Shown: positions 1 to 64,000 of the stretch, one piece after another
Layout of the letters: the number at the start of each line of letters is the position of its first letter
Position numbering within the stretch: the first letter of the stretch is position 1
Assembly: GCA_964647585.1 (NCBI GenBank)
Contig: CAZYGG010000012.1
Location: 4,762-68,761, forward strand
Reading direction: 5' to 3'
Source of the DNA: an uncultured Desulfobacterales bacterium
Lineage (GTDB): Bacteria; Desulfobacterota; Desulfobacteria; Desulfobacterales; CAJINA01
DNA: 64,000 nt
The notes under the pieces: generated by a model
Database searches by the model: none
Seen by the model: the letters and a program-made list of their open reading frames with translations, nothing else
Told to the model about the DNA's origin: nothing
Made by a program: the position numbers and the translations under genes

Positions 1-654
1 TGCGACGAAAGCATAATCTTTTGATTTCTCATCCATGGCCATGGTGGGCATGATCAGGATTTCATGGGAATTCACCGCACCGGTCATGTGCAGTTTCGCG
101 CCCCGGACAACGATGCCGTCGCTGCGATGTTCCACAACCCGGACGAACTGATCCGGGTCCGGTTGATCTGCGGGGCTTTTCGAACGGTCACCCTTGGGGT
201 CGGTCATGGCACCGACTACCATCAGGTTTTCGTCCTGGATGTAGATCAACCATTTCCTGAACCGCTCCAGGTAGTCGGTCCCACATTTCTGGTCTACTTC
301 GTAGGCCACCGAATAAACGGCATTGATCCCATCAAACCCCACACAGCGCTGAAAGCAGGTCCCGGTCTTTTGACCAAGAACGCGCAGCAATTTAACCTTC
401 TTGATTAGGTCCTCAATGCCCTGGTGCACATGCGTAAACCGGCTGATTTCCCGCCCCGTCAAATGGGACACGGTTGTCGCCAGGTCGCGATACTCCGCCT
501 GGGAGGCCAGAGCATAGGTCATGGCCGCGGCCCGCACGTGCGGCGCAGTGGCGGGATGGGTGGTGACATCTTTGATTTTCTCGCCCTTGTAGTAAATCGT
601 CGGGTTGATCGCCTGCAGACTTGTCATGTAATCTGAGCTACTTTTTATCTTCAC
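1..654 (-). CDS. 4-hydroxybutyryl-CoA dehydratase / HpaB-family flavoprotein, paralog 1 (3' end runs off the window)
   Basis: Manually translated (missing from the ORF track): GTG at 654 after AAAGGA gives VKIKSSSDYM...KTGTCFQRCVGFD...GAMTDPKGDRS...GIVVRGAKLHMTG. CFQRCVG and MTDPKGDRS are AbfD-family motifs. Confidence 0.9.
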   Translation of the reverse strand, partial: MKIKSSSDYMTSLQAINPTIYYKGEKIKDVTTHPATAPHVRAAAMTYALASQAEYRDLATTVSHLTGREISRFTHVHQGIEDLIKKVKLLRVLGQKTGTCFQRCVGFDGINAVYSVAYEVDQKCGTDYLERFRKWLIYIQDENLMVVGAMTDPKGDRSKSPADQPDPDQFVRVVEHRSDGIVVRGAKLHMTGAVNSHEILIMPTMAMDEKSKDYAFVA

Positions 655-668
655 TGTGTATCCTTTGG

Positions 669-1679
669 TTATATTTTATCCGCAGCCAGCCCGTCCAAAA
701 CAACTTTTCCGTAGCTTTTTCTTTCCGCGAGAGCAGCGAGGGCCTCGGGCAGGTCTTCGAATGCAAATTTGCGGTATATGACCGGGTCGATCTTTCCGGC
801 ATTCCAGAGCTGGTAAAGATCGGACTGGGTGCGTTTGATGCGCTGGGGATCAAATTGCCTGTAGTTTCCCCAGAACAAGCCGATAATATCGATATTTTTC
901 AGCAAGATCCGGTTGGCTGCAATCGAGGGAATTCGACCGGAGGCGAATCCAATTACAATAATGCGGCCTTCAAACGCGACGCACCGGGTGCTTTCTTCAA
1001 ATACGCTTCCGCCAACCGGATCGAACACAACATGCACGCCCCGGCCGTTGGTAATTTCCTGGACCTTTTCAACAAAATTCTCACTGCCATAGTTGATGGC
1101 CGCCTCCGCACCAAGGCGCCGGCAAACCTTTAACTTTTCATCACTTCCGGCAGTGGCAACAACCCGGGCACCCAGCGCACGGCCAACTTGAATAGCCGCC
1201 GTGCCGACACCGCCGGCCCCGGCATGCACGAGGAGAAACTCACCGGCTTTCAGCCTGGCGCGATGCACCAGCGCCACGTGGGCAGTCTGGTAGGTCAATT
1301 GAAAGGCGGCGGCAGCTTCAAAAGACATATTGTCAGGCATTAAGAAAGTTGATTCCGGTTGAACGATCATGTACTCGGCGCAGGCGGCTTTGCCCACCGT
1401 CATCACTTTATCGCCTACTTGGAAGGCGGCCTCCGGCGTGGTTTCGATCACTTCGCCGGCCGCTTCAATGCAAGGCACAAACGGCAGGGGGGCTTTTTCC
1501 TGGTAGCTCCCGCCAATTGATAAAATATCAAGATAATTCAAGCCTATAGAATAAACACACATGACAGCATGGCCGCCTTCTGGATTGAACGCCGTGTTCG
1601 GATCCAGGCGCAATACCTCTTTAAATGCGCCGTAGCGCGGGGCCTGCCAGGCCCGCATTGTTTCTAGTTTAACTGTCAT
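669..1679 (-). CDS. NADPH:quinone oxidoreductase family protein (MDR superfamily)
   Basis: GLNYLD, LVHAGAGGVG, GRIIVIGFASG and SYGKVVL motifs typical of QOR/zeta-crystallin proteins. Confidence 0.9.
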   Translation of the reverse strand: MTVKLETMRAWQAPRYGAFKEVLRLDPNTAFNPEGGHAVMCVYSIGLNYLDILSIGGSYQEKAPLPFVPCIEAAGEVIETTPEAAFQVGDKVMTVGKAACAEYMIVQPESTFLMPDNMSFEAAAAFQLTYQTAHVALVHRARLKAGEFLLVHAGAGGVGTAAIQVGRALGARVVATAGSDEKLKVCRRLGAEAAINYGSENFVEKVQEITNGRGVHVVFDPVGGSVFEESTRCVAFEGRIIVIGFASGRIPSIAANRILLKNIDIIGLFWGNYRQFDPQRIKRTQSDLYQLWNAGKIDPVIYRKFAFEDLPEALAALAERKSYGKVVLDGLAADKI

Positions 1680-1717
1680 TGTATTCTTTTAGTCACCTCT
1701 TGCTGCCGCGGGACCGC

Positions 1718-2887
1718 TTACCCCTGCCCCAGAAGGTTGAGGGCGGCCCGGCAATAGATTTCGATCCCGGTCATCAGGACGTCCTCGTTAAAATCGAAAC
1801 GGGGATTGTGAAGCGGGGCACAACCATCATGCCCCACACCCAGGAAAAAGAAACATCCCTGCGACCGCTCCAGGTAAAAAGACATGTCTTCTCCGCCCAT
1901 TGTCGGTTCGGGCTCAACTACATTTTCAGTTCCGACGATACCGCCGGTTATCTCCCGGACCTTCCCGGCCATCCAGGGATCGTTGGCCGTCACCGGGTAC
2001 CCCGGCTGGTAATCCAATTCGTAAGTGGCACCCATGGCCTGACAGACGCCCTTAACGACCTTATCGATCCGCTCGGCCCAGGATTTCCAGATCTCCGGGT
2101 CGAAAGTGCGGGTGGTACCACTCATAAAGGCCGTCTCCGGTATGATATTAAAGGTCGTCCCCGACTTGAATTCGCCTACCGTAATCACCGTAGGATTCAA
2201 CGGGTTCATATGGCGGCTGACAATCCGCTGGAGGGCGTTCACGATCTGGGTGCCGATTTCGAGCGCATCGATGCAAAGATGGGGCATCGCGCCGTGGCCC
2301 CCTTTCCCCTTTATGGTAAGATCGAATCGATCCATTGCCGCCATCAAAGGCCCCGCCTTGACCCCAACGCGGCCCTCTGCGAGCCCCGGCCACAGGTGGC
2401 ACCCCAGGGCATAATCGACTTTCGGTGATTCCATGACCCCTTCTTCGATCATGGGTTTGGCTCCGCCCGGGCCTTCTTCCGCCGGTTGGAAAAGAAATTT
2501 GATACACCCGGCCAGATCCGGCTTCAGTTTGGTAAGGACCGTTGCCGCACCCAGAACCATCGCCATGTGGCCGTCGTGTCCGCAGGCATGCATGGCACCT
2601 TCATGGGTAGATGTAAAAGGCAGCCCGGTCTCTTCGGTGATCGGCAGGGCATCGAGTTCGCTTCTCAGCAGCAGGGTTTTACCGGTCTCCGGGTATGTCC
2701 GGGTACCGACCACACCGAAACGGGCAATTCCGGTTTGCACATCCAGCCCCAATCGGGAAAGGCGCTCGGTAACGTATGCGGATGTTTTTTTCTCGGTGTA
2801 GCCAGGCTCGGGAATCTGGTGCAGATCTCTGCGAAATTTTATAATCTCTTCCGCGGACTCCCGGATCAACGAGCGGACCTCATCCAT
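1718..2887 (-). CDS. M20D family amidohydrolase
   Basis: RRDLHQIPE, ELDALP, MHACGHDGH, FQPAEEG, GKGGHGA, GGEDMSFY and LHNPRFDFNE motifs. Confidence 0.93.
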   Translation of the reverse strand: MDEVRSLIRESAEEIIKFRRDLHQIPEPGYTEKKTSAYVTERLSRLGLDVQTGIARFGVVGTRTYPETGKTLLLRSELDALPITEETGLPFTSTHEGAMHACGHDGHMAMVLGAATVLTKLKPDLAGCIKFLFQPAEEGPGGAKPMIEEGVMESPKVDYALGCHLWPGLAEGRVGVKAGPLMAAMDRFDLTIKGKGGHGAMPHLCIDALEIGTQIVNALQRIVSRHMNPLNPTVITVGEFKSGTTFNIIPETAFMSGTTRTFDPEIWKSWAERIDKVVKGVCQAMGATYELDYQPGYPVTANDPWMAGKVREITGGIVGTENVVEPEPTMGGEDMSFYLERSQGCFFFLGVGHDGCAPLHNPRFDFNEDVLMTGIEIYCRAALNLLGQG

Positions 2888-2910
2888 CAGGAACCTCCTG
2901 TTGGTCTATC

Positions 2911-3035
2911 CTGTCATTCTGAGGAGCGGAGTGACGAAGAATCCCCTACAATGAAAGATAACCTTGGCATGTGGGGGACTCTTCGCTCCGCTCAGAGTGA
3001 CAGAATAACGGAACATATTTATGATAATCGGTATA
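2911..3035. repeat. GTCATTCTGAG-type palindromic repeat with one MITE-like TATA end (family B, copy 1, no insert)
   Basis: ctgtcattctgaggagcggagtgacgaagaatccc...ggactcttcgctccgctcagagtgacag; homologous to 10322-10514 and 36474-36694 in opposite orientation. Confidence 0.85.
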
Positions 3036-3170
3036 ACGTGGTCTAAAGTTCAGGAGTCGCTGCGCCCCACTAATTTTATCAAATTGGCAGAATACCTTAA
3101 CTTTAGATCACTCCAAACTTTAGCTCATTTCAGGCACTGGCCGTATTCCTCTACGGCACTCATTAAGGAA

Positions 3171-3202
3171 AACCGGCCGACCCGCCATATAACAGGTCGG
3201 CC
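3171..3202 (-). terminator. Probable intrinsic terminator after dctP
   Basis: ggccgacc...ggtcggcc stem preceded by a short A-run, just past the dctP stop. Confidence 0.45.
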
Positions 3203-3213
3203 AGCAGGTGGTG

Positions 3214-4266
3214 CTATATGCGCCCGGCCATTTTCATCAACTTCTTGAGCATCTCTCCGGCGGGAGCACTGTATTTCGGGTCCTTCTTGGCGTATTCATC
3301 CAAAACTTCGATGGAAAATTTACGCAACTGGGCAACCGTATCTTCGGTCAGGGTGCTCTGGCCGCCCATTTTCTTGTCATTCCATTTATTGATATCGATG
3401 ATATCATTGTACCCGGTCCATTTGAGGAAGTCGATTCCCGCAGACCGGGTGCACTCTTCCAGAACAGCCTGGAAATCCTTCGGCAGGGCGTTCCACTTTT
3501 TCTGGTTCATGATGATTTCGCCGTTGTTGATCTCGGCGAGGTTGGGCCTTACGATATATTTACTGACTTCCTGGAGCTTCATATCCCAGCCGGCAGAGAT
3601 GGTTCCCCAGTGCGCCCCGTCGCAGACGCCGGTCTGCATGGCCTGATACAGCTCGGCCCCCGGGAAGAATACCGGTGTGGCGCCGGCTTTCTGGAAAACC
3701 TGGGCCGCGATACCCGTGCTGCGGACTTTATAGCCTTTGAAATCAGCCAGGGTCCGGAGCGGCTTTCTGGAAAAGAGCCCCACGCCCGCCATGGGCAGCG
3801 GGCCCACGAAACGCACGCCCTTGTCCCCATAGGCCTGACGGAAAATTTCGATGGCACCCATATCATAGAAATAGGCGTACATCTCAGCGGCGTTCTCCCA
3901 CGAGAAAAGCTGACCGTTGACATACGCGGTCACGGGGATCTTCCCCATCCAGTAGGTCGGCCAGATCAGGGAGATTTCAAACAGGCCCCGTCCCAGGGCT
4001 TCGAAGACATCCTTGGTGGGTACGATGGCCCCCGGGGGGAGCGGGGTGATGTCCAGCTCGCCGTCGGTGGCGGCCCGGACGCGATCACAGAATCTGACAT
4101 AGACATCCTTGTAATAACCCACGCCGGTTGGCCAATGGGTCTGCATCCGCCAGCGGATTTTCTTCTTTGATGCACTGGCGACCTTGGGAAAAACGGTCGT
4201 CGCACCGGCAGCGGCTGCAACCACGCCGGCCTTGATCACGTTTCTTCTGCTGATGTTCTTTGCCAT
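3214..4266 (-). CDS. dctP: TRAP transporter substrate-binding protein DctP with Tat signal
   Basis: Start refined to MAKNISRRNVIK (AGGAGG RBS, twin-arginine). WRMQT, LADFKGYKVRS and ELYQAMQTGVCDG are DctP motifs. Confidence 0.9.
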   Translation of the reverse strand: MAKNISRRNVIKAGVVAAAAGATTVFPKVASASKKKIRWRMQTHWPTGVGYYKDVYVRFCDRVRAATDGELDITPLPPGAIVPTKDVFEALGRGLFEISLIWPTYWMGKIPVTAYVNGQLFSWENAAEMYAYFYDMGAIEIFRQAYGDKGVRFVGPLPMAGVGLFSRKPLRTLADFKGYKVRSTGIAAQVFQKAGATPVFFPGAELYQAMQTGVCDGAHWGTISAGWDMKLQEVSKYIVRPNLAEINNGEIIMNQKKWNALPKDFQAVLEECTRSAGIDFLKWTGYNDIIDINKWNDKKMGGQSTLTEDTVAQLRKFSIEVLDEYAKKDPKYSAPAGEMLKKLMKMAGRI

Positions 4267-4357
4267 CTCTTCTTTCCTCCTTTTAAGGGTTATCAATTGC
4301 CTTGCCTTATCCAACTTTGCCTGCTTTCATTGTCAAGCCGCCCGCTTGCGCTCTGTT

Positions 4358-6028
4358 TTAACGATCCCGCAATTCGCGGCGCAGCATCTTGCCTGTCGTG
4401 GTCTTGGGAATATCGTCTACAATTTCAACCACCCGCGGGTACTTGTACGCCGCCAGCCGCTCCTTGCAAAAAGCAATCAATTCATCGGGCGTTGTTTTTG
4501 CAAGGTGGTCCTCGCTCAAGGAGACAAAGGCCTTCACCGTCTCCCCGCGATAACTGTCCGGGACCCCCACCACCGCGGCTTCCCTGACCCCCGGGTGCTG
4601 ATAGAGGGCGTCCTCCACATCCCGGGGCCAGACCTTGAACCCCGATACATTGATAAGATCTTTTTTGCGGTCCACGATATAGCACCACCCGGCCGCATCG
4701 ATCTTGGCCACGTCCCCGGTGTAAAACCGGCCGTCCCGTATGGCTTTTGCGCTCTCTTCCGGCTTATTCCAGTACCCCGTGACCATGTTACCCCCCCGCA
4801 GCACCAGTTCGCCCTCTTCTCCGGGTGCGACCAGGGTATCCGGGTGGTCCACATCCGACACCCAGGCCTCGATGCCGGGGATAATCAAACCCACGGAAAG
4901 GGCCCCCGACTCTTCGTCGACCGGGCCATCCATTCCCAGGGGCGTAATGGTGGCCGGGGATGAGCTTTCGGTCAACCCGTAGACATTGTAGATGGTCAGT
5001 CCCATGGCGTCCTGGAACTTCTTGACCGTACCGGGCGAAACCGGTGCGCCGCCGCTGTAGGCTTTCACAAAATGGGAAATATCAAACGATTTGAGATCCG
5101 GGTGGTTGAGCAATGCGATATAGACCGTTATGGAAGCCACCGTGAAGGTGACCCGGCACTTTTCAATGAGCCGCAGGGCGTCTCCGGCGTCAAAACGGTT
5201 GAAAAGGACCATGGGGATGCCCAGGTGAAAAGCAATGGCTTGATGAGCCACAATGCCGGTGACATGAAACAGGGGCGCCACCGCTAGGATGGCATCCGAT
5301 GCGTCCAGCCGGGCGGCGGACGCGTATACGTAGCAATTGTGGTCGATATTCGCATGGGAAATCATGGCGCCCTTGGGCGGTCCGGTCGTGCCCGAGGTGT
5401 AAACCAGGTAAGCCAGGTCTGCAGGCCCGATTTCAACAGCCTCCAGGGGCCGGCCGGCGTTCTTCTCTACCAGCGCCATGAAATCCTGGGCCTGGTCCGG
5501 GGTCTCTTTACGGCAATCTTCAAGCTGACCGGGTATGGCGTCGCCGGTGCGTAATAAATCCAAAGGTGACGTGGTGATGATCGGCCGGTCGCCGGCGGCG
5601 GCCCGTACGGTCTTTTCAAAAAGCGCCTCCTCGCAGATAACCAGTTTTGAACCGCTGTCCTCCAGAAGATGAGCCAGGTCTTTAGTCGTGTACATGGGAT
5701 TGACCGGCAACACGACGCCGCCCCGCAGCCATACCGCCACCGATGCAATAACGGACTGGGGAGTATTCTGGAGCACCAGCATGACCCGGTCTCCCGCCCC
5801 GATGCCGTGGTCCGCCAGGGCGGCCGCCAGCGCGGCGGACATGTTTTCTACTTCTGCAAAGCTGTAGGCACTGTCAAAATATTGAATACAGACGTTCTCC
5901 GGCGAATTGGCGGCCACCCGCTTGAACTTTTCCAGAACCGTCTCGGCCGTTTCCGGAAAAGCTGGTAAAAACCAGTCTGGATACGTCTTTTCCCAGGGTT
6001 TGTCATCATAATACTCAGGCATATGCAT
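4358..6028 (-). CDS. AMP-dependent acyl-CoA synthetase (long-chain fatty acid--CoA ligase family)
   Basis: YTSGTTGPPKG, YGLTE, YTGD, DRKKDLI and catalytic GK motifs. Confidence 0.93.
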   Translation of the reverse strand: MHMPEYYDDKPWEKTYPDWFLPAFPETAETVLEKFKRVAANSPENVCIQYFDSAYSFAEVENMSAALAAALADHGIGAGDRVMLVLQNTPQSVIASVAVWLRGGVVLPVNPMYTTKDLAHLLEDSGSKLVICEEALFEKTVRAAAGDRPIITTSPLDLLRTGDAIPGQLEDCRKETPDQAQDFMALVEKNAGRPLEAVEIGPADLAYLVYTSGTTGPPKGAMISHANIDHNCYVYASAARLDASDAILAVAPLFHVTGIVAHQAIAFHLGIPMVLFNRFDAGDALRLIEKCRVTFTVASITVYIALLNHPDLKSFDISHFVKAYSGGAPVSPGTVKKFQDAMGLTIYNVYGLTESSSPATITPLGMDGPVDEESGALSVGLIIPGIEAWVSDVDHPDTLVAPGEEGELVLRGGNMVTGYWNKPEESAKAIRDGRFYTGDVAKIDAAGWCYIVDRKKDLINVSGFKVWPRDVEDALYQHPGVREAAVVGVPDSYRGETVKAFVSLSEDHLAKTTPDELIAFCKERLAAYKYPRVVEIVDDIPKTTTGKMLRRELRDR

Positions 6029-6042
6029 CTCCTTTTTGAGTC

Positions 6043-6810
6043 CTATGCGATGGTCCAGCCGCCATCAATGGCAATGCTCTGACCCGTGATAAAATCCGAC
6101 GCGGAACTGGCCAGGAAAATGACGATCCCCTCCATTTCCTCCAGTTTCCCCCAACGCCCCATGGGCGTGCGCTGGTTGATGAAGTCCAGGCGTTCCTTGT
6201 CTTTTCTGATTTCCAGCACCATTTCAGTTTCAAAATAGGTGGGGGCAATGGCGTTGACCTGGACGCCCAGCTTGGCCCATTCCAGGGCCATGATCTTGGT
6301 CATCTGCCGGATCCCGCCCTTGGCCGATGCATAGGCGAGCTGGTTGGGAAGGGCGATCTTGCTGAGAATCGAACTTATATTAATGACCTTCCCGCTGCCG
6401 CGCTCGATCATCTGATGCGCAACCGCCTGGGCCACCAGGTAGTACCCTTTCAGGTTGGTATTGATCACCCGGTCCCACTCTTCTTCCGGAAACTCGACTA
6501 CCGGCACCCGGTAATTTGTCCCCGCATTGTTGACCAGGATGTCGACATGGCCGAAATGTTCCAAAATGGCGGAGACGCCTTTTTGCACGGTTTCACCGCT
6601 GGTAACTTCCAGAACAAACCCGGCGGCGTTGCTCCCCATCTTTTTGAGCCGCTGCACCACCTGGTCAATATCCGCGGTGTTGCGGCCGCAGACCGCCACG
6701 TCGGCTCCGGCTTTGGCCAATGCTACGGCCATGACTTCCCCGAGGCCCTTGGAACTTCCGGTCACCATGGCAACCTTGCCTGTCAGATCAAACATTGCCA
6801 GATTCATCAT
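6043..6810 (-). CDS. SDR oxidoreductase (gluconate 5-dehydrogenase/KduD-like)
   Basis: TGSSKGLG, NNAG, NISS and YASAK: intact catalytic set. Confidence 0.92.
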   Translation of the reverse strand: MMNLAMFDLTGKVAMVTGSSKGLGEVMAVALAKAGADVAVCGRNTADIDQVVQRLKKMGSNAAGFVLEVTSGETVQKGVSAILEHFGHVDILVNNAGTNYRVPVVEFPEEEWDRVINTNLKGYYLVAQAVAHQMIERGSGKVINISSILSKIALPNQLAYASAKGGIRQMTKIMALEWAKLGVQVNAIAPTYFETEMVLEIRKDKERLDFINQRTPMGRWGKLEEMEGIVIFLASSASDFITGQSIAIDGGWTIA

Positions 6811-6922
6811 GTTCTCCCTTTTAGGTTTTACTCCAGCTGTCGCATTTTGCTGTTTTAGGGCTATTATCCCTGAACCTTTGCATCTATTCCGGCTACGGAA
6901 AAGACTGCCTGAGATGTCCGGC

Positions 6923-8233
6923 TTAACCGGGCACCATGATACGGGGCAGCCACAGGATGATAGACGGAAAGACCATCATCAGAAGCAGGGCCACCACCAT
7001 GATTGTAATAAAGGGCACCACACTCTTGAAAATGGCCACCATATCGGTCTCCGGGCTGAGGGATTTGAGATAAAACAGGTTGTACCCGAACGGAGGGGTA
7101 ATGTAGCCTATGCACAGGGCAATGTTGAAAATCACACCGTACCATATGGGATCGTACCCCAGGTTCTTGACCACCGGATAAAAAATCGGCAGGCACAGCA
7201 GGATGATGCCCATGGGATCGAGAAACATCCCCAATACGAGAATCGCCAGCTGCAGGGTAATGATCATGGCCAGGGGACTTACATCAAGCCCCATCAGCGT
7301 GCTCTGCACGAAATAGATCCCGCCGCCGCCGCTGTAGATTGAAACAAACCCGGACGCCCCGAACATAATCCAGAGAATCATCCCGGTTATGCTGGCCGTC
7401 TGGTAGGAAACCTCTTTGATAAAAGTCCAGTTGCACTCACCCCGGATGATCACACAGATCAAAACCGCCAGGGCGCCCACGGACGAAGCCTCGGTGGGCG
7501 TGGCAATGCCGAAAAACAGTGACCCGAGAATGGAGAGAATAATCAGTACCGGCAGGGCCACCGATTTAATCGCCCGGACCTTTTCAGCGAAAGGGGCGTT
7601 TTCTTCCATGGCCGGGCACAAGTCCGGCTGAAGATACGAACGCACAATGATATAGGTAATAAAGGCCGCCACAATCAATCCGCCGGCCACCAAACCGCCG
7701 GCAAAAAGTTTTCCGATGGACTGCCCGGTCATCATGCCGATGACGATCAGCGTAATGCTCGGGGGAATCAGGATGCCCATGGTGCCGGCCGACCCGATGG
7801 ACCCGAAAATCATCGCTTCATTGTACTTGCGTTTACGCATGGGCGGAATGGCCACCAGACCGGTGGTCACCGTCGAGGCCGAGCAGTTGCCGGTCATGGC
7901 CGACAGGGCGGCCGCAAAACCGCAGGTACCCACGGCCAGCCCCCCGCGCATGCGCCCGGACCAGAGGTAAAACGCCTCGTACATGTCCGTGGCGATATTC
8001 GACTTGGACAGGGCCACCCCGATAAATACAAACAGGGGCACCGCCGCCAGCAGCAGCATCCACATGTAATTGAATACGCCGGTTACAATGGGCATGAGCC
8101 CGGCGGGCCCCCACATGATCAGGGCGGTGATGGTCCCGATCGCACCCAATGCGAAGGCCAGGGATACGCCGAGCATGATGCTGATAATCAGCGACCCGAA
8201 CATTCCAATCGTCAACAGCAATTCAGGACTCAT
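6923..8233 (-). CDS. dctM: TRAP transporter large permease
   Basis: Hydrophobic 436 aa with LAAVPLF, GILIPPS, TPTEAS and ITPPFGYNLF DctM motifs. Confidence 0.93.
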   Translation of the reverse strand: MSPELLLTIGMFGSLIISIMLGVSLAFALGAIGTITALIMWGPAGLMPIVTGVFNYMWMLLLAAVPLFVFIGVALSKSNIATDMYEAFYLWSGRMRGGLAVGTCGFAAALSAMTGNCSASTVTTGLVAIPPMRKRKYNEAMIFGSIGSAGTMGILIPPSITLIVIGMMTGQSIGKLFAGGLVAGGLIVAAFITYIIVRSYLQPDLCPAMEENAPFAEKVRAIKSVALPVLIILSILGSLFFGIATPTEASSVGALAVLICVIIRGECNWTFIKEVSYQTASITGMILWIMFGASGFVSIYSGGGGIYFVQSTLMGLDVSPLAMIITLQLAILVLGMFLDPMGIILLCLPIFYPVVKNLGYDPIWYGVIFNIALCIGYITPPFGYNLFYLKSLSPETDMVAIFKSVVPFITIMVVALLLMMVFPSIILWLPRIMVPG

Positions 8234-8729
8234 ATTTCACCCCTTTCACAAGTTCAAAAATAGAAATGGTTAAGCATTTGAGTCCCTGGAGGGTGATAAG
8301 TACAACTCCAACGAACAGAAAAAATTTCACGGGATAGACCGGATGAGCCAGAACCATTTCGTCAGCTTCCCGGATTTCGTACGAACTCATAAAAAACATC
8401 CAGCCCTCTCTAATCAGCACGAACGACCAGATCAGCAGCAGGGTATAGTTGAGCAGATCCAACAGTGCCCGGACCCTCAGCGAGAACCGCTGGTAGATGA
8501 TGTCCACCCGGACATGACCGTTCTTGAGCAGCGTGTAGGCGCCGACCAGGACAAAATAAGTCCCGAAAATACGCTGGGAGTATCCATGTGCCCAAACCGT
8601 CGGTGCTCCGAAAAAATATCGGGCCACGACCTCGAACGCCAGAATGAAAATGCCAAAGAACACTAGAAACGAGCTGATCCTTCCGGACCAGTCGCTAATG
8701 TTGTCGATTACCCTCAAGAACTGTTTCAT
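8223..8729 (-). CDS. dctQ: TRAP transporter small permease
   Basis: Four predicted TM segments, EVVARYFF and HVRVDI motifs, overlaps dctM. Confidence 0.9.
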   Translation of the reverse strand: MKQFLRVIDNISDWSGRISSFLVFFGIFILAFEVVARYFFGAPTVWAHGYSQRIFGTYFVLVGAYTLLKNGHVRVDIIYQRFSLRVRALLDLLNYTLLLIWSFVLIREGWMFFMSSYEIREADEMVLAHPVYPVKFFLFVGVVLITLQGLKCLTISIFELVKGVKYES

Positions 8730-8801
8730 GCGTTTCGCCCCTCGATCTTAGTCATTGTTTTCAAATGGTTCACGGTCATCCGTGAAGAAGCCCTAAAGTC
8801 C

Positions 8802-10295
8802 CTATTCCTCCACCAGAGGGCCAATTTGGGCCGTCTGGTCCCGCATTTTTTTATCATCCAATTCCGTGTCAATCCCGGCCAGATAGCGGGCCAGGTGTTT
8901 CTTGTCCTCAAAATCATAACCAAGGTTCAGGGCAATGGTCTCCATGATGGGGGAGCCACCGCCGTGAACACCGGCGATCTTGTACCAGGTCGCCATACTC
9001 GATCCGCCGATGTTTTCGACCAGCTGCCAGATTTTGAGAGACGCTTCCGGTGACAGGTTCGGATTCCGGACAATGAAACGCTTGAGGGTCTCCACGTGGT
9101 CCCCCTGCTCAAAATCTTCATCAAACGGCATGGTCACGGCGATACCGCCGGCTATTTCAGTGAGAATGTTGTATTCGTGATAGATCATTTCGCCGGTGAG
9201 ACGCCGGCCCACGTTCGCATAAATTTCATTGGGAAAAAATACGCCGCTGCTTGTCTTTTCACCATACACAGCGGCCGCGACACCGGCCGCGAAGGCCAGT
9301 TCGGCCGCACCGGCAAACTCGGACAGTTTTTCTTTTACATGGGACGCTTTGGCGATATTATTCGCTTCGGCGGCCAGGCAGGTGGTCCCGCACAAGATAT
9401 CGGAAACCGCGGGCTTGCAGCCGCTGTAGCTGTGCCGGTGGGAATCGGCAAAAAGCAGTGCCAGCCGCCGGCCGAATTGCCACTCTTTGCACATGAACAC
9501 CCGTTCCTTCGGCACGAAGACCTTGTCAAAAAAAACGATACAATCGGAAACCCCGTATGTAGAAAAAGGGGCCGCATCGGCATCGTCCTTGCCCCGCAAC
9601 CAGACCGGGCGGGTAATCAGGCTCAAGCCTTCGATATCACCGGGCACCGCAAAGGCGACCGCGTAGTCCCTATCGGACTCCATCAGAGCCCGGGTAGGCA
9701 CAACGATAATTTCATCGGCATAAGCCGCCTGGGTGATGGACATCTTGAAGCCGCTCACCACGATGCCGTCTTCACGCTCCTCCACGATGTGCAGATAGGC
9801 ATCCGGATCCTCCTGCTCGCTGGGCCTTTTCATACGGTCGCCCTTGCTGTCGGTCTGTGCGCAGCACCCGTCCAGATCCTTCTCGTGGTACATCTTCAGG
9901 TAATCGAGAAAGCGCTGGTGATAATCGGACCCGTTGGCCTCATCCATTTCCTTGGTGCAAATCGCCAGGGCATTAATGGCATCGTGCCCCATGCAGCGTT
10001 GAATACAGCCGCCGGCTCGCCGGGCCCCGAGCCGGATAAGTTTCTGCTTCTGGAGGAGATCATGCGGATTCTGGGGCAGGTGCGCCCAGCGGTTGATTTC
10101 CTCCCCGGTGACAGTTGATACGGCCGTCGCCACCCCCTTCCACTCTGGGTCTTGAGCCAGATCAAACGTGATATCGAGGACATTAATACCCGGTCTGAGC
10201 CGGGGATCATCACGCCCCACCTGTTCGCCGCCGATGTAAACGTTCGGCCGCATGGCAAACAGATCCTCGTGGTATTGTTCTTTGGTTCTCAACAT
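8802..10295 (-). CDS. 4-hydroxybutyryl-CoA dehydratase / HpaB-family flavoprotein, paralog 2
   Basis: GGCIQRCMGHD, QTDSKGDR and HRHSYSGCK keep the AbfD-type Cys/Cys/His/Cys cluster ligands; HGGGSP near the C-terminus. Confidence 0.88.
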   Translation of the reverse strand: MLRTKEQYHEDLFAMRPNVYIGGEQVGRDDPRLRPGINVLDITFDLAQDPEWKGVATAVSTVTGEEINRWAHLPQNPHDLLQKQKLIRLGARRAGGCIQRCMGHDAINALAICTKEMDEANGSDYHQRFLDYLKMYHEKDLDGCCAQTDSKGDRMKRPSEQEDPDAYLHIVEEREDGIVVSGFKMSITQAAYADEIIVVPTRALMESDRDYAVAFAVPGDIEGLSLITRPVWLRGKDDADAAPFSTYGVSDCIVFFDKVFVPKERVFMCKEWQFGRRLALLFADSHRHSYSGCKPAVSDILCGTTCLAAEANNIAKASHVKEKLSEFAGAAELAFAAGVAAAVYGEKTSSGVFFPNEIYANVGRRLTGEMIYHEYNILTEIAGGIAVTMPFDEDFEQGDHVETLKRFIVRNPNLSPEASLKIWQLVENIGGSSMATWYKIAGVHGGGSPIMETIALNLGYDFEDKKHLARYLAGIDTELDDKKMRDQTAQIGPLVEE

Positions 10296-10321
10296 ACTAA
10301 AATTCTCCTTTTTTCGACTTG

Positions 10322-10514
10322 ATACTAATTTTCATAAATACGTTCCGTTATTATGTCACTCTGAGCGGAGCGAAGAGTCCCCCACATACCAAGGTGACCT
10401 TTCATCGTAAGGGATTCTTCGTCGCCTGCCGGGCGTAGCCTTTGGCAAAGCCTGGTTTCACTCCTCAGAATGACAGGGTAAATCAAGCGGAACATATTTT
10501 TGAAAATGCCTATA
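10322..10514. repeat. Family B MITE-like element (copy 2) carrying one nested GCGTAGC/GCGAAG mini-palindrome
   Basis: Imperfect TIRs ttttcataaatacgttccg / cggaacatatttttgaaaa; internal GTCA palindrome with about 36 extra bp between cttcgtc and actcc relative to copy 1. Confidence 0.85.
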
Positions 10515-10617
10515 GACCACCGAGCCCGGCGTCCTGTCCCGGCATTGCCCGGCTCAATCAGCCCTGGCCGCCTTGAAACGTAACCGCCCCGCAGACCGGT
10601 GGTAATGATTTAACTTC

Positions 10618-10780
10618 TTACTTGAATTCTCGTCCTTGCTCAGCCTCTTCGGCTAAAATGATTTCAGCTGCCCATCGGGCTGCTTTGCCCACAACCATGG
10701 TAATTTTTCTCGAATGCGGACGCATGCGCCTCAACGGCGTCCAATAATTCGGTCACTGATTGATATTTGCTTTCCAGCAT
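10618..10780 (-). pseudogene. Internally deleted C_GCAxxG_C_C-family redox protein
   Basis: Manual translation: N-terminus MLESKYQSVTELLDAVEAHASAFEKNYHGCGQ, then in another frame VVGKAARWAAEIILAEEAEQGREFK*. These resemble the family's first and last motifs; the middle is absent. Confidence 0.65.
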
Positions 10781-10796
10781 ATTCAGCCCCACCTTG

Positions 10797-12170
10797 TTAT
10801 GTTAATCCACCGGTCACGTTAAAAACCTGGCCGGTCGTGTATTTCGCCCCATCTCCGATGAAAAATAAGATGGACGCGGTGACGTCAAATACTTCTCCCA
10901 GACGGCCGGAGGGAATCTTTTCCGCAAGATCGGCCTTGAGTTCCTTTTCGATATTCTGGGGACGAACGGCGCCGATATATCCGGGAACAATACAGTTCAC
11001 ATTGACGCCGGCGGCGGCCATCTCCGCGGACATGGCCTGACTCAAGGCCACTGCGCCAGCCTTGGCTGTCTCGTAACGAATGGGGTCTATGTACCGGTCC
11101 CAACTCCAGGGAGCAAGATAGACAATCCGGCCCGACCGGCGGGCGGCCATCTGGCTTTTAAAATACCCGGCCAGGTCATGGGCACACCGCATGTTCTCTT
11201 CGAAGGGGTCACCCGGTTGCTGCTTTTGGCCTTTAAGGGGTTGATCAATGGTCCCGATGCCCAGATCGTGGATATACATATCGATGGGCCCGTACTCTTT
11301 CTCAATGTCCTGGATCTGTTCCGGGGTGAGCGGGCCTTGCTGCTCGATCGTGCAGTTGGGTGTGCAGACAGACTGGTGTTCCAGGTTTTTGGAAGGCTTC
11401 CAGGCCCCCTGGCGACTATCCACATGCATGATCAGCCTGATTCCCTGGGCCAGAAAAGCACTGCACACGGCCTGCCCCAATACAGTTCCGCCATTTACTA
11501 CCAGCGCGGTTTTCCCCATGAGGGAATCCGATGTTGGAGAGGGCGCGGCTGAGTCTTGTTCACCGCCTAACAGGCCGTTAAACACCAGTTCAAGAATTTG
11601 GCGTTCGGCTTCAAGCTGGCTGGTATGGCCCCTGAGGTCCCACCGCTTGACCGTCAAGGTGTCAATCATTGATTTAATCAAATTGGCTACCAGGCGTACA
11701 TTGCAGTCACTGAATTTTCCCTGGGCAATACACTCTTTAATAACCACTTCAAATTTTGCCAGGTGAGCGCGCTCTTTCTCCAAAAGACGCCTGAGAAAAT
11801 CTCCACCGAGGATATGGGTTTCCTGATATAGCAACAGCACTGCGTCCGCATACTGATCCATCATGTTGAACTCGGCCCGGACCATGCGGCGCAACTTATC
11901 GATAGGGTCCTGAATGTTTTCAAGGCTCCGGTTAAGAAACTCCATGGCTGAGCCGGCTACAAAATCGTGGATGAGGAAAAAAATATCTTCCTTGCTCCCC
12001 ACGTAATCGTAGACATTCCCATGGCTTAAACCGGCTTCTTCAGCAAGTTCCTTCAGGGTGGTTTTGTGATACCCGTTTATTGAAAAGAGTTTGATTGCGG
12101 CCAGAATAATTTGCCGGCGACGCTTTTTCACCAGATCTTTATTTTTGACTGTGGTTGGAATGCTGCGCAT
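10797..12170 (-). CDS. TetR/AcrR regulator fused to a C-terminal SDR (FabG-like) domain
   Basis: N-terminal HTH (TTLKELAEEAGLSHGNVYDYVGSKEDI); C-terminal Rossmann-like part with YETAK, VNCIVPGYI, IPSGRLG and YTTGQVFNVTGG. Confidence 0.85.
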   Translation of the reverse strand: MRSIPTTVKNKDLVKKRRRQIILAAIKLFSINGYHKTTLKELAEEAGLSHGNVYDYVGSKEDIFFLIHDFVAGSAMEFLNRSLENIQDPIDKLRRMVRAEFNMMDQYADAVLLLYQETHILGGDFLRRLLEKERAHLAKFEVVIKECIAQGKFSDCNVRLVANLIKSMIDTLTVKRWDLRGHTSQLEAERQILELVFNGLLGGEQDSAAPSPTSDSLMGKTALVVNGGTVLGQAVCSAFLAQGIRLIMHVDSRQGAWKPSKNLEHQSVCTPNCTIEQQGPLTPEQIQDIEKEYGPIDMYIHDLGIGTIDQPLKGQKQQPGDPFEENMRCAHDLAGYFKSQMAARRSGRIVYLAPWSWDRYIDPIRYETAKAGAVALSQAMSAEMAAAGVNVNCIVPGYIGAVRPQNIEKELKADLAEKIPSGRLGEVFDVTASILFFIGDGAKYTTGQVFNVTGGLT

Positions 12171-12200
12171 AAAGCCCCCTTTTTTCGGGTTAGGGCCGTA

Positions 12201-12267
12201 TTCCGATTGATCGTTCAGGTTCCGACTGACCGTTCAGATTTTTAGCCAATACAATTCCGCTTGTCAA
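12201..12267 (-). promoter_or_regulatory. Sigma70-type promoter with tandem TetR-type operator upstream of the TetR-SDR gene
   Basis: TTGACA on the minus strand at 12267-12262. Two direct repeats ttccgattgatcgttcag / ttccgactgaccgttcag (period 19), each a near-palindrome CTGA-N4-TCAG, lie just downstream of the -10 region. Confidence 0.65.
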
Positions 12268-12377
12268 GTCAAATTCCATTCATTTGCTACAGTTTATTTT
12301 GAAGTGTCTATTTTGAAACGGATAAAGCTGAAATATCAGAATTGAGTATATGCGGTGGTAGAAATTGACAAAACGAT

Positions 12378-12875
12378 TTATTTAAAGATGTACTTTTCGT
12401 TGGACAGTTTGTTGGTCGGATCGTTTTCGTTTGTCATTTGTTTTAGAAGTTCCCGTTCTTGAGACAACGGTAAGCGCCCTGTCAAATGGGCGTAGCATAC
12501 TTGTTCGTCATTTTGGTTTGTAAAAAAAGCTTCCGCCTCTGCACGCCCGGTTTTTTCTATCTTTGTAATCGTAATGGTACAAAGGATGGTATCCTCGAAA
12601 TAGACAGGCCTTATGTATTTAAAGTTCATACCGGTAGCAAGCCAGCCCACTTGCCCACCAAACTCGCAAATCATTGAACCAACGAGAAGGCCATGGCAAA
12701 TCAGGCCACTAAAACCTTTTATGTTTGTCCATCGTAAATCGTAATGGACAGGATTATAGTCTCTTGTTAAATCACCGAACGATTTGGTCTCATCCTCTGT
12801 GAAGGTACGTGTGTAAGTAACTGAATCTCCCTCTTTAAACCTTTGGATGGCTTTTATTCGAATCGGATTTGGCAT
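12378..12875 (-). CDS. MaoC family (hotdog-fold) dehydratase
   Basis: FGDLTRDYNPVH, ICHGLL and YIRPVYFEDTI motifs. Confidence 0.88.
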   Translation of the reverse strand: MPNPIRIKAIQRFKEGDSVTYTRTFTEDETKSFGDLTRDYNPVHYDLRWTNIKGFSGLICHGLLVGSMICEFGGQVGWLATGMNFKYIRPVYFEDTILCTITITKIEKTGRAEAEAFFTNQNDEQVCYAHLTGRLPLSQERELLKQMTNENDPTNKLSNEKYIFK

Positions 12876-13452
12876 TTTTTATATTCTCATCAATACGCTA
12901 TAAGAAGCGTCATATCCTCGCCCCATGTGAACATCGGGCTTCTTGAGTAATGGCTTGAAAACGCCCCTACGGGTCGTGTCAATCCTTTTGGGTTAGTACT
13001 TTAATAGTTATTTCTCCCACCCATTAAGGCATTCTGTGTATTCTTCTGAAGTGAATGTTTTGATGAACTCATTTCCTTTCAACTTTTTGTAATCACAGCC
13101 TGGGTCTGGATTGTCCGACTGATTAACTCATTCTTCTCATTGGTAATGTCTGTCTGGACCACTATCGTATAGGGCCTAACGTGAACGTAATTAAAAAGGG
13201 CAATTCACTCGACAGATGCGTATCTATCTATTCGATTTAAAACTGCACCTCGATTTTGGAACATTTACAAATTACAGATTGCTTGTCAAATTTGGATCGT
13301 AAAATTTTTTCAAGCGATATTACATCCTGTGGTCAGACGAAATTCCTGATGAGTGGTGATTATGAACCAGTCAATGAATATATCTAATTATCTGGTCATG
13401 TTTTGATTAATGGGGAGTATCTGGTAAATATTTGAGCAGTCGGGGGGGTGAT

Positions 13453-13529
13453 CGTCATGCCGGACTTGATCCGGCATCCAGCGACGTTACCTTTATACGG
13501 ACTGGATCCCGGCTTTCGCCTGGATGACG
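13453..13529. repeat. CGTC-tagged REP-like palindrome (family C, copy 1)
   Basis: cgtcatgccggacttgatccggcatcca...tggatcccggctttcgcctggatgacg; inverted homolog at 17797-17872. Confidence 0.85.
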
Positions 13530-13564
13530 GGCGTTCACCAAGAAAACTTCCCGACTTCTGAATT

Positions 13565-13612
13565 ATTTAGCATTTCACTCGAACCCTTGGATCCTGGACC
13601 CCTTGACCCCTC
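13565..13612. repeat. Degenerate CCTTGAA/C heptamer-like array (single arm)
   Basis: gcatttcactcgaacccttggatcctggacccttgacccct; same arm seen at 16035-16078 and 19370-19415. Confidence 0.6.
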
Positions 13613-13689
13613 TGGGGTAACACCTGTCAATTGGAGATTACTTATTTATCGGCCCTAATCAACTACAACTAATCGGGAGATGATCCGTA

Positions 13690-14427
13690 TTACTTTTGAT
13701 TTCCTTCATAATGGGCGATGCGGCTGTCCCAGTATTTGTTCACCTGCTCAATATACATTTCTTCAGGTATGAAAGGTTGGTCTATCTTTTGCGCTGTAGC
13801 CTCTGAGATTTTCATATTTTCAACAACTTCTTTTGCAGCCATCCTTACATTTTGTTTATACTCATCCAAGAGCGAATCAAGCCCAACTTTATCAGCCATC
13901 TTCAATAGAACCGCTTCCCCTTTATATATTTCAAAAATAACTTCTGAATAAAGATCCATAGCCATACGGTTGAAATACTGGCTGATAAATTCACAACATT
14001 TTTGTTCAGGAAATGCACCTGTTGCTATCACCCCTAATTGGGGATATTGGTCATATTTTTTGATATGCCCTGTATATCCATTCTCCCTTCTCACCAGGTG
14101 TGGATCCATAATTGGCACCATTCTATCGAGAAAGGTCTTCATGATTCCTGTCACATTATGGATATAGACAGGAGTCGCCATGACAACGAGATCGGATTGC
14201 ATGAATTTCTCTAAGAGACCAGCCATATCATCTTTCAAAGCGCACTTGCCGGGTGTCTTGGTCCAGCATTTAACACACGCAATACAATTATTTATTTCTT
14301 TTTCTGCTAATAGAACAACCTCAACTTTTGCTCCAGCTGCTTTAGCACCTTCAGCAAATTCATTGATTATCACATAGGTGTTACCCCGGGTCTTATGTAT
14401 ACTTCCATAAAAAACTGTTATTTTCAT
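13690..14427 (-). CDS. Flavodoxin-like / iron-sulfur flavoprotein (NAD(P)H-dependent FMN reductase family)
   Basis: GSIHKTRGNT, CIACVKCW...C, LKDDM and ATPVY...MKTFLDR motifs; AT-rich coding sequence. Confidence 0.85.
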   Translation of the reverse strand: MKITVFYGSIHKTRGNTYVIINEFAEGAKAAGAKVEVVLLAEKEINNCIACVKCWTKTPGKCALKDDMAGLLEKFMQSDLVVMATPVYIHNVTGIMKTFLDRMVPIMDPHLVRRENGYTGHIKKYDQYPQLGVIATGAFPEQKCCEFISQYFNRMAMDLYSEVIFEIYKGEAVLLKMADKVGLDSLLDEYKQNVRMAAKEVVENMKISEATAQKIDQPFIPEEMYIEQVNKYWDSRIAHYEGNQK

Positions 14428-14466
14428 AGCTGCCCTCGTTACGTTTGCATGAAATATTCTGGCTGG

Positions 14467-14608
14467 AAGAATCTAGAAAAACGGATTTTGGTTCAAGATC
14501 AAGGCGCATGAAAAAATCGAACCGGAGGAATACCCCAGTATTTCGAGGATTTGATTTTTTCACCCAACGCCGAGATTGGGCCAAAAGACTTTTTTGAGAT
14601 AGCTTCTA
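14467..14608. mobile_element. TA-ended MITE (family A, copy 1); its terminus supplies the TAG stop of the symporter gene
   Basis: aaaaacggattttggttc...aacgccgagattgggccaaaagacttttttgagatagcttcta; the final cta (14606-14608) is the symporter stop codon. Confidence 0.85.
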
Positions 14609-15979
14609 AGCCCTCTTTTCGCGGGTAGACCCCAGCAATTTGAGCAACAGCATACAGGCCGACAGGATAGCGGCAAAGACCAGCACCGTCATGCCGACGC
14701 TCCAGCCCCACCACAGGGGCGCGTTTACGAGCACGGTACACCCGCCCACGATAGGCGTTGCAATAATGTTCATCACTGCGATCTCAAAGGCAACCGGTGT
14801 TTTGAATTCAGGGTCGGTAATTCGCAGGAGCAAAAGGCCGCAGGAGACTGTTCCGGTTACCGTGCCGAAAATAGCGGCAGACCGCTCCAGCCCGAAAACA
14901 TCCAACTTTCTGCCAAAGTGGATCACCAGAAAAGTGGTCATAATGCCGTTGACCAGTGCAATCACGCTGATGGGTAGGATGTAGTCCCAGACGATCTTGA
15001 GTTGAATAGCCGCTACAGTGGCCACGATAAGGTAATCCACGGACCAGCCTGTAATCCTGCGCTGGATACCGGTATCGACCAGATGGACAACGCCCGCAAT
15101 CTTCATGAGCCATTTCACCAGGTAGGCAATGCCCAGCCCAAATAAAAAGAAAAATCCCCACAGGATGGTACTCACATCCGGCGGGAAAAATGAACCGAGC
15201 AGTCTTACACCGGCCCAGGTGATCCCGTAAACCACCCCCACCAGGGCGGTCTGAAAGGCCAGGGTTTCCGCGTTGCCGGTGTGAATGGTCAGGCTCCCCG
15301 CAGATTCGTTTTGGCCGCTCTTGGGCAGCAGACCGACAATGAAATCCCGGGAAAGCTCACCGGAACCAAAGGTGGCCCAGCCTTTACGAATACCGTAGTT
15401 GACCAGAGGCACGCCCACAAAAAAGGCAAAAAAGTACCCCAGGGCCGCAAAGGTCAACCCTATGGTGGCCGCGTTGGCAAATCCCAGCCCCTCCCAGGCC
15501 TTGCCGATAGACAGCGCCTGCCCAGGTCCTTCCTCAAACCCCAGAGGTACCAGAAACCCGAAAGTCGGAAACAATTTCAGGCCGACTAATCCGAATAAAA
15601 TTACAAAAAGGCCCCCTAAAACCGCCTGCATCGAAAAGGACATACCCTGCACGAGTGCCATCCAGGTCGGGCCTTTCAGCCGCTGCTTTTTAGATATGGA
15701 CGGAGTCTCATCATCGTCCCGGGTCAGTCCCACGGAAATAAAAGAGATGTTGAAAAAATGGTAGGCAAAGGTCTCAATGGTGCCGGCGCCGATGTCCAGA
15801 AGTCCCGTGTGCATGAGAACCAACCCGAACACCCCGCCGATCAGACAACTGGGAAAGAGATACCGCTGCAAAAATCCTACTTTCGCGCGCAGGGCTACGC
15901 CCACCAGCAGCAGACCGGAAAGTAAAGCAAACACCAGCATGCTATCAAACGGAAAAGGACTGTGCATAATAATCTCCAA
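14606..15979 (-). CDS. Sodium:glutamate symporter (GltS/ESS) family protein
   Basis: LFPSCLIGG, PLGFEEGPGQA and FGTVTGTVSCGLLLLRITDP motifs; multiple TM segments. Confidence 0.85.
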   Translation of the reverse strand: MEIIMHSPFPFDSMLVFALLSGLLLVGVALRAKVGFLQRYLFPSCLIGGVFGLVLMHTGLLDIGAGTIETFAYHFFNISFISVGLTRDDDETPSISKKQRLKGPTWMALVQGMSFSMQAVLGGLFVILFGLVGLKLFPTFGFLVPLGFEEGPGQALSIGKAWEGLGFANAATIGLTFAALGYFFAFFVGVPLVNYGIRKGWATFGSGELSRDFIVGLLPKSGQNESAGSLTIHTGNAETLAFQTALVGVVYGITWAGVRLLGSFFPPDVSTILWGFFFLFGLGIAYLVKWLMKIAGVVHLVDTGIQRRITGWSVDYLIVATVAAIQLKIVWDYILPISVIALVNGIMTTFLVIHFGRKLDVFGLERSAAIFGTVTGTVSCGLLLLRITDPEFKTPVAFEIAVMNIIATPIVGGCTVLVNAPLWWGWSVGMTVLVFAAILSACMLLLKLLGSTREKRA

Positions 15980-15984
15980 AAAAC

Positions 15985-16078
15985 AGGGTTCGAGGGGTCA
16001 AGGGTCCAAGGGGTCAAGTGTTTTCAGGTCTTCAGCATTTCACTCGAACCCTTGGCCCCTGGAGCCCTTGAATCCTAA
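15985..16078. repeat. Inverted pair of CCTTGAA/C heptamer-like arrays
   Basis: ggttcgaggggtcaagggtccaaggggtcaagtg ... cactcgaacccttggcccctggagcccttgaatcc. Confidence 0.7.
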
Positions 16079-16145
16079 TTGCACAAGCGTATGCAAGATG
16101 ACCCCTCTTTCAACAATTCTCAATAGCTTGATCGAGAGACGGCCT

Positions 16146-17582
16146 TCATTGTACAAACAAATCATTCACGAAACTTTTCAGTATTTTCTCACGGGCCGCG
16201 GCCGGCAGCTCATCCAGCACCCCATTGATATCCGCCATGCGCTCGGGCAGCCCCTGCCCGCCTACCCCGGCCATGGCCAGCAGGCCGTTGATGTCTTCAT
16301 CCGACACATTGGCAAGGTCCACTTCCCCGAGCCCATCCCGGACCATCTTCACCAGATCGCCCTCTGGTAAGGCAGCCGCAGTCTGCACACATTCGGCCAG
16401 GTCTTTAAGCAATTCATCTTCCCAGCCAACATTGGAAGCACTGATGGAAAGGTGGATGTGCGCCGGAGAGTTATCAAAAGAGAGTGCCGGCTGAATGTAC
16501 CACCCGCGGGCATTCATTTCATCTATGATGTGGAAAACATTGATGCTGTCGGAGGTAAAGGCCACCAGGCTCATCTGCGGCTGCGCCAGCAGGTGAATGC
16601 CGTCGATCGCGTCGATGCCGGCCGCAATCTTTTTCACAGCGGCCAGCTTCTTCCGAGCGATTTCCAGGTAACCCGCATCCCCCACGTAATTCAGGACTGC
16701 CCAGGCCGCCGCCATGGGCCCGCCGGATTTACTGCTCTGGATCGCATTGTTGATAATCGTATAACCTATCCAACTGGAACATGCAAATATCTGGTGTCGG
16801 CGCAGATCCTTACTGCGGTAGAGCACCAGGGAGGCGCCCTTGGGTGAATAGGCATACTTGTGCAGGTCCATGGAGATGGAAGAGACACCGGGTACACTGA
16901 AATCAAAATCCGGCACCGGCTCCCCCAGCCGCTTGAAATACGGTAGCAGAAAGCCGCCCATACAGGCATCCGTATGCAGCCACAGATCCTTTTCCAGGGC
17001 AATGTCACTCAATTCGCCTATGGGATCGATGACACCCTGGGCATAGGAAGGGGCGCTGCCCACCAGCATGATGGTGTTTTCCGTTATTGCCTGCCTTACT
17101 TTATCGGCAGACACTTTGAACGTCTCCGGGTCCACGGCCACCGACACGACTTTCACGTCCAGGTAGTGGGCCGCCTTGTGAAACGCCGCATGGGCAGTAG
17201 TGGGCAGAATCATTTCCGGCTGTTTAATTTCGGGCCTTTTTTCGCGATAGCAATCCCGGGCGGCCTTAACGGCCAGAATGATGCTTTCGGTACCGCCGCT
17301 GGAAAAATTACCGACCACGTTTTCATCGCCCCGTAAATGCCTGGCACCAAAAGCGGCAAGCTCCCTTTCCAACTTTTGCAGGCTCTGGAAGACCGTAAAA
17401 TCGAGGCCATTTTCCGACAGAAAGGCGTTGTACGCCTTTTTCCCAACGGCCATGACATCCTTGCCGGGATCGAAGACATATCCGAAAGCCCGGCCCTCTT
17501 GCCATTTCAGGTCATCCTTGCGAAAATCCTCCAACTTTGTGAATACTTCTTTTTCCGACATTCCCTTTTTAGATATTTGCAT
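16146..17582 (-). CDS. PLP-dependent group II decarboxylase, sphingosine-1-phosphate-lyase-like
   Basis: Start refined to MQISKKG. SGGTESI, TAHAAFHKAAHY, LHTDACMGG, DLHKYAYSPKGAS (PLP lysine) and GSKSGG-like SSKSGG motifs. Confidence 0.88.
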   Translation of the reverse strand: MQISKKGMSEKEVFTKLEDFRKDDLKWQEGRAFGYVFDPGKDVMAVGKKAYNAFLSENGLDFTVFQSLQKLERELAAFGARHLRGDENVVGNFSSGGTESIILAVKAARDCYREKRPEIKQPEMILPTTAHAAFHKAAHYLDVKVVSVAVDPETFKVSADKVRQAITENTIMLVGSAPSYAQGVIDPIGELSDIALEKDLWLHTDACMGGFLLPYFKRLGEPVPDFDFSVPGVSSISMDLHKYAYSPKGASLVLYRSKDLRRHQIFACSSWIGYTIINNAIQSSKSGGPMAAAWAVLNYVGDAGYLEIARKKLAAVKKIAAGIDAIDGIHLLAQPQMSLVAFTSDSINVFHIIDEMNARGWYIQPALSFDNSPAHIHLSISASNVGWEDELLKDLAECVQTAAALPEGDLVKMVRDGLGEVDLANVSDEDINGLLAMAGVGGQGLPERMADINGVLDELPAAAREKILKSFVNDLFVQ

Positions 17583-17644
17583 ATGTATCTCCCCGATTGT
17601 AAAGAAACCTGCCCCAAAGACATAATCTTGACAGTTTATGATCA

Positions 17645-17972
17645 AAATTCGAAATGCGAATATCGAAACCCGGAATGTTTTCAAGGCGAACGCCGCAAAC
17701 AAATTAAAAATTCAAATGTCTCAATGACCAAAACAAAACCCATAACGATAGGCCAGACAGATAGATCGGATGCGGGAATTTCCCTTAATAATTGTCCGTC
17801 ATACCGGCGAAAGCCTTGAGCCAGTCCACATCAAGAAAACGCCACTGGATGCCGGATCAAGCCCGGCATGACAACCAAAAGAACCCGACTACTGTAATAG
17901 ATTGTTTGGTTCATTCGAATTTCTGTCATTCGATATTGTTTCGGATTTCGATATTCGTGCTTCGAATTTACT
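17645..17972. repeat. Inverted pair of TTCGAAA/TTCGATA heptamer arrays with a family C palindrome (17797-17872) inserted between the arms
   Basis: Left aattcgaaatgcgaatatcgaaacc...aattcaaatgtctcaatgaccaaaaca; right tgtttggttcattcgaatttctgtcattcgatattgtttcggatttcgatattcgtgcttcgaatt. Confidence 0.75.
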
Positions 17973-18332
17973 TGCTAACCTATTCAAAGACATAGTCAAC
18001 GACTTTACCTTTAGCAAAGCGGGGACTACCCCTGATAGATGCTCCACATCGTTTTTATCAATAAAAGCCCGGCGAGCAACATCAGGTACAACATGACCCT
18101 TTTGCGAAAAAGAGCCTGATCGGTCTGAAAAAAAGTCTGTTTGCCTACCGCCAGGCCAATCCCCATGGGAACCAGGGCAACTAAAAAAAGTGGTTTCAGC
18201 CGGGGTGCGAGGCATATTAACTCTTGACTCTCAAATGGGACAATTGTAAGTTTTCAATATAGTGCTTTATATTTCACTACTGTGAATTATCATTCGTCAA
18301 TATGCATTGTCAACCCAATTCCGGATAAAGAT

Positions 18333-18989
18333 ATGACGGCTACAGACAGAAAAGCCTGGGAGAAAGCCCAGCGTGAAAAACGGATCATAGACATTGCCCA
18401 GGAGGTTTTCGTCTCCAGGGGATACGAGCAAACCACCATACCCGCCATTGCGGACGCGGCTGGTTATAACAAGCGTACGATTTATCTATATTTCAAAGAT
18501 AAAGAGGAAATTTTCCTGGCGGTGGTGTTGCGCTGTCTGCAACTATTGAAATCCGGTGTTGAGACCGCTACGGAACTGGTGCCGGAAGAAAGACCCGGAC
18601 TAAAGGAATTTGCGTGGGCCTTTTTCTATTTTTCAGAGGACTATCCGGTTTTTATGGATTTGATTATGCTCTACGAATCCCGGCATTTTGTCTACCATGA
18701 GGCGGACAGACCGGACCATTACGGTGAGCGGCACGCTGCCTGTCAGGCGGTGTCCGACGAGATTTCTGACATGGCAACCACTGCCATTGAAAAGGGCATT
18801 GCAAGCGGTGACCTGGTGACCGACCTGACACCCCGCCAGCTGATGCTGCTACTCTGGGGCCAGATCTTCGGGGTTATCCAGATTCTGCGTATCCGGGAAA
18901 AGCATTTTGAGGGCGCCTTCGGCCTGGGCCGAGACGAACTTTTCAACCATTTTGTGGCGTTGACGGAGTCGGCACTGGTAAAAAAATAG
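18333..18989 (+). CDS. TetR/AcrR family transcriptional regulator
   Basis: IIDIAQEVFVSRGYEQTTIPAIADAAGYNKRTIYLYFKDKEEIF HTH; start refined to MTATDRK. Confidence 0.92.
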   Translation: MTATDRKAWEKAQREKRIIDIAQEVFVSRGYEQTTIPAIADAAGYNKRTIYLYFKDKEEIFLAVVLRCLQLLKSGVETATELVPEERPGLKEFAWAFFYFSEDYPVFMDLIMLYESRHFVYHEADRPDHYGERHAACQAVSDEISDMATTAIEKGIASGDLVTDLTPRQLMLLLWGQIFGVIQILRIREKHFEGAFGLGRDELFNHFVALTESALVKK

Positions 18990-19039
18990 AACGGCAATTC
19001 CGCCAAGCATACACAGAATTGCCGTCTTGTATTCAAACG

Positions 19040-19240
19040 CTATTGGGTTTTGTTGTCCGGCTGACTTTGGCCGCGCTGCCCACCTCGACCCGGCTGTCTG
19101 CCTGCGCCCTGTTTCCGACCTTGCCCCTTGCCCTTACGGTTCCCTGCGCCCTGGCGCTGGGGATCACGGCGGCAGTTACCCTGCCCTCTGCCAACCCCGG
19201 GCCCTTTTCCCTGCGGTCCTGTTCCGTCTCCCTGTGGCAT
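19040..19240 (-). CDS. Gly/Arg-rich small protein with MPxGDGTGP N-terminus (DUF5320-like)
   Basis: AGGAGGTG RBS then MPQGDGTGPQGKGPGVGRGQG; this family commonly accompanies NifX/P-loop ATPase clusters. Confidence 0.75.
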   Translation of the reverse strand: MPQGDGTGPQGKGPGVGRGQGNCRRDPQRQGAGNRKGKGQGRKQGAGRQPGRGGQRGQSQPDNKTQ

Positions 19241-19369
19241 GCGACTCACCTCCTTTTGATACCCGCCAATCAGTACAGGCAGGCTTTTCGCTACTTTTAA
19301 AATGGCTCTTCTCTCAATTAGTTGGGAGAAAAGGTCTAAGTATCTGTTATCCGAGAATTATGATTTTTA

Positions 19370-19415
19370 GAATTTCACTCGAATCCTTGAACCCATGAAT
19401 CCTTGAACCCTTCAC
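19370..19415. repeat. CCTTGAA heptamer-like array (single arm)
   Basis: tttcactcgaatccttgaacccatgaatccttgaacccttcact. Confidence 0.6.
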
Positions 19416-19484
19416 TTAGATCAACTCTTTTGGAGATGATCCTGTAAAATAAATAAACAGTCAGCAGAAACAGCGTTCAGGGCC

Positions 19485-19829
19485 TTAATGGTAATCGTGG
19501 GTTCCCGCGATGACGTTCACTCCCGTCTTCTTCTCCAGGATCGCCGCCATCTCCTGCGGGCTTGTATACGGGCAATCCGGCTTGGCGTTCGCCAGACATG
19601 AGCTCAGATAGATCGCATCCGGTTTTATCTCCGACAGTTTGGCGGCCATACCAACATTCGGCACCACTGTCCGCCCCGGGCACTCGCACTTTACAAACGC
19701 GGTCACAGCCACGGGTTCAGTGAACTGTCCTTCTCCCAGTGCGGCCGCTTTCAGGCAGCGCCACTCCCCCGGGCATCCATACCCGCTGTCCATATAAGCC
19801 CCACAACCAACAATTGCTACTTTTTTCAT
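19485..19829 (-). CDS. CGGC-domain metal-binding protein (variant motif)
   Basis: KKVAIVGC...GCPGEWRC...CECPGR...DAIYLSSC...CP...GTH layout; GGAGG RBS. Confidence 0.8.
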   Translation of the reverse strand: MKKVAIVGCGAYMDSGYGCPGEWRCLKAAALGEGQFTEPVAVTAFVKCECPGRTVVPNVGMAAKLSEIKPDAIYLSSCLANAKPDCPYTSPQEMAAILEKKTGVNVIAGTHDYH

Positions 19830-19845
19830 GCTACCTCCATTTATT

Positions 19846-20052
19846 TGAAGCTATCTCAAAAAGCGGATTTTGGTTCCCCGCTAAAAACGCGCGGGATCTG
19901 CGACAAAATGCGGCGGCCGTGAGGTTCAAACCGGAGGAATACATCCGGTATTTCGAGGATTTGAACCGAGCGCCCAACGCAGAGTTTGGACCAATCAGTC
20001 TTCGCTCTTCGAGCTTCGCCCGACAAAAAGACTTTTTTGAGATGGCTTCCTA
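19846..20052. mobile_element. TA-ended MITE (family A, copy 2) with internal mini-palindrome insert
   Basis: tgaagctatctcaaaaagcggattttggttc...aaagacttttttgagatggcttccta; abuts the NifX-like stop codon. Confidence 0.85.
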
Positions 20053-20409
20053 CCAGTGCCCGTCTACAGTGGCACCATCTACGAATTGACATTTCCCGGC
20101 AGCGTATGCGTTGACCGTTTCCCGCACGGTTCCTTTGGCATCATTGGAGACCTTTATCTTAGCGGCATCCAGGGTTTTGAAGGCATTGGGGCCACAAAAA
20201 CCCGTAATCAAAACCTCGGCCCCTTTGCTGCTGACCATCACGGCCGCATTGATACCGGCCCCTTTGAAGGCGTTGATGTTTTCACTGTTATCCAGGGCCT
20301 CAAATTCGAGGGTCTCCGGATCCACGACCAGAATATGGGCCGCCCTGCCAAAGCGCTTGTCTATCGGCGCATCCAGGTCGGTTCCCTGTGAGGTGATGGC
20401 TAATTTCAT
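20050..20409 (-). CDS. NifB/NifX (MTH1175-like) molybdenum-iron cluster-binding protein, orange-protein-like
   Basis: MKLAITSQG...IDKRFGRA...GAGINAA...LITGFCGPNAFKTL motifs. Confidence 0.9.
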   Translation of the reverse strand: MKLAITSQGTDLDAPIDKRFGRAAHILVVDPETLEFEALDNSENINAFKGAGINAAVMVSSKGAEVLITGFCGPNAFKTLDAAKIKVSNDAKGTVRETVNAYAAGKCQFVDGATVDGHW

Positions 20410-20454
20410 AGTGTTACTCCTGCATTCTTAGTTAGTGTCTGTCCATAATCCAAA

Positions 20455-20545
20455 ATTTGAGGATAGAGCTATTGGCCCTGAGCAGTTAGTTAATGCACTG
20501 TATTCAAACCGTTTTTCTAAAACCTAATAGCTAAGAGCTAACACC
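20455..20545. repeat. Inverted pair of TAGCTAA heptamer-like arrays
   Basis: tagagctattggccctgagcagttagtt ... aacctaatagctaagagctaacacc; related arms at 41125-41272. Confidence 0.55.
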
Positions 20546-20577
20546 TTCTATCCATGATTTCCAATCATGGATAGGCT

Positions 20578-20961
20578 CTAGTGTCCCTGCCCGCCCCCGC
20601 ATACCTGTTCATCGCCAATGACCGGCAAGGCACCGGAGATCAAATCTTCTACCACCGGCTTAATTTCAGCACGCTGGGCATCGTAATAAACATCGATACC
20701 GGCCTGTCGGAAACCCATCAGCGGCCGCATGCCGATGCCGCCTACGATGAGCGCGTTTACATTGTTGTCTGCCAAAAGGTTCACCGGGACCATACAGCCG
20801 CCCTGAACATGTTCCTGGTTCGGCAAGGTGGTGACCTCCTTGATCTGGCCGCCTTCCACATCTACCAGGGTAAACACATCACAGTGACCGAAATGACCTG
20901 AACGTACGCCGCCCAGGCCGCCCTGTTCCATTGAAGGTATCGCAATTCTGCCTTTTTCCAT
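20578..20961 (-). CDS. NifB/NifX family protein (second type, HFGHC motif)
   Basis: RIAIPS...SGHFGHCDVF...HVQGGC...ALIVGGIGMRP motifs. Confidence 0.88.
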   Translation of the reverse strand: MEKGRIAIPSMEQGGLGGVRSGHFGHCDVFTLVDVEGGQIKEVTTLPNQEHVQGGCMVPVNLLADNNVNALIVGGIGMRPLMGFRQAGIDVYYDAQRAEIKPVVEDLISGALPVIGDEQVCGGGQGH

Positions 20962-21015
20962 TGATTTCACTCCTTTTTAATTTAAATTGACCGGCAGGAA
21001 ATACCGATTTTATTT

Positions 21016-21879
21016 TCAACCCATTCTTGTTTCTATTTTTTTCCAGATCTCCTTAACAACCTTGGCTGCCGGCAAAGCGGGCTTGAATTCCAGGACTGTC
21101 TGTCCCTGGACCATGGCCTCCACGAAAGCCGCCTCAAAAGGTATCTTCCCCAGTACCGGCAACCCGTTTTTTCCCGCGTAAGCCTCTATCTGGGCAGTCA
21201 TGTCATCATTCAGATCATGCTTGTTGATACAAACCATAGCCGGGACCTTGAAATGGGCCGCCAGTTGGGCCACGCGCTCCATGTCGTGGAACCCGGAAAC
21301 CGTGGGCTCCGTAATGATTAATAGGGCGGTTGCCCCGCCAAGTGACGCGATGACGGGGCAACCGACACCAGGAGGCCCATCCGTTAAAATGAATTCGCAG
21401 TTCTTCTCTTCGGCCAGCTTTTTGACTTCCTGCCGCACGAGGGCCACCAGCTTGCCCGAGTTTTCTTCCGCTATGCCCAGGCGGGCATGCACCAGGGGGC
21501 CAAAGCGGGTATCGGCAATAAACCATTGGCCGCAGGTTTTGATCGGAAAGTCGATGGCCTTCTCGGGGCAGAACCAGACGCATACGCCGCACCCTTCACA
21601 GGCCACCGGGTCCACTTCGAAACTAGCGCTAATAGCGTCCCAGTTGCACAATTCCCGGCAGAGTCCACATTCGGTACACCGGTCCGCCCGAATGACGGCT
21701 TCGCCCCCTCCCTGGAAATCATGTTGGGCTCTGTTTTCCGGGGTCAGGAGCAGGTGCAGGTCGGCTGCATCCACATCCGCATCACAAAACGCACAGTTTT
21801 TCGCCAGCGATGCAAACGCCGCCGTGAGGCTTGTTTTGCCGGTGCCACCTTTTCCGCTTAGTATAACCAGTTCTTTCAT
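21016..21879 (-). CDS. MinD-superfamily P-loop ATPase with inserted 2x[4Fe-4S] ferredoxin domain
   Basis: SGKGGTGKT, DADVDAADL, CTECGLC...C, CEGCGVC...CP and DGPPGVGCP motifs. Confidence 0.92.
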   Translation of the reverse strand: MKELVILSGKGGTGKTSLTAAFASLAKNCAFCDADVDAADLHLLLTPENRAQHDFQGGGEAVIRADRCTECGLCRELCNWDAISASFEVDPVACEGCGVCVWFCPEKAIDFPIKTCGQWFIADTRFGPLVHARLGIAEENSGKLVALVRQEVKKLAEEKNCEFILTDGPPGVGCPVIASLGGATALLIITEPTVSGFHDMERVAQLAAHFKVPAMVCINKHDLNDDMTAQIEAYAGKNGLPVLGKIPFEAAFVEAMVQGQTVLEFKPALPAAKVVKEIWKKIETRMG

Positions 21880-21882
21880 GCT

Positions 21883-22752
21883 TTAGTCTCTCTCACCAGC
21901 GGGGCTTGGGTTCCACCCGGCTATAATCTTCTCAATTGCACCCGGCAGGACGCTGAATTTCTCTTTCCATTCCGGGAAGGCATCCACGATCAACTGCCCG
22001 CGTGAATAGGCTTCCGCTATCCGCCGCTCAAAGGGAATTTTCATCAGAATAGGGATATTTTCCTGCCCGGCGTAAGTCTCGGTGTCATCCGTCCCCAGAT
22101 CCGCACGGTTGATGATGATCCCACAGGGAATCCCCAGTGTTTTCACAGCTTCAACCGCCAGTTTCAAGTCATGCAGGCCAAACGGCGTCGGCTCGGTGAC
22201 CATCAGAACGAAATCCGTCCCGCGCATGGCGGCAATAACCGGGCAGGATGTACCCGGAGGGGCATCGATAACCGTCAACCCGTCCGCCCGGGCATCTGCC
22301 TTTACAGCCGTGATCAGGGGCGGTGCCATTGCCTCACCAATACGTAAACGGCCATGTACAAACCTGATATCGCCGAGATTGCCTTTTTCAACCACCCCGA
22401 TGTTCCGCTCTCCACGGATCAGGGCATCTTCCGGGCAGACTTCGAAACAACCCCCGCAACTGTGACACAGTTCGGGAAACGTCAATATCGTGTCAGGCAA
22501 TACAGCAATCGCTTTGAATTGACATATCTCAGCGCACTGGCCGCAATAGGTGCATTTGTCTGTATCTACATCCGGAACGTCCACATTGAAGTCTTCTACA
22601 ATGTCATACGCCGGTTTTATAAACAGGTGGGCGTTCGGTTCCTCCACATCACAATCCAGGAGTCGGATTTCACCGTCCACCGATGAGGCCAGATTGGTGG
22701 CCACGGTGGTCTTACCTGTTCCGCCCTTACCGCTTGCAATACTGATAATCAT
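21883..22752 (-). CDS. MinD-superfamily P-loop ATPase with 2x[4Fe-4S] ferredoxin domain (partner paralog)
   Basis: SGKGGTGKTT, DCDVEEPN, CTYCGQC...C, CHSCGGC...CP and DAPPGTSCP motifs. Confidence 0.92.
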   Translation of the reverse strand: MIISIASGKGGTGKTTVATNLASSVDGEIRLLDCDVEEPNAHLFIKPAYDIVEDFNVDVPDVDTDKCTYCGQCAEICQFKAIAVLPDTILTFPELCHSCGGCFEVCPEDALIRGERNIGVVEKGNLGDIRFVHGRLRIGEAMAPPLITAVKADARADGLTVIDAPPGTSCPVIAAMRGTDFVLMVTEPTPFGLHDLKLAVEAVKTLGIPCGIIINRADLGTDDTETYAGQENIPILMKIPFERRIAEAYSRGQLIVDAFPEWKEKFSVLPGAIEKIIAGWNPSPAGERD

Positions 22753-22803
22753 GCTACCCTTCCATGAAGGCTCCTGATAAACCGGAGCAAGTTCATTCTA
22801 AGC

Positions 22804-22865
22804 TTATGCTCATAAAATAGGTATGTGGGCATAGTTGTCAAGTGTTTTTTGAACTTATGCTCACA
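22804..22865 (-). promoter_or_regulatory. Promoter of the P-loop ATPase operon with three TATG-N2-CA(T/C)A boxes
   Basis: ttatgctcataa (22804), tgtgggcata (reverse complement tatgcccaca) and ttatgctcacaa (22855); minus-strand TTGACA near 22841-22836. Confidence 0.6.
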
Positions 22866-22889
22866 ATTAACTTTGTTTCGGTTTCCGCC

Positions 22890-23267
22890 CTATCTGTTCC
22901 GCCCGATGATAGCGTTTAGTTTTTCAACCAGGCTGGCTGCCTCGGATGCGTCGGGTTCAGACGAAAGCTGTGCGAGAATGCCAAGGCCCTCACTCGCTTC
23001 GTGAAAATCCTTCTTATTCAGAGAACTTACCAGGGCACAAGTGACCATTGGGTTCTGGACAACCAGTTTCGCCGCGAACGCCAGCCCGCTCATATCGCCT
23101 AGTTCCTCGGCAGCCACTACCAGATCAACAGGTTTTTCCACCAGACTGGCCAGAGCACCGCCGCCCGAATCGGCGTGGTCTAATTCCACGCCCTCATTCC
23201 CCTGGAGGGCATCCACGATTTTCGTGAATTTGTCATTTTCCATACCAATCAAAAGTAATTTGTACAT
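22890..23267 (-). CDS. Atypical receiver-domain protein lacking the phospho-acceptor Asp
   Basis: CheY-like pattern KLLLI...ADSGGGAL...PVDLVVAAEELGDMSGL, with Ala at the usual Asp position. Confidence 0.7.
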   Translation of the reverse strand: MYKLLLIGMENDKFTKIVDALQGNEGVELDHADSGGGALASLVEKPVDLVVAAEELGDMSGLAFAAKLVVQNPMVTCALVSSLNKKDFHEASEGLGILAQLSSEPDASEAASLVEKLNAIIGRNR

Positions 23268-23333
23268 CTATCTTCTCCTTTCTATACTAAAAACGCCCCC
23301 AGGCAGCCTTCTGCCCCTGAAGTTGTTAAGAAC

Positions 23334-23392
23334 ATATGCTCATAAATAGATAATTTCAACCCCTTGACAAGAATAAATTTTGTTCATATTTT
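23334..23392 (+). promoter_or_regulatory. Sigma70 promoter of the IscU-like gene with two more TATG-N2-CATA boxes
   Basis: atatgctcataa at about 23334; TTGACA-17 nt-TATTTT; tttgttcata overlaps the -10 element. Confidence 0.6.
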
Positions 23393-23440
23393 GTTTTTTT
23401 ACATGGATCGAACCACATTCACTTAAATTAAGGACGAAAA

Positions 23441-23941
23441 ATGAGTCAGATCATGTCGCAGCCGGGAGAAACAGGTGAGGCGGCCATGCTTGCCGAAACC
23501 GGGTACTCACAAACAGCCATCAAGTACTACATGGAAAAACCAAACATGCGCTCAATGCCCGACGCCGATCAGGTATCGGAATTTTTGGGCTCGTGCGGGG
23601 ACACCATGAAAGTGTTTCTCAAAATTGAAAACGACATTATTACCGACGCCAGCTACCAGGTGCTCGGGTGTCCCGGGGCCATCTCGGCCGCCATGGCGGC
23701 GGTTGACCTGATCAGGGGCAAGAATCTGAACTTTGCCAAGGCCTTGAATGACGGTGATATTTTCCAGATCCTGGTGGAAATTCCGGCAAAAAAACACCAC
23801 TGTATTCAACTGGCGGTGAAAGCCCTGCATAAAGCTGTGGACGAATATCGTGACGGCACCAGTGAAACCAGGGGTCCGGATGAGTGTGGCAAGGACTGCG
23901 ACTGCAAGAACGGGTGTCCCAGTAAAGGTATAATCTCTTAG
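23441..23941 (+). CDS. NifU/IscU-like iron-sulfur scaffold protein with Cys-rich tail
   Basis: GSCGDTM, GCPGAISA and KHHCIQLA give the three scaffold cysteines; tail CGKDCDCKNGC. Confidence 0.85.
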   Translation: MSQIMSQPGETGEAAMLAETGYSQTAIKYYMEKPNMRSMPDADQVSEFLGSCGDTMKVFLKIENDIITDASYQVLGCPGAISAAMAAVDLIRGKNLNFAKALNDGDIFQILVEIPAKKHHCIQLAVKALHKAVDEYRDGTSETRGPDECGKDCDCKNGCPSKGIIS

Positions 23942-23956
23942 ATCAATAGAAGGTGG

Positions 23957-24217
23957 ATGATGCCTCTTTTTGATTTTCTCTGTCCAGCGTGCGGGCAAAC
24001 CAGTGAACTTCTGGTCACTTCGGCAAACGCGAAGCCGACCTGTCCGGAATGCGGCCACCGGGGACTCAAGAAACTGCTGGCAGCCCACTCCTCAATGTCC
24101 GGTACCCGCTCGCAGACAATGCCCGGTCCCGGCGACACGGCCTGCTGTGGTTCGGCGCCCGGCAGCCATGCCGGTTGTGCCGGTCCAGGGAGCTGTTGTG
24201 GAAAATTGCCCCATTAG
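23957..24217 (+). CDS. FmdB-family zinc ribbon protein
   Basis: MPLFDFLCPACG...CPECG...CCG...C...CC motif. Confidence 0.88.
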   Translation: MMPLFDFLCPACGQTSELLVTSANAKPTCPECGHRGLKKLLAAHSSMSGTRSQTMPGPGDTACCGSAPGSHAGCAGPGSCCGKLPH

Positions 24218-24315
24218 AAGCGCACACAAAAAAGTCAGTTGACTTTCAAGGGCCCGTATGATCTTTATAATCCCCTAACGGACTGATTTTACATTTAAGG
24301 TAGGAGAATACAGTT

Positions 24316-24534
24316 ATGATGGGTTTTCCCGGTGGAATGGAACTTTTTGTCATCCTCTTGATCGTGTTGATCCTTTTTGGCGGAAAGAAACTGCCTGAAT
24401 TGATGGGCGGCATCGGCAAAGGCATCAAAAGCTTCAAGAAGGGGATTAATGATCCCGATCCTCTTCAGGATACTGCGGAACCCCAGGATCAGGTAACCCA
24501 CGAAGCGGAGAAAGAGCCCGAAGAAAAATCCTGA
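24316..24534 (+). CDS. tatA: Twin-arginine translocase TatA/TatE subunit
   Basis: [35 protein letters not shown]. Confidence 0.95.
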
Positions 24535-24605
24535 TTGCCAACTGAATACAGGCCTGTCGCCATGGCGCCGCCTGTAACCCCATGATAGGACCAACAGACC
24601 TCGCA

Positions 24606-24637
24606 AGGCCCGGTATATGCTACCCGGGCCTTTTTTT
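24606..24637 (+). terminator. Intrinsic terminator after tatA
   Basis: ggcccgg...ccgggcc stem followed by T7. Confidence 0.8.
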
Positions 24638-24698
24638 GTGGTTGTGCGTTTGCGTCTAACGCCGGTATGTAGTATGGTCTCCGAATGATATCGGATGC

Positions 24699-27281
24699 TT
24701 GGACACTCCCGCGCCAGGAAAACCGATAGGAAGGGATATCCCCATGCAGCACGGCGATTCTGAAAAACCGGGTCCCGGGCAACCAGCCGGGGGCCTGGGA
24801 ACCTTTGGCGGTGTTTTCACTCCCAGCGCCCTGACCATTCTCGGCATCATCCTGTTTTTGAGACTCGGCTATGTGGTCGGCAACGCTGGATTGTTCAAAT
24901 CCCTGATTATCATCGGGATTGCGAATCTCATCTCCGTGCTCACCAGCATTTCCCTCGCGGCCATTGCCACCAATCTTAAAGTTAAAGGCGGCGGCGACTA
25001 CTACTTGATTTCCAGGACTCTCGGACTCGAATTCGGAGGCGCCATTGGCCTGGTCCTCTTTCTCGCCCAATCGGTTTCCATCGCCTTTTACTGCATCGGC
25101 TTCGGTGAAGCCCTCCACAGCATGTTGTCAAACCCGCTGCTTTCTCCGCGCATCATCGCCGCAATCGCAGTGGCGGCCCTGTTTCTACTGGCCTGGATCG
25201 GGGCAGATCTGGCCACCAAGTTCCAGTATGTCGTCATGGTGCTGCTGATCGCCGCACTCGCCTCGTTTTACACCGGCAGCATCATCAAATGGAATCCGGA
25301 AACCTTCGCCCAGAGCTGGGCGGCATCCGAAACCGGGCCCGGGTTCTGGGTCCTTTTTGCTATTTTTTTTCCCGCAGTCACCGGCTTCACCCAGGGGGTC
25401 AGCATGTCCGGCGACCTGAAAGACCCGGGCAAGAGTCTGCCCCTGGGAACTTTCCTGGCCGTGGGCATTTCAATTGTGGTCTACTTTAGCGTCGCCCTGC
25501 TGTTTGCCGGTACTTTGCCGAACCAGGTCCTGGCCGGGGATTACGGCGCCATGCGTAAGGCGGCATTTTTCGGCCCCCTGATCGATGCCGGCGTTATCGC
25601 GGCCACCCTCTCTTCGGCCATGGCCTCTTTTCTCGGGGCACCCAGAATATTGCAGTCTTTGTCGGGCGACAAGATATTCCCCCTGCTGAACCCGTTTGCC
25701 AAAGGGGTCGGCAACGCCAACAATCCGCGTCGGGGGGTACTGCTCTCGGCCGTCATCGCCTTTGCAACCATCGCAGTCGGCAACCTGAACCTCATCGCGC
25801 CGATTGTTTCCATGTTTTTCCTGATATCCTACGGCCTGCTGAACTACGCCACCTGGTTCGAAGCCCGGGCCGCCAGCCCCTCTTTTCGCCCCCGCTTCAG
25901 GTGGTTTGACTACCGGCTCAGCCTCGCAGGCGGCCTGGCCTGCCTCGGTGCCATGCTGGCCATCGATCTGAAAACCGGCCTCATCGCCGTCTCCCTGCTG
26001 TTTGCCATTTTCCAATACCTGAAAAGGACTTCCGGCCCGTCTCGCTGGGCGGATGGCCGCCGATCCTACAATATACACCAGGCCCTTGAAAACCTGAAAA
26101 AAGCGGCCACAGAACCCGAGCACGACCGGGACTGGCGCCCGCATATCCTGGCATTCTCCGACAACACCGAGCGCCGGGCCAAGCTGCTGCAATTTGCCGC
26201 CTGGGTTGAAGGCGACAGCGGCTCGACTACGGCTGTTCAGATTATCGCCGGCCAGGGAGCCCGGAAACTGAAACAATATCAGGAGACAACGGCTGAACTG
26301 AAAAAGGAACTCAAGGCTGCCGGATCAAACGCCTTTCCCCTGGTCATCCTGACGCCTGATTTCGAACCCGGCATTTCAGCCCTGGTGCAGTCCTTTGGAA
26401 TTGGCCCCCTCAAGGCCAATACCATGCTGCTGAACTGGTTCCACCGCACACCGGATACAGTTGAGGATATCCGGGCGGTGCGCTTTACCAGAAACCTGCA
26501 GGCCACGTTTCGACTAGGAAAAAATATCATTATCCTGGATCCTAAAAGCGACCCCATGGAGGTTCCACCCAAAGAAAGACGCATCGATATCTGGTGGTGG
26601 GATGATGCCACCGGACGTTTGATGCTGCTGCTCGCCTACCTGATGACCCGCAGCCCGGAGTGGGACCGATCCAACATCCGGGTATTGGCCGCCGGGTACG
26701 ATCAGGCCTCCGGTAAAGATATCGCTGACCTGAACGCCACTCTGGAAGAGGCCCGTATCGAAGCCGCCACCGAAGTGGTGATCAACGCGGGCCCGGAGTC
26801 GATTGGAGCCTATTCGGACGACGCAACCCTGGTTTTCCTGCCTTTTCGGTTCAGCCAGCATACGGTCGCCGGTCCTTTTGGCAATCCCTGCGGAGAGTTG
26901 TTGTCACACCTGCCAACCACGGCACTGGTCATGGCGGCCGAGGACATTGACCTCGATGCCGAACCCGAAGAGGGTCCGCCCGGCGAAATGGCCGCCGCCA
27001 TGGACAACCTGGAAAAGGCCCGCAAGAATTTGGAAACAGCTGAAAAAACTGCGGAAAAATCCCGGCAGCGGATGGAAACGGTAAAACAGGAACTGGAAAC
27101 CCTTCAAGCCCGGCAGCCGGATCCTGAAAAGATGAAAAAAGCGGAAAAGGAACTCCTGGAAGCTGAAAAGCAGGTAGAAAAAACCTCCCGCAAAGCGGTT
27201 AAGGCCGCAGTTAAGGCCGATGATGCCGAAAAAGATGCCGAAGATCAAGGCCTTGAAGTGGAAAAGGATGAAGAGAAGTGA
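24699..27281 (+). CDS. Cation-chloride cotransporter (SLC12/CCC family) with cytoplasmic domain and coiled-coil tail
   Basis: GTFGGVFTPS, GGGDYYLISRTLG, FFPAVTGFTQGVSMSGDLKDP, NWRP-like DWRPHIL and IDIWWW are SLC12 motifs. Confidence 0.88.
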   Translation: MDTPAPGKPIGRDIPMQHGDSEKPGPGQPAGGLGTFGGVFTPSALTILGIILFLRLGYVVGNAGLFKSLIIIGIANLISVLTSISLAAIATNLKVKGGGDYYLISRTLGLEFGGAIGLVLFLAQSVSIAFYCIGFGEALHSMLSNPLLSPRIIAAIAVAALFLLAWIGADLATKFQYVVMVLLIAALASFYTGSIIKWNPETFAQSWAASETGPGFWVLFAIFFPAVTGFTQGVSMSGDLKDPGKSLPLGTFLAVGISIVVYFSVALLFAGTLPNQVLAGDYGAMRKAAFFGPLIDAGVIAATLSSAMASFLGAPRILQSLSGDKIFPLLNPFAKGVGNANNPRRGVLLSAVIAFATIAVGNLNLIAPIVSMFFLISYGLLNYATWFEARAASPSFRPRFRWFDYRLSLAGGLACLGAMLAIDLKTGLIAVSLLFAIFQYLKRTSGPSRWADGRRSYNIHQALENLKKAATEPEHDRDWRPHILAFSDNTERRAKLLQFAAWVEGDSGSTTAVQIIAGQGARKLKQYQETTAELKKELKAAGSNAFPLVILTPDFEPGISALVQSFGIGPLKANTMLLNWFHRTPDTVEDIRAVRFTRNLQATFRLGKNIIILDPKSDPMEVPPKERRIDIWWWDDATGRLMLLLAYLMTRSPEWDRSNIRVLAAGYDQASGKDIADLNATLEEARIEAATEVVINAGPESIGAYSDDATLVFLPFRFSQHTVAGPFGNPCGELLSHLPTTALVMAAEDIDLDAEPEEGPPGEMAAAMDNLEKARKNLETAEKTAEKSRQRMETVKQELETLQARQPDPEKMKKAEKELLEAEKQVEKTSRKAVKAAVKADDAEKDAEDQGLEVEKDEEK

Positions 27282-27294
27282 GGGGTGATACCAG

Positions 27295-27480
27295 AACATC
27301 CAACATAGAACATCGAACTTCCAACGTTGAAAAAGGTTGAAACTTCGCTTCCCTGTTCTATAGTACCGCGAAAACCAAAACCTTATCACGACCAGAAACC
27401 TGAGCTACAATATTGGCCGCCGAAGGCGCACCACAGTTCAATGTTCGCTGTTGGAAGTTGAATGTTGGACGTTAAGTTTC
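27295..27480. repeat. Inverted pair of CATCGAA/CATCCAA heptamer arrays
   Basis: catccaacatagaacatcgaacttccaacgttgaa ... ttcaatgttcgctgttggaagttgaatgttggacgtt. Confidence 0.7.
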
Positions 27481-27489
27481 TCAGAAGGT

Positions 27490-27840
27490 TTATCCCAGGC
27501 TCTTATCAAACAGCCCCCGGTCGCGAAACTCCTGGGCCTTGGCATCGTTCCACTGGCCCACCGGCCGCAGGTACCCCACCACCCGGCTGTAAACCTCACA
27601 GTCCTGGAAGTTGCGCAACAGGCTGTCCTTTTGAAAGCAGGCTTCGCATTTCAGGAAAAATCGGTCTTTTTCCGGCTCGTAGATACTGCCGCCGGTAATA
27701 TGAATGCCATCTTCCATGGGCAAGGCGGTAACGGTGACACCACAGCCGCAATCGTGGCATTTACCCGGCCATGAAAGGGCATTCTTTTCAGGGTTTTCAT
27801 CAAAAAGGTCGTGCAGACGCTCCACGGTCATCATCGTCAT
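27490..27840 (-). CDS. Stand-alone class III ribonucleotide reductase (NrdD) C-terminal glycyl-radical domain
   Basis: CHDC and CEAC, then CEVYSRVVGYLRPVGQWNDAKAQEFRDR matching the NrdD RxxGY loop; GGAG-type RBS. Confidence 0.8.
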   Translation of the reverse strand: MTMMTVERLHDLFDENPEKNALSWPGKCHDCGCGVTVTALPMEDGIHITGGSIYEPEKDRFFLKCEACFQKDSLLRNFQDCEVYSRVVGYLRPVGQWNDAKAQEFRDRGLFDKSLG

Positions 27841-27999
27841 TGGTCATCTCCTTATCAGGGTGGATCAGCAACGTCATCAAAGATTCAAACAAAGTAGATT
27901 AAAAGGATAACGCTATACATATTGTATGTCAATACCCTTTCGAATACTACATATAGTTATTACGGATACATATTCAGATCATGGCAGTCGGATTATTCG

Positions 28000-28066
28000 G
28001 GATCGAAATCGATATCGGAATCGAAATCGAGTACTGATTCCGATAGTGATTTCGATATGGCTGGCT
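28000..28066. repeat. Inverted ATCGAA/ATCGAT hexamer arrays
   Basis: gatcgaaatcgatatcggaatcgaaatcga...gattccgatagtgatttcgat. Confidence 0.65.
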
Positions 28067-28395
28067 TCAACAATCGATTGGTGAGATATCAGTTGCCATA
28101 TCCTTTGGATTGGTCCGTCCCACAGTAATATGCAATTCCCCCGGGTCAACCGTGTGCCGAGTTGTACATTGGGGCCATTAATGCTATGTCGGCTTATCTA
28201 CATAATGTGCCTATTCTCAAACGGTAGATTTTGGTTCAGAGCACGTGTCCGACGTAGCCATCAGGGCGAAGTCGGAAGGCGTAGTGGTTTTAAAACCGCA
28301 GGCATAGCATTGGCTATGTTGAGTTTTAAAAGAACGAAAACGCCGCTCTGGGACGAAAGATGCCGTTTGCGGATATGCACTAAGCTGGAGGCACA

Positions 28396-28917
28396 ATGGG
28401 TACCGCGAAAAACAGCAGCACCAGCCTTGAAAAAGTGAGTGAAAATCTCGTCAATTTTTCCGTGGACCGGGACGACCTGAATAGAATCATGACCATGCTG
28501 CCCGAAGATGAAGCCGTCAACCGGGTCACGGTGGAGTATGAAATCCCGCTATTGAAGATCGTGAGCGTCGGTTGGGCCATCGCGTATTTTATGGAGGAAC
28601 AGCCCGAAAAAAAGGCCCTGCTGGAATCCTTCTGGCAAGCCATCGACGAATTCTCAAAAGGCCTTTCAGACGTCACCAACCTCACTACCGGCGCCGACAT
28701 CAACTATTTCCATATGATTAAAGAGCGGGTGGACACCTATGTCCAGGCCCTGAACATGCAGCCGGACGCAAAAGATCCGGCCGCCGTCATCGGGCCTACT
28801 TTTGCAGGCATCTGCAACACCCCGGACAACATCCACGTCATCATGACCGGCAACCGGGTATTCAACGCCGCAATTATCGGCGTAAAAGAATATCTGGCCC
28901 ATATCAATATCACCTGA
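28396..28917 (+). CDS. Hypothetical protein upstream of lnt
   Basis: 173 aa ORF with GGAGG RBS and normal codon usage; no motif recognised. Confidence 0.75.
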   Translation: MGTAKNSSTSLEKVSENLVNFSVDRDDLNRIMTMLPEDEAVNRVTVEYEIPLLKIVSVGWAIAYFMEEQPEKKALLESFWQAIDEFSKGLSDVTNLTTGADINYFHMIKERVDTYVQALNMQPDAKDPAAVIGPTFAGICNTPDNIHVIMTGNRVFNAAIIGVKEYLAHINIT

Positions 28918-28933
28918 TACCAGAGGCTGCCCA

Positions 28934-30508
28934 GTGACGGGACCGGGATCCGACATGTCCAGATATAACCTGATTGCTGCCGCGGCCAGCGGCCTGCTGC
29001 TTACCCTGGCCTTTCCGACAACCGGGCACCCGGTTGTCGCGCTCTTCGCCATGGTACCCCTGCTGCTGGCATTGCGCACCGCCTCTTTTGCCGGTGGTTT
29101 CAAGCTGGGTTTTATCACGGGACTGGTTCACTTCGTTTCCCTCGTCTACTGGGCGGCTTACACCATGAAGATCTACGGCCACCTGCCGCTGTATCTCTGC
29201 ATCCCCCTGCTGATTCTGCTGGCCGCCTATCTGGCTCTCTATCCGGCCCTGTTCGCCGGCCTGACGACATTCATCCAGCGCCCGGTTTGGTTGTTAATTG
29301 GCGTCCCCGCGTTCTGGACCGCATCCGAATACCTGCGGGCTACCCTGTTTACCGGGTTTCCCTGGGAACTGCTGGGTTACTCGCAGTATAGCAACCTGCC
29401 TTTCATTCAGATCGCGGACATTACGGGAATATACGGGATCTCTTTCTGGCTGGCCCTGATCAATGCCGCTGTGTTGCTTGCCAGCCTGGGCTTCAGGCAG
29501 CAACGCTGGCAGTCGCAACCGGTTTCAAGGAAAAGCATCGGGGGCGCCGGCCTGGCGGTTCTGACCGTGTCCTGTTTCCTGTGGGGTTACGGCCTGGACC
29601 GTATCCGCACCCTCAATCAGGAAGCCTCCCGGGCGCCCCATAGAAAAATTTCGGTTTTACAGGGCAATATCGACCAGAACAAAAAGTGGGATCGAAAGTT
29701 TCAGAAGGCCACGCTCGAAAAATATAACGCCCTCTCCCTGCAGACGAGCCGTGAAAAACCGGACCTCATCGTCTGGCCGGAGACCGCAACCCCATTTTTT
29801 ATCGGCCACAACCGCCCCCTGACCGCGCTTTTGCAAACCGGTATCCGCCAGACCCACGCCGACCATCTCATCGGTACCCCTACGGCTATACGGCACAATG
29901 ATCGCACGGCTTACCGCAATAGCGCCCTTTTGTTTGATGCCCGGGCCGGGCTTGTCGATCACTATGAGAAGGCTCACCTCGTCCCTTTCGGCGAGTACGT
30001 CCCCTTCAAAGAGTGGCTGCCCTTCCTGGGAAAAATGGTCGCCCAGGTCGGTGATTTCATACCCGGACCGGCCGGTAAGGCCATTGCCTGGCAGGGCCGG
30101 CATCTGGGCGTTCAAATCTGCTATGAAATCATTTTTCCAGAGCTTTCCCGGGCAATGGTGCAAAACAAAACGGATATACTGATCAACATCACCAATGACG
30201 CCTGGTTCGGGAAAACCAGCGCTCCCCGCCAGCACTTTTCCATGGCGGTCTTCCGGGCTATTGAAAACCGCCGAGCGCTGGCCCGGGCCGCCAACACGGG
30301 CATCAGCGGCTTCATCGACCCCGTCGGCCGAATCATCAGGGCCTCTGAATTGAATACCGCGACAACCCTGACCCAGGCACTGCCGCTTATGACGGCCACC
30401 AGCATCTATACCTCAGCCGGAGACATCTTCGCCCTGGGGTGCCTGGTCGTCACGCTCTTTGTCGCCGGCCGGGGACTCCTCTACCGATGCCGCAAGCGAA
30501 AGTCTTGA
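28934..30508 (+). CDS. lnt: Apolipoprotein N-acyltransferase
   Basis: TGFPWELLGY, VLQGNI, IVWPETA, YEKAHLVPFGEYVP, QICYEIIFP and RAANTGIS motifs. Confidence 0.96.
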   Translation: MTGPGSDMSRYNLIAAAASGLLLTLAFPTTGHPVVALFAMVPLLLALRTASFAGGFKLGFITGLVHFVSLVYWAAYTMKIYGHLPLYLCIPLLILLAAYLALYPALFAGLTTFIQRPVWLLIGVPAFWTASEYLRATLFTGFPWELLGYSQYSNLPFIQIADITGIYGISFWLALINAAVLLASLGFRQQRWQSQPVSRKSIGGAGLAVLTVSCFLWGYGLDRIRTLNQEASRAPHRKISVLQGNIDQNKKWDRKFQKATLEKYNALSLQTSREKPDLIVWPETATPFFIGHNRPLTALLQTGIRQTHADHLIGTPTAIRHNDRTAYRNSALLFDARAGLVDHYEKAHLVPFGEYVPFKEWLPFLGKMVAQVGDFIPGPAGKAIAWQGRHLGVQICYEIIFPELSRAMVQNKTDILINITNDAWFGKTSAPRQHFSMAVFRAIENRRALARAANTGISGFIDPVGRIIRASELNTATTLTQALPLMTATSIYTSAGDIFALGCLVVTLFVAGRGLLYRCRKRKS

Positions 30509-30942
30509 GTGCCCATTGCCGCCAGCGGCGTGCCAGGCGACTTCAGCGAAAAACAAATTGCATGATAGCCATATTATGGTGTAATAAATCGTTTCACATG
30601 CTATCGTAGGACTATTAAGCAATAGCGTTTGCAAGAAAAGTGTTCCGATACCGGTGGCCCGGTAATCGTATTGGAGTTATCACAAATATTGAGCCTGCTC
30701 CTCTGCAAACGCTATCAAGGGTTTCCCGTTTTGCCGCTCTCCTGGGTTACCGAGCTGGGAGCCTTCGCTGTGTCAAATTCTTTAAATCTGTCAAGCGTTT
30801 AGGTGTTTTTAATCGAATCATTTGATAGCAGTTGCCATTACCGGTCAAGATTCGTGTGTTAGCCCGTTATGCCTTTTATGGTAAAGTCGCGAGCAACCAG
30901 AACGTGTGTTTGACAACTGGTATTTACGAAAGGGGTTCAGCC

Positions 30943-32041
30943 ATGTCCGCCGAATTGAAACAAAAGATAAAAGGACTTCATCAGAAACTTGAAGATCTCC
31001 GGGGTTATCTTTGACCTGGCGGGCAAACAAAAAAGACTGGAAGAAATCGAACACCTGCTGTCCAGGGACGGTTTCTGGGACCAGCCCGAAAAATCAACTG
31101 CCATCCTGAAAGAACGGACCCGAATTTCCGCTAAAATTGATGCGTTTACTTCCCTGGCCGATGGACTGGAGGAGAGCGAACTCCTGCACGAGTTGGCCGT
31201 GGAAGAGTCGGATGACGAGAGCCTCGCCGAAGCGACCCAGCAGGTGGCCGCCATGGAAAAGGGCATCGACAAGCTCAGCCTTGAAATGATGCTTAACGGG
31301 GAGTCCGACCAGAACAATGCCATCGTTTCCATCAACGCCGGAGCCGGTGGCACCGAGGCTCAGGACTGGGCTGAAATGCTGTTTCGCATGTACCTGCGGT
31401 GGATTGAAAAAAAGGGATTCAAGCCGTCCATTCTGGATTACCAGCCCGGAGATGAGGCCGGCATTAAAGGGGTAACCATGACGGTTAGCGGTATGAACGC
31501 CTACGGGTACCTCAAATCGGAAAACGGGGTTCACCGCCTGGTGCGCATTTCCCCGTTCAATGCCAGCGGAAAACGCCATACCTCTTTCGCCTCAGTGTTT
31601 GTCTATCCCGAACTGGACCAGGAAATCGTCATCGATGTGGAAGAAAAGGACCTGCGCATAGATGTTTACCGGGCCAGTGGCGCCGGTGGGCAGCATGTCA
31701 ACAAAACGTCAAGCGCCGTGAGGATCACCCACCTGCCAAGCGGTATCGTTGTGCAATGCCAGCAGGAAAAATCCCAGCACCGCAATAAAGAGATGGCCAT
31801 GAAAGTCCTCAAGGCCAGGTTATTCCAGAACGAGAAAAAGCGGCAGGATGAAAAACTCCAGGAAATACATGACGGCAAGGACGACATCGGCTTTGGCAGC
31901 CAGATCCGTTCCTATGTCCTGCACCCTTATCAAATGGTAAAAGATCACCGTATCGGCCTGGACATCGGCAATGTGAACCAGGTGCTGGACGGCGGCATCG
32001 ACCCGTTCATCGAAGGGGTCCTGCTGGCCGGCATATCCTGA
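30943..32041 (+). CDS. prfB: Peptide chain release factor 2 with programmed +1 frameshift at CTT TGA C (31009-31015)
   Basis: MSAELKQKIK...LRGYL* followed by CTTTGAC with an upstream GGGG SD-like element; downstream frame has SPF and GGQ motifs. Confidence 0.97.
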
Positions 32042-32586
32042 TGAAACCAATCGAAATTATACAAGAATTCTGCCAGCCTGGCTCAAAGGGGTACGCAACC
32101 CTGGTCCACCACAGCGAACAGGTGACCCACAAGGCGCTCGCAATCGCTGAAAAGGTCCCCGACCTTAAACCGGACCTGGACTTTATCGCGGAAGCCGCCA
32201 TGCTGCACGACATCGGGATTGTTAGGACCGCTGCGGAAACACTGGGCTGCAGCGGCCGTCACCCCTACCTCATGCACGGAACCCTGGGCCGTAAAATGCT
32301 GGATGAAAAGGATCTGCCCCGCCATGCCCTGGTCTGTGAAAGACATGTGGGGGTGGGCATATCGGCTGAAGACATTGTCAGCCACGCCCTGCCGCTACCC
32401 GTCCGTGACATGCGCCCGGTTTCCATCGAAGAGCAGATTATCTGCTACGCAGACAAGTTTTATTCGAAAAACGGTGATGGCAATGGCCAGGAGAAGTCAA
32501 TTCCGGTGATCCTGGAAGAGATCGCCGCCTACGGCCCTGGTAAGGTTGACCGATTTAAACGCTGGTTGGAGATGTTCAGCAACTGA
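32041..32586 (+). CDS. HD-domain (HDIG) phosphohydrolase
   Basis: LVHHS, MLHDIG, HG, ERHVGVG and YADKF motifs. Confidence 0.88.
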   Translation: MKPIEIIQEFCQPGSKGYATLVHHSEQVTHKALAIAEKVPDLKPDLDFIAEAAMLHDIGIVRTAAETLGCSGRHPYLMHGTLGRKMLDEKDLPRHALVCERHVGVGISAEDIVSHALPLPVRDMRPVSIEEQIICYADKFYSKNGDGNGQEKSIPVILEEIAAYGPGKVDRFKRWLEMFSN

Positions 32587-32652
32587 GTGAAGGCCGCAAA
32601 TCGCCGTCACCGGATATTAGATAATTCGAAAGATCTGGGTAGCGCGGTTGTT

Positions 32653-32787
32653 CACCCTCCCCCGGCCCCTCCCGTCAAGGGAGGGGAGAGAAGTCGCCGC
32701 CAACCGAAATAAAGCCGTAGGTCTCCTTCTTAGTGATCTTTTCTAAAAAAGCTCCCCTCCCCTTGCGGGAGGGGCCGGGGGAGGGGG
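32653..32787. repeat. Gene-less doublet of the 33-bp CCCTCCC palindrome (family D), inverted pair
   Basis: caccctcccccggcccctcccgtcaagggagggg (32653-32686) ... cccctccccttgcgggaggggccgggggaggggg (32754-32787). Confidence 0.9.
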
Positions 32788-32977
32788 CTGTCGCAAATAA
32801 GGCAAACGCCACTTTCAACAAACCGACCGCCTGCATCCACACATAAAAAGGGTCCACCGGAAATATTTCCGGTGGACCCTTCAACTTTTAGCACGTAACA
32901 AGTAATTCGTTCACTGTTCTGCATTTTTAAGGTTCTTGGTTTTAACCCTTGAACCCAGAACGTTGAACCTACCTGAT

Positions 32978-34378
32978 TTACCACCCCATCTCAAGAAACT
33001 TATCAATTGAGTTGGCGGCCAGTCTCCCGGCCCCCATGGCGAGGATAACCGTAGCTGCTCCGGTAACGATATCACCCCCGGCCCAGACCCCACGTTTGGT
33101 GGTTTTCCCGCTCTCCGGGTCTGCAATAACATAGCCCCACTGGTTCAGTTTCATATCGGGGGTTTCACTGGTCAGCAGCGGGTTGGCCCCGGAACCGACA
33201 GCGACGATGCACAGGTCGCACTCGATCTCGAACTCGGAGCCCTTGATGGGCACCGGGCTTCTGCGCCCGGACTCATCCGGTTCACCCAGTTCCATTTGGA
33301 GGCACTCCATACCGGTCAGGCGGCCTTTCTCATTGCCCAGGTATTTGGTTGGGTTGGTCAGCAGAAAGAGTTCAATGCCCTCTTCCTCGGCGTGGTGGAT
33401 TTCAGCACCCCGAGCCGGCATCTCGTCTCGGGATCGGCGATAAACAATCTTGACGTTCTCCGCGCCCAGCCGCATGGCGGTCCGGGCTGAGTCCATGGCG
33501 ACGTTTCCGGCCCCGAGGACCACCACGTTTTTACCCATGGGAATCGGGGTGTCTACTTTAGGAAATTCGTAGGCTTTCATCAGGTTGGCCCGGGTGAGGT
33601 ATTCATTGGCCGACAGGATGCCCACATAGTTTTCCCCGGGAATGTTCATAAACCGCGGAAGTCCGGCGCCCACACCCACATATACCGCATCATATCCCTG
33701 CTCAAACAGCTCGTCCAGGGAGACCGTCCGACCTACAACAGCATTGCACTCCACCTTGACACCGAGCCGCTCCAGGAAATTGACTTCCTGGGAAACGATG
33801 GCCTTTGGCAGCCGGAATTCGGGGATACCGTAAACCAACACGCCGCCCGGTTTATGAAATGCTTCCAGAATGGTTACGTCATGGCCCTTTTGAATCAAAT
33901 CACCCGCCACGGTGAGCCCTGATGGCCCGGATCCAACCACCGCCACTTTTTTCCCGGTCTTCGCCTGGGTCGGCGGAAGTTCACCAGTGCCATTTTCTCT
34001 TTCGTAATCCGCGCAGAAACGTTCGAGGTTGCCGATGGCCACCGCCTCGCCTTTTTTGCCGACGATGCACTTGCCTTCACACTGAATTTCCTGGGGGCAT
34101 ACCCGCCCGCAAACAGCCGGCAGGGCGTTCTGGCTCCACAGGTTGCGGATAGCACCCGTAAAATCACCTTCCGTAATCAAATTGATAAACCCGGGAATAT
34201 CCACTTCTACCGGACAACCGGCAACGCAGCCCGGCTTTTTGCACTGCAGGCAGCGGGCGGCCTCTTCCTGGGCCATTTTCACCGTATATCCGGTGGGAAC
34301 TTCTAGAAAGTTATGTGCCCGTACCTGTGCTTCCTGCTCCGGCATCGCGACGCGGGGAACCTTATTTTTTTTAGCCAT
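32978..34378 (-). CDS. nfnB: NfnB / homotetrameric GltA-type NADPH-dependent oxidoreductase
   Basis: RCLQCKKPGC..GCP, GRVCPQEIQCE, VVGSGPSG, GAGNVAMD and AGGDIVTG motifs; directly downstream of nfnA-like gene. Confidence 0.88.
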   Translation of the reverse strand: MAKKNKVPRVAMPEQEAQVRAHNFLEVPTGYTVKMAQEEAARCLQCKKPGCVAGCPVEVDIPGFINLITEGDFTGAIRNLWSQNALPAVCGRVCPQEIQCEGKCIVGKKGEAVAIGNLERFCADYERENGTGELPPTQAKTGKKVAVVGSGPSGLTVAGDLIQKGHDVTILEAFHKPGGVLVYGIPEFRLPKAIVSQEVNFLERLGVKVECNAVVGRTVSLDELFEQGYDAVYVGVGAGLPRFMNIPGENYVGILSANEYLTRANLMKAYEFPKVDTPIPMGKNVVVLGAGNVAMDSARTAMRLGAENVKIVYRRSRDEMPARGAEIHHAEEEGIELFLLTNPTKYLGNEKGRLTGMECLQMELGEPDESGRRSPVPIKGSEFEIECDLCIVAVGSGANPLLTSETPDMKLNQWGYVIADPESGKTTKRGVWAGGDIVTGAATVILAMGAGRLAANSIDKFLEMGW

Positions 34379-34456
34379 TTTCTCCTCCGTAAAAAATATA
34401 ACCGTGACTGTGGTCCTGTTAAAGCTGTGCAGGACTTCTCCAGCGATTGTTCAATG

Positions 34457-35293
34457 TTATTGAGCGTCGCGAAGGGTGCAGTACTCTTCGTGACACTTTT
34501 TTTCCTCTTCAAGATAGGCCTGCAGCCTGAGCATCAACTCATCATAATCGACCTTGTGGCCGTCAAATTCAGGACCATCAACACAGGCGAATTTAGTTTC
34601 GCCGCCCACGGTGACCCGGCAACCGCCGCACATCCCGGTGCCATCAACCATAATCGGATTGAGGCTGACCATGGTCGCGACATTGTATTCCTTGGTAATA
34701 TTGCTGACCGCCTTCATCATGGGCACCGGCCCAATCCCCACCACCAGTTTCACATCGCCGCCCTCAAGGACCTCTTTCATCACATCCGTCACAAAGCCGT
34801 GATGGCCATAAGATCCGTCGTCCGTGCAAACCCTCAGATCGTGGGAAGCCGCGCCCATTTCCTTTTCAAGAATCAACAGATCTTTGTTCCGGGCGCCGAT
34901 GATGCAGGTTACATCGTTGCCGACCTCTTTCAGGGCCCTGGTAATCGGATGTAAAACCGCCACGCCGGTACCGCCGCCGACACAGACGACTTTACCCACC
35001 TTTTCGACATGCGTAGCTTTACCGAGGGGACCGATAACGTCCTGAAAGTCATCGCCAACCGCAAGGTCTCTGAAAATTGCCGTTGATTTGCCCACAACCA
35101 TGTAAATGATTGTAATGGTACCTTTTTCCGGGTCCGTATCGGCCATGGTAAGCGGAATTCGTTCGCCTTCCGCGTTGGCTTTCAGGATTACGAACTGACC
35201 GGGTTTGGCTTTTTGGGCTATCAGGGGCGCCTCTATCTCGTTTAGAATAACGGTCCCTTCTGCCATCTCTTCGCGTCTAACGATTTTAAACAT
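34457..35293 (-). CDS. nfnA: NfnA (PyrK/SudB-like FAD/[2Fe-2S] subunit)
   Basis: Start refined to MFKIVRREEM; GQFVIL, ERIPLT, GGGTG and MVDGTGMCGGCRV...C motifs. Confidence 0.88.
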   Translation of the reverse strand: MFKIVRREEMAEGTVILNEIEAPLIAQKAKPGQFVILKANAEGERIPLTMADTDPEKGTITIIYMVVGKSTAIFRDLAVGDDFQDVIGPLGKATHVEKVGKVVCVGGGTGVAVLHPITRALKEVGNDVTCIIGARNKDLLILEKEMGAASHDLRVCTDDGSYGHHGFVTDVMKEVLEGGDVKLVVGIGPVPMMKAVSNITKEYNVATMVSLNPIMVDGTGMCGGCRVTVGGETKFACVDGPEFDGHKVDYDELMLRLQAYLEEEKKCHEEYCTLRDAQ

Positions 35294-35653
35294 TGCTGAC
35301 CTCCGGGCGTAAATCGCCGTACATGATTTAGTTAATGCCGCTGTAAAAAGGATAGAGCCCTTCTGTGAACTGGAGCGAGCAGGAACAAAAGCAGCGTACT
35401 TAGCAGTGTCGCGCATTCTTAGAATGATCTCTCGCTGAACGGGTATTACCTGTCTTTACGTTGGCCTCCAAAAATGGTTTTCTATATATGAAATTTTCAA
35501 AAAAATCAAATAAGCATATACTCAATATAAAAGCAACCCTATTTATAGAACTCATCTCGAAGAGGGATACTATTGAACAGAAAGCCTCCTTGTGGTAAAC
35601 CGCCAGCAACCTTCAGGTTTTCCCGGTAAAAAATGTAGCCAAGGAAAGGTATC

Positions 35654-36436
35654 ATGCAGCTATTTGACAGCCACTGCCACCTCGATGATCCATCTTTTGA
35701 GAAAGACTGGCCCCAGATCCTTGGACGGATGGCCGCAAATGGTGTCAACGCAGCCATGATTGCCGGCATCAACCTGGAACGGTCCACCAGAGCCCTGGAA
35801 TTGGCCGAATCGCACACCGGATTTTACGCATCGGTCGGGGTTCATCCCCATGATGCTGTCGATTGCAGTGAATCCGTAATAAACACCCTGGCAACCCTGG
35901 CGCGTAACCCCAAGATCAGGGCCTGGGGTGAGATCGGACTCGATTTCAACCGGATGTACTCCCCGCGGGACATTCAGGAAAAGTGGTTTATCCGGCAGCT
36001 TGAAACTGCGGATGCCCTAAACCTGCCCATTATTTTTCATGAACGCGACAGCCAGGGACGTTTACTGGAACTGCTGCACAACCGGCCCAATGCAAAACGA
36101 ACCGGGGTGGTCCACTGTTTCAGCGGAACCAGCGCGGAGCTTGAGCACTATTTAGAAATGGGTTTTTACATAGGGATTACCGGCATTGTCACCATTCAGA
36201 AAAGGGGCCGCCAGCTCCGCGAACAGGTGGGCCTGATCCCATCTGATCGACTTCTCATCGAAACCGACGCACCTTACCTGACCCCGGCTCCCCAGAAAAA
36301 CAAGCACCGCCGCAACGAACCTGCCTTTGTTCGATCGGTGCTGATCAGACTGGCAGAAGTCCTGGACGCAGACCCGGAAAGCCTGGCCGGTACCATCTGG
36401 GACAACACCTGCCGTCTGTTCGATATTCAGCTTTAA
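35654..36436 (+). CDS. tatD: TatD family hydrolase
   Basis: DSHCHL, GVHPH, GEIGLD, HER, VHCF and ETDAPYL motifs. Confidence 0.93.
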   Translation: MQLFDSHCHLDDPSFEKDWPQILGRMAANGVNAAMIAGINLERSTRALELAESHTGFYASVGVHPHDAVDCSESVINTLATLARNPKIRAWGEIGLDFNRMYSPRDIQEKWFIRQLETADALNLPIIFHERDSQGRLLELLHNRPNAKRTGVVHCFSGTSAELEHYLEMGFYIGITGIVTIQKRGRQLREQVGLIPSDRLLIETDAPYLTPAPQKNKHRRNEPAFVRSVLIRLAEVLDADPESLAGTIWDNTCRLFDIQL

Positions 36437-36473
36437 CAACCCTGATATCTCTCCAAACAATCCACTGGAAAAC

Positions 36474-36694
36474 TATACCGAATCAGCTCATCCCGTAATT
36501 TTGTCGCTCTGCGCGCAGCGAAGAGTCCCCTGCAAGTTAAGGCCATGCTCAATGTGAGGGATTCTTCGTCGCCTGTCGGGCGTCTTGTGCGGCGTAGCCC
36601 ATGGGGCGAAGACGTAAGCCTTTGGCGAAGACTGGTTTCACTCCTCAGAATGACAGACTAGCTCAATCGGAACCCATTTTTGGAAATGGCTATA
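36474..36694. repeat. Family B MITE-like element (copy 3) with two nested mini-palindromes
   Basis: tataccg...gaagagtccc...gggattcttcgtc[gcctgtcgggcgt{cttgtgcggcgtagcccatggggcgaagacgt}aagcctttggcgaagactggtttc]actcctcagaatgacag...ggaaatggctata. Confidence 0.8.
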
Positions 36695-36854
36695 AAGACC
36701 CTCCAAATTGGGGACTTGTACCCTATCAAACCAATATTAAATCGAGTTGAGGCTTGACATACGCACTTCAATACATATTACTTTTATAAATAAATCATTT
36801 TTAGTAATGTAGCTGACGAGTTAATTGCGCCGGCACATAAAGGAGGAGAGACAA

Positions 36855-38756
36855 ATGGGTAAAACAATTGGAATAGATCTGGGTACGACCAATTCATGCA
36901 TCGCAATCATGGAGAACGGCGAGGCAAAAGTCATCACCAACCCCGAAGGCGGTCGCACGACGCCTTCCATCTTTGCAATGACCGACAGCGGTGAAAGGCT
37001 GGTGGGGCAGATTGCCAAACGCCAGGCGGTCACAAACCCGGCAAACACGGTTTCCGGCATAAAACGCCTGATCGGCCGCAAGTATGACGCGGCCGAAGTT
37101 CAGCAGGATGCCCGCACGCTGCCCTACGAAATCGAAAAGTCCGGCAACGGTGACGCCGGGGTGAACCTGAAGGGCAAGGTATACAGCCCTGCGGAGATTT
37201 CAGCCCAGATCCTGGGTGCCATTAAGAAAGCAGCTGAGGAATACCTGGGAGAACCGGTTACGGATGCCGTTATCACGGTCCCGGCCTACTTTTCAGACAG
37301 CCAGCGGCAGGCGACCAAGGACGCGGGGCGCATAGCGGGCCTGAACGTGCAGCGCATCATCAACGAACCGACGGCCGCGTCCCTGGCCTATGGCATGGAC
37401 AAGAACAAGGAGGAAAAAATCGCGGTTTTCGACCTGGGCGGCGGCACCTTCGATATTTCCATACTGGATATCGGTGATGGCGTTTTCGAAGTAAAGTCCA
37501 CCAACGGCGATACCCATCTCGGCGGCGAGGATTTTGACATGCGCCTGATCGACTACCTGGCGGATCAGTTTAAAAAAGACCACGCCATCGATCTGAAAGC
37601 CGATCCCATGGCCCTGCAAAGGCTCAAGGAAGCTGCTGAAAAGGCCAAAATGGAACTGTCCACCTCCATGGAGACCGATGTCAACCTTCCGTTTATAACT
37701 GCGGATGCCAGCGGGCCCAAACACCTCAATATCAAGATTACGCGCGCGCGCCTGGAAGCCCTGGTCCAGGACCTGCTCGACCGTCTGGAGGGCCCCTGTC
37801 TGACGGCTGTCAAGGATTCCGGCTACAGTGTGGGCGACATCGATGAAGTGATTCTCGTGGGCGGCATGACCCGCATGCCAGCGGTTCAGGAACGTGTGCA
37901 GAAAATCTTCAATAGAGCGCCGAACAAAGGTGTCAATCCGGATGAAGTCGTAGCCATGGGTGCGGCCATCCAGGGAGCAGTCCTCCAGGGGGATGTCAAC
38001 GATATCCTGTTGCTGGACGTCACCCCGCTGTCACTGGGCATTGAAACCCTGGGGGGTGTTATGACCCGCCTTATTGATAAGAATACCACTATCCCGGTGA
38101 ACAAAAGTGAAGTGTTTTCAACCGCCCAGGACAATCAACCGGCGGTCTCAGTGCATGTCCTCCAGGGGGAAAGAGAACTGGCAACTGACAACAAGACCCT
38201 GGGCCGGTTTGAACTGACCGGTATCACGCCGTCTCCGCGGGGTGTCCCGCAGATTGAAGTCACTTTTGATATCGATGCCAACGGGATTGTAAACGTATCC
38301 GCAAAAGACCAGGCCACCGGCCAGGCTCAGTCTATACGGATCACCGCCTCTAGCGGCTTGAGCCAGACAGAGATTGACCGGCTGGTAAATGAAGCCAAGA
38401 ACTACGCGGATGAAGACCGCCGGAAACGATCCCTGATCGATGCGCGCAATGAGGCGGACGGCCTGGTTTATACCACGGAAAAGACCCTGGCCGATTTCGG
38501 GGACCGGGTCGATCCGGAAAGCCGGGAACGCGCCCTGGCCGCGATTGCCCAGGTGAAACAGGCCATGGCCGGTGAGGATGCTGGACAGATCAAGGCACTG
38601 GCCAGCGAGCTTTCCGCAATCAACCAGACCCTTGCCCAGGCCGCCGCCGGCAAGCAGGCCGGGCCAGCTCCCGGAACGGCTCAAACGGCCCCCGGCAATC
38701 CGGGCGGCAATCCGGATGATGATATCATCGATGCTGAATACCAGGATGTGGCCTAA
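36855..38756 (+). CDS. dnaK: Molecular chaperone DnaK
   Basis: [42 protein letters not shown] and [15 protein letters not shown] motifs. Confidence 0.97.
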
Positions 38757-38761
38757 AAATC

Positions 38762-38794
38762 TCAGCCCGGGCGGCTTCTGTCTGCCCGGGCTGG
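38762..38794 (+). terminator. GC-rich hairpin after dnaK
   Basis: ctcagcccgggc...gcccgggctggg stem; no clear U-tract. Confidence 0.4.
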
Positions 38795-38810
38795 GATCAA
38801 CAGTGAAAAA

Positions 38811-39033
38811 TAGAAGTCATCTCAAAAAACGGATTTTGGTTCAAGGTCAAGGCGGGCGTTACATTCGAACCGGAGGTGCCAGCGAAGCCAATGCCTTGCG
38901 TGGTAAATACTCCAGTATTTCGAGGATTTGACCCGCCATACAATTGGCAATATGCCTTACGGGGGCGATTTACTCGCCAATTTAGCGTCCAACGCCGAGA
39001 TTGGGCCAAAAGACTTTTTTGAGATAGCTTCTA
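38811..39033. mobile_element. TA-ended MITE (family A, copy 3; longest)
   Basis: tagaagtcatctcaaaaaacggattttggttc...aaagactttttttgagatagcttcta with two internal expansions. Confidence 0.88.
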
Positions 39034-39044
39034 ACCTGTAACAG

Positions 39045-39170
39045 CCCCCTCCCCCGGCCCCTCCCGCGAGGGGAGGGGTGACTTATTGCGCAAGGCCTAT
39101 ATTACCCCGGTCATCTCAGCAGTAGCGAGACTATCCACTCTCCCTTGACGGGAGGGGCCGGGGGAGGGTG
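39045..39170. repeat. Family D doublet downstream of the DUF559 gene
   Basis: Forward copy 39045-39077, reverse copy 39138-39170; spacer homologous to that of 39665-39791. Confidence 0.9.
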
Positions 39171-39289
39171 AACTATCGCTTAGGCAAGCCTTCCGGACAA
39201 CCTTAAGCACCCCTTCCAGGTTTTCAAAAATCTCACAGCGTTCGGTGGTCATTCTCCCCTCCCTTGACGGGAGGGGTCGGGGGAGGGTG
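39171..39289 (-). repeat. Diverged tandem duplicate of the DUF559 3' end plus a family D copy
   Basis: FENLEGVLKVVRKACLSDSSPSPGPSRQGR (duplicate) versus FENLEGVLGVIRKACLRDISPSPDPSRQGR (gene); period 119 bp. Confidence 0.85.
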
Positions 39290-39635
39290 AAATGTCCCGC
39301 AAGCAAGCCTTCCGAATAACCCCAAGCACCCCTTCCAGGTTTTCAAAAACCTCGTTGTTCCAGAATCGTAGAACCATGAAACCATTGAGCTCCATAAAAT
39401 GGTCACGTTTTTTATCTTCCGGCTGACCTGCCGCGTGCTGCCCGCCGTCCAGTTCGACAATAAGCTTGTTCTCAAGACAGACAAAATCCACGATGTAGTT
39501 ATCAATCGGCTGTTGCCTTCTGAACTTATAGCCTTCCATTTGCCTGGCCCTGAGTCTTTGCCACAACCGGCTTTCAGCTTTTGTGGCCCCGCGTCGAAGC
39601 TTCTTTGCGTAGGGTGTGAGGTGGCTGTTTTTCAT
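39249..39635 (-). CDS. DUF559 (Vsr-like PD-(D/E)XK) endonuclease
   Basis: AKKLRR..T.AE..LW..LR, KFRRQQPI..YIVDFVC, IVELDGGQH, RD and VLRFWNNEV signature; last codons run into a family D palindrome. Confidence 0.93.
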   Translation of the reverse strand: MKNSHLTPYAKKLRRGATKAESRLWQRLRARQMEGYKFRRQQPIDNYIVDFVCLENKLIVELDGGQHAAGQPEDKKRDHFMELNGFMVLRFWNNEVFENLEGVLGVIRKACLRDISPSPDPSRQGRGE

Positions 39636-39664
39636 ATCAGAAACTTCTCCTTATTTTGGGCCTG

Positions 39665-39791
39665 CCCCCTCCCCCAACCCCTCCCGCGAGGGGAGGGGAG
39701 ACTTTCTGCAAAGGCTCATGTTGCCCCAGTCATCTCAGTAACCTCTTGACTATATACCCCCTCCCTTGACGGGAGGGGCTGGGGGAGGGTG
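39665..39791. repeat. Family D doublet upstream of the DUF559 gene
   Basis: Forward copy 39665-39698, reverse copy 39757-39791. Confidence 0.9.
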
Positions 39792-39912
39792 ACGCCCGCA
39801 ATAAAGACGTACTACCAGATCAGCATTACCGTTGGTAACAATGCCCCTCTTTTGACGAGCAGGGTCGGGAAAGGGTAAACCGCCGCTAAAAGCAGGCTCC
39901 CAGTTTCCGACC

Positions 39913-41103
39913 CTATTTTTCCATCAACTTGGAAATGGCCTGATCCAGGCCATCTAGGGAAAGTGGAAACATGGGATAAATCTGGCTGATGGCATTGATG
40001 GTGTGGGTGTAGCTCCACATTCGGGGGGGTACCGGATTGAGCCAGACGTTGTGGGGAAATGTTTCCGATAGAAATTTAAGCTGCTCGATGCTGGCCTTGC
40101 CGCTTCTCTCCTGCATGTAAATGGAGCCGTCCGCGGCCATTAACTCATAAGGCGCCATGCTGGCGTCTCCCACAAAGATGAGCCGGGTTTCGGGATCGTA
40201 TCTTGAGAATTCATTGACCCGCACCGGTTTTTTAATCCGGGTCGCGTCCCCCCACAGCGCATCATAAACAGTATTGTGAAAAAAGAATGTCTTCACATCT
40301 TTGAACTGGGCGCGGGCGTAATCAAAGAGCGTCTGGACCACGGGTATATAAGGATCCATGGACCATCCGCCGTTATCAATGGCGAGGATCACCTTAAGGC
40401 GGTCCTTGAGGCTGCGGGAAAAAACAATTTCGATCTCCCCACCGTTTTTCATCGTCCGGTAAATGGTTTCGTCAACATTTACCTGGTCCCGGGGTCCGCT
40501 GGGAATCAGGTTGCGCAGGCGCTTTAAAGCCTCGCCGATCATAGCCTGGGTCAAGGGCCCCTCTTGGGAATAATCTTTGTAGCGACGCTCCATGGCCACT
40601 TTTACCGCGGATTTATTCCTCGAAACGCCGCCCACGCGCATCCCGCCGGGATGATAGCCGGAATGCCCCACAGGGGATGTGCCGCCGGTCCCGATCCATT
40701 TGCTGCCCCCGTCGTGGCGGCCGTCCTGATCTTTCAGCCGTTCTTTAAAATAGTCGATGAGTTCTTCCGGGGAGAGTTTGCTGAGTTCGGATTCGTCCAT
40801 GCCCATGGCGTCCGCCAGGGTTTTCGGATCTTGCAGCCACTCTGCGAGCATGGCCCGGGCAATTTCATCCAGGATCATGTCGTCCGGCTCGGGCAGGTCC
40901 GCCCCTTCAAAATGGTGGGCAAAAACCTGGTCATACAGGTCAAAATAGCGTTCGCTTTTTACCAGGATCGTCCGGGAAGCGGTGTAAAAATCGTTCAAAG
41001 TCCGGACGAGTCCGCTCTTGAGCGCCCGGTGCAGGGTTAAAAAGGAGGTGGGGCTAACCGGTATACCCTGGTTTTTTAGCGTATAGAAAAAGTCTATAAA
41101 CAT
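39913..41103 (-). CDS. VWA-domain CoxE-like protein
   Basis: GSKWIGTGGTSPVGHSG, LAIDNGGWSM (MIDAS-like), FFFHN, FVGDASMAPYEL and VWLNP motifs. Confidence 0.88.
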   Translation of the reverse strand: MFIDFFYTLKNQGIPVSPTSFLTLHRALKSGLVRTLNDFYTASRTILVKSERYFDLYDQVFAHHFEGADLPEPDDMILDEIARAMLAEWLQDPKTLADAMGMDESELSKLSPEELIDYFKERLKDQDGRHDGGSKWIGTGGTSPVGHSGYHPGGMRVGGVSRNKSAVKVAMERRYKDYSQEGPLTQAMIGEALKRLRNLIPSGPRDQVNVDETIYRTMKNGGEIEIVFSRSLKDRLKVILAIDNGGWSMDPYIPVVQTLFDYARAQFKDVKTFFFHNTVYDALWGDATRIKKPVRVNEFSRYDPETRLIFVGDASMAPYELMAADGSIYMQERSGKASIEQLKFLSETFPHNVWLNPVPPRMWSYTHTINAISQIYPMFPLSLDGLDQAISKLMEK

Positions 41104-41124
41104 GAGTTTTCAAAATCTATTTTG

Positions 41125-41272
41125 AGCTATTAGCATTTAGCCTTTAGCTGTTTGGTTCAAACCATTGAGCATTTCTCAGCCGGGACCGTTGCCCATGGTG
41201 TCTTTCGTAGCGGATCCAAGTGACAATGAAAGTCTTTAGCTAATGGCAAACAGCCAACAGCTAATCGCTTAA
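41125..41272. repeat. Inverted pair of TAGC heptamer arrays
   Basis: tgagctattagcatttagcctttagctg ... tagctaatggcaaacagccaacagctaatcgctta. Confidence 0.65.
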
Positions 41273-41278
41273 TTCAGC

Positions 41279-42133
41279 CTAAAACAACCGCCGCCGGTTG
41301 GTCTGCTGCGCGGCCCGCTCATAGTCCTGGCTCTTTTTAAAAAGAACCCCCAGGTAGGGCACCTCGCCTTTGGCCAGTTTGCGGGGTTTGAAATCCGGAT
41401 CAGCCTGCAGGGCCCGCAGCCAGTTGAGCAACTCCCGGGTGGCCGGCCGCTTCTCAATGGCATCCAGTTCCCGCAGGCCATAGAAGGTGTTGACCGTATT
41501 GTCCAGCAGTTCCTTGTCAATTTCCGGGAAATGGACCCGGATGATCTTGCGCATCATTTTCGGATCCGGAAAAGCAATGTGGTGAAAGTTACACCGGCCC
41601 AGGAAGGGGTCGGAAAGATCTTTTTTCGCATTGGAGGTAATAATAAAAACCGGTCGGCGCTTGGCCGGCACGGTCCGATCTATCTCGATGATATCGAATT
41701 CCATCTGGTCCAGAACATCCAGCATGTCATCCTGGAAATCCGTATCAGCCTTGTCAATTTCATCGATGAGCAGCACGGTTCTTTCATCGGCGGTAAACGC
41801 CTGGCCGATTTTGCCCATCTTGATATAGTCCTCGATATTGCTGACGTCTCGCTTGGAATCCCCGAAGCGGCTGTCATTGAGCCTTGTCAGGGTGTCATAC
41901 TGGTACAGGGCTTCCACCAGTTTCATGCTGGACTTTACGTTCAGAACGATCAACGGCATGCCAAGGTTCTCCGCGATGGCGTGAGCCAGCATGGTTTTCC
42001 CGGTACCCGGCTCACCCTTTAGCAGCAGCGGCATTTCCAGGGCCATTGAAATGTTGACAATTCCGGCAAGTTCCTCATCCAGCACATAGCGGGTGGAGCC
42101 GGTAAAATTTCCATTTGTTGATTCTGCAGTCAT
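41279..42133 (-). CDS. MoxR/CoxD-like AAA+ ATPase
   Basis: LLKGEPGTGKT, LLIDEIDKAD, IITSNAKKDLSDPFLGRC and PATRELLNW motifs; adjacent to the VWA gene. Confidence 0.92.
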   Translation of the reverse strand: MTAESTNGNFTGSTRYVLDEELAGIVNISMALEMPLLLKGEPGTGKTMLAHAIAENLGMPLIVLNVKSSMKLVEALYQYDTLTRLNDSRFGDSKRDVSNIEDYIKMGKIGQAFTADERTVLLIDEIDKADTDFQDDMLDVLDQMEFDIIEIDRTVPAKRRPVFIITSNAKKDLSDPFLGRCNFHHIAFPDPKMMRKIIRVHFPEIDKELLDNTVNTFYGLRELDAIEKRPATRELLNWLRALQADPDFKPRKLAKGEVPYLGVLFKKSQDYERAAQQTNRRRLF

Positions 42134-42214
42134 GGTTCTCCTCGTTGACTTGCACGATAGGGTTTTCTGACTATCGCGGCTCTGTTGAAACTCAAATTGT
42201 ATATTGTTGTCGTT

Positions 42215-42305
42215 TTAAGTCTTAGGTGTTAGGTTTTATGTTTTACAAATCGAGTTTACATTGCACATTAGAATCCTAAAACATAACACTTAACACCTAA
42301 CACCG
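42215..42305. repeat. Inverted pair of TAACACC/TAGGTGT heptamer arrays
   Basis: ttaagtcttaggtgttaggtttt ... cctaaaacataacacttaacacctaacacc. Confidence 0.7.
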
Positions 42306-42350
42306 CTTCGTCCGACTTCGAAAACTATCTTTTAAAACCACGTTCATATG

Positions 42351-43421
42351 TCAACCAATATCCTGCCGAATCAACCGCGACAGGTCCCGGGTCAGTTCCA
42401 GCACCTTCAGGGCAAGCGGCCGGGTCTGCGAACCGACTCCGCAGGCAGGGGTTATCAATGACCGGTCCATCACCATTTCCCGGGTGAGTCCCAGGTTGAT
42501 CACCTGTTCAAGCTGGCCCTCCCATTTGATCCGCAGTGACTTGGCCGTTTCTTTTTCGATATCTTCGGCTTCCAGGGTCGGAACGATGCCCCAGGCCAGG
42601 AGGCCGCCGCCGGCGACAAAACTTTTCAATTGGTCCGGGTATAGGATGAGCCGGTCAAAATAAGCATAGGCATCGAAATTGATGATATCCAGGGAGGAAT
42701 CCAACAGCAGGGACCAGTCCGTGTTGGCGCATACGTGGACACCCGCCAGGCCGCCTTCGTCGTGAATCGCCTCCGCCACTTCCTCCAGGCAGGCGATAAC
42801 CTCTTCCCGGGTGATACTGATAAACTCCGAGGACCCAAAACCGGCCAGACCCGGTTCATCCAGGAAAATAATGACCGGTTGGCCGAATTTTGAAAGCGAC
42901 CGCACCTGCCACCGGGCTTTCATAGCCAGCAGTTTGACGACGGCATCCCGGAGTTGGTCGTGGTAAAAAATCGCCTGGTCATGCTGGTCTTTTACACCGG
43001 TTGCAAATGTTATCGGCCCGCTCACCTGGCCTTTGATCGCACGCGGAGCCGCACCGGATGCCCCCAGCCCCCTACAGAGAGCGAAAAAGCCGGCCGCGGT
43101 CCTATCGTCCAGCGTAAAAACAGAATCATCCAGATTGGCGGCATCTTCTGAACAGGCCAGGTAGGCCTCATAAAAAGTAACCAGTTCGGCCTCGAAACCG
43201 CTGCTGCCGGTATCGATATATTGCCGGTCTCCCTTAACAGTGACACCGGGAAGTCCAGGCAGGAACTGGGGAATCATGCCCTCCTGCCTGAAGGCGGGCA
43301 GCTGCGCCCACGTCGGAACATCCGGGGTGTGGGCCATGACAAGCTCGTGGGCTTCCCCGTGGTCTTCCACGGGCAGGCTGCCAATCAGGGTCGGCAGGCA
43401 GGCAGGTTTAAAATCGGTCAT
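42351..43421 (-). CDS. Core (single-domain, cobalamin-independent) methionine synthase, MesB-like
   Basis: GSLP, WAQLP, KGQVSGPITF, DEP, HVCANTDW, WGIVPT and ITPACG; HxC...C zinc ligands; no N-terminal MetE half. Confidence 0.75.
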   Translation of the reverse strand: MTDFKPACLPTLIGSLPVEDHGEAHELVMAHTPDVPTWAQLPAFRQEGMIPQFLPGLPGVTVKGDRQYIDTGSSGFEAELVTFYEAYLACSEDAANLDDSVFTLDDRTAAGFFALCRGLGASGAAPRAIKGQVSGPITFATGVKDQHDQAIFYHDQLRDAVVKLLAMKARWQVRSLSKFGQPVIIFLDEPGLAGFGSSEFISITREEVIACLEEVAEAIHDEGGLAGVHVCANTDWSLLLDSSLDIINFDAYAYFDRLILYPDQLKSFVAGGGLLAWGIVPTLEAEDIEKETAKSLRIKWEGQLEQVINLGLTREMVMDRSLITPACGVGSQTRPLALKVLELTRDLSRLIRQDIG

Positions 43422-43496
43422 TGTTTATCCTTAGTTGGGTTGGATCTGAATAGATTGGCTAAATTAATACACCTTTAGGCACTTTTCAAGGCATCC

Positions 43497-43529
43497 AAAA
43501 AAAAGATGGCCGGGAAAACCCGGCCATCT
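43497..43529 (-). terminator. Intrinsic terminator of the envelope operon
   Basis: agatggccggg-aaaa-cccggccatct 11-bp stem preceded by an A8 run. Confidence 0.85.
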
Positions 43530-43572
43530 GCAAATTGTACCTGGTCTGTCACGGTGAAACGAAAAACCGATT

Positions 43573-43613
43573 TGAAGCTGATCTCAAAAAACGGATTTTG
43601 AGACAACTTCTTA
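43573..43613. mobile_element. Collapsed family A MITE (TIRs only)
   Basis: tgaagctgatctcaaaaaacggattttgagacaacttctta; overlaps the FecR gene stop codon. Confidence 0.6.
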
Positions 43614-44375
43614 TTCTATCTCACTGTCCCGCATCTGGTTCCAACGTACCCACTCGTTCAAGTCCGCCTTGATATCAAACCGGAAAGGTTTGGCGGCGGT
43701 GCCATCCGAATTGATGTTGATCTGCTGGAGCGATTTAACAATATAGACCCATTCTTCCATGGAAATCGGGTGCGGACCTTTGATGGGCACCGGTTTGGTA
43801 AAAACCGGGGGTGCGGCCTTGGTGCCGGCAGCCCCTTCAGATTTTTTCCGCACTTCCACTTCACCGCCATAGACCTTCAGGACCGCGGAATTGTCTTCCT
43901 CCACGTTCATGCGGAAGGTGGTCCCCCGAACCCCGGCCACCGCTGTCTGGGTCGCAATATCGAAACCACCCCGTTTTTTACCAAACAGTTTGGCAACCCG
44001 GGCCCATGTTTTTCCCACCACCATGGAAATCCGGATATTGCGGGACTGGCTCTTTTGGGAACCGGTCATGGAAACCAGCTTGAAGGTTGTCCGTTCGTCA
44101 AAACGCAGGTAACTGCCGTCCGGCAGTTTCAATTCCAGACGCGCGCCGGTCCCGGTTGTTACCTGGTCTCCGGCAGCCAGAAGCTTTCCCGCTGCCAGCT
44201 TCAGATGCTTCGTGGTCCCGACACGGATAACCATGGCCTTACCGGTCAGGGTAGTCACCGCGGCGGTACCCGTACCGACATCCACCTTGACGGTTCCCGC
44301 CGCAACTGGAAAAACCAGAAACGTCAGGCAAAAAAACAGAGTCGCCAACACACCATATGTTCCAAGTTTCCTCAT
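43611..44375 (-). CDS. FecR-domain exported protein
   Basis: Signal peptide MRKLGTYGVLATLFFC; GDQVTTG..ARLELKLPDGS.LRFDE and TAVAGVRGT motifs. Confidence 0.85.
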   Translation of the reverse strand: MRKLGTYGVLATLFFCLTFLVFPVAAGTVKVDVGTGTAAVTTLTGKAMVIRVGTTKHLKLAAGKLLAAGDQVTTGTGARLELKLPDGSYLRFDERTTFKLVSMTGSQKSQSRNIRISMVVGKTWARVAKLFGKKRGGFDIATQTAVAGVRGTTFRMNVEEDNSAVLKVYGGEVEVRKKSEGAAGTKAAPPVFTKPVPIKGPHPISMEEWVYIVKSLQQININSDGTAAKPFRFDIKADLNEWVRWNQMRDSEIE

Positions 44376-44416
44376 ATTAACCTCATAGAATTCCCCGGTT
44401 CCAGTTTTGAGATGCA

Positions 44417-44589
44417 TAGAGGCTATCTCAAAAAACAGATTTTGGTTCCCCGCAAAAAACGCGCGGGATCTGCGACAAATCAAGGCGGACGCGAGGTTCA
44501 ACCCGGAGGAATACTCCGGTATTTTGAGGACTTGAACCGAGCGCCCAACGCCGAGATTGGGCCAAAAGACTTTTTTTAGATGGCTTTTA
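44417..44589. mobile_element. TA-ended MITE (family A, copy 4)
   Basis: tagaggctatctcaaaaaacagattttggttc...aaagactttttttagatggctttta. Confidence 0.85.
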
Positions 44590-44591
44590 CT

Positions 44592-45758
44592 CTAATATTT
44601 GGCCAACTGCGACTTCAGGGTCCTGATGCTCAGCAGAGCATCCGCCCCGGGAATACTGCCGGCGGCATCGAATTCACCGGTGCCCACATCTTTGGCATTC
44701 ATTATCCCGCGGGTGGTGCAGACCATCACCGCATTGAAATAGGGCAGATCATTTCTCAAATCCGGAAACGGCGACTGGTTGCCGATAAACATGGTGGCCA
44801 AGCCCGTGTCACGGGTTATAGTAATCATGATATCTTCAACAATCATGGCAAACTCCGCCCTTGTGGTGGGCTGGTTCGGCTTGAAGGTATGATCCGGAAA
44901 GGGCTGCATACCCTTGATGCCAATGGCAATAACCGCGTCTATATCGGCCTTCAAAACATGGTTTGCAATATCCGTAGCCGGCGGCGCCTTTACGTATTCC
45001 CCGGCTTTAAACGTTTTGCCCGGCGCTTTGTAAGACGTATCGAAGGTCCGCTTGGCACGGCGCTTGTAAAGATCGTCGATTTGCAGTTCGTGAATGAACA
45101 GGGCCGCCAGGTCGGCCCGGGTAATACTATCCTGAATGGCGATCTGCTTGCCGATGGTTGATCCGGGCATCGCCCGTTCAATTTTCTGCATCAGGGCATA
45201 TTCCCGATCCGCCTCTTCGACCAGGCCCTTATCGAGATCCAGTACTTTGGTAAACTCACGGGAAGCCTTCCTGAACTCATACTTGGTTTTATAGGCCAGC
45301 CCCATGTAGTAAAAGGCATCGGGCTGTTCCGGCAAGCGACTAGACGCCTTCCGGTAGTTGCTTCTCAGTTCGTCGAACCAGTCGCGATCCGCCTGCTGCT
45401 TGCCCATCAGGTAGACCCGCATATAGCCGATTTCCACATCGTATTTCTGTGAATCGCCTTTGGCATACCCGGCCGCTTTTTTCATCTGCTTCAGACCGGC
45501 TTCGTAATCTCCCTTGTAACTGAACCCCAACCCGAGTCCCAGGTAAGCCGGGGCATATTTCGGATCGAGTGCTTTGGCGCGTTCAAACTCGGTAATGGCC
45601 CCGTCGTAATTACCGGCCTTGAGCAATTTGTTGCCGCTCATCACGTGGTGTTCGGGTGTATCCATCGTGGCCTGCGGTTTGGCCGCTTGCTGGGCACAGG
45701 CAAAGGTAATAAACGCTAAAAGTATCAACAGACTGGCTGTCACATTGCGTAAAGACAT
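44592..45758 (-). CDS. Exported TPR-repeat protein with C-terminal S-layer homology (SLH) motifs
   Basis: Signal peptide MSLRNV; TPRs (AYLGLG, AFYYMGLAY); SLH-like ITRADLA, FPDHTFKPNQPTTRAEFA and FPDL. Confidence 0.8.
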   Translation of the reverse strand: MSLRNVTASLLILLAFITFACAQQAAKPQATMDTPEHHVMSGNKLLKAGNYDGAITEFERAKALDPKYAPAYLGLGLGFSYKGDYEAGLKQMKKAAGYAKGDSQKYDVEIGYMRVYLMGKQQADRDWFDELRSNYRKASSRLPEQPDAFYYMGLAYKTKYEFRKASREFTKVLDLDKGLVEEADREYALMQKIERAMPGSTIGKQIAIQDSITRADLAALFIHELQIDDLYKRRAKRTFDTSYKAPGKTFKAGEYVKAPPATDIANHVLKADIDAVIAIGIKGMQPFPDHTFKPNQPTTRAEFAMIVEDIMITITRDTGLATMFIGNQSPFPDLRNDLPYFNAVMVCTTRGIMNAKDVGTGEFDAAGSIPGADALLSIRTLKSQLAKY

Positions 45759-45787
45759 GGTTCCTCCTTGAAACGTATCCTGATAAG

Positions 45788-46636
45788 TTAGTCGACAACA
45801 ATCATCACCCGACATTTTTCCAGAAACGAAAGATCCGCCGCTGAGTTCCGCAGCCGCACCGCATCCGTATTGCTGATAACGATATCGCACTGCCCGGGCC
45901 CTTCGACCCGCAACCCCTTCACCACCAGCGGATTCGCGGTCACACGCTGATTCTGCTTGGCCGATCCAAGGTCTTTGGCGTATCCGCTCATGCCCTGCTG
46001 GACAGCAAACTCGCGACTGACAAAGGCACTGCCGTAAACCTCCTGGCCGGATTCGTCCAGGACCTTCGGCGCCATGGCCGGCCGCACCCCGAGGCCGCGG
46101 GCGTCCACCACCAGACCGGTCAGGACAGCGGAAGAAGGTGCCGCTTCTCCCGGCGCCGCGCCGGGTGTTTCCATGGGAACAGTCATAATTGCCTGGGGCA
46201 GCAGCACCTCGGAAAAATTGCCGTACATGCTGATCTCCATGATCACCTCAACCGTGCCATCGGACATGTACTCAACGTCGATCTCCCGGGCGCCCCTGAC
46301 CATACCCTCAACCTGGGACCGGATGGTATCACTCTGGACAGCGAAATCTTTTACAACGGTGGTCGAATCGACCCGGATACCGTTAACCGTTTCCAGGATA
46401 TTCCTGAGGGCAACGATCTTGGCCGCCCGAATCGCCATGGGCCGGGCATTGGGTTTGCCGTAATACTTTTCCGGCGGGGCCCCGATGCCTTTGCCCTGGA
46501 TGACGCCCTTTGTCCAGTTTACGGATCCTTCACCAACATGCTGAACAAAACTCTGGGCCAGCGCACCGGATAGAAACCCGGGAATCACCAGCAATAACCC
46601 CAGTATGATTGTTAACATGACACCTGATTTTTTCAT
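45788..46636 (-). CDS. LPP20/FlgT-N-like exported protein
   Basis: Signal peptide; VNW..G.I..KGIG, A.RAA...A.RN.LE.V.G..VDS.T.V pattern. Confidence 0.65.
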   Translation of the reverse strand: MKKSGVMLTIILGLLLVIPGFLSGALAQSFVQHVGEGSVNWTKGVIQGKGIGAPPEKYYGKPNARPMAIRAAKIVALRNILETVNGIRVDSTTVVKDFAVQSDTIRSQVEGMVRGAREIDVEYMSDGTVEVIMEISMYGNFSEVLLPQAIMTVPMETPGAAPGEAAPSSAVLTGLVVDARGLGVRPAMAPKVLDESGQEVYGSAFVSREFAVQQGMSGYAKDLGSAKQNQRVTANPLVVKGLRVEGPGQCDIVISNTDAVRLRNSAADLSFLEKCRVMIVVD

Positions 46637-46656
46637 AACACCTCCATTGCTTGATT

Positions 46657-47535
46657 CTATAAAGAATGTTTCCTAAGGTAATATTTCGCAGCCTTATTGG
46701 ATGGATTAATGCCCAGGGTCTTCTTCCACCAGTTCAGGGCCTCTTTTTGTCTCCCCTTTTTCAATGCCGTCAAGGCGGCATCATTGTAGGCTTTTGCCAG
46801 ATTAAAAATTGCGTCCGTGTTATGCGGGTTAACCGCAAGCGCCTTCTGCCACCAGTTTACAGCCGCCTGGCGCTCCCCGCGGTTAAAAAAGATCCACCCG
46901 ATCTCGTTCATGGCCCGCGTGTGCGTCGGCTTGATCACAAGCGCCTTTTTGTATTCCAAAAGGGCATTGGCGGCCATATCCAGATCGTGAAAAGCTTTTC
47001 CCAGCCGGTAATGGGTTTCGGACTCACCGGAATCAGCATCCCGGGCTTTTTTCAGGTATTCAACGGCCTTGGCCGAATGATGCCTGAAATTGTATATGGT
47101 GCCAATAAAATAGTATGCGTCCGCGTTGGCCGGGTCGATTTTTATAATATCAGAAAACCAGTTAAACGCGCGGTTGATCTCCCCGTTTTGCAAAGACAGA
47201 ATCCCGAGCCAGAGCATGGCAAACGTGTTTTTCCGGTCTATCTGCAATGCGGTTGAAAATCTTAGGGCCGCGCTCTGGTAGTTGCCTTTTTTGGCGTACA
47301 GGAGTCCGAGTTGGTTGTGCGCGAATTCATTGTTCGGGTCCAGCCGCAGGGCTTTTTCAAATCGCTGGATCGCTTTTTCAATATCACCCCGATAGTGAAA
47401 ATCGGACCCCTGAAAAATCAAGGTGTTTACATCTGCGGCGGCCGCCTGTCCGCCCGGCAGCCCGTTAAAGAGCACCAGTGCCAGGGTAGCCACCGCCAAA
47501 ATCATAAATCCCGAAACCCGGTCGGAGCAGTTCAT
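46657..47535 (-). CDS. Exported tetratricopeptide repeat protein
   Basis: About seven TPR units (AHNQLG, AYYFIG, THYRLG, AMNEIG, AIFNLA). Confidence 0.88.
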   Translation of the reverse strand: MNCSDRVSGFMILAVATLALVLFNGLPGGQAAAADVNTLIFQGSDFHYRGDIEKAIQRFEKALRLDPNNEFAHNQLGLLYAKKGNYQSAALRFSTALQIDRKNTFAMLWLGILSLQNGEINRAFNWFSDIIKIDPANADAYYFIGTIYNFRHHSAKAVEYLKKARDADSGESETHYRLGKAFHDLDMAANALLEYKKALVIKPTHTRAMNEIGWIFFNRGERQAAVNWWQKALAVNPHNTDAIFNLAKAYNDAALTALKKGRQKEALNWWKKTLGINPSNKAAKYYLRKHSL

Positions 47536-48644
47536 AAGATCCCCCTTGCGATGGCGTTGACGATCTTTGCCCTGAAACCCGCCTGAGCAAGCAAGGCCTC
47601 TTCCCCGGGATTCGAGATAAAACCAGCTTCCAACAGTATGGCGGGCATTTTTGCTTTTCGCAAGACAAAAAAGTTGGCCGAATGGATGCCCCGGCTCTTA
47701 AAAGGCAGCTCTGATTTGAACCGGTTTTGGAAACCAACCGCGAATTTTCCGCTCTCCTGCCAGTTGACTTTCTGGCCGAAGGCCGCCAGTATCTGTTCAA
47801 TATCTATATAGCCCCGTTTTCGTTGTTTTTTCTCGTCGTAGCTGAGAACCGTATTTTCCAGCGAAGCCACCCGGGCCGCTTCGGTACTGGAGGCCTTTTC
47901 GGAACAAAAATAGGTCTCGGATCCATGTGCCTGCCTGTTTTTATTGGCATTTATGTGGATGCTGATGAAAAGATCGGCGCGGTACTGGTTGGCGATAACC
48001 GTCCGTTCACTCAGGGGAACGTAGTAATCACCCGTTCGGGTCAGAAAGGATCTCACCTGTCCTTTTTCCGCCAACAACTGATGCAGCCGGCGGGCCAGGT
48101 CAAGCGTAACGGCCTTCTCCTGTAAGCCGTTTTTGCCCACCGCCCCAGCATCGAATCCCCCATGCCCCGGGTCGATAACCACCCGTCTGACGCGATACCC
48201 CAGGCCGGCATCGGAGGTGAGTCTTTGCGACATCGTTTGTGCTTCCTGGAGCGCGGCCTGTTCGGCCCGCGCATCGACACTGGTCTTGTGTCTGGCACCC
48301 GCGAGCGGTTTTTGGGTCATAATGTCAATCATCATGCGGGAATAGGTATCGTCAGGATTGATCCGGATCGCTTCCCGAAAGGCCCCCACCGCCTCGGCGG
48401 ACCGACCCAACTCTCTCAGGGCCCGTCCCAGCAGCCCGAAAGCCCAGTCGCTCGACGGATCCAGTTTGACCGCCCGGGTCAGTACCTCAACCGCGCTGGC
48501 AAACTCTCTTTTTTGTATAAACGCCTGGCCTTTCAAAGCATATTCAAAAGCGCTGCTGCCCCGCAATACACCCGGCGCCAGCAATACACCCGATAGCCCC
48601 ATAGCACCCTTTCCCAGGGTTTTTAAAAAAGCCCTGCGATCCAT
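47532..48644 (-). CDS. N-acetylmuramoyl-L-alanine amidase (Amidase_3) with N-terminal TPRs and Tat signal
   Basis: MDRRAFLK signal; VVIDPGHGG, EK..TL, FISIHIN and ILLEAGFISN motifs. Confidence 0.92.
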   Translation of the reverse strand: MDRRAFLKTLGKGAMGLSGVLLAPGVLRGSSAFEYALKGQAFIQKREFASAVEVLTRAVKLDPSSDWAFGLLGRALRELGRSAEAVGAFREAIRINPDDTYSRMMIDIMTQKPLAGARHKTSVDARAEQAALQEAQTMSQRLTSDAGLGYRVRRVVIDPGHGGFDAGAVGKNGLQEKAVTLDLARRLHQLLAEKGQVRSFLTRTGDYYVPLSERTVIANQYRADLFISIHINANKNRQAHGSETYFCSEKASSTEAARVASLENTVLSYDEKKQRKRGYIDIEQILAAFGQKVNWQESGKFAVGFQNRFKSELPFKSRGIHSANFFVLRKAKMPAILLEAGFISNPGEEALLAQAGFRAKIVNAIARGIL

Positions 48645-48896
48645 ACCCAAATACCCACCCATTAAAACTCTATTAATATTTACAATGACTTGAAATATGA
48701 AAGATTCCCATTAAAAACACACACCCGAGTGTTAAGCTGTTGGATCTAATTTTAAAGTTTGGCATAAGTTAAAAAAAAATCCAACCAGAATTCCCGGAAA
48801 CAGAATCGGTCAACTGACTTTCCATATAGTACCTGACTGTGGTATTGTATGTTCTCTAAAAATAGTCCCCCGGCACCTGGCGGGGAGAGGGCATCC

Positions 48897-49665
48897 ATGC
48901 AGTTCATAAAGACAAGCTTGCTAATCACTATAATCGTCCTGGTATATGGCGTACACGCCCTGGCCGCCCCCCCCGTTGCTGACGGTTGTCACGGATGAGT
49001 TCCCGCCATATAACTATACCATCGACGGAAAGATCAAAGGTATTTCAACAACTGTCGTCATTGAAACCCTGAAAAGGTCCGGGTTAAATTACCACCTCCA
49101 AGTGTACCCCTGGACAAGCGCCTATAAAGATATCGCCCTGAAAAAACCAAACGTACTCATCTACTCAATCTACAGGAGTCCTAAGCGGGAGCCACTCTTT
49201 GCCGCCTGGGTCGGACCGATCCTGCCGCCGGCTGCAGTCTATTTCTACAAGCTCAAGGCGCGTTCCGACATAAAGGTCGTCACCCTGGATGAAGCCAGGC
49301 GCTATCGGATCGGGGTCACTCGGGATGATTACATCCATGAATTACTGAAAAAACTAAGCTTCCCCCGCCTTGAAGTAGCCGGTGATGCGCTTTCAAATAC
49401 CCGGAATATTTTATCCAGAAGAGTGGACCTGATCCCTTCCTATGCGCTTTCCCTGGCCGCCCGGCTTCGGCAAATGGGCGAACCTTTTAACGTGGTTGAA
49501 AGCACCCTCATCCTGGTTCCGACGGAAACGTCTAAACTTTATATGGCGCTGAGCCGGGGAACCAACCCGGAAATTATCGCGCAGATACAAACTGCCTTTT
49601 CCAAGGCCCAGGCTGAAAGGGTCATTGACCGGGCACTGAATAAGTATCTGGAGGGTAGAGAGTAA
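48897..49665 (+). pseudogene. Family 3 extracellular solute-binding protein, frameshifted in a C8 tract
   Basis: ATG 48897 encodes signal MQFIKTSLLITIIVLVYGVHALA-APP then stops early. Removing one C from 48967-48974 joins it to LLTVVTDEFPPYNY of ORF 48946..49665. Confidence 0.8.
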
Positions 49666-49714
49666 TAACTCACCCTGCAGGCAAGCCTGACGCACAAAAA
49701 GGGGTCCTCTGATC

Positions 49715-50665
49715 ATGTCCGATAACTTAAAAGTGGGGCTGGCCCAGATCGCCCCGGACTGGCTGAACCGCGATAAAACGCTTTCTAAAATTGAAACCTA
49801 TGTGGCCAGGGCTGCCAAACAAGCGTGCCGCCTGGTTGTGTTCGGCGAGGCGTTGGTCCCGGGGTACCCGTTCTGGATTGAACTCACCGAGGGTGCCCGT
49901 TTTAATTCCCCGGTTCAAAAAGAGATTCACGCTTATTACATGTCCCAGGCTGTACAGGTAGGCGCCGGTGACCTGGAACCGCTCTGCACACTGGCAGCCC
50001 AAAACAGATTAGCGGTCGTGGTCGGCTGTATCGAGCGGGCTGCCGACCGGGGCGGCCACAGTCTCTATTGTTCACTGGTATATATCACCCCCGATGGCCG
50101 GATCGGATCCGTCCACCGAAAACTGATGCCCACCTATGAAGAGCGGCTGACCTGGTCACCCGGTGACGGCCACGGGCTGCAGGTTCATCCCCTGGGCGCT
50201 TTTACCGTGGGCGGCCTCAACTGCTGGGAAAACTGGATGCCCCTGGCCCGCAGCGCCCTGTACGCCCAGGGAGAAGACCTGCACGTGGCTATCTGGCCTG
50301 GCGGCGTTCACAACACCCGGGACATCACCCGCTTTATCGCCAGAGAGGCCCGTTCCTATGTTCTGTCGGTTTCCGGGTTGATGCGCAAATCTGATATTTC
50401 CTCCAAGATACCCCATGCCGACAAAATTATGGCCGGCGCCCCAGAAGTGATGGCCAACGGCGGCTCCTGCCTTGCCGGCCCGGATGGAGAATGGGTAATA
50501 GAACCACAGCTTGAGACTGAAGGATTATATACCGCAACTCTGGACCATGCAAAGATCAGACAGGAGCGACAGAACTTTGATCCATCCGGCCACTATTCCC
50601 GCCCGGATGTCACTCGCTTAGTGCTGAACCGTAAACGCCAGTGCGTTCTTGAAATAGAAAAGTAA
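49715..50665 (+). CDS. Nitrilase (carbon-nitrogen hydrolase family)
   Basis: Catalytic E (FGEAL), K (HRKLMPT) and C (LNCWENWMP). Confidence 0.93.
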   Translation: MSDNLKVGLAQIAPDWLNRDKTLSKIETYVARAAKQACRLVVFGEALVPGYPFWIELTEGARFNSPVQKEIHAYYMSQAVQVGAGDLEPLCTLAAQNRLAVVVGCIERAADRGGHSLYCSLVYITPDGRIGSVHRKLMPTYEERLTWSPGDGHGLQVHPLGAFTVGGLNCWENWMPLARSALYAQGEDLHVAIWPGGVHNTRDITRFIAREARSYVLSVSGLMRKSDISSKIPHADKIMAGAPEVMANGGSCLAGPDGEWVIEPQLETEGLYTATLDHAKIRQERQNFDPSGHYSRPDVTRLVLNRKRQCVLEIEK

Positions 50666-50719
50666 AGCATTCTGGCCTGGAGGGCCAGGTTTTTAAAGGC
50701 AAAATAAGAACCCGATCAT

Positions 50720-50880
50720 CGCGCCAAGACGCAAAGGCGCAAAGGAAAACAAAGAATTTTCCGGCTTCGCCGGTTGAAACCAAAATTGCTCAGGACCATT
50801 GGGTTATGTGGTTTTTCCACACGAAGTGCGACTAAATTTCAGGCTTGGTCTTCTTTGCGCCCCTGCGTTTTGGCGCGATG
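50720..50880. repeat. Inverted pair of CGCAAAG repeats
   Basis: cgcgccaagacgcaaaggcgcaaag ... ctttgcgcccctgcgttttggcgcg. Confidence 0.7.
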
Positions 50881-50953
50881 CATTGGTTCTAATTTTCCTG
50901 GCGCTTTGGCGCTGGCGAGACACAAAGGTCTTTATCAAAATGGAGAAGCTACA

Positions 50954-51796
50954 ATGGAAAAAACGCTTATAGACACTTTGCCAAAATTTCTCGAAACCCT
51001 GGGACTTAACGAAGAACCCATGGGGAGTTACTTCACGGGAAGTAAACCTGAATCCGGTTTCTCGCCGAAACCGATGGATCTGCCCACCCGCGAAAAAGAA
51101 ACCGAGAACAAGGTTGACTGGCCGACGGTGTTTGACAATTTCTCCTGTGCCCTCGGTCATATATGGCGTGCACGCAAGAAGAAAACCGCCGCCTGTTTCT
51201 CAGCCGAGCAGTTTGGCTGCCCCGGCGCCGCTTTCTGGCTCGGTTTCAACAAGCCCCAGGTGGAAACCATCATCCACTATGTATCCACCGGCATCCCCGA
51301 CCGCATGCGGGGGGAGCACTACTGTGACTCACCGGACAACCTGCGCCAGATTTTTGAATATGTCGATCCGCCCCCGGCGGCGGCCCGGTACTGCGTCTTT
51401 AAACCGGTCAGCCAATTTGCGGGCGACGATGTCCCGGAACTGGTGCATTTCTTTACCCGGCCGGAAACGCTGGGCGGCCTGCACCAGTTGGCCACCTATG
51501 TAACCAACGACCCGGAGGTGGTGGCGTCACCCTGGAGTGCCGCCTGCGGCAGCCTGGTGGTGTGGCCTCGGCGATATCTGGCCGAGGGACGGCCCCGGGC
51601 GGTTTTGGGGGGATGGGATGCTTCCGCCCGCAAATTTTTCAAGACCGACGAGCTCTCTTTTACCGTGCCCTTTGATCTGTTTACCAGCATGCTGGCTCGT
51701 TTTGAAGACTCATTCCTTAAAACCAAGACATGGTCAACGGTCCGCAAAAAAATAGACCGTAGTAAAAAGGCCTGGGGAGAAATTAAAAATGACTGA
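50954..51796 (+). CDS. DUF169 family protein
   Basis: Start refined to MEKTLID; C..G, FGCPGA, SAACG and LSFTVP pattern. Confidence 0.75.
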   Translation: MEKTLIDTLPKFLETLGLNEEPMGSYFTGSKPESGFSPKPMDLPTREKETENKVDWPTVFDNFSCALGHIWRARKKKTAACFSAEQFGCPGAAFWLGFNKPQVETIIHYVSTGIPDRMRGEHYCDSPDNLRQIFEYVDPPPAAARYCVFKPVSQFAGDDVPELVHFFTRPETLGGLHQLATYVTNDPEVVASPWSAACGSLVVWPRRYLAEGRPRAVLGGWDASARKFFKTDELSFTVPFDLFTSMLARFEDSFLKTKTWSTVRKKIDRSKKAWGEIKND

Positions 51797-52664
51797 AATA
51801 ACCGCTTCCGGTCCCCTTTTCGAAACCAGTCTGATGGATTCAAACAAATTTATCACTACCATCGAAGTCGTTCCGCCGGCGGGTGCGGATCCGGGTCCGT
51901 TGCTGGCGACCCTGGCGTCTTTGGGCGACCTGCCGGTAGACGGTTTTAGTGTGGCCACCAACCCGGTGGCCAAGGCCAGGATGAGCGCCATGGCCCTCTG
52001 TGCCCTCATCCAGCAGCAAACCGGTCGCCAGGCAATTTTGCACTGTACCATCCGGGATCACAATGTCATCAGTCTGCAGGGTGAACTCTGGGGTGCCCTG
52101 GCCCTGGGGCTGCGCACGGTCATGGCCGCCACCGGTGATTTCGTCGCCCTGGGGGACCGGGCGCGTACCACCATGGTTAAGGATGTGAACGTCTATGACC
52201 TGGTTGAAATGTCACGTAACAGCGGACTTTACACAGGCGCGGTTTTCGACACCCACCCGGAGAGAAAGGACGGTCTGAAACAGGCTGTCCGCCGTCTGGA
52301 AAAAAAGAAGGCGGCCGGTGCCCAGTTTGCCGTTACCCAGCCGGTATACGACCGCATCTCGGCCGAGCGGCTGGCCAATGCCACCGCCCACATCGAAATC
52401 CCCATTATTTTAGGGATTTTGCCCCTGCGCACCCCCCGGCATGCCACATTTCTCCACGAAAAAGTGGCCGGTATCGCGGTGCCCAAACATGTGCGCGAAC
52501 AGATGGAGCAGGCCGCCGACCCGATCGAAGCCGGCATCCGCAACGCCCGCGACATGCTGGGCATCGCCCGGGAACGGTTTGCGGGCGCCTGCATCATGCC
52601 GCCTTTCGACCATTTTGAAATCCTGCCGGACATTTTCCGGAACCAGCAACTCTCCCTGCTTTGA
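51789..52664 (+). CDS. Methylenetetrahydrofolate reductase-like flavoprotein
   Basis: IEVVPP, ILHCTIRDHN, ATGD, KKKAAGAQFAVTQPVYD and GILP motifs. Confidence 0.85.
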   Translation: MTEITASGPLFETSLMDSNKFITTIEVVPPAGADPGPLLATLASLGDLPVDGFSVATNPVAKARMSAMALCALIQQQTGRQAILHCTIRDHNVISLQGELWGALALGLRTVMAATGDFVALGDRARTTMVKDVNVYDLVEMSRNSGLYTGAVFDTHPERKDGLKQAVRRLEKKKAAGAQFAVTQPVYDRISAERLANATAHIEIPIILGILPLRTPRHATFLHEKVAGIAVPKHVREQMEQAADPIEAGIRNARDMLGIARERFAGACIMPPFDHFEILPDIFRNQQLSLL

Positions 52665-52675
52665 AGGCTGCAACG

Positions 52676-53134
52676 ATGAAAACGGGCAGGGAAACTTTTG
52701 GCAAAGAAGCCGGTACCTATGCACTCGTCATGCGACTGGCCCGGACAACAACCCTCCCGGTGGGCAAATTGGGACCGGTGACGTTTGTGGCCGGCTATTA
52801 CATCTATACCGGCAGCGCGTTTGGTCCCGGGGGGCTGGCCGCCCGCATCGGACACCATTTGAGACCTTCTGAAAAGTGCCACTGGCACATAGATTACCTG
52901 CGGCGGTTTACTGAAGTTAATGAAATCTGGTACACCATCCATCCGGAAAAGTATGAGTGCCGCTGGGCGATTATTTTTAACCATACCCGGGGAGCCCGGA
53001 TCATGGTCCCCGGGTTCGGTGCCTCCGACTGCCGCTGTACAGCCCACCTGTTCTATTTTAAAAGAAAACCCGGCCTCAGAACTTTCCGGCAAAAAATTGA
53101 AACCCCGGTGTTCTGTAAAGGAATAGAAGCGTGA
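52676..53134 (+). CDS. DUF123 / GIY-YIG (Uri superfamily) endonuclease-like protein
   Basis: GTYAL, GYYIYTGSAFG.GG...R, HWHIDYL, EC and GFGASDC.C..HL motifs. Confidence 0.88.
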   Translation: MKTGRETFGKEAGTYALVMRLARTTTLPVGKLGPVTFVAGYYIYTGSAFGPGGLAARIGHHLRPSEKCHWHIDYLRRFTEVNEIWYTIHPEKYECRWAIIFNHTRGARIMVPGFGASDCRCTAHLFYFKRKPGLRTFRQKIETPVFCKGIEA

Positions 53135-53904
53135 CTGATTACCTGTGCGTTGATCGCCAGAAGCTTGAAATTGCCTGGTACGGCCCGAGGCCGGACAAAG
53201 CGCCAACCCTGGTCTTCCTCCATGAAGGCCTGGGATGTGTGGCCCTCTGGCGGGACTTCCCGGCAAAACTGGCCGCCGCAACCGGCTGCGGCGCCTTTGT
53301 CTACAGCCGGCTGGGCTATGGCAAATCCGGTCCATGTGAGCTGCCGCGCCCGATCCGGTTCATGCACACTGAGGGGCTGGATATGCTGCCCCGGGTGCTG
53401 GCTGCCGCCGGTATTAAAGAGTGTATCCTGATCGGCCATTCCGACGGCGGTTCCATCGCGATTGTGTACGCGGGCGGCACACCGGCGCTTCCCCTGCGGG
53501 GACTGATCACCGAAGCGGCCCATGTATTCTGCGAACAGTTATCGGTTGACTCCATAGAAGATGCCAGAAAGCAGTATGAGGAAAACGATCTGCGCCAGAA
53601 ACTGCTTAAATATCATGGCGCCAATACGAAATGTGCTTTCCGGGGATGGAACGACGTCTGGCTGAACCCGGATTTCATGGCCTGGAATATCGAGGAATAC
53701 CTGCCGGGAATTCAAGTACCCATGCTGGCCATACAGGGAAAAGGTGACCAATACGGCACCGACGCCCAAATTCAGTCCATCAAGCAAAAGACCGGACCGG
53801 CCACAAAAACCCTGCTGCTTCCGGATTGCCGGCATGCGCCGCATGCAGAACAGGAGCAGGCCACCCTTGAGGCGATGCAGACATTCATACAAAACCTCCT
53901 GTAA
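53131..53904 (+). CDS. Alpha/beta hydrolase
   Basis: FLHEGLG, GHSDGG nucleophile elbow, QGKGDQYG and HAPH motifs. Confidence 0.92.
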   Translation: MTDYLCVDRQKLEIAWYGPRPDKAPTLVFLHEGLGCVALWRDFPAKLAAATGCGAFVYSRLGYGKSGPCELPRPIRFMHTEGLDMLPRVLAAAGIKECILIGHSDGGSIAIVYAGGTPALPLRGLITEAAHVFCEQLSVDSIEDARKQYEENDLRQKLLKYHGANTKCAFRGWNDVWLNPDFMAWNIEEYLPGIQVPMLAIQGKGDQYGTDAQIQSIKQKTGPATKTLLLPDCRHAPHAEQEQATLEAMQTFIQNLL

Positions 53905-54024
53905 AACTGAGCAGATGGTGCGCTTTATCCACGTAGACCTGATCGGGGAAAGCTGAAAAGTCTTCAGCCTACGGCTCTGACTTGGCCACGGAACTGTTTT
54001 TTGGACCAAATAAACCCAAAAGTC

Positions 54025-54055
54025 TTGACAAAATGCTCATAGTTACCCTTATAAT
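54025..54055 (+). promoter_or_regulatory. Consensus-like sigma70 promoter
   Basis: TTGACA (54025-54030) and TATAAT (54050-54055); spacer 19 nt, longer than optimal. Confidence 0.6.
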
Positions 54056-54063
54056 ACCCATAT

Positions 54064-54225
54064 GTCCCCCTTCCGAACCTCCAGTTCGCTCAGTAACTGA
54101 CCAGATATGGGCGTCTGCCCGGACACTTAAACCGGCTGGGTGCTTCCCTGGGTAGACAGGCCGGGGAACCGGTAACCAAATCCTTACCAGCTTATACCAT
54201 AAGCAAATTGGAGCGGAGGGGGGAC
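54064..54225 (+). ncRNA. Candidate 162-nt structured ncRNA (possibly 6S-like)
   Basis: 5' gtcccccttccg pairs with 3' cggagggggg(g)ac; ctccagtt/aattggag and gtctgcccgg/ctgggtagac also pair; begins about 8 nt after TATAAT and is followed by T5. Confidence 0.55.
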
Positions 54226-54354
54226 TTTTTCCCGCCTCAATAGCGTCCACCCGCACAGAATCCTTATTAAGTCCCGGGGAAACAAGATCTGTTGAGTTGA
54301 TTGAACACCCCAGGTATAGTACGTTGGTCTTCCACTTGATGGAACACGCAATGA

Positions 54355-54531
54355 TAGAACCCATCTCAAAAAATCTTTTTGTCGGGCGTAGCTCGAAGAG
54401 CGACGACTGATTGGCCCAATCTCGGCGTTGGGCGCGAAATTTAAGTCCTCGAAATACCGGAGTATTCCTCCGGTTCAAATGTCGCGCCCGCCTTGATATT
54501 GAACCAAAATCCGTTTTTTAGATAGATTCTA
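54355..54531. mobile_element. TA-ended MITE (family A, copy 5, reverse) with mini-palindrome insert
   Basis: tagaacccatctcaaaaaatcttttt[gtcgggcgtagctcgaagagcgacgactg]...gaaccaaaatccgttttttagatagattcta. Confidence 0.85.
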
Positions 54532-54559
54532 AACAGTTGTCTAAGATCGCAGGTAAACT

Positions 54560-57034
54560 ATGAAACACTGGAAATTGTGGCTGCCGACGTTGACCCTCGC
54601 AGGACTACTGGTCTGGTGGATGATAGGGGGTCTTCAAAGAGACCTGCTGATTCTGAAGAACGGTCAGTCCCTGCTCGCAGATGAAATCTACCCTGTCGGT
54701 AAGAGTGTATTCTACGAGGATGGGATCACGCTCGATACAATTTCCCGCAGTCAGGTGCAACAAATTATATTCGGGTCTTTGGACGACCCGTCCTGCTATC
54801 AGCCCCTGCTTAAAGCCCATTTCCAAGATTCAATGGCAAAACTGTCCCGTCTGAAACCGCTCACAGGTTGGACCGGACGAGGGCAGCAGCCGCTTTCTCC
54901 AAAGGGGAAATGGTATTTACCATTGATTGTTAGCGGAATCCTCAGCCTGCTGTTATTCCTGGTGGGCCTCAGAGGGTGGCGTCAATATCGCCGCAAGAAA
55001 ACCACCACTACGGTCGATCCAACCGAAAAACCGTTTGTGCCCCTGGCAGATTTTTCCGCTGTGGAAACACTCTTTCTCAGCCTGTTTAAGCTGAAGCTGG
55101 GAGCACCGGCCTCTGCACCGGCAGAAATTGAAAAGGCGCCGCAAAAAGGTGCCGGACCGGGGCAGGTGCTCAACCTGAAAGTCCTCCATGAAGACAGATG
55201 GGAATCACGGCGCATGTCCCTGGCACCCATCGGTGAGGGCACCGGCAGCAAAAGCCAGTGCTTTTATGTTATCTTTGACACCCATATGGTGGTAAAAATC
55301 CCGCCGACACCTATTACCGATTTTGAAGACTACATCGCGCGGGTGCGGGCCGAGACACAAATCATGGTGCGGCTGGCGCCCAAAATCTGTGTTATCCCCA
55401 ACCTGGCTGTTATATTGCGCCGGATACACGTGTTCCCGGATGCTGATAGCCTGCCCCCCGCCCAACTTGAAGATCGCTACATCCGCTGGCTGCGAAAGTT
55501 TCCTGAAAATCAGCGTTTTCTAACCATCGGAGGCAGTTTCGTCTTCTTTATGGACCTGGCACGCTACTATTTCCTGAGCCATGTGGCCGCCGATTTTCAT
55601 GGCAAGGCGGCCGGCCTGGCTGAAGAGATTAAGGCCGATGTAGATATCCTGTCTGATTTGTCGCTGTTTGAAGGCAAGTATGGTCACCGGGGCGGCGAAT
55701 TATGGCCCGCTTTCCATAAAGCCTACGAATCGTTTCGCGTAGAACTCAAAGGCGCTATCTCACAGGCGAATGAACCCGTTTCCCTTTCAGATTGGAACAT
55801 AAAGGAATTGTACCTGGCCAGTATGGCCGGCCGGGAGCCCGGCCTTGCCACTCTGAGTGTATCCGCCGGGTTCAGGTCTTTACTGGAAAACTGGCTGGAA
55901 CAGACCGCTAAATCCGGTACAACCCTTAAACAACGCTACCAGCAGATGCTGAACCACTACACGGAGAAAAGGCTTTTTAACCGCAGTCGTCCACTCATGG
56001 GGGGCATGGTTACCAATCTGCTCACCCTGCTGGCCTGGATTGACGATAAAAAAATCGGCCTGCGTGATTTGAAACCCGACAACCTACTCGTTGCGGGTAA
56101 TCCGGATGAATACCCTCATTTTCTGACATCTGCCCAGGAATACACCATCGGTCTGATCGACCTGGAAACCGCCGTAGATTTCGGGAATGAAGGTGTCGAC
56201 AAGATATCCCAGCCACAACTGGGCGGGACCCCCCTCTACTGCACGCCCAGCCATTTTTTTCCCAACGTCCTTTTACAGCAGCTATACAGTGACCTGCCCC
56301 GGGTGTTCCACCTGCAGGATTGGTACGCTATGATTGCCATTATTTTCGGCGTCGTTACCGGGGACCAGCTTTTCAAGGGTACGGCCTACCAGATTCCCAT
56401 GATGATGAAATCCGTCATGCAGACCGCCGCTAAAAAAGGAGACCTGAAAAAGAAACTGCTCCATTTCACCCGGCAGTTCCAGGACAATACCGCCATCGAA
56501 ACCAGGGAAAAAATTCAACTGCACACAGAACGCTTACGCTCTGTGAACGCACACATTCCCGAAAAGATTCAACAGCGACTGGCGGCACATAATAAAAGCG
56601 AATTGAGCGCCACCCGGCAACAACTCAAGCAGATTCTCGACACTCAGACGGCATTCAACAAAGGGAACAATCGCCAACATCTTGAAAAAAGTTCAGTGAC
56701 AGATCTAAAAAAACTGCGTGCCGGATATAAAAAGCAGGCAGGCCGTGCAAAGCTGGTCAGCCGGTTCGATGAACTGATCCGCATCAAGCAGAAAGCCGAG
56801 ACCCTGGCCGCAAATGGACAATTGCTGACGGGCTCTTTCCCACAGGTCACCATAGACAGTCTGCTTGAAATGATGTTCGCACTGGTTCACGCCCAACTGC
56901 TGTCCGGCATCGACCTGCCCCCCCCGGACCCTGCCCATGGAATTCCGGAACCCGGTCAGGTCGGAGAAAAAGAGATGGAATCGACCGCCAGGATACTGGG
57001 ATACTCGGCGACCATCAATATCCCATCCGGGTAA
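54560..57034 (+). CDS. Membrane-anchored Hanks-type Ser/Thr protein kinase with large insertions
   Basis: Two N-terminal hydrophobic segments; HMVVKIP (VAIK-like), LRDLKPDNLLV, IDLE, GGTPLY and DWYA motifs. Confidence 0.8.
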   Translation: MKHWKLWLPTLTLAGLLVWWMIGGLQRDLLILKNGQSLLADEIYPVGKSVFYEDGITLDTISRSQVQQIIFGSLDDPSCYQPLLKAHFQDSMAKLSRLKPLTGWTGRGQQPLSPKGKWYLPLIVSGILSLLLFLVGLRGWRQYRRKKTTTTVDPTEKPFVPLADFSAVETLFLSLFKLKLGAPASAPAEIEKAPQKGAGPGQVLNLKVLHEDRWESRRMSLAPIGEGTGSKSQCFYVIFDTHMVVKIPPTPITDFEDYIARVRAETQIMVRLAPKICVIPNLAVILRRIHVFPDADSLPPAQLEDRYIRWLRKFPENQRFLTIGGSFVFFMDLARYYFLSHVAADFHGKAAGLAEEIKADVDILSDLSLFEGKYGHRGGELWPAFHKAYESFRVELKGAISQANEPVSLSDWNIKELYLASMAGREPGLATLSVSAGFRSLLENWLEQTAKSGTTLKQRYQQMLNHYTEKRLFNRSRPLMGGMVTNLLTLLAWIDDKKIGLRDLKPDNLLVAGNPDEYPHFLTSAQEYTIGLIDLETAVDFGNEGVDKISQPQLGGTPLYCTPSHFFPNVLLQQLYSDLPRVFHLQDWYAMIAIIFGVVTGDQLFKGTAYQIPMMMKSVMQTAAKKGDLKKKLLHFTRQFQDNTAIETREKIQLHTERLRSVNAHIPEKIQQRLAAHNKSELSATRQQLKQILDTQTAFNKGNNRQHLEKSSVTDLKKLRAGYKKQAGRAKLVSRFDELIRIKQKAETLAANGQLLTGSFPQVTIDSLLEMMFALVHAQLLSGIDLPPPDPAHGIPEPGQVGEKEMESTARILGYSATINIPSG

Positions 57035-57201
57035 TAGTTCCCGCTCCTTTTTACCTGAAAGGCGGATCGACAGGACCAAAAAGACTTGACACTGTTCCTT
57101 ATGGGTACTATAAATTCCCATAAGGGCTGTGCGGCCCCCCAATTCCCCTCCGATCCCGACAACATAACACCAAAGGCCGCTCTTTTCCCAAAAGGTGTCC
57201 C

Positions 57202-58635
57202 TTGAAAAATAACCTGAATAACTCCGAACTCAAACGTGAAATCGGCTTTTTCACCGCCACTATCCTGGTGATCGCGAACATGGTGGGTACCGGTATTTTC
57301 ACCACCTCGGGCTTCGTCATTAAAGAATTGGGCAGTCCGGCAGCCATGCTCGCCTGCTGGGCAGCAGGCGGCGTTTTCGCCCTGTGCGGTGCACTTTGCT
57401 ACGGTGAGTTGGGCAGTCGCTACCCCCGCGCCGGCGGCGAATACATCTACCTGAAAGAAATTTTTGGGGAATGGATGGGATTTTTGTCCGGCTGGATCTC
57501 TCTGGTAGTCGGTTTTTCCGCGCCTATTGCGGCAGCGGCCATCGCTTTTGCCATCTACTCGTTTCAAATGCTCTCTATTGAAACCGGCACGCTCTGGACC
57601 ATCCCGGTGGTGGGGATTCCGGTAATTTCCATCTCCCTGCAAAGCATGGTCGCTATCAGTGTTGTCATTCTCTTCTCGGTGGTGCACTACCACAGCCTGA
57701 AAGTCGGCAGCCGTGTCCAGAACCTGCTGACCCTTTTCAAAATCGGAATCGTAGTGGCGTTCATCTCGTCCGGTTTTCTATCGGAAAACGGGACCACTGC
57801 AAACTTTATGCTGGAAACAGAATCGACTGCCGGGTTCGCGGAAAAACTTGCGGTCTCTCTGATCTTTGTCTCCTTCGCATACGCCGGATGGAACGCTTCG
57901 GCTTACATCGGCGGTGAGATAAAAAATCCCGGACGGAATATTCCGCTCTCGCTCTTGATCGGCACCCTCTTGGTCACCGGCCTCTACCTGCTGTTGAATG
58001 TGGTCTACATCTACGCGCTCACACCCGCGCAGATGAGCGGGGTTGTCGATGTGGGTGCCCGCGCGGCAATCTCACTTTTCGGTGAAAACGTCAGCAAGGT
58101 AGTCAGCGGCGCTATCGCCCTGGGCCTTTTGTCGGTGCTCAGTGCCATGATCATGACCGGCCCGCGCGTCTACTACGCCATGTCCAGGGACAAGATCTTT
58201 TTCGAGCTTTTTTCCAGAGTCAGCAAAACCCGGCACACACCCGCCCACTCTATCTTCCTGCAGGCCGGCATCGCCATTGTGCTGATCATCACCGCCTCCT
58301 ATGAAAAGCTGCTGATCTACATCGGCTTCACCCTCTCACTGTTCGCCATGCTCACTGTCGTCGGCCTGGTGCGCCTGAGGCTGAAAGAGGGGCCCAATCC
58401 AAATGGGTATCGCACCTTCGGCTACCCGCTTACCCCTCTGATTTTCATTATCGGCAATCTGTGGATCATCTGGTTTTCCATAAAAAGCCGACCGGTACCG
58501 GCCCTTTGCGGCCTCGCCACCATAGGCATCGGCCTGTGCGCTTACCTCTATTTCAAGCGCCGTCAACCACACCAGATGAATAACCCCATTGCAACTCAGC
58601 CGGCACGGGCATCCTCAATCGTTAACCGCGATTGA
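57202..58635 (+). CDS. APC family amino acid permease
   Basis: NMVGTGIF, YGELGSRYPRAGGEYIYL, AYAGWN, KNPGRNIP and PRVYYAMSRD motifs. Confidence 0.92.
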   Translation: MKNNLNNSELKREIGFFTATILVIANMVGTGIFTTSGFVIKELGSPAAMLACWAAGGVFALCGALCYGELGSRYPRAGGEYIYLKEIFGEWMGFLSGWISLVVGFSAPIAAAAIAFAIYSFQMLSIETGTLWTIPVVGIPVISISLQSMVAISVVILFSVVHYHSLKVGSRVQNLLTLFKIGIVVAFISSGFLSENGTTANFMLETESTAGFAEKLAVSLIFVSFAYAGWNASAYIGGEIKNPGRNIPLSLLIGTLLVTGLYLLLNVVYIYALTPAQMSGVVDVGARAAISLFGENVSKVVSGAIALGLLSVLSAMIMTGPRVYYAMSRDKIFFELFSRVSKTRHTPAHSIFLQAGIAIVLIITASYEKLLIYIGFTLSLFAMLTVVGLVRLRLKEGPNPNGYRTFGYPLTPLIFIIGNLWIIWFSIKSRPVPALCGLATIGIGLCAYLYFKRRQPHQMNNPIATQPARASSIVNRD

Positions 58636-58802
58636 ACCTGGGCACTATTTCGAAACCCTCAAATCAAAAACCAGCACCATTCGGGCCGGCTTTCGCATTT
58701 ATTTAAAATTTGCATCGAAGTGGTTTCAAAACCTTCAACCGGGTTCCAGGACCAGTCTTCGCTCGGAAAGCTACGCCTGACAGGCAAGGCGGCCACGAGA
58801 TT

Positions 58803-59720
58803 CTAATCATCCAGGCGGTCAAGCATCAGGTCCAACTCCAGAAAATCATCGTCAAGTTTTTTCTTTTCGCTTTTATTTTCCGGTTGAAATATTCTCAGAT
58901 AGCTTTTGATATTCTGCTGAAAGCACCAGTGGAATCGAATCTGTTTCTTTCTGAAGTGGTTGCGAATCCGATTTATTTTCAAAACATCAAACGGGTTGTC
59001 CACGACAACAGCTACCGCATCGTTTTGTACCTTGACAGGGATAAAACTGTTATCGAGCATAAAGTCCAGCCGGGTACTTTTGAAAAGCCCGCCGCTGATT
59101 TTCGTTTCATCATCAATATTGAAAAAAGGAATACCGTACAACCGGTTAAAGGCTTCGATAGCGTTCGCCCTGATGGCTGGCCGGTTTTTGAGCAGGACGT
59201 TCTCTACCGGCATGCCCCTTCGGGTGGCTCTTGCGAGCATGCCGTTGAGCAACTCCGGGTTCACCAGAGTTCTTTCCGTCAAAGCAGTGCATTTGCCATA
59301 TTCCGCAAAGATGTTCATTGGCTGCTTAAAATAGCAGCCAATGAACTTGCCGAGATTTCCGATCATCTGTTCATCGTGCCAGTCAAATCCGCGCCCATCT
59401 TTGCGGTTCACCACCTCGATCATCCCGGTCAGCCGCAGACCGTTTTTCAAAGGCATTCGCAAAAGGTCCCCCGCATTGTGTAACCGTCCGCAGTTTTCAT
59501 CACAGGCCACCCGCTTTATGGCCCCATTGGAACTCCAAACGGACACAAAATAGCCATTGATAGGGTCGCGACAATAAATCCGCAGGCCATCGGCCCTGAA
59601 AAGTTTTTCAAGGCTGTGGCGGGTCTGCTTCATGAAAGCCTTCATAAAAAGCGGTCCGCCAAAGTACTTTTTAACCGGCACTATCCGGTGATACGCAGTA
59701 AACGATTTGATTTCAGCCAT
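58803..59720 (-). CDS. GAF-like domain fused to T2SS-E/PilB N-terminal domain, no ATPase
   Basis: N-half with LRMPLKNG...GMIEVVNRKDG..F (GAF-like); C-half YGIPFF...FIPV......VVVDNPFD (GspE N-domain-like); AGGAG RBS. Confidence 0.65.
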   Translation of the reverse strand: MAEIKSFTAYHRIVPVKKYFGGPLFMKAFMKQTRHSLEKLFRADGLRIYCRDPINGYFVSVWSSNGAIKRVACDENCGRLHNAGDLLRMPLKNGLRLTGMIEVVNRKDGRGFDWHDEQMIGNLGKFIGCYFKQPMNIFAEYGKCTALTERTLVNPELLNGMLARATRRGMPVENVLLKNRPAIRANAIEAFNRLYGIPFFNIDDETKISGGLFKSTRLDFMLDNSFIPVKVQNDAVAVVVDNPFDVLKINRIRNHFRKKQIRFHWCFQQNIKSYLRIFQPENKSEKKKLDDDFLELDLMLDRLDD

Positions 59721-59731
59721 GGTTCGCTCCT

Positions 59732-60415
59732 TTACAGCTTGAACCGTTTGAAATAAATCCGCTGTTCCCCGGTTTCGTAAATAACCACACTGGCATTTCT
59801 ACTCTTATTCCTGGGAGCTCCTACGCTGCCAACGTCTATAATGGCACGCCTTTCACCCAGTTCGTAATATGGCTGATCGGGCTCAATGGCCTTTATCTGC
59901 CCGGGCTTCATTTCCATAAAAATCGCCGGCGTATGAGTATGACCGACAAAACAGACCTGTCCTTGCATCACTTCGAAACTCTTGCGCACATCCTGATAAA
60001 CTGAATTACCGTAAGGCTTGCCAATGGTCAGGTAGTACCACTGCTCCGGGCTCACCAGGGAGGCATGCACGAACTCCATCTTTCCGATCGTTATCTGCAG
60101 GGGTAATTGCAGCAGCCAACTTAAGTTTTCCATCGATATATTTTCAAGCGTGTAAGTGATGCCCCGGCAGGCTCTGGCCGAAAAGGTTTTTCGGTATTCG
60201 GTGAACCCCACCACGGCACTGTCGTGGTTACCGGCCACCACCGGACAACCCAGCGCCCGGATCAATTCGCAGCACATGTTGACATCCCGACCATAACCGA
60301 CGATGTCTCCGCATACGACGATACCGTCCACCGCCTCTTTGTCGAGGATCGCCAAAGCCTTTTCCAAGGCCGCCAGGTTGGCGTGGATATCTGAAATTAC
60401 ACCGATTTTTTTCAT
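59732..60415 (-). CDS. Calcineurin-like metallophosphoesterase
   Basis: ISDIHAN, GDIVGYG, GNHD, HAS, FVGHTH and GSVG motifs. Confidence 0.92.
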   Translation of the reverse strand: MKKIGVISDIHANLAALEKALAILDKEAVDGIVVCGDIVGYGRDVNMCCELIRALGCPVVAGNHDSAVVGFTEYRKTFSARACRGITYTLENISMENLSWLLQLPLQITIGKMEFVHASLVSPEQWYYLTIGKPYGNSVYQDVRKSFEVMQGQVCFVGHTHTPAIFMEMKPGQIKAIEPDQPYYELGERRAIIDVGSVGAPRNKSRNASVVIYETGEQRIYFKRFKL

Positions 60416-60608
60416 AATCTCAATTAGTTTTCGGGAATCTTCCGGCTGCGAACTTACCGATGCGAAAACAGCATTCCATCTGCCGCCACCGAAGCGTTCA
60501 GGAAAAATCGACTTCCCCGTAGCAGAAACCAGAAAGGCGGTTTAATCGCGGCAACCGGCTGCCCGCGAAAAAGTTCCCCGGGCAGCTTTTAATGATCCGG
60601 AGTTTTAT

Positions 60609-60754
60609 TAGAAGCTATCTCAAAAAAATCTTTTGGCCCAATCTCGGCGTTGGGCGCGAAATTTAAATCCTCGAAATACTGGAGTATTCCTCCGGTTCAA
60701 ATGTCGCGCCCGCCTTGATCTTGAACCAAAATCCGTATTTTGAGATGGCTTCTA
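60609..60754. mobile_element. TA-ended MITE (family A, copy 6, reverse; minimal full-length form)
   Basis: tagaagctatctcaaaaaaatcttttggcccaatctcggcgttggg...gaaccaaaatccgtattttgagatggcttcta. Confidence 0.9.
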
Positions 60755-60831
60755 GTATAGACGGGGATCGGGCACTTTTGTTTCATAATTGTTGGGCTCG
60801 ACCTACAACGCGGATATCGGCTTACGGACGC

Positions 60832-61110
60832 TCATGGTTTCATCAGAATAATTTCATCCCGGCGCACCATGTTCAATTCCGTCCGGGCAACCCATTCTAT
60901 ATACCGGTCATCGTCGCGCAGCCTCTTGATCAGCCGTCTCAGGTGCAAATTTTGTTTTTCGATGCGCTGGTTTTCGATGAGAATGCGATCCCGGACAGCT
61001 TTTCTGTGGGCCAATTCCACATAACCTTTATCACCGAATATGGCGAACAGGGAAATACCCAAAAATGCGATCAATCCCACAGCTATTACCAGGCAATGTC
61101 TTTCACTCAT
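60832..61110 (-). CDS. FtsB/DivIC septum formation initiator family protein
   Basis: One TM segment, FGDKGY, coiled coil, and IEWVARTELNMVRRDE motif. Confidence 0.8.
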   Translation of the reverse strand: MSERHCLVIAVGLIAFLGISLFAIFGDKGYVELAHRKAVRDRILIENQRIEKQNLHLRRLIKRLRDDDRYIEWVARTELNMVRRDEIILMKP

Positions 61111-61178
61111 GACGTTACTCCGGAGGTATGATCCGGCCACCGATGTTCTGGAAAATAGAACGAAGGGGCCAAAATTTT

Positions 61179-61616
61179 TTACCGTTTTCTCCCGCCCTTC
61201 TTAAATTGATCATGTTCTTGATCGATCTTCCGATATATCTCTTTACGAAAGTGGGTGGGCAGCTCATCCAGTTTAAGGATGGCGTCCATCGCTTCAGGAT
61301 TTTTCTTGATGGCCGCTTTCACCCTGGGCGGTGTCCGGCCGATATTTCTGTAGAGATCATCAATATTCAAATTCAGCCGGGTGGCATAGAATCCCAGAAG
61401 GGTACCAAGGTTTTTTTCGGTAATCTTGCGGTCCCCATGTTCCCAATCATGAACGGCACTGTGCGATATCGTAATCGCCTTTCTTTTAAACAATTCGGCC
61501 ACATCCCGGTACGTCAGCTCCGCTTCAATGCGTAGCTTCCCGAGAGTAGTTCGTTCTTTTATCTTAAGCGAAATTTCTGACTCCTTGGAGCCCTTGGAAT
61601 ACTTTTTCGGTGCCAT
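61179..61616 (-). CDS. XRE-family helix-turn-helix protein
   Basis: LGKLRIEAELTYRDVA...ISHSAVHDWEHG.RK pattern. Confidence 0.78.
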   Translation of the reverse strand: MAPKKYSKGSKESEISLKIKERTTLGKLRIEAELTYRDVAELFKRKAITISHSAVHDWEHGDRKITEKNLGTLLGFYATRLNLNIDDLYRNIGRTPPRVKAAIKKNPEAMDAILKLDELPTHFRKEIYRKIDQEHDQFKKGGRKR

Positions 61617-61803
61617 TAAGATATCCGTTCTATAATTTAGAACACGCGATGCTGAATTTTACAAGTCTTTTCTTCCGTAAACTCCTTTTTTCATACATCA
61701 AATCTGTATTTTTGTAAATAATTTAAGACTATTAGTGCTGGCAACACCTGCAAAGAGCTTACGATTGACCTCAAATGATAATATTGGCATTAATTTCAAA
61801 ATG

Positions 61804-62430
61804 TTATAAAAGCCAACCACCTCTGGTGTAAAGACGAAAAGTAAAAACGCCATTGTCAGATCTAAAACCTGGGGGGCCGGTAAGACCGGAAAAATATTTC
61901 TCGGGGACAGGGATCATCAGGCGGGATCGATCGGCAGACACAATGATCCGGTATTCATTTCGCGAGGATTTCTCTATCTCCGCCTGGAGTGAATGTTGCC
62001 TTCCGTCCCTGGCGGAAGGTATACTTTCATTTTGGCCTACACGCTGTCTGCTTAAAATAGTATAGCCGCCACTACCGCACTCAACATGTCGCGCCCTGCC
62101 CGGGTTCCGTTTGATGGAAACCACGATCTCTTCCACTGGCTCGATACGCCACATGACATAGCACAGATTGCAGGAGTCCATTGCCAGGAGCTTCAATCCA
62201 ATCTGGGTGACAATTCGTCCTGAATTGAGGGGCGCCGTATCACGGGAAACACCGCCATATTCAAAACAAATACACTCGGCCTGGGTCAGGCCATGCCTCT
62301 CGACTCGCTGAATAGACCGCGCCTTGGGGCCGTGCACCGATAGAAACCCATCGGATCGCTCAGTAACGGTTCCAAGCGTTACGTCTAAATCTGGAAGACA
62401 AACAACTCTGAACTGGCCATCAGTTGCCAT
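61804..62430 (-). CDS. Hypothetical beta-rich protein with four Cys
   Basis: 208 aa ORF overlapping the S24/S26 gene; QIGLKL.A.DSCNL.YVMWRIEP core; function unknown. Confidence 0.7.
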   Translation of the reverse strand: MATDGQFRVVCLPDLDVTLGTVTERSDGFLSVHGPKARSIQRVERHGLTQAECICFEYGGVSRDTAPLNSGRIVTQIGLKLLAMDSCNLCYVMWRIEPVEEIVVSIKRNPGRARHVECGSGGYTILSRQRVGQNESIPSARDGRQHSLQAEIEKSSRNEYRIIVSADRSRLMIPVPEKYFSGLTGPPGFRSDNGVFTFRLYTRGGWLL

Positions 62431-62728
62431 CTATAGAAACAACCTTTCCAATTATCGCCTCGCCATCCGCCCAGCCATTTATCTTACCCAGGTTATTCCC
62501 AATGAGCAGGCGGCCATCTCTTTTACGCAGGACCAAATGAAGGATATAGTTGCATTCCTTCCATTGCACAAAAACAACGTCACCGGGTATAATGGTCTCA
62601 TAGTCAGCTTTAACTATAGTTACCCGCTGCCCGCTCTCGATACATCCCCGCATGGAGTCGCCCGAAGGTCTTACCCTGACTTCCCCGTGCCGGGCTATCC
62701 CTTCAATTGCCGCTTTCACCCAGGACAT
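62420..62728 (-). CDS. Small S24/S26-fold peptidase-like protein
   Basis: GDSMRGCI (Ser), PGDVVF, ILHLV (His) and GKV pattern; no TM anchor. Confidence 0.72.
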   Translation of the reverse strand: MSWVKAAIEGIARHGEVRVRPSGDSMRGCIESGQRVTIVKADYETIIPGDVVFVQWKECNYILHLVLRKRDGRLLIGNNLGKINGWADGEAIIGKVVSIDGN

Positions 62729-62735
62729 ATCAATA

Positions 62736-63269
62736 TTATCTCCGGTCTATGCTTTTTTTATGGTCGCGCCATTTTTGGTAAGCCGCAGCCATTTCTTTTG
62801 CCGCTATTTCCGGGGCCACCCGGCCGGTTCCCGTGGCAAGCCCAGGGCAGTAAACCTTCTCGACAACATCCCGGTTTGCGTAGGCTGTTTTCAAAATCGC
62901 GCTCATGGCAAAAAAGCAATTGCTGCTTCGAACCGGCTCCGGCAGAAACATCGTCGGGGCGGATATCATGTAGGGTATCCGCTGGTGCCCGGTGCGGACA
63001 AGTACAGCTGCACCCACCGGCAAAAAGCCTTCGGGCCTTTGGGCAATGCACTCTTGGATCTCCGTCTGAGGGCGCAGGCCGAAAAAATCCGTATACTGCC
63101 GATCTATCCCACCATCCATAAAGCCGTAGCTGTTGGCCGGCGAGACAATTGTGTTTCCGGCGACCTTCAGGATGTCCGCCTCCAGTACATGAACCTCAGA
63201 AATACCAGCAAAGGCCGCCGCCCATGCCTCAACAAGTAACGGATCCACATCTACCAAAAATAATTTCAC
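62736..63269 (-). CDS. Macrodomain (ADP-ribose binding/hydrolase) protein
   Basis: ADI, VSPANSYGFMDGGID, APTM and PGLATGTG macrodomain motifs. Confidence 0.9.
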   Translation of the reverse strand: MKLFLVDVDPLLVEAWAAAFAGISEVHVLEADILKVAGNTIVSPANSYGFMDGGIDRQYTDFFGLRPQTEIQECIAQRPEGFLPVGAAVLVRTGHQRIPYMISAPTMFLPEPVRSSNCFFAMSAILKTAYANRDVVEKVYCPGLATGTGRVAPEIAAKEMAAAYQKWRDHKKSIDRR

Positions 63270-63628
63270 TCTGCCTCCATCTCAATTTTCAACTGCACAC
63301 GCTTGAAAGTCTCCATACCATACAGCTTGATGAGGTCCGCATCTTGCCTGTCATAGTCTTCCAGTTTCAGCAAAACCGGTTCACCATAGAAGGCCCAGTC
63401 ATCCGGTAACTCACCCCCGGTGTCTTCCCGGATATGTTGTTCCGACGGACCCCGCGCCCTTTCCCCCAACTGTTTCACAGCGAGTTCAACCCCCAGGCGA
63501 TGGTGCAAAAGCCGCCTGTGTGCGAAACCACGATATTTCGCCGAATATTGATCAAGATATTCATGCACCGCATAGAACTGTTTGCCAAAGGTCTTAAAGC
63601 TTGAATCGGCATGTTGGGCTATATACAT
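63266..63628 (-). CDS. DUF6915-like His-rich protein
   Basis: Start refined to MYIAQHA (GAGG RBS); H..SS...FG...VHE.LD, HRRLLHH..G and EQHIRED.G pattern. Confidence 0.65.
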   Translation of the reverse strand: MYIAQHADSSFKTFGKQFYAVHEYLDQYSAKYRGFAHRRLLHHRLGVELAVKQLGERARGPSEQHIREDTGGELPDDWAFYGEPVLLKLEDYDRQDADLIKLYGMETFKRVQLKIEMEAE

Positions 63629-63657
63629 TGTCAGGTCCTCAATTGTGAATTCCCCGG

Positions 63658-64000
63658 TTAGATCTGTGATACCACATGCCATTTACCAACCCCCATATCG
63701 ATGTTCATCGCATTCAAGGCGGCCATAAACTCCCCGGCTTTTTCCGGTATCCAGGCATGTGAGATCCTGCAAGCCGGGGCAGCAACGCGGGTATAGTCAA
63801 TCGATTTGCGAATTGATTCAATCTCAACTTTTTTGGAAGGCGTCCACTCCACAACCAATTCATCAAACAGGCCACTCAGGGCAAACGGGGTTGCCCCGAT
63901 GGTTTTTGTATCCCAGACACGGGACGCGGCGGCATTTGCAGCCAGCCAGGCATCCGGGCACTCGTTTTTAATGGCGAGCACGGCCTGCGCCAGGGCCTCA
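63658..64000 (-). CDS. Hypothetical protein, C-terminal part (5' end beyond window)
   Basis: Open frame runs to the window edge: EALAQAVLAIKNECPDAW...VSQI*. Confidence 0.65.
   Translation of the reverse strand, partial: EALAQAVLAIKNECPDAWLAANAAASRVWDTKTIGATPFALSGLFDELVVEWTPSKKVEIESIRKSIDYTRVAAPACRISHAWIPEKAGEFMAALNAMNIDMGVGKWHVVSQI

Follow-up and report, generated by a model that had tools for sequence, protein, structure and literature searches.

What is the role of a free-standing protein of 116 amino acids that resembles the glycyl-radical domain (GRD) at the C-terminal end of NrdD, the class III RNR, when its gene has no NrdD gene beside it? The question is raised by a short gene in the 64-kb stretch of DNA that was analysed here ("the window" below). 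The original prediction for this gene was that it encodes a 116 amino acid protein with two CxxC pairs and a radical motif, that no nrdD or nrdG lies nearby, and that the protein is either a spare part for NrdD or the small half of a naturally split NrdD. The descriptive part of this is borne out as follows: the CxxC pairs are C28-H-D-C31 and C65-E-A-C68, the radical motif is YSRVVGY, profile searches of the 64-kb window detect neither nrdD nor nrdG, and in the whole 4.15-Mb genome the NRDD profile PF13597 has two matches, namely the small ORF and the sole full-length nrdD, which is on contig C24. The choice between spare part and split half depends on the NrdD proteins of this and other genomes, and is taken up after the gene and its product have been described.

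The small gene and its product

The 116-codon ORF at 27490..27840 on the minus strand of the window encodes the protein MTMMTVERLH...CEVYSRVVGYLRPVGQWNDAKAQEFRDRGLFDKSLG (116 aa), and its features are the following:

27490..27840, minus strand: coding sequence of the stand-alone NrdD-type glycyl-radical domain protein (ORF listing, Pfam NRDD match to the C-terminus only, conserved family, AF2 model with a pLDDT of 87.5).
27748..27759, minus strand: first Zn knuckle, C28-H-D-C31, inside the N-terminal module that is peculiar to the family (residues 1-62); all of 101 diverse members have both C28 and C31.
27637..27648, minus strand: second Zn knuckle, C65-E-A-C68, the homologue of the second knuckle in the Zn ribbon of NrdD; conservation is complete at C65 and at least 90% at C68, and the hhalign match to the NrdD C-terminus begins here.
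27547..27600, minus strand: glycyl-radical finger, C81-EVYSRVVGYLRPVGQWN-98, with the G89 codon at 27574-27576 (conservation in 37 close and 101 diverse members, and AF2).
27848..27853, minus strand: Shine-Dalgarno sequence AAGGAG, 7 nt before the ATG (read from the sequence).

The protein has two more cysteines, C33 and C81. Its sole Pfam match is NRDD (PF13597), in which residues 58-110 align with profile positions 521-561 of 562 (E=4e-10, 39.4 bits against a cut-off of 26.2); the PFL-type Gly_radical profile PF01228 gives no match at E<=1. The NCBIfam NrdD equivalogs are matched only over their last ~35 positions and far under their cut-offs (34.6 bits vs 326 for TIGR02487), and neither PHROGs nor NCBIfam has a dedicated curated family. 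The small protein thus shares with NrdD a C-terminal Zn site followed by an RVxGY loop (C28, C31, C65, C68 and YSRVVGY), and at 116 aa it does not contain the ten-stranded alpha/beta barrel with the thiyl-radical cysteine on its finger loop. When its profile is aligned with that of the NrdD C-terminus by hhalign, homology extends over residues 63-115 only, which is to say the second knuckle, the finger and the tail (probability 99.7, E=5e-26), and there is a 9-residue insert after the CxxC relative to NrdD. Upstream of residue 63 hhalign detects no homology to NrdD, and residues 1-62 are specific to the family.

How widespread and how conserved are such proteins? A word-indexed search of a database clustered at 90% identity gave 297 small homologues at E<=1e-3, most of them unnamed or mislabelled "anaerobic ribonucleoside-triphosphate reductase", and an exhaustive profile search of 50%-identity clusters gave 308 matches at E<=1e-10, the best 150 of which are all 53-159 aa long. 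Family members range from ~90 to 140 aa. Among 37 close members 38 columns are invariant, including every position from C81 to V94; among 101 members with identities down to 29% the only invariant residues are C28, C31, C65 and G89, and C68, R86, V88, Y90, R92 and P93 are nearly so. This conserved set is the predicted Zn(Cys)4 site plus the radical motif. Because there are 297 small homologues, the best 150 clusters are all small and 38 columns are invariant, the gene is not a chance ORF. AF2 modelling with the 101 diverse sequences gave a pLDDT of 87.5 and a helix, a sheet of five strands on which both knuckles sit, a hairpin and a C-terminal helix, with G89 at the tip of the beta-hairpin between strands 84-87 and 90-93; the model built with the 37 close sequences was poor (pLDDT 62, and below 50 in the Gly loop). 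A Foldseek comparison of the whole pLDDT 87.5 model with the PDB found nothing at E<=0.001, and a PDB sequence search with the small protein returned chance matches only, such as the zinc ribbons of ribosomal S14.

The genes around the small gene are unrelated to it and encode an SLC12-type transporter, a hypothetical protein, Lnt and RF2, and no oxidative-stress genes were seen near it in the window or at the sampled family loci. The transporter gene (24699-27281, plus strand), which is convergent with the small gene, encodes an 860-aa AA_permease/SLC12-type protein with a long, Lys/Glu-rich, coiled-coil-like C-terminal tail. The RF2 gene (prfB; 30832-32041, plus strand) occupies two overlapping frames, a 60-aa ORF ending in ...LEDLRGYL and then a 350-aa PCRF/RF-1 ORF, a layout that looks like the classical programmed +1 frameshift site of prfB.

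The region upstream of the small gene contains a predicted promoter and a pair of NrdR-like boxes:

27904..27932, minus strand: sigma-70-type promoter TTGACA-17-TATCCT (consensus scan, 10/12 matches).
27912..27927, minus strand: proximal NrdR-like box ATACAATATGTATAGC, which overlaps the promoter spacer (5/6 key positions).
27944..27959, minus strand: distal NrdR-like box TAACTATATGTAGTAT, separated from the proximal box by a 16-bp linker (6/6 key positions).

The rule for such sites is two 16-bp boxes with key positions C4, A6, A8, T9, T11 and G13 that are separated by a linker of 15-16 bp (PMC13584703). Only 34 tandem NrdR-like pairs are present genome-wide. Those at the nrdD promoter and beside a class II-type RNR gene rank among the best seven; the arrangement of TTGACA plus box is common to the small-gene and nrdD promoters. 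Tandem boxes are found upstream of small-gene orthologues at 12 of 21 loci vs 1.2% of 1,054 background windows, and the genome has an nrdR gene (C10:30765-31205). These predicted boxes and the presence of nrdR place the small gene among the probable members of the NrdR regulon. Farther upstream in the same 555-nt intergenic region, beyond the NrdR boxes, a short run of TCGAT-based repeats (window 27995-28075; ...ATCGAAATCACTATCGGAATCAGTACTCGATTTCGATTCCGATATCGATTTCGATCCCGAA... on the gene strand) lies ~155-235 nt before the small-gene ATG and could be another protein-binding array.

NrdD enzymes of genomes and phages that carry the small gene

The nrdD gene on contig C24 encodes a protein of 708 aa (ending in ...CNECRQETEIYSRVVGYLRPVKQWNNGKQAEY...) that has an ATP-cone, an MCCRL thiyl loop, a CxxH...CxxC ribbon and its own EIYSRVVGYLRPVKQWNNGKQAEY loop, and it is followed by a gene for a 232-aa NrdG-type radical-SAM activase. 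The absence of nrdD and nrdG from the genome would have spoken against the original prediction, and both are present on this contig. The prediction also held that a C-terminal RxxGY in the genome's own NrdD would mean a spare part, and its absence a split enzyme; the 708-aa NrdD on C24 has YSRVVGY. A split class III RNR would have an NrdD without the radical glycine, and the NrdD here keeps EIYSRVVGYLRPV. Since NrdD retains its own YSRVVGY loop, the small protein of this genome is therefore expected to be a spare or alternative GRD and not the half of a split enzyme; the spare-part side of the prediction stands here and the split side falls, yet the latter appears to be realised in other genomes (below). 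This genome also has a PF02867 (class I/II-type) RNR.

Long NrdD proteins are encoded by all 34 of the named carrier genomes (those that have the small gene), which include Desulfobacterales, other Thermodesulfobacteriota, Syntrophales, Smithellaceae, Bacteriovoracaceae, many Patescibacteria and Methanophagales. Three candidate carrier loci (L056, L066 and L098) proved to be plain NrdD C-termini, and they were rejected and left out of the 34. Among 401 genomes of the window's order, 345 are NrdD-positive and about 58 of these (17%) are carriers; there are no carriers without NrdD in this sample. The genomes used are mostly MAGs, and the presence of nrdD and the small gene on one contig in several of them, including G182, whose NrdD is Gly-less (below), speaks against a binning artefact. 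The carriers cluster phylogenetically.

CPR bacteria have these genes in the order nrdD-small-nrdG, and the tail of the small protein in these operons is nearly identical to that of the adjacent NrdD. In one CPR bacterium a TAA immediately behind the Zn ribbon terminates NrdD, leaving it without a Gly loop, and the small gene starts 10 nt downstream; this pair is a putative natural instance of the split NrdD. Outside the Desulfobacterales (CPR, archaeal and Bacteriovoracaceae genomes) identity of the tail to the cognate NrdD is 85% vs 71%, and the cognate NrdD comes first in 12 of 13 cases. In Desulfobacterales-type genomes co-variation of the loop with the cognate NrdD is absent (66% vs 66% identity, p=0.57), and loop/tail co-variation was for this reason rejected as evidence for the window's lineage. 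NrdD genes in the order and in CPR are often interrupted by one to three intein-like inserts (G011, G014, G021, G033, G046, G092, G093, G096 and others), and the interrupted frames are 1,000-1,900 aa long and match the profile in several separate pieces.

Full-length members of the family are also present on about 20 IMG/VR contigs. Searches of 18 viral records gave no NrdD-family match other than the small gene in any of them, and nrdD is absent; these records include a 90.8-kb genome with terminal repeats and a 41-kb genome, with completeness ratings of 100% and 91%, respectively. Since these phages carry the radical domain without its enzyme, it must therefore act on the NrdD and NrdG of the host, if the domain is functional. 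One phage member sits among tail-completion, head-decoration and major-capsid genes, and phage-borne members more generally (for example L322 973-1323 and L239 6001-6363) are in structural or dense same-strand modules, not in nucleotide-metabolism modules.

Loss of the radical glycine from NrdD in carriers

If a separate protein can supply the radical, has any NrdD dispensed with its own? In 14 species of the Desulfobacterales order, which belong to five GTDB families and are all carriers, NrdD has K, P, D, E or R in place of the radical Gly, and three further carriers have a relaxed YSGVAGY loop. Among non-carriers, all 49 of the NrdD loops that could be read are canonical (YSR[VI]VGY), so Gly loss was seen in 0/49, and for the remaining non-carrier NrdDs the profile match runs over the full length. 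Two seeming exceptions with shortened matches (G401 and G394) were rejected, as both are cut by contig ends. The species-level association between carriage and Gly loss has a Fisher p of 3e-12. In a tree built from the NrdD barrel only, there were about 6 independent losses (bootstrap range 5-6, with at least 4 forced by well-supported branches), and the chance that six losses would all fall within the 17% of genomes that are carriers is 2e-5, supposing that losses are independent of carriage. Nature has in effect performed a complementation experiment here, in that the repeated loss of the radical glycine from NrdD is confined to genomes that have the small protein.

Are these Gly-less nrdD genes simply decaying? 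Their bodies (~650 codons) have pN/pS values of about 0.08-0.18 with dS up to 0.9, the same as in canonical enzymes, and the 24-codon loop has values of 0.5-1.1 vs 0.02-0.13 in canonical enzymes. Of 295 invariant columns in the body, among them those of the thiyl loop and the NxN flap, the Gly-less proteins preserve 98-100%, as against only 4-9 of the 17 invariant columns in the loop. No stops or frameshifts are present in 13 Gly-less genes, and an intact NrdG-type activase gene follows Gly-less nrdD in 13 of the 13 cases checked. By these measures the genes are not dying. The only known substrate of NrdG is the radical glycine of NrdD, and where NrdG is retained beside a Gly-less NrdD this substrate is gone, so NrdG must activate something else. 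We rejected the argument that NrdD is the sole RNR and hence must be active, as every Gly-less genome also has a PF02867 RNR; the case that Gly-less NrdD is active is therefore one of purifying selection and not of essentiality. The Gly-less and truncated NrdDs all retain their own Zn ribbon, and the minimal NrdD core would therefore end after the ribbon, with the small protein bringing a second ribbon, the finger and the tail.

Decay in the reverse direction is seen in G266 (C40:6966-7112, L337), where the N-terminal half of the small gene has been destroyed by stops and NrdD is canonical. The Gly-less genome G419 has two copies of the small gene (C10:13921-14088 and C249:4542-4688). In almost all Gly-less and relaxed loops, across lineages that are separated in the tree, the R of RVxGY has become Gly (SGV, TGV or PGV), and only G121 keeps the Arg; this change could be convergent, for example to prevent competition for the barrel by a dead cis loop, or it could be the step with which decay usually begins. 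A Syntrophales MAG (G079, L136) has a second, divergent NrdD paralogue (...GIARITQYFGRISDWNRGK) with Gln where G009 and G217 have the radical Gly (TRITGYF), in addition to a canonical NrdD and the small protein.

Proposed function and relation to known systems

The reading that we favour, with a probability of roughly 0.78, is that the small protein is an autonomous NrdD-type GRD that is charged by NrdG and supplies its radical to NrdD in trans. The mechanism that we envision is as follows: the small gene would be transcribed alongside the RNR genes under NrdR control, and its product would consist of an N-terminal module (helix, CHDC knuckle and beta-sheet), a second CxxC that completes the Zn(Cys)4 site, the G89 hairpin finger in RVVGY and a C-terminal helix. 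The NrdG-type radical-SAM activase would take a hydrogen from G89 of the free small protein, and the charged protein would dock on the NrdD barrel with its Gly finger inserted beside the thiyl-radical cysteine, replacing the mobile GRD of NrdD itself and letting the barrel reduce ribonucleotides. The NrdD GRD has been seen by cryo-EM to be a rigid mobile module that is able to leave the barrel entirely (PMC11226230). In the genome studied here the GRD of NrdD would have to be displaced or cleaved first, and the small protein would stand in as an inexpensive substitute, or as an alternative cartridge for the radical, for instance once NrdD has been cut by O2 at the glycyl radical; where relatives have a Gly-less or truncated NrdD, it would be the only radical source. 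Provision of the radical domain in trans is directly supported by the comparative data, as far as sequences can do so. The role in repair after oxygen exposure we infer, since replacement after O2 cleavage would be the most economical rationale where both radical sources exist.

What else might the small protein be? It could be a regulator, decoy or inhibitor, a GRD mimic without a working radical that titrates NrdG or plugs the NrdD barrel and that serves phages as a tool for host takeover. It does share with NrdD the motif for NrdG recognition and barrel insertion, and its predicted NrdR co-regulation and its carriage by phages without nrdD would suit a modulator too. We consider this unlikely, however, as it leaves unexplained why intact Gly-less barrels are under purifying selection, occur in carriers only and keep nrdG adjacent, and why a naturally truncated NrdD is followed by the small gene in CPR; the strict invariance of G89 and RVxGY is in addition what radical chemistry would be expected to require. 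Alternatively, NrdD might be dispensable in genomes with a class II-type RNR and its Gly loop might decay randomly, in which case the link with the small gene would reflect shared ancestry and the small protein would have nothing to do with NrdD catalysis. The PF02867 RNR in all Gly-less genomes and the phylogenetic clustering of carriers accord with this; we nevertheless find it very improbable, because the decay is limited to about 24 codons while the other ~650 remain constrained and free of stops and frameshifts in 13 genes, because nrdG is retained, and because the roughly 6 independent losses (at least 4 of them forced) all occurred in carriers, which are 17% of the NrdD-positive genomes.

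That the protein is a radical domain for some partner enzyme other than NrdD might be thought from residues 1-62, which have no detectable homology to NrdD or to a solved fold, and from the lack of linkage between the small gene and nrdD in Desulfobacterales. The Gly finger and tail are nonetheless NrdD-type and not PFL-type, co-occurrence with NrdD is 100%, in CPR operons the gene is flanked by nrdD and nrdG and the tail of its product follows that of the cognate NrdD, and NrdR boxes are found upstream of it, so that we give another partner hardly any credence. The remaining thought, that part of nrdD was once duplicated and the gene is a functionless relic of this, would fit a match limited to the last ~40 positions of the NrdD profile. 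It is at odds with a large and diverse family of intact ORFs that have a conserved length, a conserved N-terminal module and strong residue conservation, and with a predicted promoter, Shine-Dalgarno sequence and NrdR boxes of the gene's own; the conservation across the family appears effectively to refute it.

Returning to the small protein as a radical domain that works with NrdD in trans, we lean toward a broader view, held less firmly, in which class III RNR in many anaerobes and CPR bacteria would be a two-component enzyme made of an NrdD barrel and an exchangeable, NrdG-charged cartridge of ~100 aa. The cartridge would be obligatory where the Gly loop has been lost or truncated, perhaps preferred even where it is kept, and phages would bring their own. 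If the proposed function is correct, the radical site of class III RNR can reside on a separate, replaceable subunit, a cheap way of continuing dNTP synthesis after oxygen exposure is explained for strict anaerobes and for CPR bacteria with their tiny genomes, phages of anaerobes have a new class of auxiliary gene, and the annotation of hundreds of genes now called "hypothetical" or, wrongly, "anaerobic ribonucleoside-triphosphate reductase" would be corrected. The family also offers defined constructs for testing how NrdG recognizes its substrate and how a GRD enters the barrel.

Full-text literature searches found no stand-alone NrdD-type GRD, Gly-less NrdD or split class III RNR, and no class III RNR that is split or has two components is described in family-wide RNR surveys. 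According to a June 2026 review of glycyl-radical enzymes, spare-part proteins are known for formate lyases only and non-PFL spare parts are an open question, for which the present family is a concrete and widespread candidate. The comparative evidence indicates that it may be the first well-supported spare-part radical domain for a glycyl-radical enzyme other than pyruvate formate-lyase.

The closest known parallel is GrcA/YfiD of E. coli, which is charged by the activase of the glycyl-radical enzyme itself and replaces the O2-cleaved domain (PMC8683613, PMC13450708). In each case a small stand-alone protein reproduces in its C-terminal half the GRD of a large glycyl-radical enzyme and has an N-terminal part that does not derive from that enzyme, and the 116-aa protein likewise co-exists with a full enzyme and activase (NrdD and the NrdG-type activase on C24). 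They differ in that the small protein is NrdD-type and has no homology to the C-terminal Gly_radical domain of PFL, has a Zn(Cys)4 ribbon and, in place of the disordered N-terminus of GrcA, a folded beta-sheet, and has an RNR as its predicted partner, for which in some lineages it appears to be the sole radical source; the GrcA literature cited here, in which this point was not searched for specifically, mentions no PFL without its own Gly.

Among phages, the GrcA homologue Y06I of bacteriophage T4 serves host PFL. It resembles the phage members of the present family as a phage-borne stand-alone radical domain that needs a host enzyme and activase, and differs from them in that they are NrdD-type.

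Compared with the C-terminal GRD of NrdD itself (T4, T. maritima and P. copri structures), the small protein has the same second Zn knuckle, RVxGY finger and tail; unlike that domain it is free-standing and has the 9-residue insert and a unique 62-residue N-terminal module, and its first knuckle is CHDC where that of the resident NrdD is CxxH. It is thus neither a member of the GrcA family nor, having no barrel, an NrdD, and is best classified, on its predicted features, as a new NrdD-type variant of the autonomous glycyl-radical cofactor.

Division of an RNR between polypeptides has precedents in other classes. In the split class II RNR NrdJa/NrdJb the catalytic barrel and an essential C-terminal function are on separate polypeptides (PMC9669993), and in this enzyme and in class I R1/R2 alike the barrel is separated from a C-terminal or radical-generating function. 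Their cofactors and chemistry differ from those proposed here, and the parallel, which with R1/R2 is one of concept, would lie in the placement of the radical site on a subunit of its own.

Follow-up and report, generated by a model that had tools for sequence, protein, structure and literature searches.

Within a 64,000-nucleotide stretch of DNA from an uncultured Desulfobacterales bacterium (the window), a small nuclease gene of the DUF559 family lies in the spacer between dnaK and a VWA gene, framed by palindromic repeats that recur across the genome. This arrangement raises the question of whether the gene and the repeats belong to one mobile system and, if so, what part the nuclease plays in it.

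A nuclease gene enclosed by folded repeat arms

The window features are collected in Table 1. The sequence-only reading of this locus had described a Vsr-like gene between two-arm repeat units, and an intact DUF559 gene was indeed found there. Its product scores 142.6 bits with the PF04480 profile, whose curated cut-off is 20.6 (residues 6-111 of 128; model positions 3-108 of 109), and this predicted nuclease carries the acidic and histidine active-site residues of the family: in an alignment of 82 sequences, E. coli YcjD among them, D50, E61, D63, H67, R90, and N93 are each kept in 90% or more. Its structure match, 3HRL, is a structural-genomics entry. Profile searches matched DUF559 as the sole domain of the protein, with neither a DNA-binding domain (NUMOD/HTH) nor a transposase domain; no recombinase gene lies adjacent, PADLOC defence models gave a single match (DpdF, 13.6 bits), and a promoter/terminator consensus scan gave no matches. 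In the literature, we found no biochemical report on small DUF559 proteins, and activity, cut site, and target duplication are undescribed for any DUF559 protein.

Table 1 Features of the DUF559 locus and of the solo doublet, in window positions
Feature	Position	Strand	Remarks
DUF559 (Vsr-like PD-(D/E)XK) nuclease gene	39249-39635	(-)	128 aa, intact; PF04480 E 5e-42; 3HRL E 5.5e-29
Shine-Dalgarno-like AGGAG	39647-39651	(-)	11 nt upstream of ATG, within left inverted repeat boundary; read from sequence
Second DUF559 copy, remnant	39172-39237	(-)	3' end only (residues ~95-115), runs into arm B; 95-nt alignment, 87%; 81% over 32 aa; E 1e-10
Arm A	39044-39081		part of left-hand doublet; GCGA loop
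Arm B	39140-39172		part of left-hand doublet; GTCAA loop
Arm C, downstream terminal inverted repeat	39251-39290		overlaps DUF559 3' end and stop codon; GTCAA loop
Arm D, upstream terminal inverted repeat	39664-39701		hairpin CCCCTCCC-GCGA-GGGGAGGG plus third arm
Arm E	39753-39792		part of right-hand doublet; GTCAA loop
Sixth arm, decayed	39839-39878		same orientation as arm E; 63% to reference
Left-hand doublet A-B, 129 bp	39044-39172		direct repeat of right-hand unit (89% / 72%); -43.2 kcal/mol, z -6.5
Right-hand doublet D-E, 129 bp	39664-39792		spacer and arm E at 39702-39792; -35.2 kcal/mol, z -4.6
Gene-less solo doublet	32653-32790	arms 32655-32686(+), 32754-32785(-)	D-type and C-type arms, spacer different

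Arms D and C, the two nearest to the gene, are mutually inverted (35 nt, 89% complementary) and enclose the gene and its ribosome-binding site as terminal inverted repeats, and arm C codes for the last 13 residues of the protein, SPSPDPSRQGRGE, a translated repeat copy that had already been recognized in the sequence-only reading. The same holds for the solo doublet at 32653 and for the two outer units (A-B and D-E), which were said to be direct repeats including their spacer and proved 89-90% identical in their arms and 72% in the spacer, with gtcatctcag...gactat in common. The consensus proposed at that stage, with its GTCAA loop, describes arms B, C, and E and misses arms A and D, which have a GCGA loop. 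Searched with a 32-mer at up to 3 mismatches, the window holds 4 matches against 0.00 expected (100 shuffles), and covariance model R1 matches arm D at C12:44423-44462. The duplicated 3' end of the gene occurs at the present locus and beside E. coli ycjD; it was rejected as a general cassette signature because it did not turn up in the flanks of 76 other loci.

The arms belong to the BoxC/PIT/"triplex motif" class, i.e., a hairpin followed by a mirror-image third arm. Among arms of the loci extracted with a stem finder, the pyrimidine arm and its purine complement are paired in 90.2% of cells (9 pairs, 58 arms), with covariation between C-G and T-A at stem positions 9/25 and 11/23; of 62 informative arms, 44 favour reading the third arm as a mirror of the purine arm and 3 favour reading it as a direct copy, and the mirror reading scores 8/8 in the window arms. 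Such a mirrored third arm would confer purine-motif triplex potential. The arms share with the described elements (BoxC/PIT/TM or TMECO; Holder et al. 2015, PMC4666352) the order of pyrimidine arm, 4-5 nt loop, purine arm, short linker, and second purine-rich mirror arm, as well as a G/C-rich, intergenic, and multi-copy nature, occurrence in many phyla, and motif-bearing loci that vary among close relatives. They read CCCCTCCC-TTGAC-GGGAGGGG-NN-GGGGGAGGG and depart from the published E. coli consensus, CCCTCNCCC-N3-6-GGGNGAGGG-N3-GGGNGAGGG (PMC4666352), in the arm words (GGGAGGGG / GGGGGAGGG) and in a linker of 2 nt versus N3; as the architecture is equal, they are therefore a sister variant and not the E. 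coli family itself. Unlike those motifs, they occur as doublets and bound a nuclease gene in inverted orientation; Holder et al. never found mobility functions beside the motifs and mention neither DUF559 nor ycjD (PMC4666352), and our literature search returned no printed account of a DUF559-repeat link. Rfam gave nothing at gathering score, its only matches being generic hairpins below threshold, and the protein consists of a bare nuclease domain of 128 aa; the earlier idea that a transcribed doublet serves as RNA guide or scaffold was thus rejected for want of support.

Gene-less doublets in the genome

A genome-wide arm scan (blastn-short and nhmmer) located ~84 arm sites, including doublets of two types in 17 and 5 copies, and doublets fold as long single-stranded DNA hairpins (129-bp units, z -6.5 and -4.6; ViennaRNA energies, Watson-Crick pairs only). 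The genome also holds one intact DUF559 gene and two decayed remnants, showing that the gene-bearing form was copied inside this genome. A copy on C138 misses ~42-48 codons, and the full gene, this copy, and then the doublets make up a deletion series anchored at one end. An insertion sequence also targets the arms.

The unequal arm pair of the 17 commonest gene-less doublets is exactly that of the cassettes of the closest homologs (L001, L007, L008, and L034), and the doublets therefore look like cassette ends minus the gene; their spacers, far less conserved than the arms, keep traces of the gene 3' end (alignment score 6.16 vs 4.13 +/- 0.40 for shuffles). Arm C is the right-arm type of these same homologs, and arm D is near-identical to the left arm of a Nitrospirae homolog (L002). 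The intact gene has a left arm of D type, unlike that of the common doublets, which therefore derive from a relative of the present copy rather than from the copy itself. With 1 intact gene against 17 "empty" doublets, any homing inside the genome is inefficient at best.

Relatives with and without the cassette

DUF559 is absent from both same-genus genomes (G001 and G002). The dnaK-VWA spacer measures 1156 bp in the present genome, holds one doublet in G001, and is ~130 bp long and repeat-free in G002, which supplies the empty site that the sequence-only reading had named as a check on mobility. Presence or absence of the cassette varies at a single locus between related genomes, and the cassette entered the spacer after the species split from its congeners. 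The insertion borders and any target-site duplications are illegible to the base because the intergenic DNA of the congeners is too diverged (flanking DNA only ~75-80% identical to that of the present genome). The spacer also accumulates several repeat families. The present genome has 45 repeat copies, mostly exact, compared with 13 and 4 in the two congeners that lack the gene.

Further afield, 61 of 74 homologous loci exceeded the 95th percentile of a displaced-window control for flanking inverted repeats (median 23.5 vs 8), i.e., flanking repeats lie far above the control, and repeat and protein sequences co-vary (Mantel r 0.27, p 5e-4); both checks had been proposed in the sequence-only reading. 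The flanking repeats hold also for relatives within the order, e.g., in G092, where a DUF559 gene (C12:5592-5894) sits between model matches at 5531-5570(+) and 5926-5965(-). The register is constant across phyla, with the end of one arm 0-50 nt ahead of the start codon and the opposite arm starting at most ~20 nt from domain residue 111, and the arms of the common doublets match cassettes of Syntrophus, Nitrospirae, and Desulfobacteraceae. Relatives of the cassette also lie in frame within LeuRS, IleRS (twice), PriA, and HsdS. The cassette is mobile, and plasmids and phages were rejected as its vehicles, since homologs were present in only 43 plasmid records out of 72,556 and in 2 phage records out of 50,697. 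In Xanthomonadales, synteny of the gene ahead of a biotin-carboxylase-like gene extends over more than one genus, which means that stable inheritance is possible.

In a set of 201 genomes from the order, DUF559 is commoner in those rich in repeats (odds ratio 11.4 with p 3e-8; counted by genus, 12 with p 3e-6), in statistics that ignore phylogeny and to which every cassette itself adds two motif matches. DUF559 is missing in 16 of the 34 repeat-rich genomes. In one of these (G006, 97% complete), 58 near-identical motif copies ride inside a different MITE with its own outer inverted repeats, GAGCCAATTGCAAAAG, and another genome (G014) holds 144 motif copies and a DUF559 fragment only. Presence of the gene is not required for the repeats, whose arms can spread without it; the nuclease is therefore a partner or parasite of this family and not its obligatory motor.

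Proposed homing between repeats and the alternatives

The cassette is a compact selfish element tied to BoxC/PIT/triplex-motif repeats, and the best explanation that we can offer, to which as a whole we give an even chance, is that it spreads by homing between them. The mechanism that we prefer is homing-like copying between repeat-bearing sites, in which the nuclease would recognize an arm or doublet and nick or cut there, the break would be repaired from a gene-bearing copy via the ~35-40-bp arms such that the gene is copied into other repeat-bearing sites, and left-arm-anchored deletions would regenerate gene-less doublets. Vsr-fold nucleases are proven homing enzymes (PMC3239194), and Vsr, DUF559, and 3R3P have been grouped together (PMC3424549). 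The Vsr-like (EDxHD) homing endonucleases, e.g., I-Bth0305I (PMC3239194; PMC2677866), resemble the present system in their catalytic fold clade, in being selfish nuclease genes with presence/absence polymorphism, and in having relatives inserted within conserved genes. In contrast to them, the present cassette has no intron or intein, its 128-aa protein has no counterpart to the separate DNA-binding domain of I-Bth0305I, it possesses inverted repeat ends of its own and gene-less derivatives dispersed in the genome, and the in-frame DUF559 copies are apparently translated through and not removed by splicing.

Other known elements share single features with this design. Palindromic selfish DNA tolerated in frame in protein-coding genes is familiar from the Rickettsia palindromic elements, which carry no gene, whereas the in-frame insert here encodes a whole nuclease domain. 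Pairs of insertion sequences and MITEs likewise have terminal inverted repeats on gene-bearing and gene-less copies, some common subterminal sequence, and deletions anchored at one end, but the present cassette has no DDE, HUH, or serine transposase, its arms are folded three-part motifs, and a target-site duplication is not discernible against congener flanks of such low identity.

The layout recalls REP/REPIN sequences and their RAYT transposases (Bertels and Rainey 2011, PMC3116915), where a single enzyme gene has the genome's own palindromic repeats on either side, and inverted doublets with variable spacers, over-represented and foldable as long single-stranded DNA hairpins, appear to be the replicating unit. 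A true analogue, in which the single-copy DUF559 acts in trans, excising and re-inserting (or copying) gene-less doublets and driving dispersal of the whole family, would account for the one intact gene amid such doublets, the copy numbers relative to the gene-less congeners, the association across the 201 genomes, and arms conserved far above their spacers as in REPINs. We nonetheless think it unlikely, since the 16 repeat-rich genomes without DUF559, G006 and G014 included, do not show the dependence of repeats on an enzyme gene, and the congeners keep repeats without the gene, which here also has decayed copies, whereas RAYTs are vertically kept. Further, the present enzyme is a PD-(D/E)XK hydrolase and not an HUH (Y1) tyrosine transposase, and the repeat has a third, mirror arm. 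To our knowledge, hydrolytic PD-(D/E)XK nucleases have no strand-transfer chemistry. Of the REP-dispersal system driven by a non-HUH nuclease that was first proposed for this locus, the REPIN/RAYT-like layout thus stands, with one intact gene among ~84 arm sites and hairpin doublets, while the driving role sits poorly with 16 of 34 repeat-rich genomes lacking the gene and with the MITE-borne motifs of G006. A genuine RAYT was rejected as repeat driver, as the one PF01797 (Y1_Tnp-like) match of the genome (C38:19088-20062) has no arms within 400 bp.

That same gene also tells against DUF559 being a passenger, moved along with its arms by a host process or an unrelated trans-acting transposase and merely the gene most often trapped between arms, or their preferred landing place, with no enzymatic link. 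Repeats that thrive without DUF559, the MITE carrying the G006 motifs, a dnaK-VWA spacer that serves as a dump for several repeat families, and the insertion sequence that targets the arms all speak for such a passenger, yet the cargo is one gene family in one register across phyla, other recurrent cargo between arms was not seen, and particular arm types accompany the gene from phylum to phylum (arm D with Nitrospirae, and the doublet arms with Syntrophus, Nitrospirae, and Desulfobacteraceae cassettes), which leaves this reading improbable to us. More doubtful still, and in our view very unlikely, is a host function, either in repair or processing, with the nuclease removing or resolving hairpins or triplexes formed by the repeats, or with the gene as an invertible switch via its inverted arms, the linkage being regulatory and not selfish. 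The Vsr clade does contain a repair enzyme (PMC3424549), triplex-motif loci in E. coli are prone to rearrangement (PMC4666352), predicted inversion targets show an enrichment of DUF559 (PMC9881135), and the gene is syntenic in Xanthomonadales. Against this, it is patchy within genera and missing from both congeners, a housekeeping role is difficult to square with its in-frame insertion in essential genes, decayed remnants lie in the same genome, a switch has no adjacent recombinase gene to call on, and promoter or terminator activity was not seen for PIT elements (PMC4666352).

Extending homing between repeats beyond this genome, we raise, tentatively and as something we consider fairly unlikely, the idea that DUF559 proteins are the cognate nucleases of BoxC/PIT/triplex-motif repeats across bacteria, the gene and its folded three-arm ends making up a transposase-free class of mobile element that copies itself between repeat sites, sheds gene-less doublets, and is able to live translated in frame in essential genes. 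Dispersal of the repeats by the nuclease is a partly supported reading. The present genome offers an unusually clean case, with an intact gene, remnants, and gene-less doublets together, and sister species with empty and doublet-only sites. The DUF559/YcjD proteins, with one structure solved, form a very large family to which no function is assigned, and BoxC/PIT/triplex-motif repeats, known since the 1990s, present in hundreds of genomes, and linked to genome instability, had no mobility gene beside them in their last detailed study; these two open items may be one. If the link is confirmed, the repeats would gain a partner enzyme and the DUF559 family a substrate, the unspliced nuclease domains in tRNA synthetases and PriA would be explained, and a hydrolytic nuclease with structured DNA ends would represent a new design of selfish element.

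The DUF559 gene and its repeat arms

The 1156-bp spacer between dnaK and a VWA/CoxE-like gene holds an intact DUF559 gene, whose product shares ~50% identity with 3HRL, a Neisseria "endonuclease-like protein" of known structure (E 5.5e-29), and conserves residues D50, E61, D63, and H67. It is surrounded by three-part repeat copies, arms A to E, each a hairpin with a mirror-image third arm. The sequence-only reading had placed these five copies, with one translated at the protein's C-terminus, and a solo doublet (an inverted arm pair with its spacer) near 32653; our repeat search of the window reproduced the five positions, the translated copy is arm C, and the solo doublet is present (table). 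The doublets A-B and D-E, described there as mutual direct repeats, are confirmed as such and measure 129 bp each, and a 32-mer allowing ≤3 mismatches matched four times in the window and never in 100 shuffles. Arms D and C, those nearest the gene, are mutually inverted over 35 nt (89% complementary) and enclose the gene together with its AGGAG ribosome-binding site. The stretch in front of arm B that copies the gene's 3' end is the remnant of a second DUF559 gene copy. From the dnaK terminator to arm A (38805-39040), the space is filled by an unrelated MITE-like element whose inverted ends are 19 bp long (TAGAAGTCATCTCAAAAAA / TTTTTTGAGATAGCTTCTA) and which has 177 matching pieces in the genome (blastn).

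Positions of the gene, its arms and neighbors in the window, and of related features elsewhere
Feature	Position	Strand	Remark
dnaK	36825-38756	+	left neighbor of spacer
VWA/CoxE-like gene	39913-41103	-	right neighbor of spacer
DUF559 ORF, 128 aa	39249-39635	-	Pfam DUF559 E 5e-42, residues 6-111
Arm A	39044-39081		
Arm B	39140-39172		
Copy of the DUF559 gene's own 3' end	39172-39237		87% identical, in front of arm B
Arm C	39251-39290		last 13 codons of the DUF559 gene
Arm D	39664-39701		
Arm E	39753-39792		
Decayed sixth arm	39839-39878		
Solo doublet	32655-32785		
In-frame DUF559 loci (LeuRS, two IleRS, PriA, HsdS)	L067:1873-5490, L027:1420-4755, L079:1018-4818, L046:2251-4974, L011:1942-4113		
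CGTGCAA... IS ends	L089:1-54 (source genome, contig C138); contig ends of C5, C6, C10, C21, C54, C71, C79, C86, C95, C100, C116, C118		

At this site the cassette (the gene with its bounding arms) is an insertion, not an old resident. DUF559 was found in neither of two same-genus genomes, G001 and G002, by protein search or Pfam profile, and both retain the VWA gene at 92-93% identity. In G002 the spacer measures ~130 bp and contains a terminator-like hairpin but neither repeat nor DUF559, an empty site of the kind that the sequence-only reading proposed looking for; the G001 spacer (~250 bp) has one doublet. The exact-type repeat occurs in 45 copies in the source genome, mostly without mismatch, and in 13 and 4 copies in the congeners (reversed-pattern control, 0).

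The window arms read CCCCTCCC-TTGAC-GGGAGGGG-NN-GGGGGAGGG; the E. coli consensus of the BoxC/PIT/triplex-motif class, a widespread G/C-rich intrastrand triplex motif, is CCCTCNCCC-N3-6-GGGNGAGGG-N3-GGGNGAGGG (Holder et al., PMC4666352). Among 58 arms collected next to DUF559 genes in many genomes, the hairpin shows 90% pairing, with C-G and T-A alternating at two positions of the stem. In 44/62 informative arms the third arm reads as the mirror image of the purine one, A facing either A or T, and a direct reading fits 3/62. Because it has the defining architecture and does not match the exact E. coli word, the window repeat is, on this comparison, a sister variant of the class and not a member of the E. 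coli family.

Doublets, arm types, and homologs

The source assembly, in which the window is C12:4762-68761, has 147 contigs and 4.15 Mb in total and contains a single full DUF559 gene and two remnants, the one before arm B and one on contig C138. The latter has the same doublet directly upstream with its 5' end abutting the arm, retains residues 49-69 only (perhaps from about residue 42), and is then interrupted by an unrelated MITE. This remnant is interrupted at L089:250-336 by a third repeat family, CGTAGGTTGGGTTAAGCG...AACCCAACCTACG, which is ~87 bp long, gave 20 hits in blastn, and often adjoins triplex-motif arms.

Roughly 84 arm sites were found in the genome (37 C type, 25 "variant 2", 17 third subfamily, and 5 D type; nhmmer gave 68 and a covariance model 67). 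The commonest arrangement, in 17 copies, is an inverted variant 2, a ~48-nt spacer, and a C-type arm, which shares the outside-hairpin orientation of the arms that bound the gene; the opposite, A-B and D-E type arrangement has 5 copies. Across doublet copies, arms are nearly identical and spacers strongly divergent. As single-stranded DNA, both 129-bp units fold into long hairpins (-43.2 and -35.2 kcal/mol; z -6.5 and -4.6).

An IS with inverted ends CGTGCAA... lies at 16 contig ends, its body missing from the assembly. At 12-13 of these ends it abuts a triplex-motif arm, and most of the junctions fall at a constant position of the variant-2 repeat's third arm and show what looks like a 4-bp duplication, CACC. 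The element is apparently an IS that targets the repeats. A single protein of the genome matches Y1_Tnp (PF01797); it lies outside the window (C38:19088-20062, 324 aa) and has no triplex-motif arm within 400 bp.

The closest homologs, from Syntrophus (L001), Nitrospirae (L007), Desulfobacteraceae (L008), and Syntrophaceae (L034), are each bounded by an unequal arm pair, the left CCCCC-TTGAC-GGGGG(AGG) with third arm GGGTGGGGGTG and the right CACCCTCCCC..CCCCTCCC-GTCAA-GGGAGGGG, and the 17 common doublets of the source genome are exactly this pair. The gene-less doublets thus look like cassette ends without the gene, and, with the left arm as anchor, a series of deletions runs from the full gene through the C138 copy to the doublets. 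When aligned to the gene's last 36 nt, doublet spacers score higher than shuffles (mean 6.16 vs 4.13 ± 0.40), and one copy gave a tblastn hit, but because the copies are not independent, retention of traces of the gene's 3' end is suggestive only. The left arm of the intact window gene is near-identical to that of a Nitrospirae locus (L002), so arm types travel with the gene between phyla. Co-variation of repeat and protein, a check proposed in the sequence-only reading, was recovered as a correlation between arm and protein distances (Mantel r 0.27, p 5e-4), which shared descent could also produce.

Altogether 80 related loci were found, encoding proteins 42-60% identical to the window's, from Desulfobacterota, Nitrospirota, Proteobacteria, Chloroflexota, Planctomycetota, Bacteroidota, Melainabacteria, and others. 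Their flanks were scored by the best inverted repeat linking the 190 nt around the start with the 190 nt that follow domain residue 111; the median was 23.5 vs 8 in windows displaced by 700 bp, and 61/74 loci exceeded the control's 95th percentile, which bears out the proposal that homologs carry flanking repeats above background. The end of the upstream arm lies 0-50 nt ahead of the start, and the downstream arm begins within ~20 nt of the domain end. The C-terminal tails of the homologs are translated arms (e.g., PLNPLPSREGK, PSPPNPPLEGEG). Inverted arms also flank DUF559 in relatives of the order, their stems shrinking to CCCC/GGGG in a low-GC genome. E. coli ycjD has the same architecture, its gene ending ...RRSPSP in a decayed arm with a BoxC ~200 bp downstream. 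In K-12 (L094:5240-5420), a decayed duplicate of its last ~50 nt precedes the intact BoxC CCCCTCGCCCCTCTGGGGAGAGGGTTAGGGTGAGGGG; a duplicated gene 3' end is common to ycjD and the window, and a second 3' end was not found in 76 other DUF559 loci. Downstream of the gene in Legionella dresdenensis (L005:3458-3765), five further copies of the DUF559-associated hairpin (CCCTCTCCCGTACCGGGAGAGGG), one every ~70-72 bp, form a small array.

The cassette is, judging from its distribution, mobile. Relatives 50-59% identical to the window's protein sit in frame, as complete DUF559 domains, inside open frames of 724-1267 aa identified by Pfam as LeuRS, IleRS (two), PriA, and HsdS (type I subunit). Several genomes of the order have 3-4 DUF559 copies. 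Homologs are rare in plasmid records (43/72,556) and nearly absent from phage records (2/50,697). Gene and ends have evidently spread horizontally together.

Gene and repeats across the order

A covariance model of the arm and PF04480 were searched in 201 genomes of the order, each ≥90% complete, with motif counts limited to 32 scored candidates. Strong DUF559 matches (E ≤ 1e-20) occurred in 18 of the 34 repeat-rich genomes (at least 10 motif hits) and in 15 of the 167 with fewer, an odds ratio of 11.4 (Fisher p 3e-8) that ignores kinship and in which each cassette itself adds two motif hits; a hand tally by genus gave 12 (p 3e-6). The gene-repeat link is therefore not merely a matter of flanks. 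Motifs were detectable in 29/33 gene-bearing genomes, and the other 4 may carry weak variants like those of genome G028.

The PF04480 search found no DUF559 in 16/34 repeat-rich genomes, and thus the repeats do not depend on the gene; in four genera (g5, g6, g40, g73), the repeats are kept both by species that carry the gene and by species that lack it. One gene-less genome, G006 (97% complete), has 58 motif hits, many with identical scores, inside a highly similar ~150-bp MITE with outer inverted repeats GAGCCAATTGCAAAAG (L109-L124), and since these motifs lie within an element with its own ends, an ordinary transposase probably moved them. Shorter variants of this MITE keep the outer ends and one motif only. 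The nesting is the reverse of that described for RAYTs and REPINs, and a gene living on a repeat family fits it better than a gene making one.

Proposed homing-like copying between arms, and its rivals

The observations comprise an intact gene, structured inverted ends, insertion polymorphism, and gene-less copies with the same ends. The DUF559 fold clade includes Vsr and I-Bth0305I, an enzyme with proven homing activity and staggered double-strand cuts (PMC3424549, PMC3239194), and because of these members we consider it most likely that the DUF559 enzyme cuts at or in an arm or doublet. Repair from a gene-bearing copy through the ~35-40-bp arms would then transfer the gene between sites that already hold arms. 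Such homing would account for the flanking arms, for the occurrence of the dnaK-VWA site in three states, and for the reversed nesting, and the in-frame copies could fit too if a gene-less palindrome had arrived beforehand. The arrival of arms at new sites is left unexplained, and one intact gene beside 17 empty doublets sits uneasily with homing; we give homing-like copying between arms, its descriptive part included, roughly even chances.

The nuclease-driven repeat dispersal proposed in the sequence-only reading, a true RAYT-like driver in which DUF559 moves the repeats, retains the genome-level association in its favor and has the repeat-rich genomes lacking DUF559 against it, and we consider it unlikely. 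That DUF559 is a passenger with no enzymatic link to the repeats is doubtful to a similar degree. A host or regulatory role, for a gene absent from both congeners, seems quite improbable.

The DUF559 fold assignment, the Vsr-like homing family, the BoxC/PIT/triplex-motif repeats, and REPIN/RAYT are already in print. Mobility functions were never found next to the motifs in PMC4666352, whose main text contains neither "endonuclease" nor "ycjD", and our literature searches on DUF559, ycjD, and Vsr-like homing endonucleases returned nothing joining gene to repeats. The only printed hint of such a link that we found is a table row of PMC9881135 in which "DUF559 domain-containing protein" is enriched among predicted inversion targets (odds ratio 14.3). 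To these, the locus adds the G006 counter-example, the association across 201 genomes together with 16 exceptions to it, the mirror-arm test of the third arm, the unequal arm pair matching between doublets and homolog cassettes, and a sister-species series of empty, doublet-only, and cassette-bearing sites.

Follow-up and report, generated by a model that had tools for sequence, protein, structure and literature searches.

A lineage-restricted candidate structured RNA with its own promoter upstream of a kinase-like gene in uncultured Desulfobacterales

Canonical 6S RNA combines two stems, an outer closing one and an apical one, with a large 5' central bulge that faces a hairpin, and some bacteria possess two 6S RNAs (PMC8414754). 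A preliminary description of an intergenic element from a member of the Desulfobacterales had proposed a rod-like RNA that could be either a second 6S RNA or a new class. The element lies in a 64-kb stretch of DNA, referred to here as the window, which belongs to the draft genome of the source organism (4.15 Mb; G000). G001 and G002 denote its congeners, and L-numbers denote related loci that were fetched for comparison. Based on the computational analysis reported here, the element is very likely a real folded non-coding RNA gene of about 165 nt with a strong promoter of its own, and not a 6S RNA. The new-class half of the proposal is supported if class is read modestly as RNA family, because the element has a conserved promoter, an island of conservation and a covariation-supported structure, and the window contains no Rfam match; the second-6S half fails the model tests.

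Several model-based comparisons bear on the relationship to 6S RNA. The 6S model RF00013 has no match in the window at its gathering score (46.4 bits), nor any at E ≤ 10 on positions 53900-54600 (701 nt). More generally, none of the 4227 families of Rfam 15 reaches its gathering score in the window, and at E ≤ 10 the 53900-54600 interval gave two irrelevant chance hits only. The canonical 6S gene of G000 resides on another contig (C102:6240-6421, 105 bits with RF00013), and the same model detects 6S RNA in most of the order's genomes, the two congeners included. When the candidate was compared with the G000 6S gene by BLAST, a 7-mer on the opposite strand was all that was returned. Reciprocal searches with lineage-specific models, run with filters off, agreed with this result: the covariance model of the candidate family (R2) gave noise only on the 6S genes of the order, and a 6S model built from 10 of those genes (R3) scored 190.9 bits on the true 6S RNA of G000 and at most 6.6 bits, in partial alignments at noise level, on the five copies of the candidate described below. 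Membership in the 6S family is thus rejected by RF00013, by the reciprocal models and by BLAST, and the proposed resemblance to the 5' arm of Escherichia coli 6S RNA is borne out by no model-based test. The architectures also differ, with no branch point in the R3 consensus and two in R2, and with an apical stem in the candidate (~16 bp) roughly half as long as that of the order's canonical 6S RNA. The proposed rod therefore gives way to a multi-branched fold with at least two branch points and 2-3 additional hairpins. Distribution differs as well: 6S RNA is a near-universal housekeeping gene, whereas the candidate is present in two of the three species of its genus and nowhere else in samples of 301 and 401 genomes. 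As a separate observation, the canonical 6S RNAs of G000 (L007 1501-1682) and G001 (L010) are nearly identical over 182 nt, while the kinase-like proteins of the two genomes are 65% identical over the N-terminal 447 residues compared, which indicates very strong constraint on 6S RNA in the genus.

The features of the candidate gene are collected in Table 1. The TTGACA and TATAAT boxes named in the preliminary description are indeed present at 54025-54030 and 54050-54055. Their spacing in G000 exceeds the optimum of 17 nt and is 18-19 nt across the five copies; because it is 19 nt here, a consensus promoter scan using spacers of 16-18 nt missed this promoter. Perfect TTGACA-N16-19-TATAAT arrangements occur 10 times in the whole genome, and the candidate promoter is one of them. 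From the -10 spacing (7 nt), transcription is predicted to start at the A of an invariant AUG at 54062, the position of which is kept in all five copies and which lies two bases before the terminal helix P1. The reading frames that begin at this AUG are 12, 75, 23, 12 and 14 aa long in the five copies and diverge past residue 4, in line with the earlier judgement that there is no convincing ORF, and a 169-aa ORF on the minus strand has no counterpart in G002. A small protein or a leaderless mRNA was rejected as the product, since the ORFs from the terminal AUG are not conserved. The RNA is single-copy in the G000 genome.

Table 1. Coordinates of the candidate RNA gene and of neighboring features, numbered from the first nucleotide of the window.
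Feature	Position	Strand	Remarks
Glyoxalase/VOC stump MVRFIHVDLIGES*, 13 codons	53915-53956		G000; deletion remnant; RNA and promoter spared
Upstream block and -35 box, CCCAAAAGTC-TTGACA	54015-54030	+	CCAAAAGkCTTGACAAAwT common to 5/5 copies
-10 box TATAAT	54050-54055	+	19-nt spacer from -35; TATAAT, TATCAT or TATTAT in 5/5 copies
Predicted transcript, ~169 nt	54062-54230	+	inferred start at A of invariant AUG; inferred end at end of U5 tract
P1 5' strand GUCCCCCUUCCG, pyrimidine-rich	54064-54075	+	11/11 counted pairs kept in 5/5 copies
P2 5' strand CUCCAGUU	54079-54088 (core 54079-54086)	+	two more pairs possible in relatives
Motif CUGACCAGAU, semi-conserved	54097-54106	+	within 24-26-nt unpaired 5' junction strand; consensus CUGACCWGAU
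Long hairpin: stem A, P3 and loop	54113-54157	+	curated alignments of five copies
Stem A, GUCUGCCCGG/CUGGGUAGAC	54113-54122 / 54148-54157	+	10 bp, two G.U pairs in G000
P3	54124-54129 / 54137-54142	+	lies inside stem A
Apical loop AACCGGC, 7 nt	54130-54136	+	invariant in 5/5 copies
Short hairpin GCCGG-GGAA-CCGGU, GNRA tetraloop	54160-54173	+	RNAalifold, independent prediction
Variable 3'-side hairpins	54171-54204	+	GGUAA/UUACC 54171-54175 / 54184-54188; GCUUAU/AUAAGC 54190-54195 / 54199-54204
P2 3' strand AAUUGGAG and extension	54204-54213 (core 54206-54213)	+	curated structure, RNAalifold
P1 3' strand CGGAGGGGGGAC, purine run	54214-54225	+	nearly invariant
U5 tract directly past P1	54226-54230	+	candidate intrinsic terminator together with P1
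C-rich block CCCGCCUC	54231-54238	+	able to pair with P1 purine strand; comparable block past P1 in 5/5 copies
Promoter of kinase-like gene, TTGAGT-17-TATAGT	54292-54320	+	promoter scan; outside RNA
Kinase-like gene, 824-aa membrane protein	54560-57034	+	weak protein-kinase domain; Pfam Pkinase 20.4 bits, below cut-off

The predicted fold is organized around a long closing helix. Its outer part, P1, is the 12-bp terminal stem with one U.G pair that had been noted together with the five uridines following it (54064-54075 / 54214-54225, then 54226-54230), and the four inner stems described at the same time are likewise all found in place. Duplex energies of P1 range from -19 to -28 kcal/mol across the five copies. 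Changes in this helix are one-sided only, with four pairs going from C-G to U.G, a substitution compatible with the + strand only. P1 is followed by a 3-nt bulge and by P2 (8-10 bp), and the combined helix opens into a multi-helix junction. RNAalifold also predicts P2, for which 88.6% of the cells are paired over 9 counted pairs, two of them with compensatory changes. Beyond the unpaired 5' strand of the junction stands the long hairpin of about 16 bp. Stem A is 86% paired and shows many G.U/G-C/U.G exchanges and one compensatory pair, and P3 is 96.7% paired, with two invariant U.G pairs beneath the AACCGGC loop. The alignment contains no difference among the five copies over CUUAAACCGGCUGGGU, an invariant block of 18 nt.

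On the 3' side of the junction, the hairpin capped by the GNRA tetraloop and the GGUAA/UUACC hairpin are alternatives that overlap at G54171-U54173. The loop of the former is GGAA or GAAA in four copies, and in L026 a stem-loop of 22 nt is inserted exactly within it, behavior that is typical of real helices. The variable hairpins occupy an equivalent place in all copies, with differing sequences and registers; 80% of their cells are paired, with one compensatory pair per helix. In L036, an extended P2 (11 bp) takes the place of the second of them. Thus, the features common to all five copies are the promoter layout, the AUG start, P1 with P2, the AACCGGC hairpin, the GNRA-capped hairpin and the variable hairpins.

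The folding energy and the pattern of substitutions both point to an RNA read from the + strand. The minimum free energy (MFE) is -75.1 kcal/mol, compared with -55.1 +/- 4.4 kcal/mol for dinucleotide shuffles (z = -4.57; 1 of 200 shuffles equals it). Among the five homologues, z-scores against shuffles range from -2.3 to -4.9 for the + strand, and each sequence folds better than its own - strand. Model R2 likewise favors the + strand, with a score of 176 bits compared with 24 for the - strand. A curated structure of 43 pairs was evaluated on the five-copy alignment (A5): 90.6% of its cells pair, as opposed to 38-52% when partners are slid by 1-3 columns, and it contains 5 compensatory pairs and 25 further pair types, as opposed to 0-2 and 7-12, respectively, in the slid controls. 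Covariation had been named beforehand as a check on the fold; we regard it as suggestive, not conclusive, because the alignment comprises five sequences, all of them closely related, and 11-47 of 500 column-shuffled controls score as high as the real one. RNAalifold, which was run on a model-guided alignment and not supplied with the curated structure, recovered P1, the extended P2, stem A and P3, and added the GNRA hairpin.

Homologues, for which the preliminary description had also proposed a search, do exist: four further copies were found, one in a congener genome and three on metagenome contigs, giving five distinct copies in total (G000, G002, L026, L032, which is identical to L033, and L036). 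Eighteen related loci were fetched via the syntenic alpha/beta-hydrolase protein (12 look-ups) and contributed L026, L032 and L036 as new distinct copies. The genus of the source genome has three species representatives; G002 carries the element, and G001 lacks it according to both BLAST and model searches. The same synteny without the RNA was found in G001, L027-L031, L034, L038 and L039, and, being missing from several close relatives, the element is dispensable. No further member emerged when two genome sets sampled from the order (301 and 401 genomes) were searched with covariance models; hits from pattern scans across genome and metagenome collections were either due to chance or on contigs that had been identified before, and plasmid and phage collections contained no match to the candidate. 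As found so far, then, the family appears confined to a narrow clade of uncultured marine Desulfobacterales. Between G000 and G002, the flanking genes encode proteins that are 74% and 60% identical, and third codon positions in these genes are 0.47-0.50 identical, which is near saturation. Against this background, the element forms a conserved island (~54015-54225) with identities of 0.48-0.83 across its length, peaking at 0.72 in the promoter bin and 0.83 in the RNA core. The remaining intergenic DNA outside this island could not be aligned.

In G000 the RNA has DUF169, MTHFR, DUF123, alpha/beta hydrolase, kinase-like protein and amino-acid permease genes for neighbors, and the order at the syntenic loci is MTHFR, DUF123, hydrolase, (glyoxalase), kinase-like gene. 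At all five loci the RNA and the last of these genes share the same strand, the gene following 119-334 nt downstream. Because the RNA sits between the glyoxalase and kinase-like genes in L036, it is the 824-aa membrane protein that is the constant neighbor. The glyoxalase/VOC gene is intact between the hydrolase and kinase genes in L036, G001 and other relatives; in G000 and L026 it has been reduced to a stump, and the RNA and its promoter are intact. A TTGAAA-17-TATAGT promoter is found ~70-80 nt 5' of the kinase start codon at all syntenic loci, with or without the RNA. Because this promoter is retained in RNA-less loci, the RNA and its own promoter together form a block that is present or absent directly 5' of an independent promoter; no target-site duplication was found at the boundary of this block. 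Since the TTGAAA-17-TATAGT promoter is conserved both downstream of the RNA and where the RNA is missing, the candidate RNA is, as judged from the sequence, a unit separate from the kinase-like gene, which keeps a promoter of its own.

Some other features of this region were also noted. The promoter-like block TTTGAAAAAAA-N-CCCAGTATAGTGAAA at 54292-54320 is strongly conserved, with equivalents in L016, L027-L029, L031, L036, L038 and L039. A dispersed repeat with the inverted repeat GGGCGCGAAATTT...AAATGTCGCGCCC occupies window positions 54340-54545 (unit about 54411-54531), where it is inserted between the kinase promoter and the start codon in G000; relatives lack the insertion and have about 70-80 nt between the two. 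The repeat gives ~200 BLAST hits genome-wide, and the family recurs in the window at about 38811-39009 beside a DUF559 cassette. In the RNA-less loci L029 (3833-4039) and L039 (3333-3539), a 68-aa ORF without a Pfam hit was called on the minus strand of the hydrolase-glyoxalase gap, in GC-rich DNA unrelated to the RNA.

The reading we prefer, to which we assign a probability of roughly 55%, is that the element specifies a structured sRNA, transcribed independently and restricted to its lineage, which represents a new family, is free-standing and stable and acts in trans via its apical hairpin and junction. Transcription would be driven by the conserved, near-consensus sigma70-type promoter from the invariant AUG, and the RNA would then fold into the P1/P2 closing helix and a junction displaying the 24-26-nt single strand, the 16-bp hairpin, the GNRA mini-hairpin and one or two variable hairpins. 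A U tract follows P1 in G000 and L026 only, and there P1 and the five uridines would terminate the transcript, leaving a stable sRNA that stands on its own and has its two ends tied up in P1. For the remaining lineages, the 3' end may result from processing of a longer transcript back to P1 or may lie at a local hairpin formed with the C-rich block. The RNA would most likely act in trans, with the invariant apical hairpin and the junction nucleotides serving as a recognition surface for a protein or another RNA. A specific binding partner is suggested by four features: the 18 nt that do not vary among species whose neutral sites are saturated, the GNRA hairpin, tandem U.G pairs under a palindromic CCGG loop, and the competition of two pyrimidine strands for the same purine strand. 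As invariant bases cluster in loops and junctions, we consider a binding or architectural RNA a better fit than an Hfq-type sRNA with a linear seed.

The main rival, which we consider unlikely, is a role in cis, with the RNA serving the kinase-like gene as a 5' leader or attenuator. Unless stopped, transcription from the strong promoter would continue into the kinase gene, the P1 purine strand would pair with either the 5' pyrimidine strand or the C-rich block, and a domain resembling a riboswitch or a protein-responsive aptamer would set the level of read-through. A constant position upstream of the same gene on the same strand is what such a leader predicts, but common descent alone predicts synteny among such close relatives. 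The second pairing partner is also in place. A hairpin between the 3' strand of P1 and the C-rich block can form in all five copies, and the fractions of background 40-mers that pair as well as this block are 0.028, 0.12, 0.30, 0.0013 and 0.014, so that it beats 97-99.9% of the background in three copies. The hairpin and P1 are equal in energy in L032, where the MFE structure contains the hairpin, and in G002 AUUUU follows it. Yet it is never more stable than P1, which at least matches it in every copy. The 3' ends speak against a uniform intrinsic terminator, since G002, L032 and L036 lack the U tract after P1. In L036 the RNA ends ~18 nt before the -35 box of the kinase promoter with no visible terminator, which makes read-through, and hence a leader role, possible at that locus. 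The clustering of invariant bases in junctions and loops is also aptamer-like; on the other hand, five loci in one gene context and one narrow clade are unlike the known riboswitch classes, which recur upstream of related genes in many lineages. Against the leader reading stands, above all, the arrangement of the locus. The kinase gene's own conserved promoter (TTGAAA-17-TATAGT) lies between the RNA and the start codon, placing the element outside any 5' UTR made from that promoter, and it is kept where the RNA is missing. Moreover, conservation does not extend to the spacers separating RNA and gene, and that of G000 even contains the dispersed-repeat insertion.

A more elaborate version of the same idea, which we regard as improbable, is a new class of sensing RNA, with a structured domain that would recognize a protein or small-molecule ligand, stabilize P1 relative to the C-rich-block hairpin, and so decide whether transcription stops at P1 or runs on into the kinase-like gene. 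If true, this would be an RNA switch feeding into a kinase signaling pathway. It is more doubtful still that the element is not a functional RNA at all and is instead a DNA-level feature (for instance, regulatory DNA 5' of the kinase promoter), a very short leaderless ORF, or a decaying remnant. An AUG exactly at the expected transcription start, as in leaderless mRNAs, and dispensability in close relatives would suit this explanation, but the AUG-initiated ORFs differ in both length and frame, conservation tracks the helices with wobble-compatible and compensatory changes specific to the + strand, and an insertion into a hairpin loop leaves the stem intact. In addition, 165 nt with an 18-nt invariant block far exceeds a typical operator site.

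Other identities and contacts were also examined. ARAGORN found 0 genes in 53900-54600, on which basis tRNA and tmRNA were rejected. A retron, CRISPR or mobile-element RNA was rejected as well: no reverse transcriptase, Cas or transposase gene is found among the neighbors and, for a mobile element, the plasmid and phage collections gave no match and target-site duplication is absent. The CCGGC of the apical loop is complementary to a downstream GCCGG in four of the five copies. An H-type pseudoknot between the two was discarded, as a linker of 1-3 nt would have to span a helix of ~16 bp and the pairing cannot coexist with stem A, but it may occur as an alternative or intermolecular contact. 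Complementarity between the RNA and the leader of the kinase mRNA is at chance level (z = -1.1 to +0.7). A perfect 16-nt complement of the invariant apical segment, CACCCAGCCGGTTTAA, occurs at C3:84958-84973 of G000 (L046 2459-2474), with about 0.008 expected by chance, in the intergenic stretch on which a 263-aa ORF and an AsnRS-like gene converge. This site is not conserved, the orthologous gene in G001 and G002 being followed by different DNA, and 13-mer matches to the apical segment are limited to the RNA itself in G002 and are absent from G001. It was rejected as a trans target for this reason, and it is not a paralogue of the RNA.

Least probable of all is a second, strongly diverged RNA of the 6S-like type, which would bind RNA polymerase holoenzyme through open-promoter mimicry: the canonical topology can be mapped loosely onto the candidate (P1 and P2 as closing stem, the 24-26-nt strand as 5' central bulge, stem A and P3 as apical stem, the other hairpins opposite the bulge; PMC8414754), its size and strong promoter suit a stable RNA and bacteria with two 6S RNAs offer a precedent, but nothing specific supports a 6S-like mode of action in an RNA that all of the model comparisons above exclude from the family, that has branch points and a half-length apical stem, that is sporadic even inside one genus and that shares its genome with a canonical 6S RNA.

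If expressed, the candidate would add a new family to the catalogue of structured bacterial RNAs, and it would do so in a poorly studied group, the uncultured marine Desulfobacterales, in which almost no sRNAs have been characterized. It also illustrates that a closing stem and a bubble-like region alone are insufficient to call an RNA 6S. The practical value is modest at present: the family has few members, close relatives can do without it, and it has so far given no hint of its function.

The candidate can be compared with four kinds of described systems. With 6S RNA (RF00013; ssrS) it shares its size, a strong housekeeping-type promoter, 5' and 3' ends that pair to form a long closing stem, an apical hairpin preceded by an unpaired 5' strand of some size, and hairpins on the opposite side; it differs in being branched rather than rod-like, in its much shorter apical stem, in the lack of a match in three model-based tests and in its sporadic occurrence within one genus, whereas 6S is near-universal. 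Riboswitches and leader attenuators resemble it in that P1 closes a structured domain, the 3' strand of P1 has an alternative downstream partner, and the element is co-oriented upstream of one gene. Unlike them, it is separated from that gene by another promoter, has no consistent terminator, is found in one context and one clade, and offers no clue to a ligand. Trans-acting sRNAs of the Hfq type are similar in having their own promoter, a length of 100-200 nt and a lineage-restricted distribution with rapid gain and loss, and those with intrinsic terminators also share the GC-rich stem followed by a U-tract seen in G000 and L026. The stem preceding this U-tract, however, is a long-range helix closing the whole molecule where such sRNAs have a small hairpin at the 3' end; a single-stranded seed is not obvious in the 5' part, three of the five copies lack the U-tract, and neither the kinase leader nor the 16-nt complement on C3 yielded a conserved target. 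Finally, although the candidate matches no Rfam 15 family, has a clearly conserved promoter of its own and counts five members so far, it is like the orphan structured ncRNA motifs of Rfam in combining an intergenic multi-helix fold, invariant loop and junction nucleotides, hairpins of variable length and a narrow range with no known function.
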